DNA of 64,000 nucleotides from Candidatus Adlerbacteria bacterium RIFOXYC1_FULL_48_26 (GTDB taxonomy: Bacteria > Patescibacteriota > Minisyncoccia > Phycocordibacterales > SBAW01), in the NCBI GenBank assembly GCA_001773575.1, contig MEXB01000004.1:10217-74216 (forward strand), written 5' to 3'. The position numbers and the translations under genes were made by a program. The notes beneath the pieces are model-generated. The model was not told where the DNA came from, made no database searches, and saw nothing but the letters and a program-made list of their open reading frames with translations. Shown piece by piece: positions 1-64,000 of the stretch (position 1 is the stretch's first letter; each line of letters starts with the position of its first letter).

Positions 1-201
1 GCAGGCATACTTCGCGATTCCGCAGATGAATTTATCGACATGGGTGAAAATCCTCGCAACTATCTCATCAACTACCGTGGCGGGGGAGGCAAAGGCTTCT
101 CCATCCCAGGTTTTGGCCACCAAACCAAACCTTCGGAAGACGAAGGCGTCGATGTAGGTCAAGAAATCTACGACGACAGCGACCCGGACGAAGATAAATA
201 A
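1..201 (+). CDS. 3' end of an unidentified gene (C-terminus ...NYRGGGGKGFSIPGFGHQ...DDSDPDEDK*); Gly-rich segment then acidic tail
   Basis: Frame 1 is open from the window edge to TAA at 199-201 and is followed by a terminator hairpin. Identity not recognised. Confidence 0.4.
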   Translation, partial: AGILRDSADEFIDMGENPRNYLINYRGGGGKGFSIPGFGHQTKPSEDEGVDVGQEIYDDSDPDEDK

Positions 202-205
202 GCAC

Positions 206-238
206 AAAACACCGACTAGAAATAGTCGGTGTTTTGCA
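206..238 (+). terminator. Rho-independent terminator
   Basis: Hairpin acaccgacta-gaaa-tagtcggtgt followed by TTTTG. Confidence 0.7.
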
Positions 239-339
239 TTACAGTGTCTATATATAAGTAAGCGCGAAGGGCACGGATACGTAGGCCTTCTCTATATAGA
301 AAGGAGACCTAACATTCGTGAACTTCGCATATATAAGGT

Positions 340-2571
340 ATGCAATCAAAGAAGTTCGAAACACAGATAGGCGGCAAAACATTGTCTGCCGAGTTTACTG
401 ACCTAGCAGAAAACGCGAATGGTTCGGTCATTGTCCGTTATGGCAACACAGCGTTGCTCGCAACAGCTGTTATCTCATCACGCACACGCGATGACATCGA
501 CTATTTCCCATTAAGCGTTGAGTTCGAGGAACGCTACTACGCAGCAGGTTCTATCGGCGGCTCTCGCTTTGTTCGCCGCGAAGGCCGCCCATCTGAGGCA
601 GCAATCCTTTCTGGCCGTGTTGTTGACCGAACCATTCGTCCTCTTTTCCCTCAACACCTCCGCAACGAAGTGCAGGTGATTATCACTATGTTGGCTCTCG
701 ATGAAGAAGACCCAGCAGCTGTGGCAGTAAATGCTGCATCACTTGCCCTCGCAACTTCTGACATCCCATGGGGCGGCCCAGTAGCCGCAGTTCGTATCGG
801 CAAAAAGAGCGACGGAGATTTTATCGTCAACCCTACATATATAGAACGCCAAAGCCCTGAAACTGTTTTGGATATTTTGGCCTGCGGTAAGGGCGGCACC
901 ATAAACATGATCGAGGTTGGCGCACAGCAAGTTACTGAAGATGATATTGCCGCGGGGTTTGTACGCGCATCTGCTGAACACGACAAGATCGTGGAGTGGC
1001 AAAACAAGATTGTTGCAGAAATAGGGAAGCAGAAGCGCGACGCTGCAAAACCGGAAATTCCAGCTGCTTTGAGCGAACTCTTTGAAACTGAATTTAAACA
1101 AAAACTAAGCGAGGCAGTGTTCTGCGGCGTGCCTAGCAAAGACGCTATTCACGAAGTACAGGATGCGTGGATGGCCAAAGTTAAACTTTTGGCTGCGCAG
1201 AACCTTTCCAGCGGTTCTGGTGAACCGGGAGAAGCTTCTACTTCGCCGTCACAAATAAATATTGGACAAGCAAAGCGTTTTCTTGAAGATAAAGTGGATG
1301 AAGAAATTCACCGCGGCGCCGTAGAAGAAAACAAGCGTGCGGATAATCGCAAGTTTGACGAAGTGCGCCCTCTGTTTGCAAAAGCAGGTGGCGTTTCTGA
1401 CATCTTGCACGGCTCAGGTATTTTCTATCGCGGAGGCACTCACGTATTTTCAGCGCTCACACTCGGTGGCCCTGGTGACTCACAAGTTATTGATTCAATG
1501 GAAGAACATGATGTTAAAAAACGCTTCATGCACCACTACAACTTTCCTCCATACTCTGCCGGAGAAACTGGACGTGTTGGTGGATTGAACCGCCGCATGA
1601 TTGGCCACGGAGCACTCGCAGAAAAAGCACTCGAAGCAGTGATCCCATCTGTTGAACAATTCCCATACACAATTCGTGTCGTCTCTGAATGTCTTGCAAG
1701 TAACGGTTCTACATCGATGGGTTCTGTCTGCGCATCAACGCTCGCACTTATGGATGGAGGTGTTCCGTTGAAAGCTCCCGTTGCCGGCATCGCGATGGGT
1801 CTCATGCTTTCAATGAACGGCGATGGTCGTTACAAAGTTCTCACAGACATCCAAGGACCTGAAGACGAATTCGGCGACATGGACTTTAAAGTCGCAGGTA
1901 CACGCGCTGGAGTTACTGCAATCCAGATGGACATCAAACTCGATGGAGTACCTGTACCTATTTTGGTTGAAGCACTCGCAGGAGCAAAAGTAGCACGCCT
2001 ACATATCCTCGATGTTATCGAAAAAGAAATTTCTACACCACGCGCAACCATCAACTCTCGAGCTCCAGAAATAATCACGATGAATGTTCACCCTGACCAA
2101 ATTGGTTTGGTTATCGGTGGGGGAGGAAAGACCATCAACGGCATCAAGGACACAACAAAGGTTAGCGATATCACTATCGAAGATGATGGTTCTATTTTCA
2201 TCACTGGCAAAAACGGCACAGCGCAGATGGCAAAGACTATGATCGAAGCGCTCGTAAAAGAATACAAAGCAGGCGAGATGTATGAAGGTGAGGTAACACG
2301 CATGATGGACTTCGGCGCCTTCGTACGCATCGGTCCAGGAAAAGATGCGGAAGGTCTCGTACACGTTTCTGAAGTTGCACCATTCCGTATCGACACAATT
2401 GCTGGCGCACTTTCTGTTGGAGATAAAGTGCGGGTTATGATTAAGGAGATAGACGAGAAAGGCCGTCTGAACCTGTCCATAAAAGCTGCTGACCCTGACT
2501 TCGCAGCGCGCAAAGGTCTAACACCGTCTACCCAACCAAATGGCCCAAGATCCTCAGGACCAAAATTCTAA
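340..2571 (+). CDS. pnp: Polynucleotide phosphorylase (PNPase)
   Basis: 743 aa with two RNase PH-like cores followed by KH and S1 domains (GGGGKTINGI...; EGEVTRMMDFGAFVRI). Typical PNPase N-terminus. Confidence 0.93.
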   Translation: MQSKKFETQIGGKTLSAEFTDLAENANGSVIVRYGNTALLATAVISSRTRDDIDYFPLSVEFEERYYAAGSIGGSRFVRREGRPSEAAILSGRVVDRTIRPLFPQHLRNEVQVIITMLALDEEDPAAVAVNAASLALATSDIPWGGPVAAVRIGKKSDGDFIVNPTYIERQSPETVLDILACGKGGTINMIEVGAQQVTEDDIAAGFVRASAEHDKIVEWQNKIVAEIGKQKRDAAKPEIPAALSELFETEFKQKLSEAVFCGVPSKDAIHEVQDAWMAKVKLLAAQNLSSGSGEPGEASTSPSQINIGQAKRFLEDKVDEEIHRGAVEENKRADNRKFDEVRPLFAKAGGVSDILHGSGIFYRGGTHVFSALTLGGPGDSQVIDSMEEHDVKKRFMHHYNFPPYSAGETGRVGGLNRRMIGHGALAEKALEAVIPSVEQFPYTIRVVSECLASNGSTSMGSVCASTLALMDGGVPLKAPVAGIAMGLMLSMNGDGRYKVLTDIQGPEDEFGDMDFKVAGTRAGVTAIQMDIKLDGVPVPILVEALAGAKVARLHILDVIEKEISTPRATINSRAPEIITMNVHPDQIGLVIGGGGKTINGIKDTTKVSDITIEDDGSIFITGKNGTAQMAKTMIEALVKEYKAGEMYEGEVTRMMDFGAFVRIGPGKDAEGLVHVSEVAPFRIDTIAGALSVGDKVRVMIKEIDEKGRLNLSIKAADPDFAARKGLTPSTQPNGPRSSGPKF

Positions 2572-3760
2572 AAATAGTTTAGACCTCAATAATATTCTGC
2601 TTCCAAAAAAGGACGCTCCTTCTGTCGACTCAGCACAGCGTGTTGATGCAGGAACTCTCATGCAGCAGGAACAAGCGGCGACTCTTCAGCCTCCGGTTTC
2701 TTCCAGTGATTCTGTTTCACGCCCTCCTGTAACCCACTCCCCGCAGGAAGGCATCGCTCCTCTGCAGACGTTTCAGGGTGATATCGCGAGTGCGATTGGG
2801 AATAAAGGCGTGTCCGTAGTCTCAATAGCCGCAGCAGAAGCTAATCGGCGCGGAACATTGCCTGTTTCACAGGACGCTCAAATAACAAACACACCAGCGC
2901 CTCATACGCTTCGTAACATCGTCTTCGCAGTTATCGGTTTGCTATTTGTAGCTGGCGCTGTCGGCGCTCTTACCTACATTGTAATGCTGAACGCACCGCT
3001 TCCGCAACAGCAAGCTGGTGTTGCACCATTCATTGCAATCGACAGCACCAACACAGTTTCTGTGGAACAAACCGTCAAAGCTCCGGGTCTTATGCAACGT
3101 CTCGTTTCAGCAAAAAATTCTGTTTCAATTTCATTGGGATTAGTCGCCCAGCTGTACGTAGAACAGAGCGGCACCAGCACTGAAGCGCAGCCAACATATA
3201 TGAGCGCTCAGACACTGCTCTCTACCCTCGCGTCAGGAGCGCCGGAAACTTTGGTGCGCGACGTTTCACCAATCTATCTTCTTGGGGTGCACTCGTTCGG
3301 AGTCAATCAACCCTTCCTGATTTTGAAAGTTGATTCATACGCGCAAGGATATGCCGGAATGCTTACGTGGGAAAAAACAATGAAGAAAGATCTTGCGCCA
3401 CTCTTCACCTACGTACCTGCTCCAAAGATCGGAATGCCGAAGCAGAACCCGGCTGCGGAGCCGAAGATCGACGCAGAGGGTTCTGCGCAGGCTCTCACGT
3501 CAGCATCCTCAACTGCCACTTCGACTCCGATCGTAGCTACCTCTACTCCGGAAGTACCCCCTCTTCAAACTGGTTTCACGGATGCCATAGTACAAAATCA
3601 TGACGCGCGAGTTACGACAGACAAATATGGAACTATAGATTTCTTGTGGACCTTCCTCGACCGACAGACTCTGGTTATCACAACAAACCCTGACACCTTG
3701 CGTGAAATTATTACCCGCCTTAAGCAGGCACCCATCCTCTATAAGTCAACTTCTCAATAA
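2540..3760 (+). CDS. Hypothetical single-pass membrane protein (Ser/Pro-rich N-terminus, one TM, Ser/Thr-rich tail)
   Basis: Long ORF with a TM helix FAVIGLLFVAGAVGALTYIVML. It contains a 55-58-nt segment nearly identical to one in the ORF at 15981-16640. Confidence 0.5.
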   Translation: MAQDPQDQNSKNSLDLNNILLPKKDAPSVDSAQRVDAGTLMQQEQAATLQPPVSSSDSVSRPPVTHSPQEGIAPLQTFQGDIASAIGNKGVSVVSIAAAEANRRGTLPVSQDAQITNTPAPHTLRNIVFAVIGLLFVAGAVGALTYIVMLNAPLPQQQAGVAPFIAIDSTNTVSVEQTVKAPGLMQRLVSAKNSVSISLGLVAQLYVEQSGTSTEAQPTYMSAQTLLSTLASGAPETLVRDVSPIYLLGVHSFGVNQPFLILKVDSYAQGYAGMLTWEKTMKKDLAPLFTYVPAPKIGMPKQNPAAEPKIDAEGSAQALTSASSTATSTPIVATSTPEVPPLQTGFTDAIVQNHDARVTTDKYGTIDFLWTFLDRQTLVITTNPDTLREIITRLKQAPILYKSTSQ

Positions 3761-3787
3761 CCTGGAGTTTGGTATTATGCTCAGTAT

Positions 3788-4165
3788 ATGAATATCGAAA
3801 ACGTTTCACATTTTAAACAAAAGTTAGAAGACGAGTTGCTCGAGGTTGAAGACCGTTTGAAAGCAGCCGGCATGCAGAACGAAGCAGGTGAGTGGGAAGT
3901 GCGTGATACTGACATCGACGAAACAGCGACTGAGCCTGATGAACTTGCTGACCGCATGGAAGAGTATGGAGAAAAGAAAGCCGAAGTTGGCGAGATAGAA
4001 ATTCACTGGCGCAACATTGAACGCGCGATTGAAAAAATCGAACTTGGTACATACGGCGCATGCGAGGTGTGCGGCGAAACAATCGAAGAAAATCGTCTTG
4101 AAATAAATCCATCTGCGCGCACCTGCCAAACACACATGGACGACGAAGCGACTCTGCCTGCGTAA
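3788..4165 (+). CDS. DksA/TraR-family C4 zinc-finger protein
   Basis: Acidic coiled-coil N-terminus plus CEVCGETIEENRLEINPSARTC (CxxC-N17-C) motif. Own terminator follows. Confidence 0.65.
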   Translation: MNIENVSHFKQKLEDELLEVEDRLKAAGMQNEAGEWEVRDTDIDETATEPDELADRMEEYGEKKAEVGEIEIHWRNIERAIEKIELGTYGACEVCGETIEENRLEINPSARTCQTHMDDEATLPA

Positions 4166-4184
4166 TATAAATTTTATTTTTTCA

Positions 4185-4221
4185 ATACCTCGGGACTAAG
4201 TTTCCCGAGGTATTTGTTTTT
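4185..4221 (+). terminator. Rho-independent terminator
   Basis: Hairpin aatacctcggga-ctaagttt-tcccgaggtatt followed by a T-run. Confidence 0.75.
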
Positions 4222-4234
4222 ATACACTAGGTGC

Positions 4235-5794
4235 ATGCAATATGCGCGCGTATACGGAGCCCAAACTTCGCTCCTAACTCCACATATTGTTTCGGTGGAA
4301 ACTGATCTCTCTAGAGGACTACACTCATTCACTATCGTCGGTCTTCCAGACAAAGCTGTAGAGGAAAGTCGCGACAGGGTAGCGGCGGCTATTAAACATT
4401 CTGGTTTTGATTCTCCCAAAAGCAGAAACCAGAGAATCGTAATTTCACTCGCGCCAGCAGACCTACGTAAAGAAGGGCCAATGTTTGACCTCGCCATCGC
4501 GCTTTCATATCTACTTGCCGCTGATGATATTCGTTTCGATCCAGAACATTATTTGTTTGTTGGAGAACTTTCTCTTGATGGGAACCTTCAGCCGGTGCGA
4601 GGGATTTTGCCGCTTGTCGCCGAAGCAAAGCGGAAGGGGAAGCGCGCCATATTTGTTCCAAAGAAAAACGAGAGGGAAGCGGCACTTGTAAGTGGGATCG
4701 AAGTGTACGGGGCAAATACGTTAGGAGAAGTTGTTGACCATGTAAACGAGAAATCCCGACGCTCCGGAGGAGGTCGGGATCCCGACCAAAGCGTCGGGAA
4801 AAGGCTCGAACCGACTCCACCCACAAAATTAGAGCCTTCCCTCCAAGAATCACAATTCGCGTTCGAAGATATCCGCGGGCAGGAGAGCGCAAAGCGCGCA
4901 GCCATCATTGCTGCAGCGGGCGGACACAACCTAGGGCTTAGTGGGCCACCCGGCACAGGCAAAACAATGTTGGCACGAGCTCTTGCCTCAGTCCTTCCTC
5001 CACTGTCGTTTGATGAAGTGCTTGAAGTAAATAGTATTCATTCCGTTGCGGGCGTATTACATGAAAAACTTTTAACCGTGCCTCCGTTCCGGGCACCCCA
5101 TCACACAGCAAGCTATGTTTCTATCGTAGGAGGAGGCAGTAATGTACGCCCAGGCGAGGTAACACTCGCGCATCGTGGCGTTTTATTTTTGGATGAATTT
5201 CCAGAATTTGATAGGCGGCTTATTGAAGCTCTACGTCAACCACTCGAAGATAGGGTTATTGCTGTTGCACGTGCAAAAGGCACAGCAGTATTTCCAGCAC
5301 GTTTCACCTTAGTCGCGGCAATGAACCCCTGCCCATGCGGCAACTATGGCCACCCGGACGTTGCCTGCACCTGTAGCCCTATGTCGCTTGAACGGTATAG
5401 AAGAAAAATTTCAGGACCTATAGCGGACCGCATAGATCTTTGGATTGTTATGGGGCCAGTAGATTTACCAGAACTTGGAAAAAAATCTGTGCGGGGCACA
5501 GAGACAGAAGCGGCGCGGACACAAGTGCTCGACGCCCGCGCAATGCAGCATGCACGCTATGGCACAGCGAAAACAAATAGTGATCTTTCGCCGCGCGAGT
5601 TAGAAAATTTTGTTCCGCTTACCGCAGGCGCCAGGGCAACATTAGAAAAAGCGGGGCAGAGGCTTTCGCTCTCTCCCCGCGCATTTCACCGTGTTATAAA
5701 AGTCGCTCGCACTATTGCAGACCTCGATGGTTCCCCCGACATTAACGAATCACACATCCTCGAAGCTCTGCAGTATCGACAACGGAAAACCTAG
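4235..5794 (+). CDS. comM: Mg-chelatase-like AAA+ ATPase, YifB/ComM family
   Basis: N-terminal Lon-protease-like domain (TIVGLPDKAVEESRDRV), Walker A GPPGTGKT, ChlI-type AAA+ core, and a C-terminal zinc motif CPCGNYGHPDVACTC. Start placed at the ATG downstream of the TTG at 4214. Confidence 0.9.
   Translation: MQYARVYGAQTSLLTPHIVSVETDLSRGLHSFTIVGLPDKAVEESRDRVAAAIKHSGFDSPKSRNQRIVISLAPADLRKEGPMFDLAIALSYLLAADDIRFDPEHYLFVGELSLDGNLQPVRGILPLVAEAKRKGKRAIFVPKKNEREAALVSGIEVYGANTLGEVVDHVNEKSRRSGGGRDPDQSVGKRLEPTPPTKLEPSLQESQFAFEDIRGQESAKRAAIIAAAGGHNLGLSGPPGTGKTMLARALASVLPPLSFDEVLEVNSIHSVAGVLHEKLLTVPPFRAPHHTASYVSIVGGGSNVRPGEVTLAHRGVLFLDEFPEFDRRLIEALRQPLEDRVIAVARAKGTAVFPARFTLVAAMNPCPCGNYGHPDVACTCSPMSLERYRRKISGPIADRIDLWIVMGPVDLPELGKKSVRGTETEAARTQVLDARAMQHARYGTAKTNSDLSPRELENFVPLTAGARATLEKAGQRLSLSPRAFHRVIKVARTIADLDGSPDINESHILEALQYRQRKT
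4754..4799 (+). repeat. Nested palindromic repeat element (copy 1), in-frame inside the comM linker
   Basis: tcccgacg-N11-gtcgggatcccgac-N5-cgtcggga. A second copy is at 57181-57220. Confidence 0.6.
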
Positions 5795-5795
5795 A

Positions 5796-6884
5796 CTAAT
5801 ACCCTACGCCAACCTTAAGGCTTGCGAATGGGTTTGTAGCACCGCGGACTTCGAAGTGGAGGTGGAAGCCGGTAGATTGACCAGTGGAGCCGACTTTGCC
5901 GATAACTTCACCCTGGTCAACTTGGGCACCAGGCGAGGTGAGCACTTTGCTCATGTGAGCATAGAGAGTTTGAGTTCCGTTTGGATGCTGGATAACTACG
6001 TAGCTTCCGTAACCGCCGTTCCATGCACCATTGCCGTTTGCGACGATGACAGTACCGCCCGCAGCTGCATAAATTGATGTTCCTTTTGGAGCACCAACAT
6101 CAACGCCGTTCCAACCGTGCAGTTTCTGTGTAATGACACCGCCTGCAACTGGCCATACGTAATATCCAGAGATAGATGGGCCAGAACCACCTAGATATGG
6201 TTCTTTTGTTTTACCGCTCGCAATATTTTTTATCTTAGTGGTGTTTGAATTTGATTTTGCAGGAGCTGGGGTCGAGAGCACGCCGTTTGGAATCAACAAT
6301 ACGTCACCAACAGTAAGAGCCTGTCCGTCAGCCAAATCGTTGTAGACCGCAATACCATGTGCGTCAGAGCTGTATTTCTTTGCCAACGACGACATGGTTT
6401 CTCCCTTAACAACTGTGTGTTGAATACCGGTGATAGGCAAAATGATAAGGGTCTGGCCTGGGCGTATCACGCCATTCTTAATATCGTTTGCTCCGATAAT
6501 GGTGTTTATTGAAACCTCGAACATATCGGCAATACCTGAAAGAGTGTCGCCTGGACGTACGGTGTAGACACTGATCTGCTGGTTTGTTGGCAAACTTTCA
6601 ATGTCAGCTGCTGTTCCAGAAGGCCCTTCCTGGGCGATAAGTGCTGAGCCATTAACTACAGTGATACCACCTCCACCAACCGAAGGGCTTGGGTCGAGGT
6701 TAACCGCTGGAGAAAGGAGGGTCATGCGCTGAGAATTGGAAGCTCCACCTGCCGCAACGCTTGTGGCAGCTGAACTATTCAAAAGGGAAGAAAAAATACT
6801 AGCGGAGGCTAGTATGGGCATACAAAACACAAAAGAGGCTGTGCTTAGGGTGAGCACGACCATAACGAACTTTTTAGCCTTCAA
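5796..6884 (-). CDS. Secreted LysM-domain M23 family metallopeptidase
   Basis: Signal peptide, two LysM motifs (YTVRPGDTLSGIA; HTVVKGETMSSLAKKY) and a C-terminal M23 signature (HLHFEVR). Confidence 0.85.
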   Translation of the reverse strand: MKAKKFVMVVLTLSTASFVFCMPILASASIFSSLLNSSAATSVAAGGASNSQRMTLLSPAVNLDPSPSVGGGGITVVNGSALIAQEGPSGTAADIESLPTNQQISVYTVRPGDTLSGIADMFEVSINTIIGANDIKNGVIRPGQTLIILPITGIQHTVVKGETMSSLAKKYSSDAHGIAVYNDLADGQALTVGDVLLIPNGVLSTPAPAKSNSNTTKIKNIASGKTKEPYLGGSGPSISGYYVWPVAGGVITQKLHGWNGVDVGAPKGTSIYAAAGGTVIVANGNGAWNGGYGSYVVIQHPNGTQTLYAHMSKVLTSPGAQVDQGEVIGKVGSTGQSTGFHLHFEVRGATNPFASLKVGVGY

Positions 6885-7187
6885 AGAAGGGGTTGTGGTG
6901 GGTTGCTTTAAGATAAGCCTATTGGGTCCTCGCCCTGCAGTTTCAGCAATTAAATGGCTTCGTTAAGCCACTTCATCTATCATTCATCAAGTACTATCTA
7001 ACTATATAAAAGGAGGGGGGAGGGTCAACTTGACGATTTGGTATCTGTGGACAATGGTTGGGCTGGGCCGGAAATATCCTACCCCGTAAGGGTATATTTA
7101 GATGAAGATACCCTATTTACAGCTGAGCAAAGCTGTATCGTAGTATTAAAGTTAGGGGAATTGTGGGTCTCGGGGTACTTTATAGAG

Positions 7188-9083
7188 ATGTCTGTTCACG
7201 AAGGTCTTAATGATGCTCAAAAGGAGGCTGTTACCTCAACCAATGGTCCAATACTGGTCATTGCGGGTGCTGGAGCTGGGAAAACACGGGTTATCGCTCA
7301 TCGAATTTTAGAAATAGTGAACAAAGGTACGCCACCAGAGCAAATTTTAGCTATCACGTTTACCAACAAAGCTGCCTCAGAGATGCGCGAACGCGTTTTG
7401 GGTCTTGTTGGAGATGCCGGGGTGCCGTTTGTTTCTACATTCCACTCCCTTGGCCTACAGATCATTAAAGAGAATGCCAAGTTGCTTGGGTATAAACGCA
7501 CGCCTGTTATTTATGACAGAGGCGACTCCCTCCGAGAGATAAAAGCTGCTCTTAAGCAGATTGGTACTGAGGAGATTGAGCCTCGCTCGGCCCTAGGCAC
7601 CATCTCAAAACAAAAAGGGCAGGGGGTTACAACTGACACTTTTACCCAAAGTGCTGCAACGCCGCGTGACAGGCTTGTTGCGCAAGTATGGGTGATATAC
7701 GAACAGGCACTTAGAAAAGACGGGGCTGTTGATTTCGACGACCTACTCCTCCGCTCAATGTTGCTACTGCGCACAAACGAAGAGGTTCGCAAGCGATATC
7801 AAACTCGTTGGCGTTTTGTGCATATAGATGAGTACCAGGACACCAACTCAGTTCAAGCTGAGATGGCTGAGATGTTGATTGGGCCCGAACGTAATATTTG
7901 CGCGGTGGGGGACATAGACCAAACTATTTATGGATGGCGCGGCGCTGAGATTGCAAACATGCTTATGTTTGAAAAAAAGTTTCCTGGTGCAAAAATAATT
8001 TTGCTTGAAGAAAACTATCGTTCGACGAAGACGATTCTCGCTGCAGCAAACGAAGTTATTGCAAAAAATGTGTACCGACGCGAGAAAAATCTCTACACAA
8101 AAAATATTGATGGGGAACCACTCGGTATCTACCAAGCCTTCGATGAAACAGACGAGGCTGGTTTTATTGCACGAAAAGTAAAAGAAGGGATTATGGAAGG
8201 CAGGAAGCCAAAAGACTTCTGCGTACTTTACCGTGCAAACTTCCAATCACGCGCCATCGAAGAACAGCTGCTCGCTGCTGATATTCCATACCAAGTGTTG
8301 GGAACACGCTTCTTTGAACGCAAAGAGGTTAAAGACGTTTTGTCGTTTATAAAAACCGCGCTGTTTGAAACACCCGCAGACCTTGCCCGCATTGCAAACG
8401 TTCCACCGCGAGGCATAGGGAAGGTAACCCTGCTCAAACTTCTCAGTGGTAAAGAACAGGAACTTACAGGTGCCGTGCGTGAAAAAATTCATTCACTTCA
8501 TTTGCTTATACAAAAAATAAAAATGGGTGCAGAAGAATTAAAACCATCTGAACTTGTACGCTTTGTCATAACAGAGTCTGGTCTTGAGCGAATGATGCGA
8601 GAAGATAAACTTGAAGGGCCAGAGAGACTCGAGAACCTTCGTGAACTGGTTTCACTCGCAAGCCGCTACGACCACGTAGCAGTTCCTGGTGAAGGGCTCC
8701 AGCAGTTTCTTGAAAACGCAGCACTCCAAAGTGACCAAGATGAACTTAAACAAGATTCAAACGCAGTGCGTCTGATGACCGTCCATGCCTCAAAAGGCCT
8801 TGAGTTTCCGTATGTATTTATCACTGGCCTCGAAGAAGGTTTGTTCCCGTACGAACGTATGGGCGGAGATGGCGAAGATAGAGACGACGAAGAGGAACGC
8901 CGTTTGATGTACGTTGCCATAACTCGCGCAGAGAAAAAAGTATTTCTTACCTTTGCTTCATACCGCACTGTCTTTGGTTCAAAAAATTCCACCATCCCTT
9001 CAAAATTCCTTTCAGATATTTCAGACAGCCTCGTTTCGTGGGAAGCGCCTGAACGTATTGGCAGAACTATATATTTGGATTAG
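7188..9083 (+). CDS. uvrD: ATP-dependent DNA helicase UvrD/PcrA family
   Basis: LNDAQKEAV...GPILVIAGAGAGKTRVIAHRI (motif I), DEYQDTN (motif II) and a C-terminal helicase domain. The ORF is open from 7038; likely start at the ATG at 7188. Confidence 0.9.
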   Translation: MSVHEGLNDAQKEAVTSTNGPILVIAGAGAGKTRVIAHRILEIVNKGTPPEQILAITFTNKAASEMRERVLGLVGDAGVPFVSTFHSLGLQIIKENAKLLGYKRTPVIYDRGDSLREIKAALKQIGTEEIEPRSALGTISKQKGQGVTTDTFTQSAATPRDRLVAQVWVIYEQALRKDGAVDFDDLLLRSMLLLRTNEEVRKRYQTRWRFVHIDEYQDTNSVQAEMAEMLIGPERNICAVGDIDQTIYGWRGAEIANMLMFEKKFPGAKIILLEENYRSTKTILAAANEVIAKNVYRREKNLYTKNIDGEPLGIYQAFDETDEAGFIARKVKEGIMEGRKPKDFCVLYRANFQSRAIEEQLLAADIPYQVLGTRFFERKEVKDVLSFIKTALFETPADLARIANVPPRGIGKVTLLKLLSGKEQELTGAVREKIHSLHLLIQKIKMGAEELKPSELVRFVITESGLERMMREDKLEGPERLENLRELVSLASRYDHVAVPGEGLQQFLENAALQSDQDELKQDSNAVRLMTVHASKGLEFPYVFITGLEEGLFPYERMGGDGEDRDDEEERRLMYVAITRAEKKVFLTFASYRTVFGSKNSTIPSKFLSDISDSLVSWEAPERIGRTIYLD

Positions 9084-9098
9084 TGTGCATACAACGAT

Positions 9099-9875
9099 AT
9101 GTATAAGAAGAAATCACTCGGACAGAATTTTTTGAAAAGCCCGGCATATTTGCAGGCTATTGTTGATGCTGCCGGCGTGCAGAAGGGAGACTTGGTACTT
9201 GAGATTGGACCAGGAGAAGGCGCGCTTACAGAAGAAATCCTTGCGCGCGGAGCGACAGTGGTTGCAGTAGAAAAAGACCACAGGCTTATTCCTATGCTCC
9301 AAGTGACATTCGATAAACAAATTTACAGCAAACAACTTGAACTTATTGAAGCTGATGCGCTAGAACTTGAGGCAGAAAAATTAGTAGGGAAAAAAGAATT
9401 TAAATTAGTCGCAAATATTCCCTACTACATCACAGGAGCACTGCTTAAAAAATTCCTTTCAGAAGAAACTGTTCAACCAAGCACTCTTGTATTTTTAGTT
9501 CAAAAAGAAGTTGCTGAACGAATTGCCAAAAGTAAAAAAGAAAGTATTTTGTCGCTTTCAGTAAAAGTATATGGGGAAGTGGTGTATGTAAAAACTGTTC
9601 CGCGTGGCGCCTTCAGCCCAGCCCCAGACGTTGACTCTGCAATTTTGCTTGTTAAAGATGTTTCAAAAAAGAATTTTCAAAACGAAAAAGAAGAGCAGCG
9701 ATTCTTTACACTCGTACGCGCAGGCTTCTCACAAAAACGAAAGAAATTGAAAAACAACCTTACAGGCGTATTTGGTTCAGAAACTTCTGCACGCATGGAA
9801 GCTGCAGGTATTCCACAAGACGCACGCGCCGAAGACGTAGCGCTGGAGCAATGGCTTACGCTCACTAAGGTCTAG
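9099..9875 (+). CDS. rsmA: 16S rRNA (adenine1518/1519-N6)-dimethyltransferase
   Basis: KSLGQNFL N-terminus, VLEIGPGEGALT SAM motif, NIPYYIT. Confidence 0.9.
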   Translation: MYKKKSLGQNFLKSPAYLQAIVDAAGVQKGDLVLEIGPGEGALTEEILARGATVVAVEKDHRLIPMLQVTFDKQIYSKQLELIEADALELEAEKLVGKKEFKLVANIPYYITGALLKKFLSEETVQPSTLVFLVQKEVAERIAKSKKESILSLSVKVYGEVVYVKTVPRGAFSPAPDVDSAILLVKDVSKKNFQNEKEEQRFFTLVRAGFSQKRKKLKNNLTGVFGSETSARMEAAGIPQDARAEDVALEQWLTLTKV

Positions 9876-10350
9876 GGAGTAGGCTTTGGTTGGCCCACTG
9901 CATGCGCTCACCAAGAAGTGGTGGGACAGGAATCCAAAATGGATACGCTGGTATCTGGCAACTAAACGGTGCTGTTGGGATAGAAGGAGGCGGACAGCAG
10001 AAGTACGGTATATCCGCTATTCCTAGTATTTGTTGCCCTATGACGTATGGAGGAGGGTCAGGATTGGGTGAAGGAGGGTATAAAGGAAGTAGCCCAGGCG
10101 CCGGCACACCTCGTAAAGTCATCGGCGTCCATATATAGAAAGGTTGTTTCGTGGCAGGCGCTGGAACAATTGTTACGAACTGCGCAGGACCCGAATAACT
10201 TAAGCAGGGGACAAACGCTGCCACTTTCCCTCCGAAGGAGAGCCCGCTTACAGCCGCCGACGCTGAGGCTGGTGTAACCAAGAGCGTGAGCGAGAAAATT
10301 GAAGAAATGATGGAGCTTAGAATACCCATATCCATATTATACTGTAGAGA

Positions 10351-11241
10351 ATGGATACGGGCCGATATCTTCCCAGTAAGCAGTTTTCTCTGATAACTAT
10401 CTCTCTGTTTCTTTCAGCTGGTCTTGTATTTGCCGCAGAACATATACATAAGCCTTCTACAGGCTCACTTGCTGTAGATACTACAGGCGCAGCACCCGCA
10501 GGTGCAGGCGACTGGAAGGCCTCTCTTGAGAGTGTGCAGCAAAATTCGGGCATTTCACTTCCTTCTGCACCCGATCAAAATACCGTAGAAGGCCTTTTAC
10601 AAGCCGCTCAAAGCAACAACCTCACGGAAAGCGTGTCACGAAGCCTGTTCGTGAACCTCGTTAATGCCAAAGGGCAAGGGCTTGGTAGTGATATTCCGAC
10701 ACAAGACCAAATAGTTACCCAGGCCCTTTCTCAAGTGCCTGCCTCTATCCGCACAAAGACCTACTTTACAGAAGATCTTACGCTTACTGATACTTCAAAG
10801 ACCTCATTACACGCCTATGGCAATGCGGTAATGACGGTTCTACAGAAAAACTCCAACCAAGAATACGCAAAGACACTGGTTATTATTGACGCTGTTACGA
10901 CAAAAAATGACGCAACCCAGCTTGAACTCCTAAAACCAATTCAAAAAACCTACAAACACATATCCAACGAGCTAATTGCCATACCTGTTCCAAAAATACT
11001 TGCACCGTTCCATCTTCAGCTTGTAAACGATTTTGAAAACATAACCGCAACATACGACAAGTTCGAGGCTCTCGTTGGTGACCCTCTTAACGGAATTGCG
11101 GCAATCCAACAATATCGAACGCTTACGCAGGATGCAGGCCAAATGTTCATAAACATCGCACAAACTTTCCAGAAGAACGATATAATTTTCAATAAGGACG
11201 AGCCGGGGGCGACGTGGGCTTTTCTTCTGCAATCGCAGTAA
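10351..11241 (+). CDS. Hypothetical secreted/membrane-anchored protein (first gene of the T4SS-like cluster)
   Basis: N-terminal hydrophobic segment ITISLFLSAGLVFAA. No recognisable domain. Confidence 0.5.
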   Translation: MDTGRYLPSKQFSLITISLFLSAGLVFAAEHIHKPSTGSLAVDTTGAAPAGAGDWKASLESVQQNSGISLPSAPDQNTVEGLLQAAQSNNLTESVSRSLFVNLVNAKGQGLGSDIPTQDQIVTQALSQVPASIRTKTYFTEDLTLTDTSKTSLHAYGNAVMTVLQKNSNQEYAKTLVIIDAVTTKNDATQLELLKPIQKTYKHISNELIAIPVPKILAPFHLQLVNDFENITATYDKFEALVGDPLNGIAAIQQYRTLTQDAGQMFINIAQTFQKNDIIFNKDEPGATWAFLLQSQ

Positions 11242-11247
11242 ATCACA

Positions 11248-13413
11248 ATGAATAAAAAATTCGTTTATATCATCCTCATCGCCCTCGCAATCTTTCTTTT
11301 AGTTGCGCTGCTATGGTGGTGGTTTTTGCGAAGGGAAGGGAATGCAATTCAAAACACCGGCACCTTCGGCACTGCACAAAACGCACAAAACAATGCGACC
11401 TCTAGCAACGGAACCCCAACTAACATCGGCACTCCATTGGGGCCAGATGTGGATCTGGGCGTAGAACAACCCAATACTCCGCTTGGGAGCATTGGGCAAA
11501 ATACCGCAAATGGCCAAGTACCGAATCAGCCTGGTGGAACTGGAGTAACTACTGTTGGGCCCATTACTGTTGGAACTCCTGTGGTGGTTGGCACAGTGGG
11601 GGTACCAAATGTTGTATGGCTCTCAGGAGATCCCGCGAGCACAACTACCGGAGGCATCACAAACAGTCCAGGTACGGTCTTTAACCCAACTGCTATAAAC
11701 GAGATTGTTTCATCAAACCCGACCGGCAACGGCGGGATTACACCTAACATTGGGTACAACGGGTACGGACAACAACAAGGAAGTGGTAGCGGTTCAGCGC
11801 TTGGCTCCATCGGAATAGCTGCTGGAGTAGGGGTGGTTAGTTGTGCCGTAGTTCCTGCGATGCAGGCAGTAGCACAAGCTCTTGGTTTTGCAGAAGCGAC
11901 CGGCAAACAAGCAGCTGCGCAAGCAACAGCGAGCGGCGCGGCTGCTGCTGTTGCCGCAATGAGCGTCTCAACTGTTGACCTCGGCACAAACACTCGTCTT
12001 GCGCTTGGTCTTCCAGCTCTATCTGGACAAATAGGTCAACTTGGCGGCAATCAAACCAGCCAACAGACTATTGATCAATTCATGGGGTGTATTACGCGCA
12101 ACATAGCAAAAATTATGTTGCAGCAGATCACCAACAGTGTGGTTAACTGGATCAACTCTGGCTTTAATGGCTCCCCAGCATTCGTTCAAAACCCAACACA
12201 GTTTATTCAGAAGACAGCTGATGTTATTGCAGGCCAATATATTCAAAGCAGTGCACTCTCATTCTTGTGTAGCCCATTTCAGCTGCAGGTAAGAATTGCC
12301 ATTGCGCAAAGCTACGCAAACCGCAGTAGCGCTGCCTCCTGCACACTGACACAAGTTTCAAACAATATAACCAACTTTATGCGCGGCTCCTTCAGTACAG
12401 CGGGAGGATGGCCAGCTCTTTTGTCATTCACCTCTATGCCCACCAACAACCCTTATGGTGCGTTTATGTACGCATCCGCAGGGATTTCGTTGGTTACCTC
12501 AAATGCCCAAAGGCAGGTTCAAACAGATTTGCTGCAGGGCAGCGGGTTCCTTTCCTTCCAGCAAAAAGTTGCCGGCAGCTGTGTAACCACTGCCTCACCT
12601 CCAGCGCCAAGCTTGAACAAATCAATAACCCCTAAAGGCGGACCTACCAATTCATCCCAACAACTATACGAGGTCTGCGACTACGTTACTGCAACACCGG
12701 GCAAGGTTATTGCTGACTCTCTAGGCGCAACAGAAAAAAGCACACTCGACCAGCTCACCTTGGCAAAAAGTTTTGATGAAATCATCAGCGCACTCATCAA
12801 CCAGCTGATGACTCGCACACTGCAAGGCGGTCTTTCGAACTTGAGTGGTGCGAACGGCTATGCAAGCAATTTCTATACAGCCGACCAACAGCAGGCGCAA
12901 AATGGACAGCAAGCACTACTTGCCCAAATGCAAAGCGACACAGCAACTGCCGGCCAATACGGTAGTGTCCAGCAGGGAAGTATCCAGGATATTCAAAGCG
13001 CTCAGAACCAACTCAACAACGCATATAACTGCTGGAATAATGTTGCGCAAGCAAGCACCACTGCAACAATAACGCCTTCCACCCAAGCACAAGCTCTCAC
13101 AAACGCAGCAACTGCATCTACAACCTTCAACTCTCTAAACACGACTATCGACTCTTATAACGATAGAATTACGAAGGTGAACGTTGCAATAATTGCGCTC
13201 CAAGAATTGCAGAGCCGTGTGCTTTCAGTTTCATCAGGTTCTGATTTGTCCTCAATTCAAAGCGACTACAACGCCGCAAAAGCGTCTGGCCAATTCCCAA
13301 CAGGAGCCGATGTAACCAATGCGCAACAAAACCGTGTCACGCTACAAAGCCAAATGTCGACAATAAGCCAGCAAGCAAACGACTCTCTCCAACAATGCAA
13401 TGCTATTTTCTAA
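11248..13413 (+). CDS. Large low-complexity (G/T/N/Q/S-rich) membrane-anchored protein
   Basis: N-terminal TM (YIILIALAIFLLVALLWWWF), about 200-aa Gly/Thr/Asn-rich region, Q/N/S/T-rich C-terminal half. Confidence 0.55.
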   Translation: MNKKFVYIILIALAIFLLVALLWWWFLRREGNAIQNTGTFGTAQNAQNNATSSNGTPTNIGTPLGPDVDLGVEQPNTPLGSIGQNTANGQVPNQPGGTGVTTVGPITVGTPVVVGTVGVPNVVWLSGDPASTTTGGITNSPGTVFNPTAINEIVSSNPTGNGGITPNIGYNGYGQQQGSGSGSALGSIGIAAGVGVVSCAVVPAMQAVAQALGFAEATGKQAAAQATASGAAAAVAAMSVSTVDLGTNTRLALGLPALSGQIGQLGGNQTSQQTIDQFMGCITRNIAKIMLQQITNSVVNWINSGFNGSPAFVQNPTQFIQKTADVIAGQYIQSSALSFLCSPFQLQVRIAIAQSYANRSSAASCTLTQVSNNITNFMRGSFSTAGGWPALLSFTSMPTNNPYGAFMYASAGISLVTSNAQRQVQTDLLQGSGFLSFQQKVAGSCVTTASPPAPSLNKSITPKGGPTNSSQQLYEVCDYVTATPGKVIADSLGATEKSTLDQLTLAKSFDEIISALINQLMTRTLQGGLSNLSGANGYASNFYTADQQQAQNGQQALLAQMQSDTATAGQYGSVQQGSIQDIQSAQNQLNNAYNCWNNVAQASTTATITPSTQAQALTNAATASTTFNSLNTTIDSYNDRITKVNVAIIALQELQSRVLSVSSGSDLSSIQSDYNAAKASGQFPTGADVTNAQQNRVTLQSQMSTISQQANDSLQQCNAIF

Positions 13414-15958
13414 ACCCCTGACATACGGCGAAGGGAACACTCTACGACGCATCGTAGCGGGTTTTTTGCTCTTACTCGTATTTTTGCTACCTATTCAAAA
13501 TGTTTTGACTACACCTGTTGTCTCTGTAGCACAAGCTCAAACCACAGGCACAAGCGCGAGTGCCTCGTTCTGTAGCGAGGCAAGTACCTGCCTTACCAGC
13601 ATCGTATATTTGTTCGCGGTCTATATACCAACAAACTTTGCATACGCTGCCGGGTACCTCTTTAATGCCGCCCTGCAACTTGCCTTAAACAGTGCCTCCT
13701 ATGCATTGAACTTTCTTTCTTTGGGATGGACTATTGTGCGCGACATCGCCAACCTGACCTTTATTTTTATCCTTATATACATCGCGTACATCATTATCAT
13801 GCGCGCGGAGAGTTCTGGAACAATGAAGATGTTGGCCTGGGTTATCGCGATGGCCTTGCTCATTAACTTCAGTTTCTTTATAACGCGTATGGTTATCGAC
13901 GCGGGCAATATTCTTTCCGTACAGTTTTATAACGCTATAAACATTCCCAACTCCATACCCTCGCCTCTGAGTGCTCAGCAATGTCCGCCAAACTGTATCA
14001 AAGACCTCACAGGGGGAATTATGGATGCGGTAAAAGTTCAAGGTATTTTGGGTGATAAATCATTCGCTGCCTTTATGGCATCGTCTGGGAATAGTCTTGG
14101 GTCATTTGGTACAAACGTGCTCGTACAAACACTGGTGTTCGTTTCAGTTGGAATATTTTTATCACTACTTGGGTTTGTATTTCTTATCGTTGGTATTAAA
14201 TTTATGGTCCGCATTGTAGTGCTGTGGCTCACGATAGTAGCCTCTCCACTTGCGTTCGCAGCACACGCACTTCCTAACAACAAAAAAGTTATGGGGTATT
14301 ACCAGATGTGGCAGGATAACCTCATACAGTCGGCATTTTTCCCTGCAATATTCTTATTTTTGTTTTTCATAATGAACTTGTTCTTACAGGCGTTGGCTGG
14401 CGGGAAAGGCCTTGTGCCCGATATTTTCAATGCTGTTGCACAAATAAATACATCTGGGGCTGGTAATGTTGAGGCAGGAATAAGTGTTATTGCAAACGTC
14501 GGAGTCCGTATGGGCTTGGTAATAGTGTTGTTGTACTTCGCCATGAAAGCTTCTGATTCCTTCAGTGCAATGGGGAGCGGAATGGCAAACAGTGTTACAA
14601 GCTGGGCAGGAAGCAAGGCTGCAAATATGACCGCCGGAACTTCTTCGTGGCTTGCTCGAAACAGCGCTGGCCGACTCGCAAACACAGCCGCGCGTAGTGC
14701 AACAGTGCGCGATTGGGCGGCTAAAAACCCGCTCTATGGCGGACGTCTAGTGTCCGGTGCTCTTAACAAAGCAGCGACCTCAAGTCTTGATGTGCGCGGT
14801 ATTGGAGGTCTGAAAAGCCTTGTGGGTAAGGCGGGTTTTGATCTGAATGGCCCCGGCGGCAAAGGAGGCTATAGAAAACAAGAAGCTGACAGGGCACATG
14901 ACGCTGAAAAATTTGCAAAGGGCCTTAAGAGTGATGCGGTATATGTAAAGAAAAATGCTTTGACTGCAGGACTATCCGCATATGATAAGGCCAACGGTAA
15001 AGGATCTGTCGCTGAATTGGAAAAAATCCAAGCACAAGGAGCTGCTGCAGCAATTCAACAGTACGCAGCTCAGTATGATGCAAATAGAGCAGCAGGTGAT
15101 ATGTCATTTAAAGAGAAGTTGGATAACCTTGAGAAGGCGCGGGTTTTAGCCACAAAAGATGCAGAGAGTCACAAAACTGCGGGTAATACAGTTGAGGAAG
15201 CGAAAGCTCGAGCTGCTGCCGCGGCTGCTTCTCAGGCATTTGCTTCAGAAGACGCGAAAAGTAAACAGAAATATGCAGATGCCGTTAAAGATCTGAGTGC
15301 AATGCGAAAATTGGGTGAAGTCTCTATTAAAGAGGCGGATAAAAAAAGAATTTATGGAGCTGCAGATTACGAAGAAAGTCGCCGTTTTGGAAACATGTAT
15401 ATGCCTTCGGTTGGGAATATTGAAGGTGCCGATCATATGCGCCATGTAATGCACGAGAAGAGTGATAAAGAGAAACTTAAAGATCTAGCAGCTAAGGTTG
15501 CGTTGGCCGATCAGGCACCTCCTGCACCTGTCGCACAAACACCAACTCCTACAGCTCCTTCCGGTGGAGGATCGAAGCCAACCCCACCACCTTCAGGAGG
15601 GGATCATGGCAACGATCACGGCGCTGGCCACCACATGACCTTTAAAGCCATGAGAACAGAGGCTCAGAAACCTGGAGGGTTGAAAGGAAGCACTGAAGCT
15701 CTCCATAACGAGGTGTTTGGCGAAGATATGTTGAAACGTCTCGACGCTCGAATGAGAAATATACAGGAAAATACATCAGCCCAAGGAGCACAGATGGGAA
15801 ATATCCAGCAATCTATAGACATACTTAGCAGGGCAGCACAGCGTCAAACGCCTTCAACTCCAACAGGACCAACGACATACGGAGATATTGCAGCAGGCAA
15901 AGGTGCGATGCGACCCAAAACACCTGGAGATAATCAACAGAAACCTCCTAGGGCATAG
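13400..15958 (+). CDS. Polytopic membrane protein, VirB6/TrbL-like, with about 450-aa hydrophilic Lys/Ala/Glu-rich C-terminal tail
   Basis: Signal peptide, at least 6 predicted TM helices, then a charged low-complexity tail with PPAP/TPTPT linkers. Topology matches the VirB6/TrbL family; no motif-level proof. Confidence 0.5.
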   Translation: MLFSKPLTYGEGNTLRRIVAGFLLLLVFLLPIQNVLTTPVVSVAQAQTTGTSASASFCSEASTCLTSIVYLFAVYIPTNFAYAAGYLFNAALQLALNSASYALNFLSLGWTIVRDIANLTFIFILIYIAYIIIMRAESSGTMKMLAWVIAMALLINFSFFITRMVIDAGNILSVQFYNAINIPNSIPSPLSAQQCPPNCIKDLTGGIMDAVKVQGILGDKSFAAFMASSGNSLGSFGTNVLVQTLVFVSVGIFLSLLGFVFLIVGIKFMVRIVVLWLTIVASPLAFAAHALPNNKKVMGYYQMWQDNLIQSAFFPAIFLFLFFIMNLFLQALAGGKGLVPDIFNAVAQINTSGAGNVEAGISVIANVGVRMGLVIVLLYFAMKASDSFSAMGSGMANSVTSWAGSKAANMTAGTSSWLARNSAGRLANTAARSATVRDWAAKNPLYGGRLVSGALNKAATSSLDVRGIGGLKSLVGKAGFDLNGPGGKGGYRKQEADRAHDAEKFAKGLKSDAVYVKKNALTAGLSAYDKANGKGSVAELEKIQAQGAAAAIQQYAAQYDANRAAGDMSFKEKLDNLEKARVLATKDAESHKTAGNTVEEAKARAAAAAASQAFASEDAKSKQKYADAVKDLSAMRKLGEVSIKEADKKRIYGAADYEESRRFGNMYMPSVGNIEGADHMRHVMHEKSDKEKLKDLAAKVALADQAPPAPVAQTPTPTAPSGGGSKPTPPPSGGDHGNDHGAGHHMTFKAMRTEAQKPGGLKGSTEALHNEVFGEDMLKRLDARMRNIQENTSAQGAQMGNIQQSIDILSRAAQRQTPSTPTGPTTYGDIAAGKGAMRPKTPGDNQQKPPRA

Positions 15959-15980
15959 AAAAAGAATGTAGAATAGAGGT

Positions 15981-16640
15981 ATGCCAGAGAACTCTGCAGA
16001 CTCAATTCAAAACCAAATAGAGCAGCGTCTTACTGAACTGCCTCAAGATGTACGAGATGTCGTACTCTCTTCACAACTTGGAGAGCGTTTACGCGAGATC
16101 GGCCAAAAACACGGCCTTCATATAGATCAAATTGGTGTATTAGAAGACGAAGTGATGCTCGTGATGCTTGGGTTTTTTGAACCTGAAGACTTTAACAACC
16201 AGATTGCCAACCAGCTTCATCTCTCCACCCTCGACGCAACAGCTATAGCACAGGAGATCAACCAGGTGATATTCCTCCCAATTCGTGAATCTATGATAGC
16301 GTTTGCTGCCTCAAAGCGCGCAGCTAAGCCTGTAACCGAGCCTGCGCAAGACCGTCCGATCGGTTCTGTTGAACCGCGGCCCGATCTTGCTTCGGCACCT
16401 GCCCGTCCGGCAGGCGGGTCCACGTTACCTGTAGCGGTTACGGCACCTAACAACATCCCAATTAGGATTGAAACGCCGCAGCAGAACCCGGCTGTGGAGC
16501 CGAAGACCGACGCAGAGGGTTCTGCGCCGGCAAAACCACCAATGCCTCCGATGCCAAATGCAGAAAAAATGCTGACAGAGACAACTGTTGCAAAACCAAT
16601 CTATAAAACTGATCCATATCGAGAACCTATAGAGCCGTAG
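15981..16640 (+). CDS. Hypothetical protein with Pro-rich C-terminus
   Basis: ORF with an RBS. Shares a near-identical 55-58-nt segment with the ORF at 2540-3760. Confidence 0.5.
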   Translation: MPENSADSIQNQIEQRLTELPQDVRDVVLSSQLGERLREIGQKHGLHIDQIGVLEDEVMLVMLGFFEPEDFNNQIANQLHLSTLDATAIAQEINQVIFLPIRESMIAFAASKRAAKPVTEPAQDRPIGSVEPRPDLASAPARPAGGSTLPVAVTAPNNIPIRIETPQQNPAVEPKTDAEGSAPAKPPMPPMPNAEKMLTETTVAKPIYKTDPYREPIEP

Positions 16641-16671
16641 TTGCAGAAATTTTGATATATACTAAGGGGGA

Positions 16672-17073
16672 ATGCGATATCAAGTTCCTCAATTTATCGA
16701 AGTTGAAGATAAAATATTCGGGCCGCTAACCCTGAAACAATTTGTGTACTTGGCCGGCGGGGGAGGCCTATGCCTCGCGTTTTTTACTCTGCTCCCATTC
16801 TATATATTCGTCACACTCGCTATTCCAGTTATGGCTCTCTCTTTAGCGCTCGCATTTTACCGAGTAAACGATCGTCCATTTTTAACCTCAATTGAGCATG
16901 CGTTCGGTTTCTACACCAACAGCAAGCTCTATTTATGGAAACAACGCCCACCTGAACTCGTACAGAAACAAGCTGCCATACAGCCAATTACCCCAGCAAT
17001 GGTTCCTAAACTTTCAGAAAGCCGCCTCAAAGACCTCGCGTGGTCGTTGAATATAAAGCAGACAAACGAATAA
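16672..17073 (+). CDS. PrgI/VirB3-like small two-TM protein
   Basis: N-terminal VPQFIEVEDKIFGPLTLKQF signature followed by two TM helices. Strong RBS aagggggaATG. Lies immediately upstream of VirB4. Confidence 0.55.
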   Translation: MRYQVPQFIEVEDKIFGPLTLKQFVYLAGGGGLCLAFFTLLPFYIFVTLAIPVMALSLALAFYRVNDRPFLTSIEHAFGFYTNSKLYLWKQRPPELVQKQAAIQPITPAMVPKLSESRLKDLAWSLNIKQTNE

Positions 17074-17076
17074 CAT

Positions 17077-17742
17077 ATGGCTGACGCACCTATAAAAGCA
17101 CAAGCTACTCAAGATTTCGTACCTATAAAAGAAGTGCGGAACGGCGTTGTAATACTAAAAGATGGCTCTATGCGAGCGCTTCTTATGGCATCTTCTATAA
17201 ACTTGGCTCTCAAATCTCAAGACGAACAGAACGCCATCATCGGACAATTTCAAAACTTTCTAAACTCACTTGAATTCACCGTTCAATTTTTCGTTGAAAG
17301 CCGCGACCTCGACATCCGCCCCTATATCGCGATCTTGGAAGAGCGTTATGTCGCAGAACTCGACGACCTGATGAAAATCCAAATCCGAGAATATATAGCC
17401 TTCATCAAAGATTTCACCGCCCGTTCAAACATCATGTCGAAAAACTTTTTTATCGTAGTTCCGTACGATCCGGCGCTTGTTGGGAGAGGGAAGGGAGTTG
17501 CAGGAGCCTTCAATGCACTCGTTCCGTCAAAGAATTCAAGCAATAATGTACTCACTGACGAGCAGTTTGAGCAATACCGAACTCAATTAGAACAGCGTGT
17601 CTCCGTCGTCGAGCAAGGCTTAGTGCGCACAGGTGTACGTATCGCACCACTGGGAACTGAAGAAATTATCGAGTTATTCTATAAACTGTTTAACCCTGGC
17701 GAACTTGAGAAACCTCAACAAGTAACTCAGATGGTTCGCTAA
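17077..17742 (+). CDS. VirB4-family ATPase, N-terminal domain (split gene, part 1)
   Basis: DFVPIKEVRNGVVILKDGSMRALLMASSINLALKSQDEQ resembles the N-terminal domain of Gram-positive-type VirB4 (TcpF/PrgJ). Stop at 17740-17742; next gene starts 4 nt later in the +1 frame. Confidence 0.6.
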   Translation: MADAPIKAQATQDFVPIKEVRNGVVILKDGSMRALLMASSINLALKSQDEQNAIIGQFQNFLNSLEFTVQFFVESRDLDIRPYIAILEERYVAELDDLMKIQIREYIAFIKDFTARSNIMSKNFFIVVPYDPALVGRGKGVAGAFNALVPSKNSSNNVLTDEQFEQYRTQLEQRVSVVEQGLVRTGVRIAPLGTEEIIELFYKLFNPGELEKPQQVTQMVR

Positions 17743-17746
17743 CTAT

Positions 17747-19579
17747 ATGGCACTTTTTGGACTAATAAAATCAAAAGACGAAGGGCAGGTGCCGGCAATG
17801 GCGCCCATAATGCCTGAACAAATTTACCGCCAGGGTGTTTTGGAGTTGCAGGATGTTATCGCGCCCTCAGCGCTCAAAATCACCTCGCGCGAACTTAACT
17901 TGGGCGACAAAATTGCACGAACATTCTTCGTTATGTCATACCCACGCACATTGGTGGACTCGTGGTTTGCCCCAATCATCAACCTGGACCGCGTTCTGGA
18001 TATCTCTGTGTTTATCCACCCAATAGACTCGGCTGAAATCCTCAAAAAATTCCAGAAAAAGGTAGCTGAGGTGCAAAGCCAGATTATTTCCCGCGAAGAC
18101 AAAGGCCTTGTGCGCGACCCTATTTTGGACACGGCATATAGAGATTTGGAGGATTTGCGTGACCAACTCCAGCAAGCAGAGGAACGTATTTTCGACGTTG
18201 GCGTCTATATAACGGTGTATGGCAAGACAATAGAGGAGCTTGATAAAACAGAAAGCGAAATAAAGTCGATGCTTGAAAGCCGTCTTATTTATGTAAAACC
18301 AGCCCTATTCCAGCAAGTACAAGGCTTTAGAAGCACGCTTCCACTGGCGACAGACGAATTGAATGTAAATTCAAAGCTAAATTCTTCGCCGCTCTCCTCT
18401 ATATTTCCATTCGTATCCTTCGACCTTACATCTGATAAAGGAATTCTGTACGGAGTTAACCGACACAACGCCAGCTTGGTGTTGTTTGACCGTTTTAGTT
18501 TGGAAAACTACAACTCAGTTATCTTCGCAAAATCAGGTTCAGGTAAATCCTACGCCACAAAGTTGGAAATTCTCCGTACGCTTATGTTCGATACAGAGGT
18601 GATCGTTATTGACCCAGAACGTGAATACGAATTTTTGAGCCAGACTGTTGGTGGCCGCTACTTCAATATTTCCCTCACATCAGAACACCACATTAACCCT
18701 TTCGACTTGCCTATACCGCGCGAGGACGAAAACCCTGCAGACATTTTGCGCTCGAACATTGTGTCTCTCGTTGGGTTGTTCCGCATTATGTTGGGAGGCC
18801 TTAGCCCTGAAGAGGACGCGATTATCGACAAGGCTATTACTGAAACCTACGCGCTTAAAGACATCACTGTTGACTCTAACTTCGCTGAAATAGAACCACC
18901 GCTCCTTTCTGACTTTGAGACGGTACTTTCTGGTATGGATGGGAGTGAGTCATTGGTTCAGCGCCTCTCTAAGTACACAAAAGGTACATGGTCTGGGTTT
19001 ATCAACCAGGCAACAAACGTCGACATCAATAAAAAATTCGTCGTGTTCTCAGTCCGCGACATGGAAGATGACCTTAAGCCCGTCGCGATGTATATCATTA
19101 CGCACTATATATGGAACGCGGTTCGTAAAAACCTTAAGAAACGCCTCCTTGTTATCGACGAAGCGTGGTGGATGATGAAATCGGAGGACACAGCATCCTT
19201 CCTCTACAGCATGGCAAAGCGCGGCCGTAAGTATTACTTGGGCCTTGCAACTATTACCCAAGACGTTGATGACTTCTTGAAATCTCCTTATGGGTTACCG
19301 ATGATCACCAACTCGTCTATTCAAATATTGCTTAAACAGTCGCCCACAACTATAGATAACCTGCAAAAAACCTTTAACCTCTCAGATGAGGAGAAGTATT
19401 TGTTGCTTGAATCGGATGTAGGGGAGGGCATCTTCTTTGCCGGCCTTAAGCACGTCGCTATAAAAGTCATCGCCTCATATACTGAAGACCAGATAATCAC
19501 CTCTGACCCATCGCAAGTGCTCGCAATCCGTAAACAACAAGCTGAAGTTGCAGAAGGTCGTGCTCCAGCAGCTCAGTAA
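17747..19579 (+). CDS. VirB4-family conjugative/secretion ATPase (split gene, part 2)
   Basis: Walker A FAKSGSGKSY and Walker B LLVIDEAWWMM, with VirB4-like middle and C-terminal domains. Confidence 0.85.
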   Translation: MALFGLIKSKDEGQVPAMAPIMPEQIYRQGVLELQDVIAPSALKITSRELNLGDKIARTFFVMSYPRTLVDSWFAPIINLDRVLDISVFIHPIDSAEILKKFQKKVAEVQSQIISREDKGLVRDPILDTAYRDLEDLRDQLQQAEERIFDVGVYITVYGKTIEELDKTESEIKSMLESRLIYVKPALFQQVQGFRSTLPLATDELNVNSKLNSSPLSSIFPFVSFDLTSDKGILYGVNRHNASLVLFDRFSLENYNSVIFAKSGSGKSYATKLEILRTLMFDTEVIVIDPEREYEFLSQTVGGRYFNISLTSEHHINPFDLPIPREDENPADILRSNIVSLVGLFRIMLGGLSPEEDAIIDKAITETYALKDITVDSNFAEIEPPLLSDFETVLSGMDGSESLVQRLSKYTKGTWSGFINQATNVDINKKFVVFSVRDMEDDLKPVAMYIITHYIWNAVRKNLKKRLLVIDEAWWMMKSEDTASFLYSMAKRGRKYYLGLATITQDVDDFLKSPYGLPMITNSSIQILLKQSPTTIDNLQKTFNLSDEEKYLLLESDVGEGIFFAGLKHVAIKVIASYTEDQIITSDPSQVLAIRKQQAEVAEGRAPAAQ

Positions 19580-19598
19580 ATCAGGTTACAATAGAAAC

Positions 19599-20282
19599 AT
19601 GCACACGGCGCGCAACTCGTTGCTGATTCTCTTTGCAATCCTCCTAGATATCCTGCAGGCAGGTATTTCTGCGGGATTGTTTATGATGGGAGCATTTCCC
19701 GGCACAGTTGGAGGCGCCGCTGGCGGCTGTTTTATAGGTGCGAAAGTCGCAGGCTCCGTCGGTTGTGCGATCGGTGGTACAGTTGCCGGGTTTGCCGGAA
19801 GTGTTGTAAATGTTGCCTCTGCAGCGACTCTTCCTTTTGCAGTTGGGCTTGGGTTTGCTGTTAATTTTTGTATTAGTGCAACCCTCGGGGTCATACTTGT
19901 CGCATGGCTTTGGTCCCTCGGTATGTATAAATTTGGACCTGGTATAACAGGTTTTATAGTTGAACTTACTCCAGGCCTTGCCGTAGTGCCCGGTTGGACC
20001 ATGATGACAATTCTCTGTGTAGTACGCAAAACTGCTGAAGAGAAAAAACTTGTTGGATCTACAGGAAGTCTATTTACCACATTTGCAACGACTGGAATAG
20101 CGGGGGCTGGTGCCTTTGCCGCGTTTGCAATTAACCAAGGCACTGCGCGCAGAGCTCGTGAGGCAGGGGTGTTTACACAAGAAGAACAAGATCAGAATCT
20201 CGCCGAAAAGAAACAATTTGTTTCAACTGAATTAAAAAACATTGATGGTATCCGAGCAAAAAACCAAGCCTATGCAGCATAA
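19599..20282 (+). CDS. Gly/Ala-rich polytopic membrane protein (glycine-zipper helices)
   Basis: Several GxxxG-rich hydrophobic helices. Start placed at the first ATG after the VirB4 stop. Confidence 0.45.
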   Translation: MHTARNSLLILFAILLDILQAGISAGLFMMGAFPGTVGGAAGGCFIGAKVAGSVGCAIGGTVAGFAGSVVNVASAATLPFAVGLGFAVNFCISATLGVILVAWLWSLGMYKFGPGITGFIVELTPGLAVVPGWTMMTILCVVRKTAEEKKLVGSTGSLFTTFATTGIAGAGAFAAFAINQGTARRAREAGVFTQEEQDQNLAEKKQFVSTELKNIDGIRAKNQAYAA

Positions 20283-21291
20283 ATTTTTTATACTTCTTGC
20301 CGTGTTTTTTATGAGTGTGGGGTTTGCTCACGCCCAGACATCTCTACCTGACCCAGTACAATACGTTGTCATACCGGAAACTCCAGGGCCCAACCAACAA
20401 GTGACTATTGAAGTAAGCGGTGTTGGTACATTTTTAGGTAATGCGGCTATTACCTGGCAGATGGATGGAAAAACTGTGGGTGGGGCAACGGGCCGAACAT
20501 TTACCTTTACTACAGGTGGTATCGGTAGCCCAACCAATATTCGTCTGACTATAAACTCAGCAACTCAGGGTATCATTTCTCACAACTTTGCCTTTAACCC
20601 TTCTGTTATTAACTTAGTATGGGAGGCGGACACCTACACACCGCTTTTATATAAGGGTAAGGCTCTCTACAGCGCTGGCTCTAGCCTCCGTGTTGTAGCG
20701 TTTCCAACAGTACTTATTGGAAAAACGCTTATAGCTAGCAACAAACTTTCATTCCAGTGGTCACGAAATGATACCCCGGACCCCTCCTCGTCGGGCTTAG
20801 GGAAAAATGTATTTTCATTCTATGGCGACCAACTAAACACAGAGGAGAATGTTGTGGTTGATGTATATTCCGGCGGAGTCAAAGTAGGGCAGGGCCGCAT
20901 AACAATACCCGCATCAAAACCCACGGTTATTATGTATTCTGTGGACCCACTTCGTGGAACATTGCTTGGCACAGCCTTTCAAACTGGTTTTGCGCTTCCT
21001 CAAACAGAGACAACACTGAAGGCAGAGCCGTATTTCTTTTCAAATATTAGTTTTACGCGCGGACAAATAAAATATAACTGGTCATTGGGTGGGGAAGAGA
21101 CCACAGGCCCTGATGCTGCAAAAGGGTTACTCACGCTTAGACAAACTGGAACGGGGAGCGGCTCTGCGAATATTTCCGTAGATGTGCAGAACAACGAAAA
21201 CGATAAATTGATCCAGGCAGCAAGCGCCAACCTCAACCTTCTTTTTGGACCACAAACCGGCTCATCCATCCTTAACCTTTTTGGTTTATGA
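20272..21291 (+). CDS. Hypothetical secreted protein
   Basis: Signal peptide MQHKFFILLAVFFMSVGFAHA, then a beta-rich sequence. Confidence 0.5.
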   Translation: MQHKFFILLAVFFMSVGFAHAQTSLPDPVQYVVIPETPGPNQQVTIEVSGVGTFLGNAAITWQMDGKTVGGATGRTFTFTTGGIGSPTNIRLTINSATQGIISHNFAFNPSVINLVWEADTYTPLLYKGKALYSAGSSLRVVAFPTVLIGKTLIASNKLSFQWSRNDTPDPSSSGLGKNVFSFYGDQLNTEENVVVDVYSGGVKVGQGRITIPASKPTVIMYSVDPLRGTLLGTAFQTGFALPQTETTLKAEPYFFSNISFTRGQIKYNWSLGGEETTGPDAAKGLLTLRQTGTGSGSANISVDVQNNENDKLIQAASANLNLLFGPQTGSSILNLFGL

Positions 21292-22061
21292 AAAAATACC
21301 TTCTTAATTTCATAGGCATACTCTTCTTCTTTGGTGTGGTTTTTTCACCAGGAACCTCTCAAGTTACTCATGCACAGATAACCACTTCCGGATGCTATAC
21401 CTGCTCTACATCAGCAAGCAACAGTTGTACTAGGGTTGGTACGCCAGATATAAATGGCGTCTGCGCACAAGGGAATCCTATATACGTAAATGGTGAAACT
21501 GGGCAATATGCTCCTGGCACAGGTGTTCAAAATAATCTTTCATATACACCTCTTGAACCAATACCTGGGCAAGCTGGAGTCGCAACAGATTTTTGTGGCC
21601 TATTAAATACATTATTTAAAGTTTTGATCTATCTAGGAGGAATGGTCGCAGTGCTCTTCTTGGTGCTTGGTGGAATTACCTACATGGTTTCAGAGGTAGT
21701 GGACAAGCGTTCCATGGCACGTGAGCGTATAAAGTCTTCTATAATTGGGTTGATCATACTTCTAAGTACCTATCTGATTCTCTTCACCATAAACCCCACC
21801 TTGGTGAACGCATGTAATGTGCTTAATGGAAACACGGGCGGAGTTGTTCAATCTCAATCGAGCGTTGCTGCAGAAAATGCACAGAAAATTGCTGCGGCTA
21901 AAGCGCAGTGTGAAAGAAATTCGGGCTCAAAATTTTGTATAGTGCCAAATAATGGTACGTGCCAAACAATTACTCCATACCAGGCGGCGATATGCGAAAA
22001 CATAACGCCCGGGCAAATCTGTGTTACACGCACACTCTGGTTCGGAGGGGGATGTCAGTAA
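21288..22061 (+). CDS. Putative T4SS pilin (VirB2/TrbC-like topology) with Cys-rich N-domain
   Basis: Signal peptide, Cys-rich about 60-aa segment, then two hydrophobic helices separated by a short basic loop (LIYLGGMVAVLFLVLGGITYM...KRSMARERIKSS...IIGLIILLSTYLILF), plus a C-terminal Cys-rich tail. Confidence 0.45.
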   Translation: MKKYLLNFIGILFFFGVVFSPGTSQVTHAQITTSGCYTCSTSASNSCTRVGTPDINGVCAQGNPIYVNGETGQYAPGTGVQNNLSYTPLEPIPGQAGVATDFCGLLNTLFKVLIYLGGMVAVLFLVLGGITYMVSEVVDKRSMARERIKSSIIGLIILLSTYLILFTINPTLVNACNVLNGNTGGVVQSQSSVAAENAQKIAAAKAQCERNSGSKFCIVPNNGTCQTITPYQAAICENITPGQICVTRTLWFGGGCQ

Positions 22062-22064
22062 AAA

Positions 22065-23279
22065 ATGAAAAATACTATTTACATAATCTCAGTAATCCTT
22101 GTCTTAGGCCTAGCCCTAGGAGGAGCATTTCTCTTTTTCCGACCCTCTTCAACTCCAGGACAAACCTCTTCCGGCGGACTCTTTGGGTTTGGAAGCACCG
22201 CGACGAATGTGCCAAGCACAGGCGATGACACAAACACTCCCCAAGTAGGAATTTCAACACTACAGAGTATCTTCAAGCTCGCAGACGGGCCTATTGCTGG
22301 AGCAGCTTTTACACAAACATTTAAACCAACAACAACAGTCGCACGCTACACCCGTGCCGATAACGGCCACGTGCTTGATATACCTATAGGCGTATCTGGG
22401 GCTGTGGCACGCGCTGTGTCGAACGTTACTGTTCCAGGCATTACATCCTCAGTCTGGACAACCTTCGGTAGCTCAACGGTTATGCAGTATGTGGACTCAG
22501 GTATTGTTAAAACCATGTATGTGGCCTTTAGTGTCGCTAGCTCAACCGTTGCCAACTCTCCTGTAACTCCATCCCGCATACGTTTCCTCCCTAACGGCAT
22601 TGTTTCGTTTGCCCTAGATCCAAAAGACACTCGCGTTGCGTACCTACTCCTTAACAGCAGTGGGGGCGTGGATGGGTATATTTCGAATCTCGACGGAACG
22701 AGTGTAAAAAATGTATTCTCACTACCGTTATCTCAAGCAATAGTGTCTTGGCCATCAGCAAATACATTACTCGTACAAACAAAGAGCGCGTTTGGTGTCC
22801 CTGGAGTTGCATATTCAGTGAACGCGACCACAGGCGCCTTATCACCCCTTCTATACGCACCAGGCCTCTCTACATCAGCAAATAAAAACTTTACAAAAGT
22901 TGTATATCAAACAAATGCAGATAATAACGCGACAACCTATTCGCATGACATGGCGACAGGGAAGGACGCGCCTCTCGTAAATAACCCTCTACCTGAAAAG
23001 TGTGTATGGAGTATTCTTCCTGCCACCGATGCGTACTGTGCAGTACCACTTGAGGTAGTGCCATCAAACTACATGGATCTTTGGCATCAAGGATTAGTTC
23101 AGACTGCAGATGCCATCGTTAATCTTGATACAAACACAGGTATAGGAAGTGTTGTCACCTTGCCGGGGGACGGGGGAGTGAATAGCAGTATAGAGCAGCT
23201 AGTACTTTCTCCAGACGGAAATTATCTAATGTTTATCACACGCGGAGACCAAGCGCTTTGGGGAGTAAAGCTGCGCTAA
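22065..23279 (+). CDS. Hypothetical membrane-anchored extracellular protein
   Basis: N-terminal TM IYIISVILVLGLALGGAFLFF followed by a Ser/Thr/Val-rich beta-type sequence. Confidence 0.5.
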   Translation: MKNTIYIISVILVLGLALGGAFLFFRPSSTPGQTSSGGLFGFGSTATNVPSTGDDTNTPQVGISTLQSIFKLADGPIAGAAFTQTFKPTTTVARYTRADNGHVLDIPIGVSGAVARAVSNVTVPGITSSVWTTFGSSTVMQYVDSGIVKTMYVAFSVASSTVANSPVTPSRIRFLPNGIVSFALDPKDTRVAYLLLNSSGGVDGYISNLDGTSVKNVFSLPLSQAIVSWPSANTLLVQTKSAFGVPGVAYSVNATTGALSPLLYAPGLSTSANKNFTKVVYQTNADNNATTYSHDMATGKDAPLVNNPLPEKCVWSILPATDAYCAVPLEVVPSNYMDLWHQGLVQTADAIVNLDTNTGIGSVVTLPGDGGVNSSIEQLVLSPDGNYLMFITRGDQALWGVKLR

Positions 23280-23280
23280 A

Positions 23281-23772
23281 TTATTTCTTACGAAAGGCGA
23301 GGACTATGTGACGGAATTTTCCTTCACCCTCTGAACGAGTTTCAATTTCAGCGTCATTTGCAAACAGTTCGTGCACTACGAGGCGTTCGTATGAACTCAT
23401 AGGCTCCATCTCTACTTCGTGCTTAAAAAGACGCACGCGTTGTGCGAGTGTACGTGCATTAGCACGCACCTGCTCCATCTGTTGTTCGTGATAGTTATTG
23501 AGGTCTATAAGAAATTGCCCCGCATCCTCTCCATGTTGTTTTTCAATAATACGGCGTGCAAGAATTTGGAGTGAGCGCAACCCTTCTGCTTGGTTGTTTA
23601 AAAGATGTTCAGCTTCCGTTGAGGTAACTGAAACAACTGTGCGCGCGCCTTGCGACACAGAGATATCGCTGTATGAGAAGCCGAGATGGCCGAGGAAGGT
23701 TCCAATAAAGGATTTGAGTTCTTCGGCTTGCATAGAGCCACAATACTCTAAATGCCCCTCGCTATGCAACAA
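23281..23772 (-). CDS. jag: Jag/KhpB-like RNA-binding protein (KH plus R3H)
   Basis: C-terminal R3H-like segment ERLVVHELFANDAEIETRSEGEGKFRHIVL. Located downstream of yidC as in the canonical rnpA-yidC-jag operon. Confidence 0.7.
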   Translation of the reverse strand: MLHSEGHLEYCGSMQAEELKSFIGTFLGHLGFSYSDISVSQGARTVVSVTSTEAEHLLNNQAEGLRSLQILARRIIEKQHGEDAGQFLIDLNNYHEQQMEQVRANARTLAQRVRLFKHEVEMEPMSSYERLVVHELFANDAEIETRSEGEGKFRHIVLAFRKK

Positions 23773-23792
23773 CTACCAGGCTGCTGGCTATA

Positions 23793-24521
23793 TTATGCTG
23801 CCTTTTCCGCCAGCATTTGGCGCTGGATAAGCCATTCTTGAGCAAGAGAGATGACGCTGCCCGCAATGAAGTAAACACCGACAGCGGCAGGGACTGAGTA
23901 TGAGACAACACCCATAAGGGCAGGAAGGAAGTACAACATTATCTTGCGCTGCATACCCATCATGCGCTCTTTGTCCGTTTGTTTCGCTGAAGATTTCGGA
24001 GTATCCATACGTGCAAACGAGTAAAGAACAACGGCATATTGAAGAACGGCCACAAGAATAGCTATAACGAAGTTGTGGGTTGCTAACAAATCTACAAGTC
24101 CAAAGAAGTTTGTTGAGATAACGGAAGGAACATGCACGAATGAGTAGAGAAGGTCTGTTGCGATAGGGTTAAGGCCTTCGTTAAAGAATGCGTAGTACAG
24201 CGCGATAAACACTGGTATTTGTACGAGAAGTGAGAGGAACGCGCTGATTGGACGTACTTTATGCTTGCGAAACAACGCCATTGTGAGCTCTCCGCGTTTT
24301 TGCGCATCGTCTTTGTGTTTAGTATTGATCTCATCGAGCTCGCCCTGCAGTGCCTGCATACCCATCTGAGTGCGAATATTTGAAGCAAACAAAGGATAAA
24401 ATATGATACGGATGATGAGCGTTACTGCAATAATCGCAAGACCGACATCACCAGCTGGCATTATGCCAATCAAGAAAATAAATGTGTTGTAGAACGGATC
24501 GATAAGAAGTGTGTGGAACAT
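23793..24521 (-). CDS. yidC: Membrane protein insertase YidC/Oxa1 (short form)
   Basis: LIIRIIFYPLF...ELTMALFRKHKVRP motifs and five TM helices. Adjacent to rnpA. Confidence 0.9.
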   Translation of the reverse strand: MFHTLLIDPFYNTFIFLIGIMPAGDVGLAIIAVTLIIRIIFYPLFASNIRTQMGMQALQGELDEINTKHKDDAQKRGELTMALFRKHKVRPISAFLSLLVQIPVFIALYYAFFNEGLNPIATDLLYSFVHVPSVISTNFFGLVDLLATHNFVIAILVAVLQYAVVLYSFARMDTPKSSAKQTDKERMMGMQRKIMLYFLPALMGVVSYSVPAAVGVYFIAGSVISLAQEWLIQRQMLAEKAA

Positions 24522-24524
24522 AGT

Positions 24525-24833
24525 TTAATTTTTTAACAATACCACTAAATCATTTAGGAATGCTGGTGTGAGGGGACCCGCAGGAACTTTCTGAATAAAG
24601 ATTACCGCAGTGCCTGTCCCTTTGTATGCGGTGAGCGCTCGGTACAATGCCCGACGCAATCTATTACGCTCAACTGCTTTTTTAGCAACCTTCTTAGATA
24701 CTACAGCAGAAGCGCGTAAAACATTGCTCCCTGTTACATATTTTGCAGAAAGTAGGGAAGCGCGGCGTGAACGCCCCGCCGCCAGTACATCTTTCACTTC
24801 CCGAGCAGACAAACGTCTACGTTTTGGGAGCAT
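24525..24833 (-). CDS. rnpA: RNase P protein component
   Basis: Basic 102-aa protein MLPKRRRLSAREVKDV.. next to rpmH. Confidence 0.85.
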   Translation of the reverse strand: MLPKRRRLSAREVKDVLAAGRSRRASLLSAKYVTGSNVLRASAVVSKKVAKKAVERNRLRRALYRALTAYKGTGTAVIFIQKVPAGPLTPAFLNDLVVLLKN

Positions 24834-24844
24834 AGGAGTTTAGT

Positions 24845-24979
24845 TTAGACCGAAACCTTTGAGCGGCCCTTGCGGCGGCGGCGCTGCATGGTCTTAACGC
24901 CTCCCGGAGTAGCCGAGCGCTTTAGGAAACCGTGCGAACGTGCGCGTTTGCGCTTTTTTGGTTGATAGGTTTGTGACAT
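24845..24979 (-). CDS. rpmH: 50S ribosomal protein L34
   Basis: 44-aa ORF MSQTYQPKKRKRARSHGFLKRSATPGGVKTMQRRRRKGRSKVSV, not in the ORF track because it is under 60 aa. Canonical position upstream of rnpA. Confidence 0.85.
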   Translation of the reverse strand: MSQTYQPKKRKRARSHGFLKRSATPGGVKTMQRRRRKGRSKVSV

Positions 24980-25137
24980 AGGTAATTAGGACAATACCAC
25001 AACTGATTTGATAAGGAAACCCCGCCAAGGTCGGACCTTGTCAAACTGAGTTTATACACAGTTACTCCACAATGTTCTGCACATGTGGTTTTTTTGACGG
25101 CAAGGGTTTGAGCGCGTATCCTTACACCACTACCGCC

Positions 25138-26484
25138 ATGACAACCACTAAAGAACTTTGGGAAAATGCACTGGTTGAACTAGAACTCACCATTTCAAAA
25201 CCAAATTTCAACACCTGGTTTAAGGATACTCATATAGTTAAGGTCGAAGAGGGAACAGTATACCTAGGAGTTCCAAGCCAATTTGCTCGAGACTGGCTCT
25301 CTACTAAGTTTCATAAGGATATTTTACGCTCATTGCGCAGCCTTTCAGATACGGTTCGTTCTGTTGAATACATTATTTCGCGCGGCCCAAAGAAAAATAC
25401 TACTGAGGAGGCTCGTACGGTTCCACCACCTCCATCAGAGCTGCCTCTTGAGAGTATTCACCAGAAAACTAATCTTAACCCTCGTTTTACCTTCTCTTCC
25501 CTTGTGGTTGGGCCGTTTAATGAGCTTGCACATGCTGCAGCACAGGCTGTTATACGAAAACCGGGTATTGCATACAACCCACTTCTTATATATGGACCTA
25601 CAGGACTTGGAAAAACCCACCTTATACAGTCTATAGGTAACCATTTCCGCGTCACCACCCCAGACCGAAAGGTTCAATATATGACCTCGGAGAAATTCTC
25701 TATGGACTACGTTTCTGCGATTCAAGCAGGAAAAGTCCAATCTTTTAAGGAGAAATACCGCCAATATGACCTACTCATCATGGACGATGTGCAGTTTTTG
25801 GCCAAAATGGAGAAGACCAAAGAGGAGTTCTTCCACCTATTCAACTTCCTCCACGACGGTAATAAGCAGCTTATTTTCACCTCTGACCAGCATCCAAACG
25901 TCATTCAAGGTCTTGAAGACCGTATGCGTTCTCGCCTTAACGCGGGAATGATCGTCTCAGTAACTCCACCAGACCATGAGTCTCGTCTTGCTATAGTTCG
26001 CGCAAAAGCGACTGCCCACAACGTTATAATGCCCGACGAGGTCTTGGAGTACCTTGCCACTACAGTTGAGGGTAATGTGCGCGAGTTGGAAGGAGCGCTT
26101 AACCTACTTTTGATACAGTTTGAACTTCGAAATAACGAAACTCTTACCTTAAATGATGCGAAAACTCTTCTTCGTGGAGCAGCAAGCGCAACAAAGAAGG
26201 CAGTTTCCGTCCAGGAGGTTGTGCGCACTATATCTGGCTTCTATGGAGTTGAGGAGCATAGTATTTACGAAAAAACTCGCAGAAAAGAGGTTGTTCGCCC
26301 ACGCCAGGTCATTATGTTCTTACTCCGCGAGGATTTTAAGATCTCATTCCCAACTATTGGGGAGAAACTAGGGGGTAGAGACCACACTACTGTTATTCAC
26401 TCGTGCGAAAAAATCAAAAACGACCTCCGCAGCGACAGTATTCTGAGCCAAGAGCTCAGTCAGATCCGCCTCATGTTGAAATGA
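25138..26484 (+). CDS. dnaA: Chromosomal replication initiator DnaA
   Basis: Walker A GPTGLGKTHL, AAA+ core, and C-terminal HTH (RPRQVIMFLLRE...GGRDHTTVIH). The ORF is open from 25072; probable start at MTTTKELWENAL at 25138. Confidence 0.95.
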   Translation: MTTTKELWENALVELELTISKPNFNTWFKDTHIVKVEEGTVYLGVPSQFARDWLSTKFHKDILRSLRSLSDTVRSVEYIISRGPKKNTTEEARTVPPPPSELPLESIHQKTNLNPRFTFSSLVVGPFNELAHAAAQAVIRKPGIAYNPLLIYGPTGLGKTHLIQSIGNHFRVTTPDRKVQYMTSEKFSMDYVSAIQAGKVQSFKEKYRQYDLLIMDDVQFLAKMEKTKEEFFHLFNFLHDGNKQLIFTSDQHPNVIQGLEDRMRSRLNAGMIVSVTPPDHESRLAIVRAKATAHNVIMPDEVLEYLATTVEGNVRELEGALNLLLIQFELRNNETLTLNDAKTLLRGAASATKKAVSVQEVVRTISGFYGVEEHSIYEKTRRKEVVRPRQVIMFLLREDFKISFPTIGEKLGGRDHTTVIHSCEKIKNDLRSDSILSQELSQIRLMLK

Positions 26485-26693
26485 TGTGGATATGTGGTTG
26501 TATAGGGGTGGGGAGAACAGCTGAATATCGTATGAAGAAGTCCTCGAAGAAGTAGTTGTCCACAAAAGAAGTCCTTTCATACCAACAGGTAAACAGAAAC
26601 GTATGTTCCTTGCGGAGCTTATGAAATAACGCTAATTTTGAGTTATCCAGATATACACAGCTATAGTAGTAATAAGGTTTTATTAAAGAAAAA
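26485..26693. promoter_or_regulatory. Putative oriC (dnaA-dnaN intergenic): DnaA-box-like 9-mers plus AT-rich DUE
   Basis: tgtggatat (26485-93), ttgtccaca (26556-64) and ttatccaga (26643-51) each differ by 1 mismatch from TTATCCACA or its complement. A 33-nt AT-rich stretch ctatagtagtaataaggttttattaaagaaaaaa sits immediately before dnaN. Confidence 0.6.
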
Positions 26694-27791
26694 ATGAAAT
26701 TTGAGACCAGTACAACAGAATTTCTCTCCGCGGTGGGGACAGCAACACGTTTTGTTGAACGTCGTGCAAACCTTCCAGTACTCGCTGGAATTTTGATGGT
26801 TGCAGAAGGTGGTCGTCTTACCTTGCGCGCTACTAACCTTGAGTGTGGGGTTGAGATAACTGTTCCGGCAAAAATTACAACTGAAGGTATGGTTGTGGTC
26901 CCTGCTGCAGTGCTTTCAGGATTTTTAAATACAGCACGAGGTAAAACAGTTTCGATCTCTCTTGTAGGAGAAGTTTGTAAGGTGGAGACAGAACGTGCCT
27001 CAGCATCGATTAAAACGCTTCCACACGAAGATTTCCCAGTGCTTCCACGTGTATCCGCAGAACGCTCATTTACTGCTAAGAGCGCGGATCTGGCGCGTGC
27101 AATACGCAGTGTTGCGTACTGTGCATCACTTTCTGCTACAAAACCTGAACTTCAGAGTGTATTGCTTAGTGCTGATGGGGGTAAGCTCACAGCAGCAGCA
27201 ACGGACTCATTCCGTCTTGCGGAGAAGGTGGTACCTCTTCGTGGCGGAGCCTCAACCCCTCAACTTCTTGTTCCTGCGCGTAATGCAGCAGAGCTTATGC
27301 GTATTCTCGATACAGCAGGAGGTGAAGCAGAGATCTACTTCAATGAAAACCAGCTTTCAACCCATGTAGGAACTATTTACTACACAAGCCGTGTTATTGA
27401 TGCCGCATTTCCTAACTACAAACAAATTATTCCAAAGACCTTTGCAACAGAAGCGCTCGTACTACGCGAAGATCTCTCTGTAGCTCTTAAATCAATCAGT
27501 ATTTTTGCAGATAAGTTCTCGCATGTATCTGTGGCCCTCGACCCAGCTAAAAAAATAGTTACGCTTACATCCCGCAACCCAGATGTGGGGGAGCAAGTGT
27601 GCACACTTAAAGCGACTATAACTGGTGAACCTTTCACTATGTCCTTTAACGGCCGTTACCTTGCCGACAGCCTCCAGTCTGCCCAAGGAGAAAGCATTAA
27701 AATCCAGGCTAATGGCCCCGGTAAGGCTATTCTCATCCGCGATGCAGGTGATGACTCATTCTTCTACCTTGCGATGCCAATGAACCGCTAA
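26694..27791 (+). CDS. dnaN: DNA polymerase III beta sliding clamp
   Basis: 365 aa, three-domain clamp sequence, directly downstream of dnaA. Confidence 0.9.
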   Translation: MKFETSTTEFLSAVGTATRFVERRANLPVLAGILMVAEGGRLTLRATNLECGVEITVPAKITTEGMVVVPAAVLSGFLNTARGKTVSISLVGEVCKVETERASASIKTLPHEDFPVLPRVSAERSFTAKSADLARAIRSVAYCASLSATKPELQSVLLSADGGKLTAAATDSFRLAEKVVPLRGGASTPQLLVPARNAAELMRILDTAGGEAEIYFNENQLSTHVGTIYYTSRVIDAAFPNYKQIIPKTFATEALVLREDLSVALKSISIFADKFSHVSVALDPAKKIVTLTSRNPDVGEQVCTLKATITGEPFTMSFNGRYLADSLQSAQGESIKIQANGPGKAILIRDAGDDSFFYLAMPMNR

Positions 27792-28327
27792 TGGCCCTCT
27801 ACTTCATTACAGGAAGTAAAAACAAAGTAGCTGAGGTTCAGTCAGTGCTTCCTGAAATCGAACAGCTTGAAATTCATCTCCCAGAGATTCAAGAGCTGGA
27901 TGCTCATAAAGTAGTTTCTGCAAAACTAGCTGAAGCTCGCCATCATCATAGTGGTGAATGTATAGTCGAAGACACCTCGATATATTTTGAGGGGATGAAC
28001 GGGTTACCAGGACCATTTATTAAATGGTTTTTGGAGGCGTTGGGTTTGGAAAAACTCGCAGAGCTCGGGCAATTCTACGGCGGTAGGGCAGTTGCAAAGG
28101 TTTTGATCGGTTACGCCGATGACAAGGGAACGGTGAAGTTTTTTGAAGGGGAGATGCCTGGAACTATTGTTCCACCACGGACCCAAGCGGGGTTTGGCTG
28201 GGACGCGATTTTTATGCCAGAGGGGTACGACAAAACATTTGGAGAGCTTGGAGTAGAAATAAAAAACACTATGAGTATGCGCGTCCAAGCCGCACGAAAG
28301 CTCAAAGAGTATTTAGATAGTAAGTAA
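27791..28327 (+). CDS. rdgB: Non-canonical purine NTP pyrophosphatase (Ham1/RdgB family)
   Basis: N-terminal ITGSKNKVAE and a DTS..FE motif. Confidence 0.85.
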   Translation: MALYFITGSKNKVAEVQSVLPEIEQLEIHLPEIQELDAHKVVSAKLAEARHHHSGECIVEDTSIYFEGMNGLPGPFIKWFLEALGLEKLAELGQFYGGRAVAKVLIGYADDKGTVKFFEGEMPGTIVPPRTQAGFGWDAIFMPEGYDKTFGELGVEIKNTMSMRVQAARKLKEYLDSK

Positions 28328-28329
28328 CC

Positions 28330-30477
28330 CTACTGCGTAGGGGCAGCAGCACCGCCGTTAGAGGTGAGCCACTGTTGGACTGAGTAGTCCCAACGAGTGA
28401 ACTGGGGGTCGTTTGCCGGGTTTGAAGGCTGTGGACCGTTTGGATTGTCTTTATCTACCCAGTAGAGGATTTCGTGGATCTGGCCATCACTGCCAGGTAT
28501 ATACCATTGTCCGCGAAGGGCAGGCTTAAGCCCACTATTATCAACTTCTGTTCGAGTGAAAGATGCAGTGGGGAGTTTATTCAATGCATAGGCCATAAAT
28601 TCATTCCACATAGGGCCGACGATAAAGCCGGATACTTTACGCACCATCGGCTTGTTGTCGTTGTTGCCCACCCACATACCAACCACTAGGTTCGGTGTAT
28701 ACCCGATGGTCCATGCGTCTTTGTAGTCGTTTGTGGTACCTGTTTTAACTGCAACGTCGTGGCCAGGGAAGGTAAAGAGAGTGTTCTCTCCAAGAGGTGC
28801 TCGTGCAACAGGGTCTGAAAGAATATCGTTTATTTCTCGAGCAACAGTTGGGGGAAGTATCTGAGTCCCTGCAGTTTGTGTATTGTCTTCAATTACATTT
28901 CCATTAGCGTCTTCGATTTTAATAACGCTTAGTGGTTGGTACTTCACACCGTCAGTGGCAAATACGCCATATGCGCTCGACATATCAAGGAGAGTCACTT
29001 CGCCGCCGCCGAGTACCAATGTAAGTCCGTACTGGTTAGCATTGGTGAGAGTTGAAATACCCATAGATTTTGCCAACTCCAAACTGCTGTTAATACCTGC
29101 CAAATAAAGGGCTTTAATAGCAGGTACGTTGATTGACTGTGCAAGTGCGTCACGCAAGGTCATAGGGCCGCGGAACTTGCCGTCATAGTTGTCAGGGGAA
29201 TAGCACGGCGCAACTTTATTTGTGACGTCGTAGGCAGAGCACGATGTTGAGAATTGGGTCTGTGTGTCGAAGACCACAGTGTCTGGTGTGTATCCTTCTT
29301 CAAACGCTTTGGCATATACGAAAGGTTTAAACGAAGAACCTGGCTGGCGTTCGGCCAATGTTACGTTAAAGTTGCCACCAATCTCTGTATCGAAGTAGTT
29401 ACGAGACCCAACCATCACAAGTATCTGTCCGTTGGTGGGGTCGAGTGCGATCATACCGGCATTCGAGGCGTTGAAGTTGGCTTGTTGTGACGCTGCACGC
29501 GCCATCACAATCTCCTGAGCTTTCGCTTGCAGGTCTGCGTCAAGCGTAGTTGTTACTTTCCAGCCGCCTTGCTCCGCTGCCTCAGGACCGTATTTTTGTT
29601 CAAGATATTGCTGAACATAGAAGACAAAGTGAGGGGCTGTTATTGATGATGTGCGCTGGGGAACAAAGGTCACGACCTCGTTTTCTGCTGCAATTCGCTG
29701 TTCTTCTGTCAGGTACCCATGCTCCTCCATTTTTTTAAGCACAAGATTCTTTCGTGCGTCCAACTGATCTTTACGGTTTCCGTATGGTGAATAGCGTGAT
29801 GGGGCAGGCAAGACCGCGGCTAAATATGCAGCTTCAGCAACATTGACCTCGCTCGCATGTTTTCCGAAGAACGTTTGTGCTGCTTGTTCAACACCGTAGA
29901 TATTTCCACCGTATGGAGCGTGGTTGAGATAGAGTTCTAGAATCTGTGATTTTGTAAGCGACTGTTCCACCTTAAGTGAGAGTAGCCACTCTTCGATTTT
30001 ACGAATAGGGCTCTTAGCGCCCGTAAGCAACGTAAGCTTAACCACTTGTTGGGTGATAGTTGAGCCGCCTTGGGAGGCAGAGAGAGTAAGAATGTCCACT
30101 AGTATGGCGCGGAGTATTGCCCTAGGTTTAATTCCGTAATGCTCGTAGAAGGTTGGGTCTTCAATAGCAAGAGTGGCATTCTGAATGTTCTGGCTTACAG
30201 AAGAAAGGGGAATAACGGTTCGGTTAGTGTCGTTGTTTAGGCTATATAGCAGTACGTCCCCTGTACGGTCGTAGATTTTGGTCGACTGTTCAACTTTGCG
30301 CGACTCAAGAGAGGCGAGGTCGGGCACCTTAAGGCTAGAAGCCCATAGAAAAATAAGGCCAAGGAAAAGAAACCCTAAACCGAAGAGCCAGACGAGGGTT
30401 ACACGCCAATGCTTTCGCAAATAACGCCACATTGGTGTTAGTATAGCAGGTATAGATTTATATGGGACTGTTTTCAA
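28330..30477 (-). CDS. mrcA: Class A penicillin-binding protein (transglycosylase plus transpeptidase)
   Basis: GT51 motifs (AIEDPTFYEHYG; GGSTITQQVVK), transpeptidase SxxK (SSFKPF), SxN and KTG. Its N-terminus overlaps the divergent tyrS start, so the real start is probably the internal MWRYLRKHW. Confidence 0.9.
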   Translation of the reverse strand: MKTVPYKSIPAILTPMWRYLRKHWRVTLVWLFGLGFLFLGLIFLWASSLKVPDLASLESRKVEQSTKIYDRTGDVLLYSLNNDTNRTVIPLSSVSQNIQNATLAIEDPTFYEHYGIKPRAILRAILVDILTLSASQGGSTITQQVVKLTLLTGAKSPIRKIEEWLLSLKVEQSLTKSQILELYLNHAPYGGNIYGVEQAAQTFFGKHASEVNVAEAAYLAAVLPAPSRYSPYGNRKDQLDARKNLVLKKMEEHGYLTEEQRIAAENEVVTFVPQRTSSITAPHFVFYVQQYLEQKYGPEAAEQGGWKVTTTLDADLQAKAQEIVMARAASQQANFNASNAGMIALDPTNGQILVMVGSRNYFDTEIGGNFNVTLAERQPGSSFKPFVYAKAFEEGYTPDTVVFDTQTQFSTSCSAYDVTNKVAPCYSPDNYDGKFRGPMTLRDALAQSINVPAIKALYLAGINSSLELAKSMGISTLTNANQYGLTLVLGGGEVTLLDMSSAYGVFATDGVKYQPLSVIKIEDANGNVIEDNTQTAGTQILPPTVAREINDILSDPVARAPLGENTLFTFPGHDVAVKTGTTNDYKDAWTIGYTPNLVVGMWVGNNDNKPMVRKVSGFIVGPMWNEFMAYALNKLPTASFTRTEVDNSGLKPALRGQWYIPGSDGQIHEILYWVDKDNPNGPQPSNPANDPQFTRWDYSVQQWLTSNGGAAAPTQ

Positions 30478-31634
30478 AGAAACCGGCCGTTATAACTGAC
30501 GAAGCAAAAGTAAACGAACTTTTAACGCGCGGCGTTGAAAATCTCGTACCTAAAGAGCTCGCCTTTAAAAAACTTCGCTCGGGCGACCGTCTGCGTGTGT
30601 ACTGGGGGATAGACCCAACAGGTACGCAGATTCATCTTGGGCACACACTCTCGCTCCGAAAGCTCAAAGCCTTTAGTGACCTTGGTCATGAAGTCATTTT
30701 GGTCATTGGAAGTTTTACAGCGATGATAGGCGACCCAACTGGTCGTGATGCCCAGCGCGCACCGCTTACGAAAGAGCAGGTAGAAGAAAATTTCCAAGAC
30801 TACAAACGCCAGGCACAGAAGGTCCTCGATTTTTCTAAAATAGAAATTCGCAAAAATGGCGATTGGCTTTCACCTCTCAATTTTTCAGAGATCATCAAGC
30901 TCGCAAGCAACTTTACGGTTCAGCAGATGTTGAAGCGTGATATGTTCCAGCGCCGTATAGAAGAAGACAAGCCAATTTCGCTCCACGAGTTTCTCTACCC
31001 GTTGATGGTGGGGTACGACTCTGTTGTGCTTGATGTGGATTGTGAGCTTGGCGGCAGTGACCAGGAATTCAATATGCTTGCAGGGCGCCACTTACAGCAG
31101 GCGATGGGTAAGCGCGATAAGTTTGTGCTCACAACCAAGCTTTTGGAGGGCACTGATGGCCGCAAGATGAGTAAGTCTTTCAATAACTGCGTCTACCTCG
31201 ATGACGCCCCTTCAGATATGTACGGCAAACTCATGTCAGTAAAAGATGAATTGCTACCGGTCTATTTTGAATCTGCTACAGATATGCCAATGGAAGAAGC
31301 GGCAGAAATTCTCAAAGGTCATCCTAAAGATGCAAAGATGCGTCTCGCGCGTGAAATCGTAACTATGTACCACAGTAAGGCTGCTGCAGAAAAAGCAGAA
31401 GCAGATTGGACGAATACATTTAGTGAAGGGGGAGTGCCAGAAAATATTCCTACGGTCCCTGCTGGGAAACTGCGCGACCTTGTTGAAGGTGTCTCTATGA
31501 GTGAACTTCGTCGTTTGGTAGAACAAGGCGCAGTCTCTTCCGTTATCTCTGGAAACAAAATAGAAAGCATTGAGGTAGAAATCAAAAACGATACCCTCCG
31601 TATTGGAAAGCATCGTTTTCTAAAAGTAGAATAA
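30462..31634 (+). CDS. tyrS: Tyrosyl-tRNA synthetase
   Basis: GIDPTG..IHLGH (HIGH) and KMSKS motifs. C-terminal S4-like RNA-binding domain. Confidence 0.85.
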   Translation: MGLFSKKPAVITDEAKVNELLTRGVENLVPKELAFKKLRSGDRLRVYWGIDPTGTQIHLGHTLSLRKLKAFSDLGHEVILVIGSFTAMIGDPTGRDAQRAPLTKEQVEENFQDYKRQAQKVLDFSKIEIRKNGDWLSPLNFSEIIKLASNFTVQQMLKRDMFQRRIEEDKPISLHEFLYPLMVGYDSVVLDVDCELGGSDQEFNMLAGRHLQQAMGKRDKFVLTTKLLEGTDGRKMSKSFNNCVYLDDAPSDMYGKLMSVKDELLPVYFESATDMPMEEAAEILKGHPKDAKMRLAREIVTMYHSKAAAEKAEADWTNTFSEGGVPENIPTVPAGKLRDLVEGVSMSELRRLVEQGAVSSVISGNKIESIEVEIKNDTLRIGKHRFLKVE

Positions 31635-31638
31635 GTTT

Positions 31639-31854
31639 TTATTCTTCAGGTTCTTCGCCGAAGCCAGCGGAGAAATCATCATCGTCATCTCCTTCTGCAT
31701 CTTCGTCGTCCTCAGACTCTGCGTCCTCGGTGGCGGTTTCTTCCTCCTCTTCTTCGTCTAGCAAAAACTCTTCTGCAAACTCCTCACTCATATCTTCGTT
31801 TCTTAACTTAATAATTTTAAGCAATGGAATAACTAACAATGAGATTTGTATCAA
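31639..31854 (-). CDS. Small extremely acidic protein (hypothetical)
   Basis: ORF downstream of ruvC. The likely product starts at the internal Met: MSEEFAEEFLLDEEEEEETATEDAESEDDEDAEGDDDDDFSAGFGEEPEE. Weak RBS. Confidence 0.3.
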   Translation of the reverse strand: MIQISLLVIPLLKIIKLRNEDMSEEFAEEFLLDEEEEEETATEDAESEDDEDAEGDDDDDFSAGFGEEPEE

Positions 31855-32327
31855 ATAAACTTATTTGATGCAAGGCATGTCAAGCCAACAGCAATAGCGT
31901 CCATCTCATCGTCTAGACGTTTCTTTTCAGGGATGGTTACAAGGCGGGGGATCATTGCCGCAATAGCGGCCTTGTCGCTCTTGCCGTAGCCCGTAATAGC
32001 CACTTTGACCTGCAGAGGCGTGTATTCGTGCGCTGGAAGCCCCACAGAGCTCGCTATATAAAGGAGCATGCCTCGGACAGCGGCTACATCCATGGCGGTT
32101 TTGGCGTTCTTTTCAAAGAAGACGCTTTCTACTGCAACGCAGCCTGGTTGCCAGGCATCAATAGTTGCCTGCACTGCAACACCAAGCTCTGCTAAACGTT
32201 GAGGGAAGGTGAGTTTTGCTGATGTCCGTACACACTCAGAGTGCAGCAATACTTCTTTGCCGCCGACTTTCTCTACAATAGCAATACCCAAACGTTCAAA
32301 GCCAGGGTCGAAGGCGAGCACTCTCAT
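31851..32327 (-). CDS. ruvC: Holliday junction resolvase RuvC
   Basis: MRVLAFDPGFERLGIAIVE.. RNase H-fold with catalytic Asp/Glu. Confidence 0.9.
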   Translation of the reverse strand: MRVLAFDPGFERLGIAIVEKVGGKEVLLHSECVRTSAKLTFPQRLAELGVAVQATIDAWQPGCVAVESVFFEKNAKTAMDVAAVRGMLLYIASSVGLPAHEYTPLQVKVAITGYGKSDKAAIAAMIPRLVTIPEKKRLDDEMDAIAVGLTCLASNKFI

Positions 32328-32339
32328 AGCACAATTGTA

Positions 32340-32864
32340 CTACGCAGCACTTGTGTAGATTTCACTGACGTCATCGTGTTCTTCTAGTGCGTCAGAGAGG
32401 TCTGCCATTTTTTGGGCATCTTCGTCGGAGAGCTCAATAGGGGAAAGGGGTTCTAGTACGCCCTCAGCATTTTTTTGGAATGCCCACATAGCAGCACCTG
32501 GCGTTGCGATACTCCCACCATGCTGGCTCAAAAGGTGTTTGAGTTCCTGCACTGTGCGGTTGCGTGAGTCTGTGTAGCCTTCAATAATTACCGCACATCC
32601 GCCGGGACCATATGCTTCGTAGACAACTTTTTCAAGTTCTTTTTCTTCAGACTTAGCGAGTGCGCGGTCAATATTGTCGTTAGGCATGTTTGCAGCCTTT
32701 GCCTTTTCAATAGCGGTGCGTACGCCAGGTGCAGTTTTGTCACCCTTCGCTGCTTTCAGTTCAATACTTATAATCTTTACCAACTTACTAAAAAGCTTCG
32801 ACTTCTGTGTGTCGGTTTTACCTTTAGTGTGTTTTAGTTTTGCCCATTTACTATGTCCTGCCAT
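32340..32864 (-). CDS. yebC: YebC/PmpR-family transcriptional regulator (short, 174 aa)
   Basis: MAGHSKWAKLKH.. N-terminus and C-terminal EEHDDVSEIYTSA. Shorter than the typical about 240 aa. Confidence 0.8.
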   Translation of the reverse strand: MAGHSKWAKLKHTKGKTDTQKSKLFSKLVKIISIELKAAKGDKTAPGVRTAIEKAKAANMPNDNIDRALAKSEEKELEKVVYEAYGPGGCAVIIEGYTDSRNRTVQELKHLLSQHGGSIATPGAAMWAFQKNAEGVLEPLSPIELSDEDAQKMADLSDALEEHDDVSEIYTSAA

Positions 32865-32873
32865 ACGAGGATT

Positions 32874-33896
32874 TTACAAAAGTTTTTCGTTTAAGTCAGC
32901 TGGAGGAGTTCTGCCGACATGTCTGTATGCGGCGGCTGTTGCAACGCGGCCGCGAGGGGTGCGCTCTATAAGACCAAGTTGTAGAAGAAATGGTTCGTGG
33001 ACTTCTGCGATGGTTGAAGGCTCTTCAGAAAGAGCTGCGCCAAGCGCGCCAACGCCGGCAGGGCCTCCATTAAAACGATCCATAAGTGCGATAAGAAGTT
33101 TTCTGTCGATCGGTGTAAGACCGAGCTCATCTACCTCAAGCAAGTTCAATGCTGCTGTAACCATCTCTGCTGAGAGGGGAGAACGTTTAAGTTGGGCGTA
33201 GTCGCGGGCGCGTTTCAAAAGGTAATTTGCAGTGCGAGGGGTTGAGCGGCTGCGGCGGGCGATTTCTTTAACGCCGCTTTCTTCAACCTCTGCCCCCAGG
33301 ATATCTGCTGAGCGGCGAACAATATCCGCGATGTTATCTTCTGAGTAAAATTCCAAACGATACACGCCGCCAGAGAAACGTGAACGAAGAGGTGCGGATA
33401 GGTCCGCTACGCGTGTCGTCGCAGCTATCAATGTGAAAGGGGGAAGGGGTAAATCCAACGTGCGCGCTGAAGGTCCTTTGCCAATAATGATATTGAGAGA
33501 GCCAGACTCCATGGCGGGGTAGAGGACTTCTTCAATAGAGCGAGAAAGGCGGTGAATTTCGTCGATAAACAAAATATCACCAGGGGCTAGGTTTGTAAGA
33601 AGCGCTGCTAAATCGCCAACGCGTTCAATAGCAGGGCCTGAGGTTGAGCGAAGCGTTCCGCCAAGCTCGTTTGCGATCAAGTGTGCAAGAGTTGTCTTGC
33701 CTAGGCCTGGTGGGCCATAAAAAAGGATATGTTCAGGAGGGTTTTGGCGCTCTTTTGCAGCACCTAAAAGGATCTTTAAGTTGTTTTTTATTGTTTCCTG
33801 CCCGATATATTCATCAAACGTAGAAGGGCGGAGGGCGGTGTCCAAAAAGGCGTCATTCCGGGGCTGGACAATTGGTTCCTCAGATGTGCTTGACAT
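32874..33896 (-). CDS. ruvB: Holliday junction branch-migration ATPase RuvB
   Basis: Walker [13 protein letters not shown], Walker B FIDEIHR, and a winged-helix C-terminus. Confidence 0.95.
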
Positions 33897-34098
33897 GCAA
33901 TATTTACTATGCTAGGATATTCTCAGTTCGGGCTACAGAGATCTCTAAGCAATCTCGGCGTCACACTAAGGACGTTTCGGCATTTACTTTATGTAAATTG
34001 CGGAGGCTATCCTCATGAGTGACACGCTTTTCGACTTGATTGAAATGTTGCTTAGAGATCTCTTGGCCTGAACCTACTCCAACTCTACTCCTCCCTAC

Positions 34099-34137
34099 AA
34101 AACCCGCAACGTTGACCGTTGCGGGTTTTGTGTTTTT
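34099..34137. terminator. Bidirectional rho-independent terminator
   Basis: Perfect hairpin aaacccgcaacg-ttgac-cgttgcgggttt flanked by T-runs on both strands. Confidence 0.7.
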
Positions 34138-34195
34138 GGAGAACTGGCTTTTTATATAAAAGATTGTACAGTGTCACGCAGATTGGAGGTGCACT

Positions 34196-34519
34196 ATGCA
34201 AGTTCCTGCGACGGATTTTGCGACCAGAATCACATGCAACTACTGCAATCAAGTTGTTGCGGAAGGGGACATGGATGTTCATCTGTGTCACGAGATGCCG
34301 AGGCGTATCTGGAATTTCCAGAACATAGAAGTCGTGCATCGGCGTAAGGTCCGAAAGGAGAAAAGGTGCAGGGTTATTTTTCGGACTCTCTACCTTCTTG
34401 TGGCGCTTGTAAGCGTACTTGGCGCAGTATGTACCCACGAGTACGAAAAATATCTTCTGTTTGGAGCGTTGGTGACCGCGGTCACCATGCTTGTTCATCT
34501 TCTTGTGCTGGAGGATTAA
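34196..34519 (+). CDS. Hypothetical small protein: N-terminal Cys/His zinc-ribbon-like motif plus C-terminal TM helix
   Basis: GGAGG RBS 7 nt upstream of the ATG. CNYC...HLCH cluster. Own terminator at 34533-34566. Confidence 0.4.
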   Translation: MQVPATDFATRITCNYCNQVVAEGDMDVHLCHEMPRRIWNFQNIEVVHRRKVRKEKRCRVIFRTLYLLVALVSVLGAVCTHEYEKYLLFGALVTAVTMLVHLLVLED

Positions 34520-34532
34520 GGAAACTATAAAA

Positions 34533-34566
34533 GGCCGCTCACCGAAAAGTGACGGCTTTTTCTTTT
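34533..34566. terminator. Bidirectional terminator (ends pilB and the 34196 ORF)
   Basis: Hairpin gccgctcac-cgaaaa-gtgacggc with T-runs on both strands. Confidence 0.65.
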
Positions 34567-36299
34567 TATATACCTGTATTCAAATCGACCACACGCCCTA
34601 ATTCTTCAAGAGAGGTGACGCCACGAAGAACTTTAAGGATGCCGTCTTCCTGCATAGTAGGAATAGCTTGTGCGCGAGCGGCCATAGCAACTTCGCGTTC
34701 AGATGGTTTGCTGCGCAAGATTTCTTCAACAGGCCCATCCATAAAGATTGCTTCAAACACACCAATGCGGCCTTTGTAGCCGCGGTTATGGCAGACCTCA
34801 CATCCTTGCTCGTTTGCTACTGAAATCGTTGAGTGGTTTTGTGGAATGAGAGATTTATCCAAGATGCCGTTCAAATACGTATCAATTATTTTTTGTTCAT
34901 CAGGAGTTGCTTGGCGGACTTGCTTACACTTTACGCACAACTTTCTAAGAAGACGTTGTGCCATCGCAACGCTCACCGCAGAACTCAAAACTTTTTCGCT
35001 AATACCTAGGTCAATGAGGCGGGGGAATGAACCTGCTGCATCGTTTGTGTGCAATGTAGAAAACACCAAGTGTCCTGTCAGTGCGGCGTTGATAGCCACC
35101 TCAGCCACTTCGCCGTCGCGGATTTCTCCCACCATGATAATGTCGGGGTCTTGGCGGAGTGCGCTGCGAAGGCCGGCAGCGAAACTATAATTTTTCTTAT
35201 CAACCTGTGTTTGAACAATACCGTTCAAGTGATATTCCACAGGGTCTTCAATCGTAATGATTTTTGTTTGCGGAGAATTTACCTTACGCAAAAAGGCATA
35301 GAGCGTAGTGGTTTTACCGGAGCCAGTAGGGCCGGTGGTCAAAATCATACCGTTTGGTTTTGCTACCTCGCGTTCAATACGTGCCAAAAGTTTTGGTTCA
35401 ATACCAAGCTCTTCAAGCGGAACTGAAATTGCTGATGGATTCAAAATACGCATCACCATCGTCTCTGAGTAGTTACCAGGCAACACGGATGAGCGGATTT
35501 CTATTTCCTCACCTTTGATTTTTATACTGAAGCGTCCGTCCTGTGCATCTGCAATGATGTTGAGTTTTAAGCCAGACAAAAGCTTTAAGCGGGAAAGCAA
35601 CAAACGATATGTTTCGTTATCAAGCGCGAGAACGTCAATAAGTACGCCGTCGAGACGGTAACGCAAGCGAACTTGTGTTTCTTCAGGTTCAAAGTGGATG
35701 TCAGACGCACCTGTTGCCATCGCTCCGGCCAAGATAACTTCCAGAATGCGGGTAATGCGGTAGGTGTGCTTTGTTGATTTCACTGCCTCTTGTATGAGGT
35801 TGCCTACGTCTGCCAAGCTCGTGACCTCGGTAAGAAGTTTTTCAAGCTCCTCATTAGAGAGGTTGAATACGCCGGCTTTTGTCTCTGTTGCGTAGGAAAG
35901 TTCTGCGTAACGGTCATACGCACGCTTCAAACTTTCCCCCGATGCCATAAAGAGAACAGGGCTATAGCCAGCTTCGGTAAGGCGCTGAATCTCCATTTTT
36001 ACTTTAGGGTTTTCAGGTGAACGCACTGCAACGCTGATACGTTTGCCAACTTGGCCAAACACAGCCATCTCCGCTTCGCGGGCCATAACTTCAGGAATAA
36101 TACGAAGCGCGTCGGCGCTTACGGCAACAAGAGATAGGTCTATATACTCCACGCCGTATTTTTGCGAGAGCATTTGTGCAAGTTCTTCCTCCTCGCGCTT
36201 TCTGAGGAAATCCAAACGCTTATTTTGTTCTGCGTCTGCAAAGACAACCATGTCTATATAATACAACGCATTTCTGTAAAAATTTGTTAGACTGGCCAA
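34566..36299 (-). CDS. pilB: Type IV pilus assembly / type II secretion ATPase (PilB/GspE family)
   Basis: N-terminal GSPII_E_N-like region, Walker A GPTGSGKTTT, and a C-terminal tetracysteine motif CEVCHNRGYKGR. Confidence 0.85.
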   Translation of the reverse strand: MASLTNFYRNALYYIDMVVFADAEQNKRLDFLRKREEEELAQMLSQKYGVEYIDLSLVAVSADALRIIPEVMAREAEMAVFGQVGKRISVAVRSPENPKVKMEIQRLTEAGYSPVLFMASGESLKRAYDRYAELSYATETKAGVFNLSNEELEKLLTEVTSLADVGNLIQEAVKSTKHTYRITRILEVILAGAMATGASDIHFEPEETQVRLRYRLDGVLIDVLALDNETYRLLLSRLKLLSGLKLNIIADAQDGRFSIKIKGEEIEIRSSVLPGNYSETMVMRILNPSAISVPLEELGIEPKLLARIEREVAKPNGMILTTGPTGSGKTTTLYAFLRKVNSPQTKIITIEDPVEYHLNGIVQTQVDKKNYSFAAGLRSALRQDPDIIMVGEIRDGEVAEVAINAALTGHLVFSTLHTNDAAGSFPRLIDLGISEKVLSSAVSVAMAQRLLRKLCVKCKQVRQATPDEQKIIDTYLNGILDKSLIPQNHSTISVANEQGCEVCHNRGYKGRIGVFEAIFMDGPVEEILRSKPSEREVAMAARAQAIPTMQEDGILKVLRGVTSLEELGRVVDLNTGI

Positions 36300-36300
36300 T

Positions 36301-36729
36301 ATGAAAGTGAAGAAGGAAGGGCTCGGGGAATTAGTGAGGGAAGTGCTTGCTTCAGTAAAGCTCGCTTCAGCATCCGCGACAGTTGTTGCCTTGAAGGGTG
36401 ACCTTGGCGCGGGTAAGACAACCTTTACTCAAGAGTTAGCAAAACAGCTTGGCATTACTGACGCAGTGCAAAGCCCAACATACGTTTTGATGAAGTCGTA
36501 CCCGATCAACTTCAACGGTTTTACAAAACTCATCCATATAGATGCGTACCGTTTGGAAAAACCAGAAGAATTTTCTGCTCTTCAACCAGAAACATTTTTA
36601 CATAATCCAGAAAACCTTGTTGTTATTGAGTGGCCTGAGAGGGTGGAGGGAGTCCTTCCGACCCGAGATTTGCTCATAAACTTCACCCATACGGATTCTG
36701 AGGAAGAGCGGTATATTGAAGTGGTATGA
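36301..36729 (+). CDS. tsaE: tRNA t6A37 biosynthesis protein TsaE (YjeE)
   Basis: VVALKGDLGAGKTTFTQ P-loop and SPTY motif. Confidence 0.8.
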   Translation: MKVKKEGLGELVREVLASVKLASASATVVALKGDLGAGKTTFTQELAKQLGITDAVQSPTYVLMKSYPINFNGFTKLIHIDAYRLEKPEEFSALQPETFLHNPENLVVIEWPERVEGVLPTRDLLINFTHTDSEEERYIEVV

Positions 36730-39092
36730 CGGATCGAAAAAGACTGGTTTTGTTGGACACGCACGCGATTTTGCATCGGGCGTACCACGCGTTGCCAGAC
36801 TTTGCCTCTAAAAAAGGGGAGCCAACAGGTGCGCTCTACGGCGTTGTCTCTATGCTTCTAAAAATTATCGCGGACTTTAAGCCCGACTATATTATTGCGG
36901 CGGGGGATTTGCCCGGGCCAACTCTCCGCCATGCGGCGTTTGAAAACTACAAAGCGCAGCGTAAGGAAACAGATGATGCGCTTGTTTCGCAGATTGTTCG
37001 TTCACGCGATCTATTGGAGGCGTTCGGCATTCCCCTCTATGAAATGGCAGGGTACGAAGCTGACGACATCATCGGCACTGTAGCGAAAGAACTAAAGAAA
37101 GAAGTCGATGTTGTTATCGCATCAGGCGACATGGACATGCTCCAGCTTGTTGATGACGACAAGGTAACTGTCTTTACGTTTAAGAAAGGAATCAACGACA
37201 CGATTGTATATAACGAAGCGGCGGTACAAGAACGTTTTGGTTTTGGCCCTTCGCGTATTCCAGACTATAAAGGTTTGCGCGGTGACCCGTCTGACAATAT
37301 TCCTGGAGTAAAAGGAATTGGTGAAAAGACCGCGAGCACGCTGATACAACAGTTCGGCAGTGTTGAAGATATATATAAGGCCCTTAAGAAAGATCCAGAA
37401 AAACTTGGAGAGGCTGGAATAAAAGAGGGAATGATAAAGAAGTTGCAGGAACAGGAAGAAGAAGCTCTGTTTTCTAAGGAGCTGGCAACAATACACACCT
37501 CAGTGCCTATTCGTTTTTCATTGCCAAAAGAAGAATTCCGCAGCAACCTTTCAGAAAAGAAAGTTACTGCAATGCTCGAGGAGTTTGATTTCCGTTCGCT
37601 CGTTCCGCGCATGAGAAAACTGCTCGACTCGTCTATCCGAAATGAAGAGTTGTTTGCAGAAGTGCCTGCAGAGGAAAAACCTCTACCGGAAGATTTCCAT
37701 GAAGTTGCGCTTGCGGTCTCTGTGCTCGACGCAACAAACAGTGAACCAACGCTTGAAGACATTTACCGCATGGGGAATAGCGAGGATTTTGCTACAGCAA
37801 AAAAGAATATTCTTGCAGAGATACAGAAAGAGAATCTTGATTTTATATATAACAAAATGGAGATGCCTCTTTCTCCAGTGCTCCGCCGCATGGAGGCGCG
37901 TGGGGTGCTCGTAGACAAAGATTTTCTAGCAAAGCTTTCAACGGAGTACCACGAAGAGCTGGAGAAAATTGCTGCACGTATTTACGAAGCAGCGGGAGGG
38001 GAGTTCAATATTAATTCCCCAAAACAATTAGGAGACATACTTTTCGACAAACTTGGACTTGCGGTAAAGAATCAGAAAAAAACAGCAGGTGGGCAGCGTT
38101 CAACGCGCGAGTCTGAACTTGAGAAGATGCGCGAACTGCATCCTATCGTGGATGATATTTTAAAACACCGCGAATTGCAGAAACTTCTTTCTACGTATAT
38201 CGACAGTATTCCAACCTTGCTGGATAACGAGAATCGCCTCCACACTTCATATATACAAATAGGTGCGGGAACTGGCCGTATGGCATCGAAGAACCCTAAC
38301 TTGCAAAACATTCCTATTAAGAGTGACCTTGGTCGTGCTATTCGCAATGCGTTTATCGCAAGCCCTGGTATGGAGCTTGTGACCTTCGACTATTCGCAGA
38401 TCGAACTTCGCGTTGCAGCATTTCTTTCTAAAGACCCAACACTTACAGAGATCTTTAAAACTGGGGGAGATGTCCATACAGAAGTAGCAACGCGCGTCTT
38501 CCACGTTAAACCAGAAGATGTGACGTATGAAATGCGTCGACGCGCCAAGGTTATTAACTTCGGCATTATCTACGGCATGGGTGTGAATGCGCTTCGTGAG
38601 TCTCTCGGCACAACGCGTGGAGAGGCTCAGGAGTTTTATGATCAATATTTTGCAGCCTTTCCACGACTCGCAAAATATCTAGAAGAAATAAAAGCCGATG
38701 CGACACGAACAGGGTACACGCAGACACACTTCGGCCGCATTCGATACTTCGAAGGGTTAAAGTCGCCAATTCCATACATCAAAGCAGCGGCTGAACGTGC
38801 CGCAGTAAATGCACCGTTCCAGGGAACCGCAGCCGACTTGCTCAAACTCGCGATGATAGAGATTGGCGCATGGGTAGAAAAAGAGAATCTGGGAGACGAT
38901 GTGCACATGCTTCTCCAGGTACACGACGAATTGGTATTTGAAATTAAGAAATCAGAAGTTGAATCTGCCGCACAACAAATCAAGAAACGTATGGAGGGGG
39001 TTATGTCTGAAAAAGAGAGTGGGGGTATTCCATTTCTTGCTGAAGGAAAGATTGGAAAAAACTGGGGTGAGATGAAACCGCTAAAAGTATGA
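36726..39092 (+). CDS. polA: DNA polymerase I (5'-3' exonuclease plus polymerase)
   Basis: N-terminal FEN-like domain (LVLLDTHAILHRAYHA), polymerase motifs A (DYSQIELR) and C (QVHDE). Confidence 0.95.
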   Translation: MTDRKRLVLLDTHAILHRAYHALPDFASKKGEPTGALYGVVSMLLKIIADFKPDYIIAAGDLPGPTLRHAAFENYKAQRKETDDALVSQIVRSRDLLEAFGIPLYEMAGYEADDIIGTVAKELKKEVDVVIASGDMDMLQLVDDDKVTVFTFKKGINDTIVYNEAAVQERFGFGPSRIPDYKGLRGDPSDNIPGVKGIGEKTASTLIQQFGSVEDIYKALKKDPEKLGEAGIKEGMIKKLQEQEEEALFSKELATIHTSVPIRFSLPKEEFRSNLSEKKVTAMLEEFDFRSLVPRMRKLLDSSIRNEELFAEVPAEEKPLPEDFHEVALAVSVLDATNSEPTLEDIYRMGNSEDFATAKKNILAEIQKENLDFIYNKMEMPLSPVLRRMEARGVLVDKDFLAKLSTEYHEELEKIAARIYEAAGGEFNINSPKQLGDILFDKLGLAVKNQKKTAGGQRSTRESELEKMRELHPIVDDILKHRELQKLLSTYIDSIPTLLDNENRLHTSYIQIGAGTGRMASKNPNLQNIPIKSDLGRAIRNAFIASPGMELVTFDYSQIELRVAAFLSKDPTLTEIFKTGGDVHTEVATRVFHVKPEDVTYEMRRRAKVINFGIIYGMGVNALRESLGTTRGEAQEFYDQYFAAFPRLAKYLEEIKADATRTGYTQTHFGRIRYFEGLKSPIPYIKAAAERAAVNAPFQGTAADLLKLAMIEIGAWVEKENLGDDVHMLLQVHDELVFEIKKSEVESAAQQIKKRMEGVMSEKESGGIPFLAEGKIGKNWGEMKPLKV

Positions 39093-39733
39093 TTCATGTA
39101 ATTGTTGGAAACGCGCCGCAGCAAAAATTCTCCGGAGCGAGCCGCGAAAGAGGCGCAAGCGAGCGAGGAGAAGTTTTTGCGCAGGCGATGGATCTCAAAT
39201 GGGAAACAATCACCATTGAAGAGTTGGCGGACATCGCATCAACTCCAACTCTGTTTGGTGGTTCACAAACCTATAAACTCGCTGGTGCTATTGCAGGTGA
39301 GAGGGGAGAAGAGTTCCTAGAGTTGGCGGACGGTTTGGTGGAGTCGCCACACACCTTCATTTTTGAAGAAGAAAAACTTCTTAAGAAACCAACCGATATT
39401 CTCAAAAAAGCTGGAGCAAAATTAGAGATCCACGAGCCAAAGAAAAAAGAGGAGACGTTTAACATGTTTGCATTGGCAACAGTGTTTGGCACCCGCGATC
39501 GCAAGAAACTCTGGCTTATGCTCAATAAAGCCTCTCGTGCAGGCGCGGCCCCTGAAGCTGTTGCCGGCATGATGCACTGGAAAGTCCGCGACATGATGGC
39601 TAAAGGCAGCTCTACATACAAAAAAGAAGAATTGCAAAAGATATCGCGCACGTTGGTGACCCTGTACCACGACTCCCACCGCGGAGCAGGGGACCTCGAG
39701 CTTCTTCTTGAGCGCTTCGCGCTCAAGCTATAA
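39089..39733 (+). CDS. Hypothetical protein, possibly DNA polymerase III delta (HolA)-like
   Basis: Translationally coupled to polA by a 4-nt overlap. Weak resemblance to the HolA N- and C-terminal regions. Confidence 0.35.
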   Translation: MIHVIVGNAPQQKFSGASRERGASERGEVFAQAMDLKWETITIEELADIASTPTLFGGSQTYKLAGAIAGERGEEFLELADGLVESPHTFIFEEEKLLKKPTDILKKAGAKLEIHEPKKKEETFNMFALATVFGTRDRKKLWLMLNKASRAGAAPEAVAGMMHWKVRDMMAKGSSTYKKEELQKISRTLVTLYHDSHRGAGDLELLLERFALKL

Positions 39734-40420
39734 TTGCAGGTAATGGCAAAAGGCTTTTTTCTAGGACTGCTCGGACTCTTTTTTGCGACAGTTCTTATGT
39801 TGTTTGCATATCAACTCAATATGCTACCTGCGTCTGTGTATCCTTTTGCATACAAAATCATGCAGGCATTCTCATTTATTGCACCTGTCCCTCCAGCGCT
39901 TGAGAAGTTTGAAGGTACATGGGTTGTGACGTTTACTCCTACGCGGCCGCAGTCGGACCTTGGTACCTGCGCAATCCCAAGCGGCTTATTGCGTACGCAC
40001 GCAGGTGCATTTACTGGTAATGTCGGATCTTCAGTGCCTATTAAGGCAAGTACAACTGACGACGGCAGGCTTACGGGTGTTATTGGAAACGGTTCGACAC
40101 TGCGAAAAGGAACGCTTGTCGCCTACATAGAGAAGGGGGCAGGCCAAGGAACATGGAAAGATGATTTTGAATGTGAGGGCAGCGTGCTGTTAACAAAACA
40201 ACAACTGGTAACGGACCCTATACAAGGGAAGGTGGTGTCATCTGGGGACGACAGCATACTGGTGCGCAGCGGCGAGCTTCGTTCATTGCGGCCGGGTATG
40301 CCGCTGTATCGTGGAGATATAATCGAAGCTCACAGTGGCACAGTGTTGCTTGGCATGGGGGCTGCGTTTGAGACAGCAGTAAACCTCACTCCTTCTATGA
40401 CCTACAAAGTCGGGCAGTGA
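39734..40420 (+). CDS. Hypothetical membrane-anchored protein
   Basis: N-terminal TM FFLGLLGLFFATVLMLFAY, then a soluble domain. Confidence 0.5.
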   Translation: MQVMAKGFFLGLLGLFFATVLMLFAYQLNMLPASVYPFAYKIMQAFSFIAPVPPALEKFEGTWVVTFTPTRPQSDLGTCAIPSGLLRTHAGAFTGNVGSSVPIKASTTDDGRLTGVIGNGSTLRKGTLVAYIEKGAGQGTWKDDFECEGSVLLTKQQLVTDPIQGKVVSSGDDSILVRSGELRSLRPGMPLYRGDIIEAHSGTVLLGMGAAFETAVNLTPSMTYKVGQ

Positions 40421-40445
40421 TGTGATAGAGTGCACAAGTAAAAAT

Positions 40446-40518
40446 GCGCCCATAGCTCAGTCGGTAGAGCGGCTCCCTTTTAAGGAGATGGTCCCAGGTT
40501 CGAATCCTGGTGGGCGCA
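40446..40518 (+). tRNA. tRNA-Lys (anticodon UUU)
   Basis: Cloverleaf GCGCCCA/TGGGCGC acceptor, D-arm TAGCTCAGTCGGTAGAGC, anticodon loop CUUUUAA, T-loop GGTTCGAATCC. CCA not encoded. Confidence 0.85.
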
Positions 40519-40611
40519 CTAAAGTAAGTTTTGTTACCTTTTTTGAAACCCGCAGTTCTAATGGGTGTCTAGAACTAACTAAACAAAAAGTATGAAAAAT
40601 AAGGTGCTGGG

Positions 40612-40657
40612 ATTAGCCGGGGAGGCCGCTCCGATGGAGTAAGGCCTCCCCGGCGTA
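40612..40657. terminator. GC-rich hairpin terminator downstream of the TrmH-family methyltransferase
   Basis: gccggggaggcc-N15-ggcctccccggc, a 12-bp perfect stem. Confidence 0.5.
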
Positions 40658-40658
40658 T

Positions 40659-41129
40659 TTATTTAAGAAGGGTGAACATTGCGACACCAGCCGCCACGGA
40701 AACATTCAACGACTCCTTTTTGCCACGCATAGGTATCTGGGCAATGACATCGCACTGCTTGAGGGTTGGTTTTGATACCCCCTCCACCTCATTGCCTAAT
40801 ATAAGTGCAAGTTTCTCGCCTTTCTTTGGTTTGTACTTGAATAGGTTTACCGACTTTTTATCGAGCTCTATCGCGACAATAGTAAAACCCTCTTTCTTTA
40901 GTTGTTTGATAGCCGCCCCAATTGTCTTGAGTTGAGTCCAAGGCACCATGTTTTCCGCGCCAAGAGACACCTTTGCAAAGTCTTTACGGGGCTGCCCAAG
41001 GTGGTCGATAGGCGAAGGGGAGTAGCCTGTGAGGATTATTTTAGAAACGCCAGCGCCATCCGCCGTGCGAAATATTGAACCAACGTTATGAACGCTGCGG
41101 ATATTATGAAGTATGACGGCTGATTCCAT
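40659..41129 (-). CDS. SpoU/TrmH-family RNA 2'-O-methyltransferase
   Basis: NVGSIFRTADGAGV motif and SPOUT fold. Confidence 0.8.
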   Translation of the reverse strand: MESAVILHNIRSVHNVGSIFRTADGAGVSKIILTGYSPSPIDHLGQPRKDFAKVSLGAENMVPWTQLKTIGAAIKQLKKEGFTIVAIELDKKSVNLFKYKPKKGEKLALILGNEVEGVSKPTLKQCDVIAQIPMRGKKESLNVSVAAGVAMFTLLK

Positions 41130-41146
41130 TTTGCCACTCTAACAAA

Positions 41147-41551
41147 CTAGAGCGGTAAATCCATCGCGAATGCGCCTCCGCCAGTGACAAGCAATGAGAG
41201 ACAGATAACAAATACGAGTACGTATGTTCCGCGTGAGAGGGGAACGAGGTGTTGAATGCGGTTAGGAAGAAACAGGCCGTACTTCAACGCGATAGCTCCA
41301 CCGAGGATGGCTGCGCCTTGTGTCCCGTACCCGAAGAACAATGCAAACGCTGTAAGCATTGTGATGCTGGTGGCAATCCAAACGAGCGCCAGGCCAGGCT
41401 TACCGATAATAGGAAGCTCTGTCTGCATAGCAACGCGGCGGTTTTTCAATATGTAATATGCGCTGTAGCCAAGGCAAAACGCTGCAGCTATGCGTAAAAG
41501 TGTTGGAGCGAGATGGCCAAGAAACAAAATTTCTGGAAATGGATTAAGCAT
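41147..41551 (-). CDS. Small polytopic membrane protein (DoxX-like)
   Basis: Four predicted TM helices; LLRIAAAFCLGYSAYYIL resembles DoxX. Confidence 0.4.
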   Translation of the reverse strand: MLNPFPEILFLGHLAPTLLRIAAAFCLGYSAYYILKNRRVAMQTELPIIGKPGLALVWIATSITMLTAFALFFGYGTQGAAILGGAIALKYGLFLPNRIQHLVPLSRGTYVLVFVICLSLLVTGGGAFAMDLPL

Positions 41552-41555
41552 ATAT

Positions 41556-42854
41556 TTATACTACCGCGTTTAAAAGTTTCTGCAGTTCTTCTTCTGCAAC
41601 CTTTCTGTCACTCCACTCTTGTTTAGATTTACGAGGTCCCATGATGTAGGGGTCTGTGCCTTTGCCAGTGATAAGAACAACAGAACCTTTGTGTGCAAGG
41701 CGTAGAGCCGCTGCGATAGCCTCGCGGCGGTCGAGGATAACTTGAGGTTTATGAACTACAAAACCTGATGCAATTTCATTCACAATCTTATTTGGGTCCT
41801 CATCATACGGATCTTCATTAGTAAGTATTGCTGCAGAAGCACGTTCATCGGCAATCTTTCCCATCTGGGGGCGCTTCCATTGGTCGCGACCGCCACCTGT
41901 TGAGCCCATAACGCAGATAATGTCTTTACCTTTGTATGCTTCGAGCAACGCTTCAAGTGAGTCTGGGGTGTGAGCGTAGTCCACGACAACGCGGAAATCC
42001 TGGCCGCACTCAACACTTTCTGCACGGCCAGCAACGGCAGGCACATGTTCAAGGGCCTTACGCATAACGTTCTGCGGAACGCCAAGTGCGTCACAGAGAG
42101 TTATTGCTGCAAGAATATTTCTTAGATTGAAAAGCCCTGGCATTGGAGCAGTAAAAAGTGTCCCGCCTTTGTATACAAAACGAACACTGGTGTCATCGAC
42201 GGTATACGGCTGTGCGTCCTGGAGTGAGAAGGGGAGATGATGCTCAACATCTATGTTAAGGAAAGTTTCTCCATATCTGTCGTCTACGTTTGCAACAATG
42301 TAGCGTGGGCGCTTCTTCGATTCTTCCAAATGCTGTGCAAGTTTTAGTTTCGCAGCGACATACGCTTCCATGCTTCCATGAGATTCAATATGTTCTGGTT
42401 GAAGGTTGGTGAAAATAAGTGCATCCAACTCGATTCCTTTGTGGCGGAACTGGCGAGCACCTTCAGAAGTCATTTCAATAACTGCGTGGGTGCAGCCGGC
42501 ATCAACTGCTTTGCGCAAAAACTTTTGCAAGTATGCGCGGCCAGGCATTGTCATCTTGAACAAGTTCGGCTCGCTCTGGTCGCCGATTTTAAATTGCACC
42601 GTAGATGCAAGCGCTACTTTATGCCCATTAGCTGCAAGTAAGGTGCGAACAAGTTCTGATGTTGTAGATTTTCCTTTTGTTCCTGTTACTCCAATGACAA
42701 AGAGTTTTTTAGAAGGGAAGCGGCACACTACCGCGCCCGCGTAGGCGAAGAGAAGGTGATACCAACCGATAACGCGTTTTGGAATTAAATCGCGGATCAT
42801 ATTATGCGTGTTTTGCGGTGCCAAGGTATTTAAGGGCTGCGGCAAGCCTCTCAT
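41556..42854 (-). CDS. Mur ligase family protein (MurE/MurF-like UDP-N-acetylmuramoyl-peptide ligase)
   Basis: GVTGTKGKSTTS P-loop plus Mur ligase middle and C-terminal domains. Short N-terminal domain, so exact paralogue uncertain. Confidence 0.65.
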   Translation of the reverse strand: MRGLPQPLNTLAPQNTHNMIRDLIPKRVIGWYHLLFAYAGAVVCRFPSKKLFVIGVTGTKGKSTTSELVRTLLAANGHKVALASTVQFKIGDQSEPNLFKMTMPGRAYLQKFLRKAVDAGCTHAVIEMTSEGARQFRHKGIELDALIFTNLQPEHIESHGSMEAYVAAKLKLAQHLEESKKRPRYIVANVDDRYGETFLNIDVEHHLPFSLQDAQPYTVDDTSVRFVYKGGTLFTAPMPGLFNLRNILAAITLCDALGVPQNVMRKALEHVPAVAGRAESVECGQDFRVVVDYAHTPDSLEALLEAYKGKDIICVMGSTGGGRDQWKRPQMGKIADERASAAILTNEDPYDEDPNKIVNEIASGFVVHKPQVILDRREAIAAALRLAHKGSVVLITGKGTDPYIMGPRKSKQEWSDRKVAEEELQKLLNAVV

Positions 42855-43413
42855 TTACTGACGAGCTAATGATCCCTTCACTTACCGAACCCGCTTCTTT
42901 AAGTGCGTGGCGTGCTTCGTCGGCGCGGTAGCCTAGGGCCATCAAGGCTTCAATAACTTCGGCGTCATCAGACGAGCCTGCAAGAGGGGAACCAGATATA
43001 CCAGAGAGAAATGTTATTTTGTCGCGGAGCTCAACAACAAGACGTTCTGCGCTTTTCTTGCCAATGCCAAATACCTTAACGAGCATAACTGAGTCGCCTG
43101 CAGCGATGGCGCGTTTGAGGGAGACAACATCCGCAACATTTAATATTCCAAGGGCAGTCTTAGGGCCAATACCAGATACACTCATCAACTGCTTAAAGAA
43201 GGCGAGCTCCTCTTCTGTAGGGAAGCCGTAGAGGTCGAGAGCGTCCTCGGCGACCCGCGTATATATAAAGAGAGAAACTTCAGAGCCGGTATTTTTGAGT
43301 ATATCGAGAGCAAGAAGAGGGGTGCGGACGCAATATCCAACACCACCAACCTCAATAAGTATCTCGCCCGGCGTGGCGGTGCTGCTTAGTCGCCCCGTCA
43401 ATTTGCCAATCAT
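42802..43413 (-). CDS. ruvA: Holliday junction DNA helicase RuvA
   Basis: MIGKLTGRL.. OB-fold and HhH motif GIGPKTALGIL. Confidence 0.9.
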   Translation of the reverse strand: MIGKLTGRLSSTATPGEILIEVGGVGYCVRTPLLALDILKNTGSEVSLFIYTRVAEDALDLYGFPTEEELAFFKQLMSVSGIGPKTALGILNVADVVSLKRAIAAGDSVMLVKVFGIGKKSAERLVVELRDKITFLSGISGSPLAGSSDDAEVIEALMALGYRADEARHALKEAGSVSEGIISSSVNERLAAALKYLGTAKHA

Positions 43414-43487
43414 TCAATAATCATACTCTAGGTCGGCAGCCTTCAGGAAGTTGCTTTTTTAGGAATTAATGCGTAATATCTTCACAT

Positions 43488-43730
43488 ATGGCAATTACCA
43501 AAGGAGCAAAGAAGGCCCTCCGCCAGTCTGCACGTAAGCAGGCTATGAACCGCACCCGCAAGGATGCGATGCGTGAGGCTACGAAGGCAGTACGTACGGC
43601 GCCGAAAGGTGACAAGGCAGCACTCGCTGCAGCGTACAAGGCGATAGACAAAGCACTTAAGCGCGGCATCTTGAAGAAGAACACCGCAGCTCGCCGTAAG
43701 GCAAAGGTTGCTAAAGCTCTCGCGAAATAA
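43488..43730 (+). CDS. rpsT: 30S ribosomal protein S20
   Basis: Basic 80-aa protein MAITKGAKKALRQSARKQAMNRTRK... Confidence 0.9.
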   Translation: MAITKGAKKALRQSARKQAMNRTRKDAMREATKAVRTAPKGDKAALAAAYKAIDKALKRGILKKNTAARRKAKVAKALAK

Positions 43731-43731
43731 T

Positions 43732-43764
43732 AAAAACCCCGCCCACAAGGCGGGATTTTTGTTT
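43732..43764 (+). terminator. Rho-independent terminator
   Basis: aaaaaccccgcc-caca-aggcgggattttt. Confidence 0.75.
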
Positions 43765-43778
43765 ATAGTCCGTGTAGA

Positions 43779-44624
43779 ATGGGCGCAATGACCGATATCG
43801 AGCAGGATTTTATAGAGTTCGTTGCAGACAGAAATAATGAAACTGTTGAAGCTACTCGCGTTCGATACGAAGCTTCAAAGGCGTATCTAAACTTCGGATC
43901 AAAAGAATTTTCTGCGCATGGAAGCGCGAACAGCCAGATACTCCAGGTATTTTTTAACGACCAAAGCGAGAAGTCGCTTTTTGAATCATATAGACACCAT
44001 GCCTACGAGGACATGCTTCGAATGTTGTCGTACTCCTTTGAGAAGCCAGCAACCATAAAAGGGTATGTAAAAACTTTAGTGAAGGCAGTAAAGAAAGGGG
44101 ATTGGGCAAAAATAACTTCTTTTTTGAGTCGTTTTAAGAAGCGACATGTAAACGGAGAGAAAAAAATCTCTAAAGCAGAATGGTTGCTTGGTGCATACTC
44201 AGCTCCAACAGTTCTCGACTATGGATGCGGCATAGCCTCGCTGTCTTTTGAAATGGCGAAGCACTCGCCTCAATCGAAAATAATTCTTGTTGACCTGGAT
44301 ACAGTAAAGCTCGACTTCGTTGAATTTAGATTTAAAAAGCATGGGATTAGCTACGAGATAGTACGTATACAGGAACATAATCAGTATCCAGAACTGCCAC
44401 GCCATACCATCTGTATAGCTACAGACGTTCTAGAACATCTCCACGAGCCGCTTGTGGCATACGCGCATATTCGAGACAGTATGGAACAAGGGGGAGTGCT
44501 ATACGGAAACTTCGAGAACCACAAAGAAGAGATGTTCCATGTACATGCTGATATGAAAGATGTGCGTGAGGCTGTAGCTAAAGACTATGACGAAGTGGAT
44601 AGAGGCCTTTACCAAAAACGTTAA
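43779..44624 (+). CDS. Class I SAM-dependent methyltransferase
   Basis: VLDYGCGIASLS motif I and ILVDLD motif II. Confidence 0.7.
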   Translation: MGAMTDIEQDFIEFVADRNNETVEATRVRYEASKAYLNFGSKEFSAHGSANSQILQVFFNDQSEKSLFESYRHHAYEDMLRMLSYSFEKPATIKGYVKTLVKAVKKGDWAKITSFLSRFKKRHVNGEKKISKAEWLLGAYSAPTVLDYGCGIASLSFEMAKHSPQSKIILVDLDTVKLDFVEFRFKKHGISYEIVRIQEHNQYPELPRHTICIATDVLEHLHEPLVAYAHIRDSMEQGGVLYGNFENHKEEMFHVHADMKDVREAVAKDYDEVDRGLYQKR

Positions 44625-44629
44625 AAAAG

Positions 44630-44662
44630 AAAAACCACCCGATAAGGGTGGTTTTTTATTTC
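44630..44662. terminator. Bidirectional terminator
   Basis: aaaccaccc-gataa-gggtggttttttat. Confidence 0.7.
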
Positions 44663-45030
44663 TTCACTGGGAAGAATTGTATAGGGAAGGAAACTTCCTT
44701 CACGAAGACCCAGAACGAAACTCTGCCTGAAAGATTCTCCCCGCTACGTCGTAGGGCAAATCTGTAGGTGACGCCAGTTTCTTGGTCAGTGTGCTTGATG
44801 GTGAGTGTCCCATCATTCAGGAGCGCCACGCCTGTAGCGGCTCTTCCTCGAGCTTTAATCGTGTAGTTGCACTGGTCGCTGAAGTCCAGGTCGAGCGGTT
44901 CGTCGTAAGGGTTATGCCGTTGTCCGACAATTTCAGCGCACGAGCTGATGGGGGTCGTCGGGGCTGTTTGCGCATACGCGGTGTTTCCGAGAAAGAGAAC
45001 CGCGGACAGCGTCAGTACAAACGTACGCAT
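44656..45030 (-). CDS. Hypothetical small secreted protein
   Basis: Signal peptide MRTFVLTLSAVLFLGNTAYA. Confidence 0.5.
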   Translation of the reverse strand: MRTFVLTLSAVLFLGNTAYAQTAPTTPISSCAEIVGQRHNPYDEPLDLDFSDQCNYTIKARGRAATGVALLNDGTLTIKHTDQETGVTYRFALRRSGENLSGRVSFWVFVKEVSFPIQFFPVKK

Positions 45031-45075
45031 AAGGGTCTCCCTTCAAAGAGGTTCAACTGACTATAGTTATAACGC

Positions 45076-45109
45076 AAAACGCGCCCGAAGGCGCGTTTTT
45101 GCTTTTTTT
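45076..45109. terminator. Bidirectional terminator downstream of the tRNA-Arg on the minus strand
   Basis: aaacgcgcc-cgaa-ggcgcgttt with T-runs. Confidence 0.65.
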
Positions 45110-45110
45110 G

Positions 45111-45182
45111 TGCTCCCGGTAGGAATCGAACCTACATTACAAACTCCGCAAGCTTGCGTCCTATCCATTGAACGACGGGAGC
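45111..45182 (-). tRNA. tRNA-Arg (anticodon reads GCG by my manual fold)
   Basis: Acceptor GCTCCCG/CGGGAGC, T-arm GTAGGTTCGATTCCTAC, anticodon stem CAAGC/GTTTG with loop UUGCGGA. Confidence 0.7.
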
Positions 45183-45214
45183 GATTAACACACACTACGG
45201 TAAAACAAGCGATT

Positions 45215-45733
45215 TTACAACCCGAAAATTTCTGAGATATGTTCGATTAGGAAAGGTTTTCTGTCTTCCTCTTCGGCTTCTTTTGCGTATTTCAAACACA
45301 ACGTGCGAACTTGTTCGCTGTGGTCGGCGCTGTCGAGCGGGATTATGATGCGCGGCATAAGGAGGGAGTGGGTGGTGAGGTAGAGACGAGGTTCTTCTTT
45401 TGCTTGGTCTACATGTATCCAGAACGCATCTACAGATTTCCACGCGTACAGAGTGCCGTCGAGTGTTGCTCCGCGTGCATCAAGCTTCACCTGATGTTCT
45501 CGCGGGCCGCGAACATTGAGCGTGCCTATAGAAATGCCACCGATAAGCAGAATAAGACCCAACAATATATTTCCAAAAAGTATTGAGGCGCCTGTGCCAA
45601 CTACAGTTAAGAGGCCGAGCGCCCAGTACCAGTCGGTTGAATGATCTTTATGTTCGTGCGTAAGCACGTGCCAAACGATTTCCTCCGGCTGGGGCATGCG
45701 TAAAGTATACACCGGTGTATTAAACTGCTTCAT
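45215..45733 (-). CDS. Hypothetical membrane protein (2 TM)
   Basis: ORF with hydrophobic helices WALGLLTVVGTGASILFGNILLGLILLIGGISI. Confidence 0.5.
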   Translation of the reverse strand: MKQFNTPVYTLRMPQPEEIVWHVLTHEHKDHSTDWYWALGLLTVVGTGASILFGNILLGLILLIGGISIGTLNVRGPREHQVKLDARGATLDGTLYAWKSVDAFWIHVDQAKEEPRLYLTTHSLLMPRIIIPLDSADHSEQVRTLCLKYAKEAEEEDRKPFLIEHISEIFGL

Positions 45734-45809
45734 AAAATCTTTGTAATCAAGGTATTACTATGAACGTCTTCATACTGTGATTACTCGAACTAACTAAACT
45801 CATACATAT

Positions 45810-46487
45810 ATGCACTTACTTATAGTTGAGGACGAAGAAAAGTTAGCAAAAGCCCTTAAGAAGGGGCTTGAGATGCGCGGGTATGCCGTAGATTGGCTTC
45901 CTGATTCTGAAAAAGCACGTTCGCGCATCATTATGTATCGCAACGAATACGATCTTGTGTTGATGGATTTGATGATGCCGACGCTGGATGGCGCGGCGCT
46001 TACTCAAGCAGTGCGCGCAGAGGGAGTTACTACACCAATTATTATCCTGACCGCGCGTGATGAGACAGAACATAAGGTGGACCTGCTCAACAAGGGCGCT
46101 GACGACTATATCGTTAAGCCATTCTCATTTGAAGAACTTATTGCCCGTATAAATTCTGTGCTCCGCCGCCCTGCAGAGTCTAAGCCCGTAGTGCTCCAGG
46201 TTGGGGCTATCGAGATGGATCCTGCAACGCGCACAGTAAAGGTCGATAAAGGAGAAGTAGATCTCACACTCAAAGAGTTCTCGTTGCTCGAATGTTTTAT
46301 GCGCGAGCCTAATGTCGTGCTCACCCGTGAGAAACTCTTCGACCATGTGTGGGACTTCAATCTTCTCTCGTGGTCTAACGTGTTGGATGTACACATGAAA
46401 AACCTACGCAAGAAACTCAGCACCAAACACAACGACACGTACTTCGAAACCGTTCGCGGGGTAGGGTATAAGCTAGTCACAGCGTAA
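45810..46487 (+). CDS. OmpR-family two-component response regulator (orphan)
   Basis: Receiver domain (LLIVEDEE...DLVLMDLMMP) plus winged-helix C-terminus. No histidine kinase adjacent. Confidence 0.85.
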   Translation: MHLLIVEDEEKLAKALKKGLEMRGYAVDWLPDSEKARSRIIMYRNEYDLVLMDLMMPTLDGAALTQAVRAEGVTTPIIILTARDETEHKVDLLNKGADDYIVKPFSFEELIARINSVLRRPAESKPVVLQVGAIEMDPATRTVKVDKGEVDLTLKEFSLLECFMREPNVVLTREKLFDHVWDFNLLSWSNVLDVHMKNLRKKLSTKHNDTYFETVRGVGYKLVTA

Positions 46488-46494
46488 ATATGTA

Positions 46495-46532
46495 GGCACG
46501 CAAAACCCCGCATGAATGGATGCGGGGTTAGC
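46495..46532 (-). terminator. Terminator for the minus-strand gene 46550-47275
   Basis: aaaccccgcat-gaatgg-atgcggggtt, followed by a T-run on the minus strand. Confidence 0.6.
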
Positions 46533-46549
46533 GTTACTTCAGCTCGAGG

Positions 46550-47275
46550 CTAGTGGAAGAGGGCGTGTTTGAAGAATCCAAAACCACGAGAGAAGATTCC
46601 AACTATGGTTGCGGCAATACTCGTGTCAGAGTTTGTATTGCCTGCAAGAACTACGTTCGAGCCAACTGCTATTGCTGCCGATGTCGTTGCCTCACCGTTT
46701 ACGCGATATACGGTTGAGCTGTCAGCTGTAACGGTAGTAGTTGCTTTTGTGCCGTATGGCTTGATGGTGAATGTTGAACCGTTAACCGATGTCACAACGC
46801 CTGCACCTACTGCGCCATTGGCTGCAAGTACTGCGCGGACACGGAGTGCTGAGTTAGAAACCTTTTCTGCGGTTATAACAGAGCCGTTAACTGTGCCCTT
46901 AACCGTTACAGTGTCGCCGACTTTCATCTGGCCGATGGTGGCATTTGTGTCACCTTCGCCCTTAATCTCTGCGTTAGCGGCATTAACTGTATAGGTTGTG
47001 TTGTTCTTTGCAGTTACCGTCAATGTAGAGCCATTGATTGCAGTAACAGTCGCGCTGATGCGGATGTCGCCGCTGGTAGGGGCTGCTGGTGGCTGTGGAG
47101 CTGTTCCACCGTGGAGCAAGAAGTTAATACTATTTTTCCAAGACAACTCTGTCTTTGCGTTGTCCCCAGACTTCCATGACTTGTCTCCGTCATTGTGTGC
47201 GCTCGCAAGCATAGGTGATGCTACGAGAAGCAACGCTGCTGCACTGCTTGCAAGAAAGTAATTTAATTTTTTCAT
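46550..47275 (-). CDS. Secreted protein with two internal beta-rich repeats of about 70 aa
   Basis: Signal peptide. Repeats ...TVTAINGSTLTVTAKNNTTYTVNAANAEI... and ...VVTSVNGSTFTIKPYGTKATTTVTADSSTVYRVNG... Confidence 0.6.
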   Translation of the reverse strand: MKKLNYFLASSAAALLLVASPMLASAHNDGDKSWKSGDNAKTELSWKNSINFLLHGGTAPQPPAAPTSGDIRISATVTAINGSTLTVTAKNNTTYTVNAANAEIKGEGDTNATIGQMKVGDTVTVKGTVNGSVITAEKVSNSALRVRAVLAANGAVGAGVVTSVNGSTFTIKPYGTKATTTVTADSSTVYRVNGEATTSAAIAVGSNVVLAGNTNSDTSIAATIVGIFSRGFGFFKHALFH

Positions 47276-47413
47276 GAGTTTTTATGTACGAGTAGTTTAT
47301 CTACTAATATCAGCCTTATTAGGCCGACCTATGTGAAGACGTACTACCTCATGAGCTATTTACACGAAATTCGAATTACGACACGAAACTATAAAAAAGA
47401 AAACGCCAGCTTT

Positions 47414-48190
47414 TCAGCTAGCGTTTGTGTTTCCAAAGGGATTTTTCCCCTTAGCTGTCGCTTTCTCTTCCGGCCAATGGGCGGAAAGGGGAAGCGGTTT
47501 TCCGTAATGTTCGCAGAGTTTCCTGAGCCCAACAAGCATCTGTCGCTCGACTTCGTCCGTGGGCCCGAATTCGAGAAGAGATTCCATCCGGTCCCGGGCA
47601 TGGTTGACACTGCTGTAGCCTCGGAAATTCAAGGCCTTCGCAACTGCTTCAATAGTGCAGTGTGCGTACCGTGTCATAAAGTAGGCTACCACTTGGCGAG
47701 GCCGGGAAATTTCTTGCGCACGGCTTTTGCTGAGAAGCTCGGAGGGCTTCATCTCAAAAATCGTCGCAGCCGTCTCCACGATCTCCTTGAGAGGCAGCCT
47801 CTTTAATATATCCACCTCCGCCACGGACGATGGAAGGGGGAAGCTTGTCCTGATGGCGGGGTGGCTCGTGCGTGGAGCGCTGTCTCGCAGCTGTAGATTT
47901 TTCTGCCGAGCCTCCGCCTCGGCCTTCTCCTTGGCTATCCGCTCAGCGCGAACGTTCGGGTTTTCGTGCCCGCCGCCAACATATGGCGGCATAACAGCCT
48001 GCGGCCGCAGAGACCGCAGAAGATCCAAACCCGTCACGCCCTTAGTGTCTTTCGACTTATCTTGCGGTGAGGACATGAGAAGTCTCCCAAGTTGTACCAA
48101 CTGACACCACAATACTGTCGCGCCCCAATTTTGCAATAGGGGATTTGTCTTGGAAAAAAATTCCAACATGCTATGGTGAACCACGGACAA
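47414..48190 (-). CDS. DnaA C-terminal-domain (HTH) containing protein
   Basis: C-terminal SRAQEISRPRQVVAYFMTRYAHCTIEAVAKALNFRGYSSVNHARDRM matches DnaA domain IV. High-GC region. The real start is probably an internal Met around 48076. Confidence 0.5.
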   Translation of the reverse strand: MSVVHHSMLEFFSKTNPLLQNWGATVLWCQLVQLGRLLMSSPQDKSKDTKGVTGLDLLRSLRPQAVMPPYVGGGHENPNVRAERIAKEKAEAEARQKNLQLRDSAPRTSHPAIRTSFPLPSSVAEVDILKRLPLKEIVETAATIFEMKPSELLSKSRAQEISRPRQVVAYFMTRYAHCTIEAVAKALNFRGYSSVNHARDRMESLLEFGPTDEVERQMLVGLRKLCEHYGKPLPLSAHWPEEKATAKGKNPFGNTNAS

Positions 48191-48204
48191 CGTTGAGGTG
48201 CAGA

Positions 48205-48492
48205 ATGCAGATACTAGCAGGAGACCGCTTCTTCGAGATTCTCATGGACCTCGCCCGTGAGCGGCAAGAGTCCGACATGCTCGAAGGTCTGGAAAAGGAG
48301 GGCTTTGAACATAAGCTCTTCCAGTCCAAACGCATGGACTCGCTCGGTTCCGTACAGTTTGTGATGGCGCTCGAAGATCGGCTCGAGAAGGAGCTTGGGC
48401 GAAGGATTGAGTTTTCCATGACGAACCTGTCCTATGAGCAGTCCGTTCTGGAACTTTACGCGGCAACCAACCAATTGCTGGGGCAGACATAA
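48205..48492 (+). CDS. Stand-alone acyl/peptidyl carrier protein-like
   Basis: KRMDSLGSVQFVMALEDRLEKELG resembles the phosphopantetheine-attachment DSL motif. RBS gaggtg before the ATG at 48205; the track ORF begins at 48145. Confidence 0.45.
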   Translation: MQILAGDRFFEILMDLARERQESDMLEGLEKEGFEHKLFQSKRMDSLGSVQFVMALEDRLEKELGRRIEFSMTNLSYEQSVLELYAATNQLLGQT

Positions 48493-48610
48493 AGAGGCTT
48501 AACCGCCTCTTTTCTTTTTCCCTAAAAATATGTGGATTTGTTTTCGCGGAATCCTCAGTTATAGTTTTGGAAGATAGCGTAGAGTACCGCAGCAACTCCC
48601 ACGGAGGGTA

Positions 48611-49015
48611 GTGATGCCGTTTGAAAATATGCCATCTCCGAATTTGCCGAACAAAGCATTTTTTCTCTTGAGAGAGGTCGTCCGAGGAGGAACAATCTGC
48701 TTCGATTCTTCCGACGAGACCTGCACCAAGAAGGAGGAGAGGACAGAAGGTCTGACGCGCACACGCAAGAAGGTGCTCGGGCTTACCGTTAACCGGACCG
48801 TATTCGGCCGCGAAGCCTTCAATGAACTGCTTGTGCGCGGAATCGTCACTGAAGAAGGCGACCTCGCCGACGGCATGCTCGAAGTCTATAAGGGCATCGC
48901 CAACGCTCCTTCGCCTGGAAGTAAGTGCCGTCTCGTCGACGTTTCAAGGTTCATTTACCTCGACACAGGCGTCTCTGAGGCATTCGCAGCAGCTCCGGCA
49001 CTTGCCGCCGACTAG
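48611..49015 (+). CDS. Hypothetical protein
   Basis: ORF with its own rho-independent terminator at 49036-49066. Confidence 0.45.
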   Translation: MMPFENMPSPNLPNKAFFLLREVVRGGTICFDSSDETCTKKEERTEGLTRTRKKVLGLTVNRTVFGREAFNELLVRGIVTEEGDLADGMLEVYKGIANAPSPGSKCRLVDVSRFIYLDTGVSEAFAAAPALAAD

Positions 49016-49035
49016 GCATCGGCAGGACACTACAC

Positions 49036-49066
49036 TAAACGCGGCCACAAGCCGCGTTTTTCTTTT
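49036..49066 (+). terminator. Rho-independent terminator
   Basis: aaacgcggc-cacaa-gccgcgtttttctttt. Confidence 0.7.
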
Positions 49067-49092
49067 CCCATTTATTTATGCGAACCTTACTG

Positions 49093-49177
49093 CGGAGGAG
49101 GTGAGATTCGAACTCACGGTACCTTGCGGCACTCCTGTTTTCAAGACAGGTGCGATAGACCACTCTGCCACTCCTCC
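49093..49177 (-). tRNA. tRNA-Ser (anticodon UGA)
   Basis: Acceptor GGAGGAG/CTCCTCC plus G73, anticodon loop CUUGAAA, long variable arm GTGCCGCAAGGTAC, T-loop GTTCGAATC. Confidence 0.8.
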
Positions 49178-49348
49178 AATGCAGAACACAATACACTTTT
49201 TCTGGTTATTGCGCTAGAAAAGGTTCCTGACACCATACCACTTGACGGATACAGTCCGTTTTGTGTGAAGTCTTAAAGATGTTGGTAAGTTGGCCTAAAA
49301 CTAGCTGCTTTTTTAAAGGCCCACTGCTATACTGACCTTAGCGATATT

Positions 49349-50368
49349 ATGGACAAAAAAACTTATCGAACATTGGACTTATTTGCAGGTATAGGAGGAG
49401 TAAGGATGGGTTTTGAACGTGCTGGGTTTGAGACAATCTTTGGAAATGATTTTGATGCATACTGCAAGGTAACCTACGATTTAAACTTTAAAGACACTCC
49501 ACTGGTGGTCGCTGATATAGCGAAAATTAAAAGCGCGGATCTCCCAGACTTCGACATATTGCTCGGTGGGTTTCCATGCCAACCATTTTCAGTTGCTGGG
49601 TATAGAAGAGGTTTCCTAGATACAGGACGAGGGGATCTGTTTTTTGAAATCATAAGAATTTTACGCGACAAGAAACCACGCGCTGTCTTCTTGGAAAATG
49701 TAAAGAATTTGAGTTCGCATGATAAAGGAAGGACCTTCAATATCATTTCCGAGGCATTAGAGGATCTTGGTTATCATGTAACAACAAAAGTTCTTAACAG
49801 CATGAAGTATGGAAATGTTCCTCAGAATAGGGAGCGTGTATATATTGTCGGATTCAAGTCGAAGAAAGCGCTAGAAGCTTTTGAATTTCCAAAACCTGTT
49901 GAATTAACGAAAACTGTTAACGCTCTACTCGAGAAAGAAGTTGAAGAGAAATACTACTACAACAAATCCCCACTCTATAAAGTACTAAAGGAGTCAATGA
50001 CATCTAAGGAGGTTGTCTACCAGTGGCGTAGGAAATATGTTCGTGCAAACAAGAGCGGGGTGTGCCCAACCTTGACTGCAAACATGGGAATGGGTGGACA
50101 TAACGTCCCACTGATCAAAGATCATAAGGGTATTCGAAAACTAACTCCAAGAGAATGTGCAAGAATTCAAGGATTTCCTGAGAATTACAAGCTTCCTAAG
50201 AATCTTCCCGATACCAAGCTTTACAAACAGTTTGGAAACTCGGTTACCGTCACTGTTATCGAGCGCGTTGCCAAACAGATAAAGAAAGCGCTAGACTCAG
50301 GGAACAACGATGTTGTTTCTAGAGCACCAGCCAAAAGAGCAGGTAGAGTGCTACAACCGACTGCTTAA
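49349..50368 (+). CDS. DNA (cytosine-5)-methyltransferase, HaeIII/NgoPII-like
   Basis: m5C motifs I (LDLFAGIGG), IV (GFPCQPFS), VI (ENVKNL), VIII (QNRERVYIVG) and X (GNSV). The C-terminus RKLTPRECARIQGFPENY...GNSV closely resembles M.HaeIII. Low GC, about 37-40% by eye. Confidence 0.9.
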   Translation: MDKKTYRTLDLFAGIGGVRMGFERAGFETIFGNDFDAYCKVTYDLNFKDTPLVVADIAKIKSADLPDFDILLGGFPCQPFSVAGYRRGFLDTGRGDLFFEIIRILRDKKPRAVFLENVKNLSSHDKGRTFNIISEALEDLGYHVTTKVLNSMKYGNVPQNRERVYIVGFKSKKALEAFEFPKPVELTKTVNALLEKEVEEKYYYNKSPLYKVLKESMTSKEVVYQWRRKYVRANKSGVCPTLTANMGMGGHNVPLIKDHKGIRKLTPRECARIQGFPENYKLPKNLPDTKLYKQFGNSVTVTVIERVAKQIKKALDSGNNDVVSRAPAKRAGRVLQPTA

Positions 50369-51491
50369 GGCTGTCGGGTCTTTGTCCAAGCTATTTTCTG
50401 AGGCGCCAGAACCATATTTGGCTTATAGGGCGGCTGAAAATTTATTTTGTAAGGCTTTTATAGCCGAGAATCTTTCTCGTTCTGATGCCTCAGCTGACGC
50501 CTCCAAAGACAGGGTGGGGATTGGTCTCAAGACCTTTCTTAATGGGAATGGTCGTAGTCTGCAAAAAGTGGCAGAATTTAACAACGATTTAAATCTTTTT
50601 AGATCACTCGGACCTGAAGACATGGTCAGGAAAGTGGCCGAGTTGCGAAATGAACGCTTGGAGACAACGAAACGCATCTACAATCTTGATAAAATAATAT
50701 ATCACTGTGTCACTCGTACAGTTGGGAAGATGCTCGTGTACGAGACTCCGGCACATCCGATAGATATCGAGACTATAAAAAACGTAGAGGTTTCGCCTAG
50801 AGGAAATACCATCACATTTTCAGACTCTCTCGAGGAATATTCCTTCAGTATTTCCAAGAGCACGCTTTCTAAGCGTTTTGTGACTCCAGAAAAGGTGCTT
50901 CTTGAGCTTCCGGTGAGGATTGTTTCAGATCCTTTCGAAGAAGTGGAAAAGTTGATCACGGAAGCTGGGCCTATTTTCGCACCAATAAAAGTTCAGCCTC
51001 ATGTTTTCCTCCCTCTCTATTCTATGAGAGGAGAGAAGCGTGTTCCGGAAAGTAGTGGCTTGAACCAATGGAATGCTCGTGGACGGAAGAGAAATCCTGA
51101 TGAGGTATATATTCCAATCCCTGCCTGGGTCCACAAAAAATTTTCAAAGTTCTTTCCTGCGACCAACGATGAGGTATTTAATCTGACCTTACCAGATAGA
51201 ACTGTGTTGAGCGCTAGTATGTGCCAAGAAAACAGGAAGGCTTTGATGAGTAACCCCAACACCGTCCTTGGAAAATGGATTTTGCGCGATGTTATGAATC
51301 TCGGAGAAGGGGAGCTCGCTACCTACGAAAAATTGCAAACGATGGGCGTAGACAGTGTGGTCGTTTATAAAGTGGATAGTGAAAATTACGATATAGATTT
51401 TGCTCCCGTAGGTTCTTACGAGAAATTTCTAGAGGAAAACAATAAACCTACTGAAGGGGCGGAAGATTATCTGGACGAAGAGGGGGAATAA
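50310..51491 (+). CDS. Putative type II restriction endonuclease (partner of the m5C methyltransferase)
   Basis: Overlaps the methyltransferase 3' end by 59 nt and shares its low GC. No motif recognised; call is by operon context only. Confidence 0.45.
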   Translation: MLFLEHQPKEQVECYNRLLKAVGSLSKLFSEAPEPYLAYRAAENLFCKAFIAENLSRSDASADASKDRVGIGLKTFLNGNGRSLQKVAEFNNDLNLFRSLGPEDMVRKVAELRNERLETTKRIYNLDKIIYHCVTRTVGKMLVYETPAHPIDIETIKNVEVSPRGNTITFSDSLEEYSFSISKSTLSKRFVTPEKVLLELPVRIVSDPFEEVEKLITEAGPIFAPIKVQPHVFLPLYSMRGEKRVPESSGLNQWNARGRKRNPDEVYIPIPAWVHKKFSKFFPATNDEVFNLTLPDRTVLSASMCQENRKALMSNPNTVLGKWILRDVMNLGEGELATYEKLQTMGVDSVVVYKVDSENYDIDFAPVGSYEKFLEENNKPTEGAEDYLDEEGE

Positions 51492-51539
51492 GAAAGTTTG
51501 TACATACTGAGCTTTGCGCTATGCTCAAGGCAACCCACT

Positions 51540-53030
51540 ATGGTTATCTCCAAGACGGTCTTCCAACACTACCTTCAGTGTCCAAAGAATACTTGGCTGA
51601 AAATACATAAGCCCGAATTGAAAGAGGAGTTTGTGTTCTCGGAGTTCGACCTGCATCTCATGGAGCAGGGGAATGAAGTAGAGTCGTATGCGCGGTATTT
51701 ATTTCCCAAAGGGATAGAAGTTTCAAGTGTGGGTGAACATGCAGTCGAAGACACTCTTCGTCTTATGGCTGAGCGCACGCCTGTGCTTTTCCAAGCAACG
51801 TTTATAGCTGAAGATTTTATTGTTCGTAACGACATGTTGAAATGGAACCCAGAAACTAGCCTCTGGGATCTCTACGAAGTTAAGGGAACGAACTCCCTAA
51901 AGCTTGATCAGAAGGAACGTGATCACGTCACAGATGTTGCCTTCCAGGTTTCGGTGATGCGTCGTGCTCATGTGCCACTAGGGAAGTGCTATCTGGTTCA
52001 TTTAAATAAAGAATATATACGCGCTGGAGAGTTAGATACAGAAGCATTGTTTACAGTAGATGATGTGACTGATGCTGTTGAAGGGCGTATACCTGAAATA
52101 GAGCCAAAAATGGCAGCCGCAATGGAGTATTTAAATCGTGAATCAGAACCATCTGGTGGATGCGACTGTGTATATGCAACGCGCCGTAATCACTGCTCCA
52201 CTTTTCAGTATTCCAACGCGCACATACCTGAATATTCAGTTCACGATATTTCGCGGATTCATAAAACTAAACTCGAGAATCTGGTTGAACAGAAGATCTA
52301 TGCGATTGATGATGTCGACCCAGAATTTCACAAGCTCTCTGAAAAACAGACAAGCCAAGTACGTGCACATCAGCTGCAAAAATCAGTTATCGATACTAAC
52401 GCTATAAAAAATGAACTAAGCGAGTTGAAATTTCCACTGTATTTCTTCGACTATGAGGCATATGCGCCAGCGATACCTGCATTCAATGGGTATGGTCCAT
52501 ATAAGTTCATTCCATTTCAGTTTTCTATACATATTCTGCGTGAACCTGATGGAAAGCTTGAGCATGTAGAGTTTTTACATACAGAATTTTCAGACCCATC
52601 TGAAGCTGTTGCTCAAAAGTTACAAGAGGTATATTCCGGCGGGTCGGTAATTGTTTGGCATGAGACATTTGAAAAGACGTTTATAAATGAAAATATTGCA
52701 AAACGCTTACCTCATCACGCAGGTTTTTTTAAGGAATTTAACAGCGCAATGTTTGATCTTGAGAAGATCTTTTTAGCTCAGCACTACATTCACCATGGTT
52801 TTAGAGGCCGTACTTCTATAAAGAAAGTTTTGCCAGTAATAGCTCCTGAATTCTCATACGCAGATCTTAATATTCATGAAGGTGGCCAAGCATCAAATGA
52901 ATGGTGGAGGATGGTTGGTCCTACAAGTCTCCCAGAAGAGAGAAAAGAAATTGCTAAAAATTTGAAAGAATACTGCGGCTTAGATACTGAAGCCATGTAC
53001 GTTATCTGGAAACATTTGATGGAACTTTAA
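51540..53030 (+). CDS. DUF2779-family protein: N-terminal PD-(D/E)xK (Cas4/RecB-like, Cys cluster) nuclease plus C-terminal DEDD-like exonuclease domain
   Basis: N-terminal signature ISKTVFQHYLQCPKNTWL. D..YEVK motif, Cys cluster GGCDCVYATRRNHC, and C-terminal FFDYEAY ... CGLDTEAMYVIW. Start at the internal ATG; the track ORF begins at 51498. Confidence 0.55.
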   Translation: MVISKTVFQHYLQCPKNTWLKIHKPELKEEFVFSEFDLHLMEQGNEVESYARYLFPKGIEVSSVGEHAVEDTLRLMAERTPVLFQATFIAEDFIVRNDMLKWNPETSLWDLYEVKGTNSLKLDQKERDHVTDVAFQVSVMRRAHVPLGKCYLVHLNKEYIRAGELDTEALFTVDDVTDAVEGRIPEIEPKMAAAMEYLNRESEPSGGCDCVYATRRNHCSTFQYSNAHIPEYSVHDISRIHKTKLENLVEQKIYAIDDVDPEFHKLSEKQTSQVRAHQLQKSVIDTNAIKNELSELKFPLYFFDYEAYAPAIPAFNGYGPYKFIPFQFSIHILREPDGKLEHVEFLHTEFSDPSEAVAQKLQEVYSGGSVIVWHETFEKTFINENIAKRLPHHAGFFKEFNSAMFDLEKIFLAQHYIHHGFRGRTSIKKVLPVIAPEFSYADLNIHEGGQASNEWWRMVGPTSLPEERKEIAKNLKEYCGLDTEAMYVIWKHLMEL

Positions 53031-53068
53031 AAGTTTTCCTTCCTATCTAAATACGCTATATTCAACCT

Positions 53069-53509
53069 ATGAAGTATTTGGGTATTGATTATGGAACCAG
53101 GCGCATAGGGGTGGCGGTGTCGGATGAGTCGGCGACGCTTGCTTTTCCTTTGGGGGTGGTTGGAAATAGCCCCTCGACTGCGCTCGGGGCACTTAAAGAG
53201 GTCTGTGATATCGCGAAGGAGAATGCGGTGGTGCAGGTGGTGATGGGGGAGTCGAAGGATTATAGCGGCGTGGCGAACCCTGTTATGAAAGAAGTTGAGA
53301 AATTTAAAGCAGCACTTGAAGCAGAAGGGTTAGATGTGGTGTACGAGCCAGAATATATGAGCAGTATGGCTGCGGCCCGCCAGTTTGCTCCGGAGGAAAA
53401 GTCTCGCAAGGCGAACCCAAACCAGGAACTGTTGGACGCATCGGCTGCAGCACTTATCCTCCAAAACTTTTTGGATCGAAACAGAAAACGCGAATTTGAA
53501 GTAGAGTAG
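53069..53509 (+). CDS. ruvX: Holliday junction resolvase-like RuvX/YqgF
   Basis: MKYLGIDYGTRRIGVAVSD.. RNase H-like fold. Confidence 0.85.
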   Translation: MKYLGIDYGTRRIGVAVSDESATLAFPLGVVGNSPSTALGALKEVCDIAKENAVVQVVMGESKDYSGVANPVMKEVEKFKAALEAEGLDVVYEPEYMSSMAAARQFAPEEKSRKANPNQELLDASAAALILQNFLDRNRKREFEVE

Positions 53510-53546
53510 AAGTACCAAAAGAACTAAAAGTATTTAAAGAAAATGT

Positions 53547-53879
53547 ATGCCAGAAATTTCAATTGATGATTTTAAGAAAGTAGAAATCCGCGTCGGCGAG
53601 ATTTTGAGTGTCGAGAGAGTTGAAGGAAGCGACAAGCTTTTGAAGTTGAAAGTGAACTTTGGTGCTGAGCTTGGCGAACGCCAAGTGCTTTCAGGCATCG
53701 CCGCATATTTCCCAGACGAACAAGTGTTGGTAGGGAAGCGATATCCTTTTGTTACAAACTTGGCCCCACGCAAAATGATGGGCATGGAAAGCCAAGCCAT
53801 GATTATGGCAACAGGCGGCGGTGATGAACCCCTCCATCTTTTTCCAAGCGACGCGACTCCAGGTTCAATAATTCGTTAG
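53547..53879 (+). CDS. csaA: tRNA-binding protein (CsaA/Trbp111, EMAP-like OB fold)
   Basis: DFKKVEIRVGEILSVERVEGSDKLLKLKVNFG signature. Confidence 0.8.
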   Translation: MPEISIDDFKKVEIRVGEILSVERVEGSDKLLKLKVNFGAELGERQVLSGIAAYFPDEQVLVGKRYPFVTNLAPRKMMGMESQAMIMATGGGDEPLHLFPSDATPGSIIR

Positions 53880-54475
53880 TTCTGCTTCGACTTACGCCAC
53901 TCCCAGATAACTGGAAGGAACGAAACGATGATGACTACTGCGACGATCGGAACAATATAAAGTTCGAGGTTGGGAATCATGCGGCCCAGGAAGTAGCCCG
54001 CAAGGAGGAATATGTCGGCCCAGAGAAAGCCGCCTACGATGTTGTAGATGAGGAACTTTGAATATTTCATTTCGCCCACGCCGGCGATGATTGGTATAAA
54101 TGTGCGCACTATTGGTATAAAGCGTGCGATGACGATAGCTCGTGCGCCGTGTTTTTCATAAAAGTCTCGCGAGCGTTGAATGTGTTTTTTGTTGAACCAG
54201 AAAGAATCTTCTTTCGTAAACAAGCGTGGGCCAATATAGCGGCCAAAAGAATACCCAACACTGTCGCCGATGATTGCGCCGATAGGTACGATAAGAAGCA
54301 ATATCCATATAGAAAGTGTGCCCTGTGTCGCAAGCAAACCTGCAGTTAAGAGCAGAGAGTCGCCCGGCAAAAAGAATCCAACAAATATGCCCGACTCAGC
54401 GAGCACTATAAGAAAGATCCCCACGTAACCGAGGGTTTGAATTATTGCGAGTGGGTCAATGTGTAAGAAACTCAT
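53876..54475 (-). CDS. dedA: DedA-family membrane protein
   Basis: FLPGDSLLLTAGLLA motif and multi-TM topology. Confidence 0.85.
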   Translation of the reverse strand: MSFLHIDPLAIIQTLGYVGIFLIVLAESGIFVGFFLPGDSLLLTAGLLATQGTLSIWILLLIVPIGAIIGDSVGYSFGRYIGPRLFTKEDSFWFNKKHIQRSRDFYEKHGARAIVIARFIPIVRTFIPIIAGVGEMKYSKFLIYNIVGGFLWADIFLLAGYFLGRMIPNLELYIVPIVAVVIIVSFLPVIWEWRKSKQN

Positions 54476-54963
54476 GATGTGTGGCGCTTATGTAATTGAT
54501 ATTTGTATTCATGCCATGTGAGATAGATGAAGGCGATATCAAATATAGTTACACACAGAAGGATAAGTGAGTGGGTGTGGAAAAGTCGGTAACTTTGGTA
54601 TACGAGAAAGAGGGAAGTGATGCCTATTGAAACTGGGTAGGCCCACAGACGGTTTCTATATAAGTTATATGAAAGAAACATGTTTAGAAGTCCGTGGAAG
54701 AGTAGGTATAACCCAACAAAGTTTTTTGTGCTGAGAGAGAGCTGGTTGAGATGGTTGGAAATATATTGAAAGATAAACTCATCTCGGCCCCCAAGAAATT
54801 CTTCTTTGGTAAAAAAGACAAACCAGCCACGCAACGTAGGGTGCACACTAGAAAGCAGGTATAAACCCACAGATGTCTCCCACAAGCTGTTTACAGCTTT
54901 AAGAAACACTCCTGCCTCAAAGAGCTCGTGCCAAAAACGTTGAGTAAATAGGCGGTGTACCAT
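54472..54963 (-). CDS. Hypothetical polytopic membrane protein
   Basis: Overlaps dedA by 4 nt. Four hydrophobic helices. Confidence 0.5.
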   Translation of the reverse strand: MVHRLFTQRFWHELFEAGVFLKAVNSLWETSVGLYLLSSVHPTLRGWFVFFTKEEFLGGRDEFIFQYISNHLNQLSLSTKNFVGLYLLFHGLLNMFLSYNLYRNRLWAYPVSIGITSLFLVYQSYRLFHTHSLILLCVTIFDIAFIYLTWHEYKYQLHKRHTS

Positions 54964-54993
54964 CTGTGCTCTGTAGTATAGACTACTCGTATC

Positions 54994-55065
54994 GCCCCTG
55001 TAGTTAAACGGATATAACTGCGGACTTCTAAGCCGCTATTCGAGGTTCGATTCCTCGCGGGGGCA
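54994..55065 (+). tRNA. tRNA-Arg (anticodon UCU)
   Basis: Acceptor GCCCCTG/CGGGGGC, anticodon loop CUUCUAA, T-arm CGAGGTTCGATTCCTCG. There is an A31-G39 mismatch in the anticodon stem. Confidence 0.7.
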
Positions 55066-55082
55066 CAACAAATTTAGATGCT

Positions 55083-55553
55083 TTATCGGCAGGGAGGATA
55101 GTTTGTGCCGTTGGAATAATTCCAAGCCGAATATCCTGGCATTACGCCAGAAGCCGCATCACCCCGGCTCGCGCTGCACCATGTGCTATTTTTTTCTAAA
55201 TTTACCAAAATCGTATAGGACTGGTACCCTGCTGGCGCGCGGTAGCGGTAGCCATTGCTTCCTGTATTGGTTGGGTCGGCAGGTATTGGGTTTATATACG
55301 GTGTTATGTCGGTTGTGCCGGTGTTCATGTTGGCGACAACATAACTTGCGGGGTTGGTAGGGAATCTGTTGTTGTCGTCGTAATACAGGTCAAGAGCTAT
55401 CTGTATTTGGCGTATGTCAGAAAGTCTTTTTGCATCACGGCTTTTCTCGCGCGCTGCAGTGAGGTTTGCCAAAACAACAGAAGCAAGCACGCCGATAATC
55501 GCAATAACCACTAGGAGTTCGATGAGGGTAAAGCCTCGTCGCCAAGATCTCAT
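55083..55553 (-). CDS. Type IV pilin / pseudopilin (prepilin-type N-terminal cleavage/methylation domain)
   Basis: MRSWRRGFTLIELLVVIAIIGVLASVV class-III signal. The track ORF extends to 55739, but the real start is this Met. Confidence 0.75.
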   Translation of the reverse strand: MRSWRRGFTLIELLVVIAIIGVLASVVLANLTAAREKSRDAKRLSDIRQIQIALDLYYDDNNRFPTNPASYVVANMNTGTTDITPYINPIPADPTNTGSNGYRYRAPAGYQSYTILVNLEKNSTWCSASRGDAASGVMPGYSAWNYSNGTNYPPCR

Positions 55554-55654
55554 ATTCTTAAAGAAACATATATGTATAGATGAAGCAACGTTGCCTGTAC
55601 ACACCCCAAGGCTGGGTAGGGTAAAGAAAAACCGCGCTTGAGGCGCGGCTTTGT

Positions 55655-56035
55655 TTACGGTTCCACCCAGGCGGGCAGGGCGATGATGATGAATCCGTGT
55701 GGGCCTACGGCTTTGCGGATCTCCCAACCCTTGTTCCACTTAACTCGATGTTCAGCAGGTGCTGGGTACTGAACTGTGGGGATGCTCTCGAGTAGCTTCT
55801 TAGCAACATCGAGGCTTGTCTGCGGCTGTGAGTAGTGGAACTCGAACGCAGCGAAGGCGGTCGCGGTGTAGTGCACGCTTCCGCCCGGCTGGCCGTCTCC
55901 CATCTCGATCGGCTCACATGCGTAAAAGTACATGGTCCGACTCTCTTTTGCCCCCGTCAGGTGTATGGCGAGAAGTGCAAGATCTGCAGTAGCGTTTCCA
56001 ACGAGTTCCGACCGCGGCAGTCTGTTGTAGTGCAT
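55655..56035 (-). CDS. Hypothetical protein
   Basis: 126-aa ORF with no recognised domain. Confidence 0.4.
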   Translation of the reverse strand: MHYNRLPRSELVGNATADLALLAIHLTGAKESRTMYFYACEPIEMGDGQPGGSVHYTATAFAAFEFHYSQPQTSLDVAKKLLESIPTVQYPAPAEHRVKWNKGWEIRKAVGPHGFIIIALPAWVEP

Positions 56036-56097
56036 GAGGCACCTCCTTCTGCCGCCATCCTAACCAGGTACTAAATTTTTGTCCATATACTAGGAGG

Positions 56098-57150
56098 ATG
56101 CGTCAGAAAATATTTATTTTTGTAGGGAGCCTTCTTTTACTGGTTGCCTTCGGCGCCACTATCTCCGGCGACTTTTTTGCGCATTACGGGTATGAGGTCC
56201 AGAAAGAAAATCCCGCGGCGACTATCTACGCAGAGGTAGAGCCAAGTTACTTCTCACTTATCGTTGAGCCTGACGCTGGGATTACTCCCGTCTTGTCTCG
56301 CATAGAGCGCGCAGAGAAATCTATTGACCTGGTGATGTACAAACTCAGCGACACTCAAGTGGTGGAGGCACTCGGTGCCGCAGTGGCACGTGGAGTTTCT
56401 GTACGAGTACTTTTAAACGGCGGGTATTACAGTAAAAAAGAATCAGCCAACGATGCAGCCTATGCCGCACTTCAAAAAGTAAACGTGCCCGTACAATGGA
56501 CGCCAACTAATTTCGCACTGACACATCAAAAGACTTTTGTGTTTGATGGAACAGAAGCGCTTGTAATGACATTTAACTTGCAGTCGAAGTATTACAAAAC
56601 TGGTCGCGACTTCGCTGTCGCTGTTACCAATCCAAACGATATCGCAGCGATTCAAAAAACATTTAACGCCGATTGGAACGGGGAGTATATTGTTGCACCA
56701 AAGGGAGACACACTTTTGTGGAGCCCAGGCTCAGAAGATGAACTTCTACATCTAATTAACTCTGCATCTTCAACACTCGATATATATAACGAAGAGATGG
56801 CGGACGCTGACATAACAAAGGCGCTCGTTGCGGCGGCACAGCGCGGCGTTGATGTGCGTCTTAATATGACCTATGCAACAAACTGGAAGGAAGCATTCTT
56901 TACACTGCGAGATGCGGGTGTTTCCGTGCGCACATTCCCATCATCATCGAAAATTATCTACATACACGCGAAGATGATTATCGCGGATGGTAAAACCGCA
57001 TTCGTAGGTTCGGAGAATTTCTCCAATAATTCCCTTAATAAGAATAGGGAACTAGGGCTGATACTCTCAGCTCCGCAGATATTGGAAGGTCTGCAGTCCA
57101 CCTTCGACACAGACTGGGCAAAATCTCGCCCATTTACGACGATTCAATGA
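56098..57150 (+). CDS. Secreted phospholipase D-family protein (two HKD motifs; PLD/nuclease-like)
   Basis: Signal peptide. HxKx4D motifs LTHQKTFVFDG and IHAKMIIADGKTAFVGSENFS. Confidence 0.8.
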   Translation: MRQKIFIFVGSLLLLVAFGATISGDFFAHYGYEVQKENPAATIYAEVEPSYFSLIVEPDAGITPVLSRIERAEKSIDLVMYKLSDTQVVEALGAAVARGVSVRVLLNGGYYSKKESANDAAYAALQKVNVPVQWTPTNFALTHQKTFVFDGTEALVMTFNLQSKYYKTGRDFAVAVTNPNDIAAIQKTFNADWNGEYIVAPKGDTLLWSPGSEDELLHLINSASSTLDIYNEEMADADITKALVAAAQRGVDVRLNMTYATNWKEAFFTLRDAGVSVRTFPSSSKIIYIHAKMIIADGKTAFVGSENFSNNSLNKNRELGLILSAPQILEGLQSTFDTDWAKSRPFTTIQ

Positions 57151-57170
57151 TGCGGTATTGTGTGTTCATC

Positions 57171-57237
57171 GCGCGCTTAGTCCCGACGCCTTGGTCGGGA
57201 TCCCGACAGAATCGTCGGGACTCAGTTGGTAGCCGCG
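57171..57237 (+). pseudogene. Degenerate 5' fragment of tRNA-Val interrupted by a 40-nt palindromic element
   Basis: GCGCGCTTAG + [41-nt insert] + TCAGTTGGTAG reproduces 21 of the first 22 nt of the intact tRNA-Val 11 nt downstream. Confidence 0.5.
57181..57220 (+). repeat. Nested palindromic repeat element (copy 2)
   Basis: tcccgacg-N5-gtcgggatcccgac-N5-cgtcggga, same architecture as 4754-4799. Confidence 0.6.
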
Positions 57238-57247
57238 TCATATATCT

Positions 57248-57320
57248 GCGCGCTTAGCTCAGTTGGTAGAGCAACTCATTTACACTGAGAAGGTCGGGGG
57301 TTCAAGTCCCTCAGCGCGCA
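57248..57320 (+). tRNA. tRNA-Val (anticodon UAC)
   Basis: Acceptor GCGCGCT/AGCGCGC, D-arm TAGCTCAGTTGGTAGAGC, anticodon loop UUUACAC, T-arm GGGGGTTCAAGTCCCTC. Confidence 0.85.
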
Positions 57321-57392
57321 CACAAATAGACCTTCTAATTAATATATTGGCGCTGCACTATTCTCCAGCAGAGCCCACAAGAAACAAGGTTT

Positions 57393-58730
57393 TTGTTTAT
57401 GACACATATCAATTTATTGTTCAGACGGGGTTGGGGTAGCGGCCAAGACGACGGTAGAGAAGGCCATCGTTCTATTAAGATCCCGCGGGGCGGGCACTGG
57501 TTCTGGAAGCTTCTCGCATTCTCAGGTCCCGGCTACATGGTGGCCGTGGGGTATATGGACCCGGGCAATTGGGCAACCGACCTGGTCGGCGGCTCGGCTT
57601 TTGGCTACTCACTCCTTTCTATTATTTTGCTTTCGAGCCTCTCGGCAATCTTGCTGCAATATCTTGCTGCAAAGCTGGGCATTGTAACGGGCCGCGACTT
57701 GGCGGAGATGACAAAGCAGAGCGTTTCTAAACCCGTCGCCCTCTTTTTGTGGGTGATGGCAGAAATAATGATCATCGCCTGTGACTTGGCAGAAATTATC
57801 GGCACAGCCGTCGCGCTTTTGCTTCTCTTCCACATCCCAATTGTGTGGGGCGTATGTATTACCGCGCTCGACGTCTTCTTGCTTCTCTACTTGCAGAAGA
57901 AGGGGATGCGCATACTCGAGTCGCTCGTCATCTGCCTTATCGCTATCATCGGCGTATGTTTGGGTATTGATGTATTGATGGCAAACCCATCACTCGCCGG
58001 CATATTTGCAGGGCTCGTTCCAACTCCTGCAATCTTTGCAAGCACAGACATGCTCTATGTTGCTATCGGCATCATCGGCGCAACAGTTATGCCGCACAAC
58101 CTCTACCTACACTCATCTCTCTCTCAAACTCGTGCGTACGAAGAGACTGAAGTAGGGAAGAAGGAGGCTATCAAATACAGCGGTATTGATTCTGGCATCG
58201 CACTTTCGTTCGCGTTCTTCATTAACGCAGCAATTCTTATTCTTGCGGCTGCGGCATTCCATTCCAACGGTCTCAACGATGTTGCGGATATTGACCAGGC
58301 ATACTTGCTGCTCTCACCGCTTCTTGGTGCAGGGTTCGCTTCCATATTGTTTGGTGTCGCACTTCTCGCAGCAGGCCAGAACTCTACGCTTACAGGCACA
58401 ATGGCTGGGCAGATAATTATGGAAGGGTTCTTGAATATCCGCCTTGCTCCATGGCTGCGCCGCATTATTACGCGCGGCCTCGCTATCATCCCGGCACTCC
58501 TCTTCGTTATCTATGTTGGCGGTGATGAGGTTACAAAACTCTTGGTGTTCTCGCAGGTGGTGCTCTCTATACAGCTTCCATTCGCGATGATTCCACTCGT
58601 GTACTTCACCAGCAACAAAAAATTAATGGGTGTGTTCACAAACTCATGGCCTATCAAGGCGCTCGCTATACTTATCGCAACGGTTATCACTGGTCTTAAC
58701 GTATGGTTGGTTTGGCAGGTTTTCGTGTAA
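57393..58730 (+). CDS. mntH: NRAMP-family divalent metal (Mn2+/Fe2+) transporter
   Basis: GPGYMVAVGYMDPGNWATDL motif and 11 TM helices. Confidence 0.9.
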   Translation: MFMTHINLLFRRGWGSGQDDGREGHRSIKIPRGGHWFWKLLAFSGPGYMVAVGYMDPGNWATDLVGGSAFGYSLLSIILLSSLSAILLQYLAAKLGIVTGRDLAEMTKQSVSKPVALFLWVMAEIMIIACDLAEIIGTAVALLLLFHIPIVWGVCITALDVFLLLYLQKKGMRILESLVICLIAIIGVCLGIDVLMANPSLAGIFAGLVPTPAIFASTDMLYVAIGIIGATVMPHNLYLHSSLSQTRAYEETEVGKKEAIKYSGIDSGIALSFAFFINAAILILAAAAFHSNGLNDVADIDQAYLLLSPLLGAGFASILFGVALLAAGQNSTLTGTMAGQIIMEGFLNIRLAPWLRRIITRGLAIIPALLFVIYVGGDEVTKLLVFSQVVLSIQLPFAMIPLVYFTSNKKLMGVFTNSWPIKALAILIATVITGLNVWLVWQVFV

Positions 58731-58739
58731 AGTAAAAAT

Positions 58740-59408
58740 ATGAAGGAACCGGTAGTGATATATGAAGACGAGGACATCATTGTTGTCGACAAACCGTCGG
58801 GGATGATTGTGTACCCAGATGGTATCCACGACTACCCGGCTCTGGACGCATGGCTTGTCACGAAATACGGGGAAGGGAACTTCCACTTCGTGCACCGCCT
58901 CGACAGAGAAACATCGGGCGTACTTCTCCTTGCCCGCACACCTGAGGTGTATGAGTTCTTGAAAGAACAATTCCAAGAGAGAGAAGTGCGAAAGGTGTAT
59001 CGCGCCTTTGTGCACGGCAATATCCGCGACGACCGTGGCATCATAGACAAGCCGATAGGGAACTCACGTGGCGGCAAAGGGCCACGCTCTGTAAAAAGCC
59101 CTCACGGAACTCTGCGCGATGCGCTTACGGCATACCGTGTTATCAAGCGAAGTAAGGATGCGACCTACGTTGAGGTGTTTCCTAAGACGGGCCGTACACA
59201 CCAGATCCGCGTGCATTTCTCTTCTATCCAGCGCCCTGTTATCTGCGACCAGCTCTATGGCCCAGACCGCCCTGATGTTCTTGGTCTTGGTCGCCTCGCC
59301 TTGCACGCGTATACCCTTACAATCCAGCACCCAAATGGTAAAGAAATGACCTTTGCCTCACCACTTCCGGAAGAATTCGTTACAGCAGAAGGAAAATTGC
59401 GCGAGTAG
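58740..59408 (+). CDS. RluA-family pseudouridine synthase
   Basis: IIVVDKPSGMIVYP, HRLDRETSGVLLLAR (catalytic Asp). Confidence 0.85.
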   Translation: MKEPVVIYEDEDIIVVDKPSGMIVYPDGIHDYPALDAWLVTKYGEGNFHFVHRLDRETSGVLLLARTPEVYEFLKEQFQEREVRKVYRAFVHGNIRDDRGIIDKPIGNSRGGKGPRSVKSPHGTLRDALTAYRVIKRSKDATYVEVFPKTGRTHQIRVHFSSIQRPVICDQLYGPDRPDVLGLGRLALHAYTLTIQHPNGKEMTFASPLPEEFVTAEGKLRE

Positions 59409-59433
59409 AAACAATGTGTTAAAGTCTCCAGAC

Positions 59434-59919
59434 ATGAAATCGGCAGTCAAAGTAAGCCCAGTCAATATGAAACAGCGCGCAGCGCTCGGTATTCGTTCTG
59501 GCGATACAGTCCGTGTTTGGCAAAACATCGTCGAACTCAAAAAGGGTAAGGCAGCCAACAAAAAAGAGGTAACGACGAAGAACGTTCGTCGCCAGGCTTT
59601 TGAAGGTATCGTTATCGCAGTGAAGCACGGCAATGAAACAGGCGGTACTTTTACCGTTCGTAAGGTTGCTTCAGGCGTGGGTGTTGAAAGAATCTTCCCA
59701 ATCTACGCTCCAATGATTGATGAAATTGAAGTGCTCCGCCGCGCACGTACTCGCCGCGCGAAGCTCTACTTCATCCGCCGCAAGGCAACATCTGAGATTA
59801 AGCGTGCAATGCGTAAGCAGATCCGCTTCACTCCAAAGGGCACCACTGAAGACGAGGCTCCAGTAGAAGCAGAAGAGCCAGTCGTTGACTCAACTCCAGA
59901 AGAAGTCGCAGCAGAATAA
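59434..59919 (+). CDS. rplS: 50S ribosomal protein L19 with acidic C-terminal extension
   Basis: GDTVRVWQNIVE...FEGIVIAVKHGNETGGTFTVRKVASGVGVERIFPIYAPMIDEIEVLRR matches L19. The track ORF starts at 59353, overlapping rluA; start placed at MKSAVKV. Confidence 0.85.
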   Translation: MKSAVKVSPVNMKQRAALGIRSGDTVRVWQNIVELKKGKAANKKEVTTKNVRRQAFEGIVIAVKHGNETGGTFTVRKVASGVGVERIFPIYAPMIDEIEVLRRARTRRAKLYFIRRKATSEIKRAMRKQIRFTPKGTTEDEAPVEAEEPVVDSTPEEVAAE

Positions 59920-59980
59920 GCTGCGCTTTTTCTTTTGCTAAAAGGGCAATGTTTCGCTATAGTGCACGGGTACGCCTGAT

Positions 59981-60064
59981 GCCCAGGTGGCGAAATTGGT
60001 AGACGCACTACCTTGAGGTGGTAGCTCCCGCAAGGGATTGGAGGTTCGAGTCCTCTCTTGGGCA
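59981..60064 (+). tRNA. tRNA-Leu (anticodon GAG)
   Basis: Acceptor GCCCAGG/CTTGGGC plus A73, anticodon loop UUGAGGU, long variable arm, T-arm GGAGGTTCGAGTCCTCT. Confidence 0.85.
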
Positions 60065-60097
60065 CAACGTTTTTTGGTCGCGCTATAATCACAACGT

Positions 60098-61087
60098 ATG
60101 CAAACGCTTAAGTTTTTCATTGCGCCAATTACTGTTTCTGTAATAGCCCTCGCGATTGTTGGGTGGTGGGGTGGCCTCGGTGCATTTTTATTGGCAACAA
60201 TGCTCGCAGTTCTTGAAGTTACCCTTTCGTTCGACAACGCAGTAGTTAATGCCAAAGTTCTCAAAGAGATGTCTGCTGTATGGCAGCGCCGCTTTTTGAC
60301 CTGGGGTATTTTGCTTTCAGTAGTAGGCACGCGCCTTATACTCCCAATAATTATTGTGAGCATCGTGGCGTTTATGTCTCCGTTTGCCATCACGATGTTG
60401 GCATTTACTGACCCAGCAGAATACACACGCCTCTTGCTTGGCGCCGATGGATCAATCAAAGCATTCGGCGGAGCCTTCTTGCTTATGGTTGCCCTTAAGT
60501 TTTTCGTAGACGCTGGAAAAACAGTTCACTGGATAGCGGCTATAGAAAAGCGCATAGCGAAGTGGGGGAATATAGAAGCTATAGAAGCGGCACTTGTAAT
60601 GCTTGTACTCGTTGTGCTGTCTTTCTTCTCTCACGACTCAGCAGCGACTATCTTGCGCAGCGGTATCGTCGGTATCGTACTCTTTACAGTAACGGAAGGA
60701 GTCGCTAACGGACTTAATATTGAATCAAAGCATGTCGTCCGTTCGGGCGGAGTGCTCTTCTTGTACTTGAACTTGTTGGATACAGCCTTTTCTCTCGACG
60801 GCGTTATCGGAGCCTTCGCACTTACAACCTCGCTTCCTATCATCGTCGTAGGTCTTGGTATCGGCGCATACTTCGTACGTTCTCTTACGGTATATCTTGT
60901 CCGCGCAAAGACACTCGATACGCTTATCTACTTGGAGCACGGTGCGCACTGGGCAATCCTCGGGTTGGCAGGGGCAATGTTCGCTGGTCTTGTTGTCCAT
61001 GTCCCTGAAATCTTTACCGCCTCTATCGGCATTGCCTTTATCCTTCTCTCGTACTACTCATCGCGCCGCGAAATTAAGGCACACTAA
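60098..61087 (+). CDS. DUF475-type integral membrane protein (TerC-related), paralogue 1
   Basis: LEVTLSFDNAVVNAKVL signature and multi-TM topology. Confidence 0.6.
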   Translation: MQTLKFFIAPITVSVIALAIVGWWGGLGAFLLATMLAVLEVTLSFDNAVVNAKVLKEMSAVWQRRFLTWGILLSVVGTRLILPIIIVSIVAFMSPFAITMLAFTDPAEYTRLLLGADGSIKAFGGAFLLMVALKFFVDAGKTVHWIAAIEKRIAKWGNIEAIEAALVMLVLVVLSFFSHDSAATILRSGIVGIVLFTVTEGVANGLNIESKHVVRSGGVLFLYLNLLDTAFSLDGVIGAFALTTSLPIIVVGLGIGAYFVRSLTVYLVRAKTLDTLIYLEHGAHWAILGLAGAMFAGLVVHVPEIFTASIGIAFILLSYYSSRREIKAH

Positions 61088-61092
61088 AGCCA

Positions 61093-62103
61093 ATGCTGAA
61101 ATTTTTTATCGGCCCTGTCCTGGTAACAACCATTGCGCTAGGTGCTGCGTATTATTGGGGAGGTTTGGCAACATTTGGCCTCGTGGTGTTCCTCGCCGTT
61201 CTTGAGATATCTCTGTCGTTCGACAATGCTGTCGTAAACGCAAAGGCGTTGGTGCGAATGGAAACAAAATGGCGTCGCCGCTTTTTGACCTGGGGTATGT
61301 TTGCGGCGGTATTCGGCGCACGTCTTGTGTTCCCGGTGTTATTTGTATCGTTTGCGCTTGATCTTGCCCCGCTCAAGGTTATCTTCCTGTCGTTTATGAA
61401 CCCGGCAGAATACTCTCATTTGGTTGAATCTGCAGCACCCGTCATCCAAGCGTTAGGCGGCTCATTCCTGGGCATGGTCGCGCTTAAATATTTCTTTGAC
61501 GAAGCAAAACGAGTCCACTGGATACACATTGTTGAGAAGCGTTTGGCGAGCTGGGGTAGGGTACAGGCTATCGAAGTTGGCATCATCCTTTCAATCTTGC
61601 TTGTGTGTACATGGATAGTTCCAGAACATGGAGCTGAAATTCTAGGCGCCGGAGCGATAGGTATTGTGCTCTTTATCCTGATGGAAGGCATGGTGGATCT
61701 TTTGGGCGCATCTGCGGCGCGAGGCGCTAAACAAGGCTTCGTGTTGTTTATGTACCTAAACTTAATCGATGCAGCATTCTCCTTCGACGGTGTTATCGGC
61801 GCCTTTACTCTTACCACTGACATCTTGGCCATCGTTGTGGGTCTTGGTATCGGTGCATACTTCGTGAGAACTTTCACCCTCGTTCTTGTAGAGCGCAAAA
61901 CATTGACCTCGCTCGTCTATTTGGAGCACGGTGCGTACTGGGCTATTGCTGCACTTTCGATTTGTATGTTCACGACGCTGTTTTACAACGTCCCAGAGGC
62001 TATTGCAGGTACTGTCAGTGCAGTGTTTATCGGCGCGTCGTATCTTTCCTCACTTCGCCACAACAAAGCAAACAGACATCATCTGACTAGCTCCGAAGCC
62101 TAG
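61093..62103 (+). CDS. DUF475-type integral membrane protein, paralogue 2 (tandem duplicate)
   Basis: LEISLSFDNAVVNAKAL. Collinear with the preceding gene at roughly 50-60% amino-acid identity by eye. Confidence 0.6.
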   Translation: MLKFFIGPVLVTTIALGAAYYWGGLATFGLVVFLAVLEISLSFDNAVVNAKALVRMETKWRRRFLTWGMFAAVFGARLVFPVLFVSFALDLAPLKVIFLSFMNPAEYSHLVESAAPVIQALGGSFLGMVALKYFFDEAKRVHWIHIVEKRLASWGRVQAIEVGIILSILLVCTWIVPEHGAEILGAGAIGIVLFILMEGMVDLLGASAARGAKQGFVLFMYLNLIDAAFSFDGVIGAFTLTTDILAIVVGLGIGAYFVRTFTLVLVERKTLTSLVYLEHGAYWAIAALSICMFTTLFYNVPEAIAGTVSAVFIGASYLSSLRHNKANRHHLTSSEA

Positions 62104-62147
62104 TTTGATATATAAAGAGGGAGTTCGCATATATGGGGCGCAGACAT

Positions 62148-62223
62148 GGTGCCTATGGTGTAACGGTTAACACTCGAGTTTGTGGAACTCGCAATCTGGG
62201 TTCGATTCCCAGTAGGCACCCCA
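62148..62223 (+). tRNA. tRNA-His (anticodon GUG) with genome-encoded G-1 and 3' CCA
   Basis: G-1 plus acceptor GTGCCTA/TAGGCAC, C73, then CCA. Anticodon loop UUGUGGA. T-arm CTGGGTTCGATTCCCAG. Confidence 0.85.
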
Positions 62224-62229
62224 AGAGTT

Positions 62230-62994
62230 ATGAAAAAGAAATCGCATACAACCTCGTGGGGCGGGGTAGCTGACTGGTATAGCTCGTACTTGGAAACAAC
62301 CGAGGATTCATATCAGAAGCAGGTAATTCTGCCCAACCTTCTTCGTGTTCTGGGCCTCAAGCCGGGAATGAAGATTATTGATATTGCCTGCGGGCAGGGG
62401 TTTTTCTCGCGTGAATTTGCGGCCGCGGGTGCCGAGGTTGTCGCGAGCGACATCGCCCAACCTCTTATTGCGCAGGCCAAAAAACTTTCAGGTAAGGCGG
62501 TGCAATACTATGTTGCACCGGCAGACAATTTAAATTTCACAAAGAGCGAGGTCTTTGATGCGGCAACTATTGTTCTCGCAATCCAGAATATTAAAAACAT
62601 CGACGGCACTTTTAAAGAAGCGCGTCGTGTACTTAAACCAGGAGGGAAGTTGGTGATGGTGTTAATGCATCCAGCCTTTCGTATTCCAGGGCATTCGAGC
62701 TGGGGTTTTGACGAAGAAGCCCAGGAACAGTACCGTCGAATAGATTCGTATCTGTCCGCGCACACAGCTGAGCTTCTCGTACACCCAGGTAAAAAGGAAA
62801 GTCCAAAAACGACTTCGTACCATCGCTCACTCCAAGATTTTTCAAAGGCACTGTTCAAAGCAGGCTTTTCTATCACACGTCTTGAAGAGTGGATTTCGCA
62901 CAAACAAAGCCAGAGTGGTCCGCGCCAGAAAACAGAAGATACTGCTCGCAAAGAAATCCCAATGTTCCTGATGTTAGAATGCAAGAGTAACTAG
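62230..62994 (+). CDS. Class I SAM-dependent methyltransferase
   Basis: KIIDIACGQGFFS motif I. The track ORF starts at 62182 inside tRNA-His; start placed at MKKKSHTT. Confidence 0.7.
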   Translation: MKKKSHTTSWGGVADWYSSYLETTEDSYQKQVILPNLLRVLGLKPGMKIIDIACGQGFFSREFAAAGAEVVASDIAQPLIAQAKKLSGKAVQYYVAPADNLNFTKSEVFDAATIVLAIQNIKNIDGTFKEARRVLKPGGKLVMVLMHPAFRIPGHSSWGFDEEAQEQYRRIDSYLSAHTAELLVHPGKKESPKTTSYHRSLQDFSKALFKAGFSITRLEEWISHKQSQSGPRQKTEDTARKEIPMFLMLECKSN

Positions 62995-62995
62995 T

Positions 62996-63448
62996 ATGGC
63001 AAAGAAACCAAAAGAAAAACTAGAAGAATTCGCCTTTATGGTGACGCGCTCAGTAGGCTCTATTGGGTCTATTATTGTGCACAGCGTCCTTTTTTTGTCG
63101 GCATTTACATCCGTATGGTTAGGGCTTGTTCCGTTCGAGAGTATGCTGCTGTTCCTTACAACCATCGTGTCACTTGAGGCAATCTACCTTTCTATTTTTA
63201 TTCAGATGACCATCAACTATCAGGCAGAGGACATTGATGAGATTCAGGAAGACATCGACGAAATCCAAGAGGACGTGGATGAAATTCAAGAAGACGTTGA
63301 TGAGATCCAAGAGGACGTCGACGAAATCCAGGAAGATGTCGAGGAAATGACAGAGGAAGAAAAGGAAGGTAAGCAAGACAAAACGCTCGAAGAAATTCAA
63401 AAAGACCTACACAAACTTATCGGTGATATTGGTAAGCTACAAAAATAA
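62996..63448 (+). CDS. Two-TM membrane protein (DUF1003-like) with C-terminal E-D-[IV]-D-E-I-Q heptad repeats
   Basis: Two TM helices, then six 21-nt tandem repeats encoding EDIDEIQ-like heptads. Confidence 0.5.
   Translation: MAKKPKEKLEEFAFMVTRSVGSIGSIIVHSVLFLSAFTSVWLGLVPFESMLLFLTTIVSLEAIYLSIFIQMTINYQAEDIDEIQEDIDEIQEDVDEIQEDVDEIQEDVDEIQEDVEEMTEEEKEGKQDKTLEEIQKDLHKLIGDIGKLQK
63227..63352 (+). repeat. Six imperfect 21-nt tandem repeats (gaRgaYRtYgaYgaRatYcaR)
   Basis: Units begin at 63227, 63248, 63269, 63290, 63311 and 63332. Variation is almost entirely at synonymous positions. Confidence 0.8.
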
Positions 63449-63451
63449 TAT

Positions 63452-63823
63452 ATGAAAGGATTTAGAAATTTTATCTTACGAGGAAATGTCGTCGACCTAG
63501 CGGTGGGCGTTATGGTTGGCGCTGCCTTCAGCTCGGTTGTTAACTCGCTTGTGAAGGATCTTTTCACCCCACTTATATCCGCGCTTGTACGCCAGCCGGA
63601 TTTCTCTAAATTTGCTTTTACCTTCCGTGGAGTTGAATTTCCGTACGGAGATTTCCTCAACTCATTGGTCTCATTCCTTATTATAGCGGTAACGATTTAT
63701 TTCTTTGTCGTGCTGCCAGTAAACAAGCTCACCACTCATTGGAAAGGCTCTCCGGAGGCTCCAAAAAAGACAAACGAAGAGAAGCTTCTTGAAGAAATCC
63801 GCGATCTGCTCAAAACGAAGTAA
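63452..63823 (+). CDS. mscL: Large-conductance mechanosensitive channel
   Basis: MKGFRNFILRGNVVDLAVGVMVGAAF signature. Confidence 0.9.
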   Translation: MKGFRNFILRGNVVDLAVGVMVGAAFSSVVNSLVKDLFTPLISALVRQPDFSKFAFTFRGVEFPYGDFLNSLVSFLIIAVTIYFFVVLPVNKLTTHWKGSPEAPKKTNEEKLLEEIRDLLKTK

Positions 63824-63839
63824 TGATATAATTCGGGAA

Positions 63840-64000
63840 TGTCTGAAGAAAAAGGTTTCAAATTGTCTGCACCAGTAGCAATACTCCTTGCAGGTATTAT
63901 CATTGCAGCAGCCGTAGTTTTTACTAGCAAGCCTGCAGCTCCAGCTGAGGGTGCTGGACTTACGCCCCCTACAGTTTCTGTTAAAGATATCCGTCCACCA
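63840..64000 (+). CDS. 5' part of a gene for a membrane-anchored protein (partial; continues beyond the window)
   Basis: ATG at 63840 and TM helice VAILLAGIIIAAAVVF. Open to the window end. Confidence 0.4.

What the first reader, a model, noticed from the sequence alone, without database searches (positions are those of the whole stretch)
51540..53030. DUF2779 nuclease/exonuclease fusion immediately downstream of the R-M pair
The N-terminus carries the DUF2779 signature (...QCPKNTWL...) and a Cas4/RecB-like PD-(D/E)xK core (DLYEVK, QxxxY-like, Cys cluster CDC...C). The C-terminal half has DEDD-like exonuclease motifs (FFDYEAY ... WHETFEKTF ... CGLDTEAMYV). This uncharacterised family sits in a low-GC block next to an R-M system. 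The placement suggests a role in defence (degrading cleaved invader DNA) or in DNA processing linked to the acquired element. Experimental function is, to my knowledge, undefined.
Basis: partly seen in the sequence, partly recalled or inferred. Interest (0 to 1): 0.6.

Follow-up and report, generated by a model that had tools for sequence, protein, structure and literature searches.

The report
Two-headed nuclease riding a restriction cassette
The gene encodes an intact but uncharacterised enzyme with two different DNA-cutting heads; it arrived with a restriction-modification pair in a swap-prone genome slot, and relatives sit behind or are fused to many other anti-phage systems, so it is probably a shared helper that destroys DNA those systems have cut.

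Summary
The ORF is real (51540-53030, +, 496 aa) and all quoted motifs are present. One label is wrong: Pfam's DUF2779 model covers the C-terminal half (residues 301-426), not the N-terminus. The N-half is a Cas4/RecB-like PD-(D/E)xK nuclease (D98/E113/K115 plus a Cys cluster). The C-half is a DEDDy-type 3'-5' exonuclease fold (D304/E306/E378/Y478/D482). This architecture is already published (2014, 2026); the function is untested.

New here:
- M+R+DUF2779 form one low-GC cassette (~49179-53034). It lies in a tRNA-Ser/ruvX hotspot where four related genomes carry four other R-M systems and no DUF2779.
- In 27 of 74 species-level loci, R-M or defence genes of more than 10 classes lie within three genes upstream, usually on the same strand and often only a few nt away, against 5 of 77 downstream.
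- Partners swap between near-identical nucleases.
- Homologues occur on 31 plasmids and in none of 50,697 phage genomes.

Best reading: an ancillary DNA-end nuclease acting on both strand polarities that serves DNA-targeting defence systems. Housekeeping contexts also exist (dnaG-rpoD operons; quasi-essential in JCVI-syn3.0). Interest 0.6.

The parts
49092..49177 (-). tRNA-Ser(tga). This is the left landmark of the variable slot. It is inverted relative to related genomes, where the R-M slot begins at its 3' end.
   Evidence: ARAGORN. It is 100% identical to L106 5615-5701 but in the opposite orientation.
49179..53034 (+). Variable low-GC cassette consisting of M + R + DUF2779. It has no DNA homology to four syntenic relatives.
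   Evidence: Homology to L105-L108 stops at the tRNA-Ser (49091-49178) and resumes at 53035-53051. GC is 0.41-0.44 against flanks of 0.51-0.57. Relatives carry other R-M systems in this slot.
49349..50368 (+). C5 cytosine DNA methyltransferase (Type II M). Public gene calls start it at 49406.
   Evidence: Pfam DNA_methylase E=3.6e-95, full length; TIGR00675 dcm E=4e-102; PADLOC MTase_II E=3e-129.
50310..51491 (+). Type II restriction endonuclease with a NgoFVII-type C-terminal B3-like DNA-binding domain. It overlaps M by 59 nt.
   Evidence: PADLOC REase_II PDLC03479 residues 12-376 of 376, E=6e-95; Pfam RE_NgoFVII_C E=2e-12.
51540..53030 (+). DUF2779-family dual nuclease, 496 aa. It starts 48 nt after the REase stop. 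No terminator-like site was found between them or after the gene on the + strand.
51540..52229 (+). N-terminal Cas4/RecB-like PD-(D/E)xK nuclease domain (aa 1-230). Catalytic residues are D98, E113 and K115, with conserved D132/Q136. Cys14, Cys208, Cys210 and Cys219 are the putative Fe-S ligands.
   Evidence: Invariant columns; PADLOC Cas4 E=4.7e-4 over aa 1-176; Foldseek MGME1 5zyv E=8e-4 and Cas4 4r5q E=9e-4, prob 1.00.
52230..52424 (+). Helical linker (aa 231-295).
   Evidence: DSSP on the AF2 model shows helices 242-250, 268-279 and 286-293.
52425..53027 (+). C-terminal DEDDy-type 3'-5' exonuclease-fold domain (aa 296-496). It contains the Pfam DUF2779 match (aa 301-426). Conserved residues are D304, E306, E378, D406, Y478 and D482.
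   Evidence: Pfam PF11074, 111 bits; invariant residues; domain model pLDDT 97.9; Foldseek ERI2, TREX2, 3'hExo, MAEL and PolB exonuclease domains.
53069..53509 (+). ruvX (YqgF). This is the first gene of the conserved backbone and the right landmark of the hotspot. It is not part of the cassette.
   Evidence: Pfam RuvX E=1.6e-26. It is syntenic in L105-L108 at 79-85% DNA identity. RuvX is a neighbour of DUF2779 in only 2 of 147 immediate-neighbour genes.

Best explanation
The gene encodes an intact two-headed DNA nuclease of the DUF2779 family. The N-terminal half is a Cas4/AddB-like, probably iron-sulfur-containing, PD-(D/E)xK nuclease. Characterised relatives of that kind act at DNA ends, mainly 5'->3' on single strands. 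The C-terminal half is a DEDDy (proofreading-type) 3'->5' exonuclease.

In this genome it is the third gene of a horizontally acquired M-R-nuclease cassette. The cassette is inserted in a hotspot between tRNA-Ser and ruvX where related genomes carry other R-M systems.

Shown computationally: gene integrity, the two catalytic sites, the folds, cassette membership, recurrent directional linkage to diverse defence systems, and fusions. Inferred: the polarities, the Fe-S cluster, the substrate, and cooperation with the R enzyme.

The same enzyme family also appears to serve as a general DNA-end processing nuclease in some small-genome bacteria. The defence role is therefore best seen as recruitment of a general-purpose enzyme.
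For: Enzyme.
- D98, D304, E306, E378, D406, Y478 and D482 are invariant, and E113/K115 are 98% conserved, in 103 sequences at 32-78% identity to the query.
- AF2 pLDDT is 97.0 for the full protein and 97.9 for the C-domain.
- Foldseek matches the N-half to MGME1 and Cas4, and the C-half to ERI2, TREX2, 3'hExo and PolB editing domains.
- Independent published HHpred analysis of a homologue agrees (PMC13621843; PMC3985635).

Cassette.
- The three genes share low GC.
- Homology to four syntenic relatives ends at the tRNA-Ser and resumes 5-21 nt after the DUF2779 stop.
- Those relatives carry Type I, C5+MutH-like, C5+EcoO109I and C5+Vsr+YgjP systems in the slot, and no DUF2779.

Family-wide linkage.
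- 27 of 74 loci have a recognised R-M or defence gene at -1 to -3, against 5 of 77 at +1 to +3.
- Unbiased Pfam set scans count DNA-MTase family members as 18 of 136 upstream, 4 of 145 downstream (Fisher p=0.0014), and none with two or more members at distal positions.
- Proteins of at least 1000 aa occupy position -1 in 12 of 74 loci against 20 of 995 elsewhere (p=4e-7). Most are on the same strand with gaps of -16 to +17 nt.
- Partners match PADLOC PDC-S06, PDC-S37/Hhe, MzaE, IetA and DrmD, and Pfam Type I, IIG, III and IV R-M families.
- Close relatives (67-81% identity) sit by Alw26I-like, AlwI, Type III-like and Type I systems.
- Partners swap between nucleases that are 76-91% identical.
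- 31 plasmids and 0 of 50,697 phage genomes carry the family. Plasmid copies follow Qat, IetA-like, PD-(D/E)XK/WYL and NERD/ATPase genes.

Precedent. UvrD-Cas4 occurs with Type III R-M or Dcm-Vsr, and solo-Cas4 next to R-M in DPANN archaea (PMC5704561). ACE1, a Cas4-family enzyme, boosts Argonaute immunity (PMC12094033).
Against: - No experiment exists for any family member.
- About 60% of surveyed loci have no recognised defence neighbour, and several are clearly housekeeping: dnaG-rpoD-DUF2779 in L051 and L075 (the same genes downstream on the opposite strand in L061; RpoD beside the gene in 5 of 147 immediate neighbours) and DsbA neighbours.
- The Mycoplasma homologue is quasi-essential in a phage-free minimal cell.
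- The protein matches no PADLOC defence model beyond a weak Cas4 hit.
- The window cassette has no helicase, so processive degradation of duplex DNA is not obviously provided for.
- Adjacency could reflect co-residence in defence islands rather than cooperation.
- My positional profile used seeds chosen from upstream genes and is biased, although searches are not.
- The loci are the 80 best matches to this protein (plus the window and two further relatives), not a random sample of the family.
- Foldseek E-values for the C-domain are modest (5e-3 or weaker).
- The fourth Fe-S cysteine is only 51% conserved.
Confidence: 0.5

Rival explanations
1. It is a housekeeping DNA-repair or recombination nuclease (end resection, flap or gap processing) that merely happens to be cargo in variable islands. 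It has no functional tie to the neighbouring R-M system.
For: The JCVI-syn3.0 homologue is quasi-essential. An M. bovis transposon mutant is listed among growth-deficient mutants. dnaG-rpoD-DUF2779 operons and DsbA or RuvX neighbours exist. The family is very large and well conserved. MGME1, the top fold match, is a genome-maintenance enzyme.
Confidence: 0.2
2. It is a host-protective partner. It resects self-inflicted double-strand breaks made by the R-M or defence system so that RecA can repair the chromosome (restriction alleviation or autoimmunity repair), rather than destroying invader DNA.
For: The biochemistry would be the same as in the main model. RecBCD/AddAB play this dual role in model bacteria (established knowledge). 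The cassette abuts ruvX, and a RuvA gene lies upstream in the same region. The association is mainly with DNA-cleaving systems.
Against: ruvX belongs to the conserved backbone and is not a recurrent neighbour (2 of 147). There is no recA, recO or recR linkage in the neighbour scans. Sequence data cannot separate this from the main model.
Confidence: 0.12
3. [not shown]
Against: In the window the partner is a complete Type II R-M system that needs no extra effector. Several partners already carry their own nuclease domains: MTES_1575, PLD, HNH, HsdR. Many copies are solo or in housekeeping operons, which is hard to reconcile with a toxic effector.
Confidence: 0.1
4. It is a mobile-element function: an exonuclease used by the island or plasmid for its own recombination, replication or integration, analogous to phage Exo/RecE-type enzymes.
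For: Large serine recombinases lie within 10 kb in 15 of 81 loci and are the top family at positions +/-6 and 7. The family is present on 31 plasmids, with transposases or integrases nearby in several. About 40 IMG/VR contigs carry it.
Against: None of 50,697 reference phage genomes carries it. The window cassette has no recombinase. Linkage is to defence genes at positions -1 to -3 and not to recombinases, which never occupy +/-2.
Confidence: 0.06
5. It is a CRISPR-type Cas4 working in spacer acquisition.
For: There is weak Cas4 profile similarity and a Cas4 fold match. The Pfam Cas4 model recognises one fusion relative.
Against: The window has no CRISPR array. No cas1 or cas2 appears among neighbours here or in the neighbour scans.
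Confidence: 0.01

Closest known systems
DUF2779/PF11074 family proteins, e.g. MMSYN1_0389 of JCVI-syn3.0 and Ureaplasma UU173-type proteins
   Same: Same family and same collinear architecture: a Cas4-like PD-(D/E)xK half plus a DEDDy half with conserved D/E/K and D-E-E-D-Y residues.
   Different: The window protein scores far below the NCBIfam UU173 subfamily cut-off (44.5 vs 225 bits). It is about 500 aa, while the UU173 profile is 650 positions long. It retains the Cys cluster that MMSYN1_0389 has partly lost. It is encoded in an R-M cassette rather than as a quasi-essential chromosomal gene.
Cas4 (Pcal_0546 4R5Q, SSO0001 4IC1) and the AddB/RecB nuclease domains
   Same: PD-(D/E)xK core with a D...ExK triad, an N-terminal Cys plus a C-terminal Cys group, and fold similarity.
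   Different: No cas1/cas2 or CRISPR context. The Cys spacing is C-x-C-x8-C with a weakly conserved fourth Cys. It is fused to a second, unrelated exonuclease. It has no helicase.
MGME1 (human mitochondrial genome maintenance exonuclease 1)
   Same: It is the best structural match of the N-half (5zyv, E=8e-4, TM 0.56 on the target). Both are RecB-type nucleases acting on DNA ends.
   Different: Only 10% sequence identity. MGME1 is eukaryotic, has a single domain and has no DEDD partner domain.
UvrD-Cas4 fusion proteins and solo-Cas4 next to R-M systems (Hudaiberdiev et al. 2017, PMC5704561)
   Same: A Cas4-like nuclease is proposed as an ancillary component of Type III R-M, Dcm-Vsr and other defence loci, and it also occurs stand-alone.
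   Different: Those belong to pfam12705 or Cas4 proper and are joined to an SF1 helicase. Here the fusion partner is a DEDDy exonuclease, and the partner range is much wider: Types I, II, IIS, IIG, III and IV, Hhe, Mza, PDC-S06, Qat.
ACE1, the Argonaute-associated Cas4-family enzyme (PMC12094033)
   Same: It is an experimentally shown case of a Cas4-family nuclease acting as an accessory that enhances a DNA-targeting immune system.
   Different: ACE1 is a single-domain ssDNA endonuclease that forms a heterodimer with one specific partner (pAgo) and trims guides. DUF2779 has two nuclease domains and many alternative partners.
AddAB / RecBCD helicase-nucleases
   Same: Two nuclease activities of opposite polarity acting at one DNA end. 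One of them is an Fe-S RecB-type domain (AddB-like). The role of degrading restricted DNA is established knowledge for RecBCD.
   Different: There is no motor domain. The second nuclease is DEDDy rather than a second RecB-type domain. There is no evidence of Chi regulation.
COG2251 / TM0106-type proteins (PF13482 RNase_H_2 + DUF83) and Cas2-DEDDh fusions
   Same: They are parallel combinations of a Cas4-like or CRISPR adaptation protein with an RNase H-fold 3'-5' exonuclease (Cas2-DEDDh from general knowledge).
   Different: They use different exonuclease families and different domain orders. COG2251 often carries AAA domains. Their contexts were not examined here.

Membership tests
Pfam PF11074 (DUF2779) family | Match to the family HMM above the curated gathering score | tested here: met
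   111.3 bits against a cut-off of 23.3, E=4.7e-32, profile positions 1-126 of 126 on residues 301-426.
Pfam PF11074 (DUF2779) family | Full-length collinearity with family members (N-terminal nuclease + linker + C-terminal domain, about 490 aa) | tested here: met
   Most of the 120 listed hits cover 99-100% of the query, all of them with PF11074. Representatives align over residues 1-3 to 493-496. A 103-sequence alignment was built.
NCBIfam NF045869 UU173 subfamily | Score above the subfamily cut-off | tested here: not met
   44.5 bits against a cut-off of 225, and only the C-terminal part aligns.
Cas4 / RecB-like PD-(D/E)xK nucleases | Catalytic D...(D/E)xK triad | tested here: met
   D98 is 100% conserved; E113 and K115 are 98%.
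Cas4 / RecB-like PD-(D/E)xK nucleases | Four-cysteine Fe-S cluster (one N-terminal plus three C-terminal Cys) | tested here: inconclusive
   C14 is 87% conserved, C210 90%, C219 88%, and C208 only 51%. The spacing C-x-C-x8-C differs from the Cas4 pattern as I recall it. Cluster binding cannot be tested in silico.
Cas4 / RecB-like PD-(D/E)xK nucleases | Recognition by a Cas4 sequence profile | tested here: inconclusive
   No Pfam Cas4 hit at E<=0.01. PADLOC Cas4 gives E=4.7e-4 over aa 1-176. Pfam PF01930 is recorded for the fusion relative P0487.
Cas4 / RecB-like PD-(D/E)xK nucleases | Fold similarity to solved Cas4/RecB-type nucleases | tested here: met
   Foldseek: Cas4 4r5q E=9.4e-4, prob 1.00, TM 0.50 on the target; MGME1 5zyv E=8.4e-4.
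CRISPR-associated Cas4 (adaptation module) | Genomic association with cas1/cas2 and a CRISPR array | tested here: not met
   No CRISPR-like repeat array in the 64 kb window. No cas genes in the neighbourhood.
DEDD(y) 3'-5' exonuclease superfamily | ExoI D-x-E, ExoII acidic residue, ExoIII Y-x3-D | tested here: met
   D304-x-E306; E378 (Glu rather than Asp, in W-H-E-T-F-E); Y478-x3-D482. All are 100% conserved, as is an extra residue, D406. The ExoII assignment is by motif analogy, not by superposition.
DEDD(y) 3'-5' exonuclease superfamily | RNase H-like fold matching solved DEDD exonucleases | tested here: met
   With the domain model (pLDDT 97.9), the top hits are all DEDD-fold proteins: ERI2 7n8v, TREX2 6a46, 3'hExo 1zbh (prob 0.98-0.99, TM 0.45) and ASFV PolB exonuclease (TMq 0.54-0.58). 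E-values are modest, 5e-3 or weaker. Active-site distances could not be measured because no coordinates were available.
DEDD(y) 3'-5' exonuclease superfamily | Metal-dependent 3'-5' exonuclease activity | not testable with these tools
   Requires biochemistry.
AddAB/RecBCD-type helicase-nuclease | SF1 helicase motor in the same protein or operon | tested here: not met
   No helicase domain in the protein or in the window cassette. Helicases are partners in other loci only.
Type II restriction-modification system (the cassette's first two genes) | Adjacent cognate-type MTase and REase genes, both full length | tested here: met
   C5 MTase covers Pfam positions 1-324 of 324. The REase covers PADLOC REase_II positions 12-376 of 376. 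The genes overlap by 59 nt. Recognition sequence and activity were not tested.
Catalogued anti-phage defence system component (PADLOC-DB v2.0) | Match to a defence-system protein model | tested here: not met
   Only the weak Cas4 hit was found. No system in PADLOC v2.0 includes a DUF2779 model.

The most novel reading that the evidence does not exclude
Probability: 0.4. Interest if true: 0.75.

Novelty: new variant of a known kind. Interest (0 to 1): 0.6.

Why it matters
R-M systems are usually treated as self-sufficient two-gene units. What happens to restricted DNA afterwards has mostly been studied in bacteria with RecBCD.

A portable double exonuclease that travels with, swaps between and fuses to more than ten mechanistically different defence systems would define a new class of shared accessory module. 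It would explain part of the 'dark matter' in defence islands. It would also assign a testable function to a 7,000-cluster family that includes a quasi-essential gene of the minimal cell JCVI-syn3.0.

The window offers a minimal three-gene cassette (3.9 kb) that could be cloned and tested directly. The tRNA-Ser/ruvX slot is a clean natural example of an R-M swapping hotspot in Patescibacteria.

Tried and rejected
- Sequence and profile searches of PDB chains found nothing meaningful: adenylate kinase and NUNM hits at E>0.1. The family therefore has no solved member.
- The promoter/terminator scan of the cassette was no better than shuffled sequence and gave no signal separating R from DUF2779.
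- No flanking direct or inverted repeats mark the cassette ends.
- RuvX as a functional partner was rejected. It is conserved backbone and neighbours DUF2779 in only 2 of 147 cases.
- A single conserved partner gene was rejected. No neighbour cluster besides DUF2779 itself exceeds 15 of 81 loci, and that one (a serine recombinase) never lies within +/-2 genes.
- A CRISPR-adaptation role was rejected, since there is no array and no cas genes.
- An 'anchor core gene next to a hotspot' model was rejected for the window, because the gene is missing from the slot in four syntenic relatives. It may hold for L015/L017, where the downstream flank is conserved and only the upstream partner differs.
- My seeded jackhmmer positional profile is biased, because the seeds came from upstream genes. 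I therefore rely on the unbiased Pfam set scans and the size statistic.
- A literature search for RecBCD/AddAB absence in Patescibacteria returned nothing usable, so that part of the rationale is inference only.
- Active-site geometry could not be measured, because model coordinates are not exposed.
Full report
1. THE OBSERVATION

The ORF is real. The ORF listing gives 51498-53030 (+). The internal ATG at 51540 yields 496 aa, which is the start used by public gene calls on 16 contigs and by full-length homologues.

Pfam assigns PF11074 (DUF2779) at E=4.7e-32, but to residues 301-426. The window matches Candidatus Adlerbacteria assemblies: P0029 is 100% identical over its length.

The two upstream genes are a complete Type II R-M pair. 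The first is a C5 methyltransferase (Pfam 1-324 of 324; PADLOC MTase_II E=3e-129). The second is a REase that matches PADLOC REase_II PDLC03479 end to end (E=6e-95) and carries a NgoFVII-type C-terminal B3-like domain.

2. WHAT THE PROTEIN IS

A 103-sequence alignment (32-78% identity to the query) has these invariant residues: D98, D304, E306, P313, E378, D406, Y478 and D482. Near-invariant residues include E113, K115, D132, Q136, C210 and C479.

The N-half therefore has a PD-(D/E)xK triad: D98 ... E113-x-K115. It also has a Cys group: C14 87%, C208 51%, C210 90%, C219 88%.

The C-half has a DEDDy-like set: D304-x-E306, E378 (Glu where DnaQ-like enzymes have the ExoII Asp), and Y478-x3-D482.

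AlphaFold2 with this alignment gives pLDDT 97.0 and pTM 0.92 for the whole protein, and 97.9 for residues 283-496 alone.
- Foldseek against the PDB places the N-half with MGME1 and Cas4 Pcal_0546 (E about 9e-4, prob 1.00).
- It places the C-half exclusively among DEDD-fold proteins: ERI2, TREX2, 3'hExo, MAEL and family-B polymerase editing domains. Probabilities are 0.97-0.99, TM is 0.41-0.58, and E-values are modest.
- No family member has a solved structure detectable by sequence.

The architecture is not new. Majorek et al. 2014 placed DUF2779 in the 3'-5' exonuclease clade and noted its co-occurrence with DUF83/Cas4 (PMC3985635). A 2026 paper analysed the JCVI-syn3.0 homologue MMSYN1_0389 (quasi-essential) as a Cas4-like + DEDDy fusion (PMC13621843). 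Only 7 papers in the library mention DUF2779, and none tests its function or analyses its genomic context.

3. THE LOCAL CONTEXT

M, R and DUF2779 are among the lowest-GC genes of the window (0.413, 0.439 and 0.413, against a mean of 0.474, sd 0.03). They lie between high-GC flanks: 0.55-0.57 on the left and ruvX at 0.512 on the right.

I looked up genomes whose RuvX is 84-94% identical. All keep the backbone ruvX - tRNA_bind - VTT - DUF2127 - pilin - PLDc_2 - Nramp - PseudoU - L19. L106 also keeps the left-hand backbone: RuvA, S20, a response regulator and the DnaA_C-like gene. The slot just upstream of ruvX differs in every one:
- L105: Type I HsdM/HsdS/PIN/HsdR
- L106: C5 MTase + MutH-like
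- L107: C5 MTase + EcoO109I
- L108: C5 MTase + Vsr + ... + YgjP

None has DUF2779 there.

DNA homology to these relatives stops at the tRNA-Ser(tga) gene (49091-49178) and resumes at 53035-53051, which is 5-21 nt after the DUF2779 stop codon. The variable cassette is therefore about 49179-53034 and consists of exactly M + R + DUF2779.

In the relatives the slot begins at the 3' end of tRNA-Ser on the + strand. In the window the same tRNA (100% identical to L106's) is inverted.

No terminator-like site separates R from DUF2779, and the gap is 48 nt. The signal scan as a whole was uninformative.

4. FAMILY-WIDE CONTEXT

I fetched 80 species-level loci (34-81% identity; Patescibacteria, Flavobacteriaceae, Hyphomicrobium, Gammaproteobacteria, Acidobacteriota and others) and added the window, L001 and L004. 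After calling genes I indexed neighbours by position in the 81 loci where the focal gene was recovered.

There is no universal partner, but there is a strong directional pattern.
- Position -1 holds proteins of at least 1000 aa in 12 of 74 loci, against 20 of 995 at other positions (Fisher p=3.7e-7). Most are on the same strand with gaps of -16 to +17 nt.
- Annotation of these and of the -2/-3 genes shows the following partners:
  - SF1 helicase + MTES_1575 endonuclease: L011, L015 and L022 annotated; L039 and L073 assigned by homology
  - SNF2: L012, L032, L045
  - PLD-SNF2: L081
  - Type III-like N6_N4 Mod + ResIII: L016, L029, L043, L065
  - ResIII alone: L017
  - MmeI-type IIG + HARE-HTH/PD-(D/E)xK: L054
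  - Type I HsdR + YgjP: L067
  - GmrSD Type IV: L066
  - AIPR + HNH: L079
  - AAA_13: L028, L044
  - C5 MTase + TPR-PIN: L050
- PADLOC identifies partners as PDC-S06 (3e-140), PDC-S37/Hhe (5e-290 / 7e-150), MzaE (2e-65), IetA (3e-40) and DrmD/HKD-Snf2.
- At locus level, 27 of 74 loci have such a gene at -1 to -3, against 5 of 77 at +1 to +3.

Because my seeds came from upstream genes, I ran unbiased Pfam scans of equal-sized sets.
- Upstream -2/-3 is led by N6_N4_Mtase (8), GmrSD_N (5), ResIII (5), SWI2_SNF2 (5), C5 methylase (3), Eco57I (3), EcoRI_methylase (2) and D12 (2).
- Downstream +2/+3 has 2+2 MTases among otherwise housekeeping families.
- Distal +/-6 and 7 has no MTase family with two or more members. 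It is led by large serine recombinases (6 of 147).
- MTase-family members are 18 of 136 upstream against 4 of 145 downstream, p=0.0014. One fused MTase may be counted twice.

5. MOBILITY AND PARTNER SWAPPING

The closest relatives (67-81% identity) sit by different systems:
- Alw26I-like R-M upstream (P0008)
- SNF2 + Mod + Res upstream, with a 25-nt gap (P0001)
- D12 MTase + AlwI immediately downstream (P0026)
- HsdR + YgjP 2-3 kb upstream (P0030)
- none (P0027, P0028)

Nearest-neighbour nucleases usually have different partners. L079 (AIPR+HNH) and L081 (PLD-SNF2) are 91% identical, come from different genera, and share no other gene within 10 kb. The window, L001 and L010 (about 80%) share no flank. 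L015 and L017 keep the downstream flank but swap the upstream partner.

The family is on 31 plasmids (29-35% identity) and in none of 50,697 reference phage genomes. About 40 of 2.9 million IMG/VR contigs carry it.

Annotated plasmid contexts repeat the pattern:
- QatA-like / QatC / TatD, then DUF2779 after 1 nt, then an AAA protein and a dGTPase (A. cryaerophilus)
- IetA-like ATPase - DUF2779 - WYL - PLD - helicase (Rhodoferax)
- helicase - MzaB-like ATPase - DUF2779 - PLD (Planktothrix)
- PD-(D/E)XK - DUF2779 - WYL (A. butzleri)
- NERD - ATPase - phosphoesterase - DUF2779 (Selenomonas)

6. FUSIONS

One such fusion lies between an MmeI/Eco57I-type enzyme and DUF4268-HRDC-HamA-DEAD helicase (Hachiman). 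Fusion to a defence-type NTPase argues that the adjacency reflects cooperation and not just co-residence.

7. MECHANISM

Shown in silico:
- an intact enzyme with two complete and different nuclease sites
- membership of an acquired R-M cassette
- recurrent linkage, mostly on the same strand and often tightly spaced, and fusion to DNA-targeting defence machinery, much of which consists of translocases or helicases

Inferred from family knowledge:
- The Cas4/AddB/MGME1-type half acts at DNA ends, mainly 5'->3' on ssDNA.
- The DEDDy half acts 3'->5'.

Together they could degrade both strands from an end created by the REase, or strands unwound by a partner helicase. This is a motor-less analogue of the AddAB nuclease pair.

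I put 0.5 on this ancillary 'finisher' role. Rivals:
- pure housekeeping repair nuclease: 0.2
- host-protective resection of self-inflicted breaks: 0.12
- sensor-activated effector: 0.1
- mobile-element exonuclease: 0.06
- CRISPR-type Cas4: 0.01 (no array)

Counter-evidence is real. About 60% of loci lack a recognised defence neighbour. dnaG-rpoD-DUF2779 operons exist. The Mycoplasma homologue is quasi-essential. I therefore regard the family as a general DNA-end nuclease that is frequently recruited by defence systems.

8. COMPARISON AND NOVELTY

The gene is a bona fide member of PF11074. It is not of the UU173 subfamily. It is not a CRISPR Cas4. It is not in PADLOC v2.0.

I rate it a new variant of a known kind, interest 0.6.

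Noticed in passing
window 48154-49178; L105 843-928; L106 5615-5701: tRNA-Ser(tga) is 100% identical to that of relative L106 but inverted. The ~940 nt to its left (two small high-GC ORFs at 48205-48492 and 48614-49015) has no counterpart in L106. In the relatives the variable R-M slot starts at the tRNA's 3' end, so the window appears to have undergone a local inversion or rearrangement at the integration site.
   Followed up: partly
window 49179-53034 vs L105 1135-7917, L106 5711-7898, L107 1065-3244, L108 237-4480: The tRNA-Ser/ruvX interval is an R-M swapping hotspot. Five related Patescibacteria genomes carry five different R-M systems (Type II NgoFVII-like, Type I with a PIN gene, C5+MutH-like, C5+EcoO109I, C5+Vsr+YgjP) on an otherwise syntenic backbone.
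   Followed up: yes
L010-L089, positions about +/-3 to 10 genes from DUF2779 (e.g. L074 6022-7320, L043 13247-14758): Large serine recombinases (Resolvase+Recombinase+Zn_ribbon_recom) lie within 10 kb of DUF2779 in 15 of 81 loci. They are the most frequent family at positions +/-6 and 7 but never occur at +/-2. This suggests that many of these islands are recombinase-bounded mobile elements.
   Followed up: partly
L029 11505-12635, L012 12405-13712, L058 6927-8033, L066 15085-15990, L077 14910-16244: A 300-445 aa protein family with no Pfam match recurs 1-3 genes downstream of DUF2779 on the same strand. It is mostly seen in loci with a defence partner upstream, so it may be a further uncharacterised module component.
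   Followed up: no
window 52974-52976 (Cys479) and 52161-52163 (Cys208): Cys479, adjacent to the catalytic Tyr478 of the exonuclease domain, is 99% conserved. The expected fourth Fe-S ligand, Cys208, is only 51% conserved. The metal cluster may be ligated differently from Cas4, possibly across domains. This could not be checked without model coordinates.
   Followed up: no
[not shown]
   Followed up: partly
L079 10001-11452 vs L081 10001-11458: The DUF2779 proteins of Winogradskyella and Tenacibaculum are 91% identical, yet no other gene within +/-10 kb is shared. This indicates recent horizontal transfer of the nuclease gene alone or between islands.
   Followed up: partly
window 50310-51030 (REase residues 1-240): Only the C-terminal B3-like DNA-binding domain of the restriction enzyme has a Pfam match. 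The N-terminal, presumably catalytic, ~240 aa are unassigned in Pfam, although the whole protein matches a PADLOC Type II REase model.
   Followed up: no
window 47414-48190 (-): A 258-aa protein consists of little more than a DnaA C-terminal helix-turn-helix domain (Bac_DnaA_C, E=1.6e-11). It is conserved at the same position in relatives (L106). It is a stand-alone DnaA-domain-IV protein of unknown role next to the hotspot.
   Followed up: no
window 63226-63372: A 21-nt tandem repeat (at least 5-7 units) encodes an acidic heptad-like repeat (EDIDEIQ-type). It is the only short-spaced direct repeat family in the window and is not a CRISPR array.
   Followed up: no
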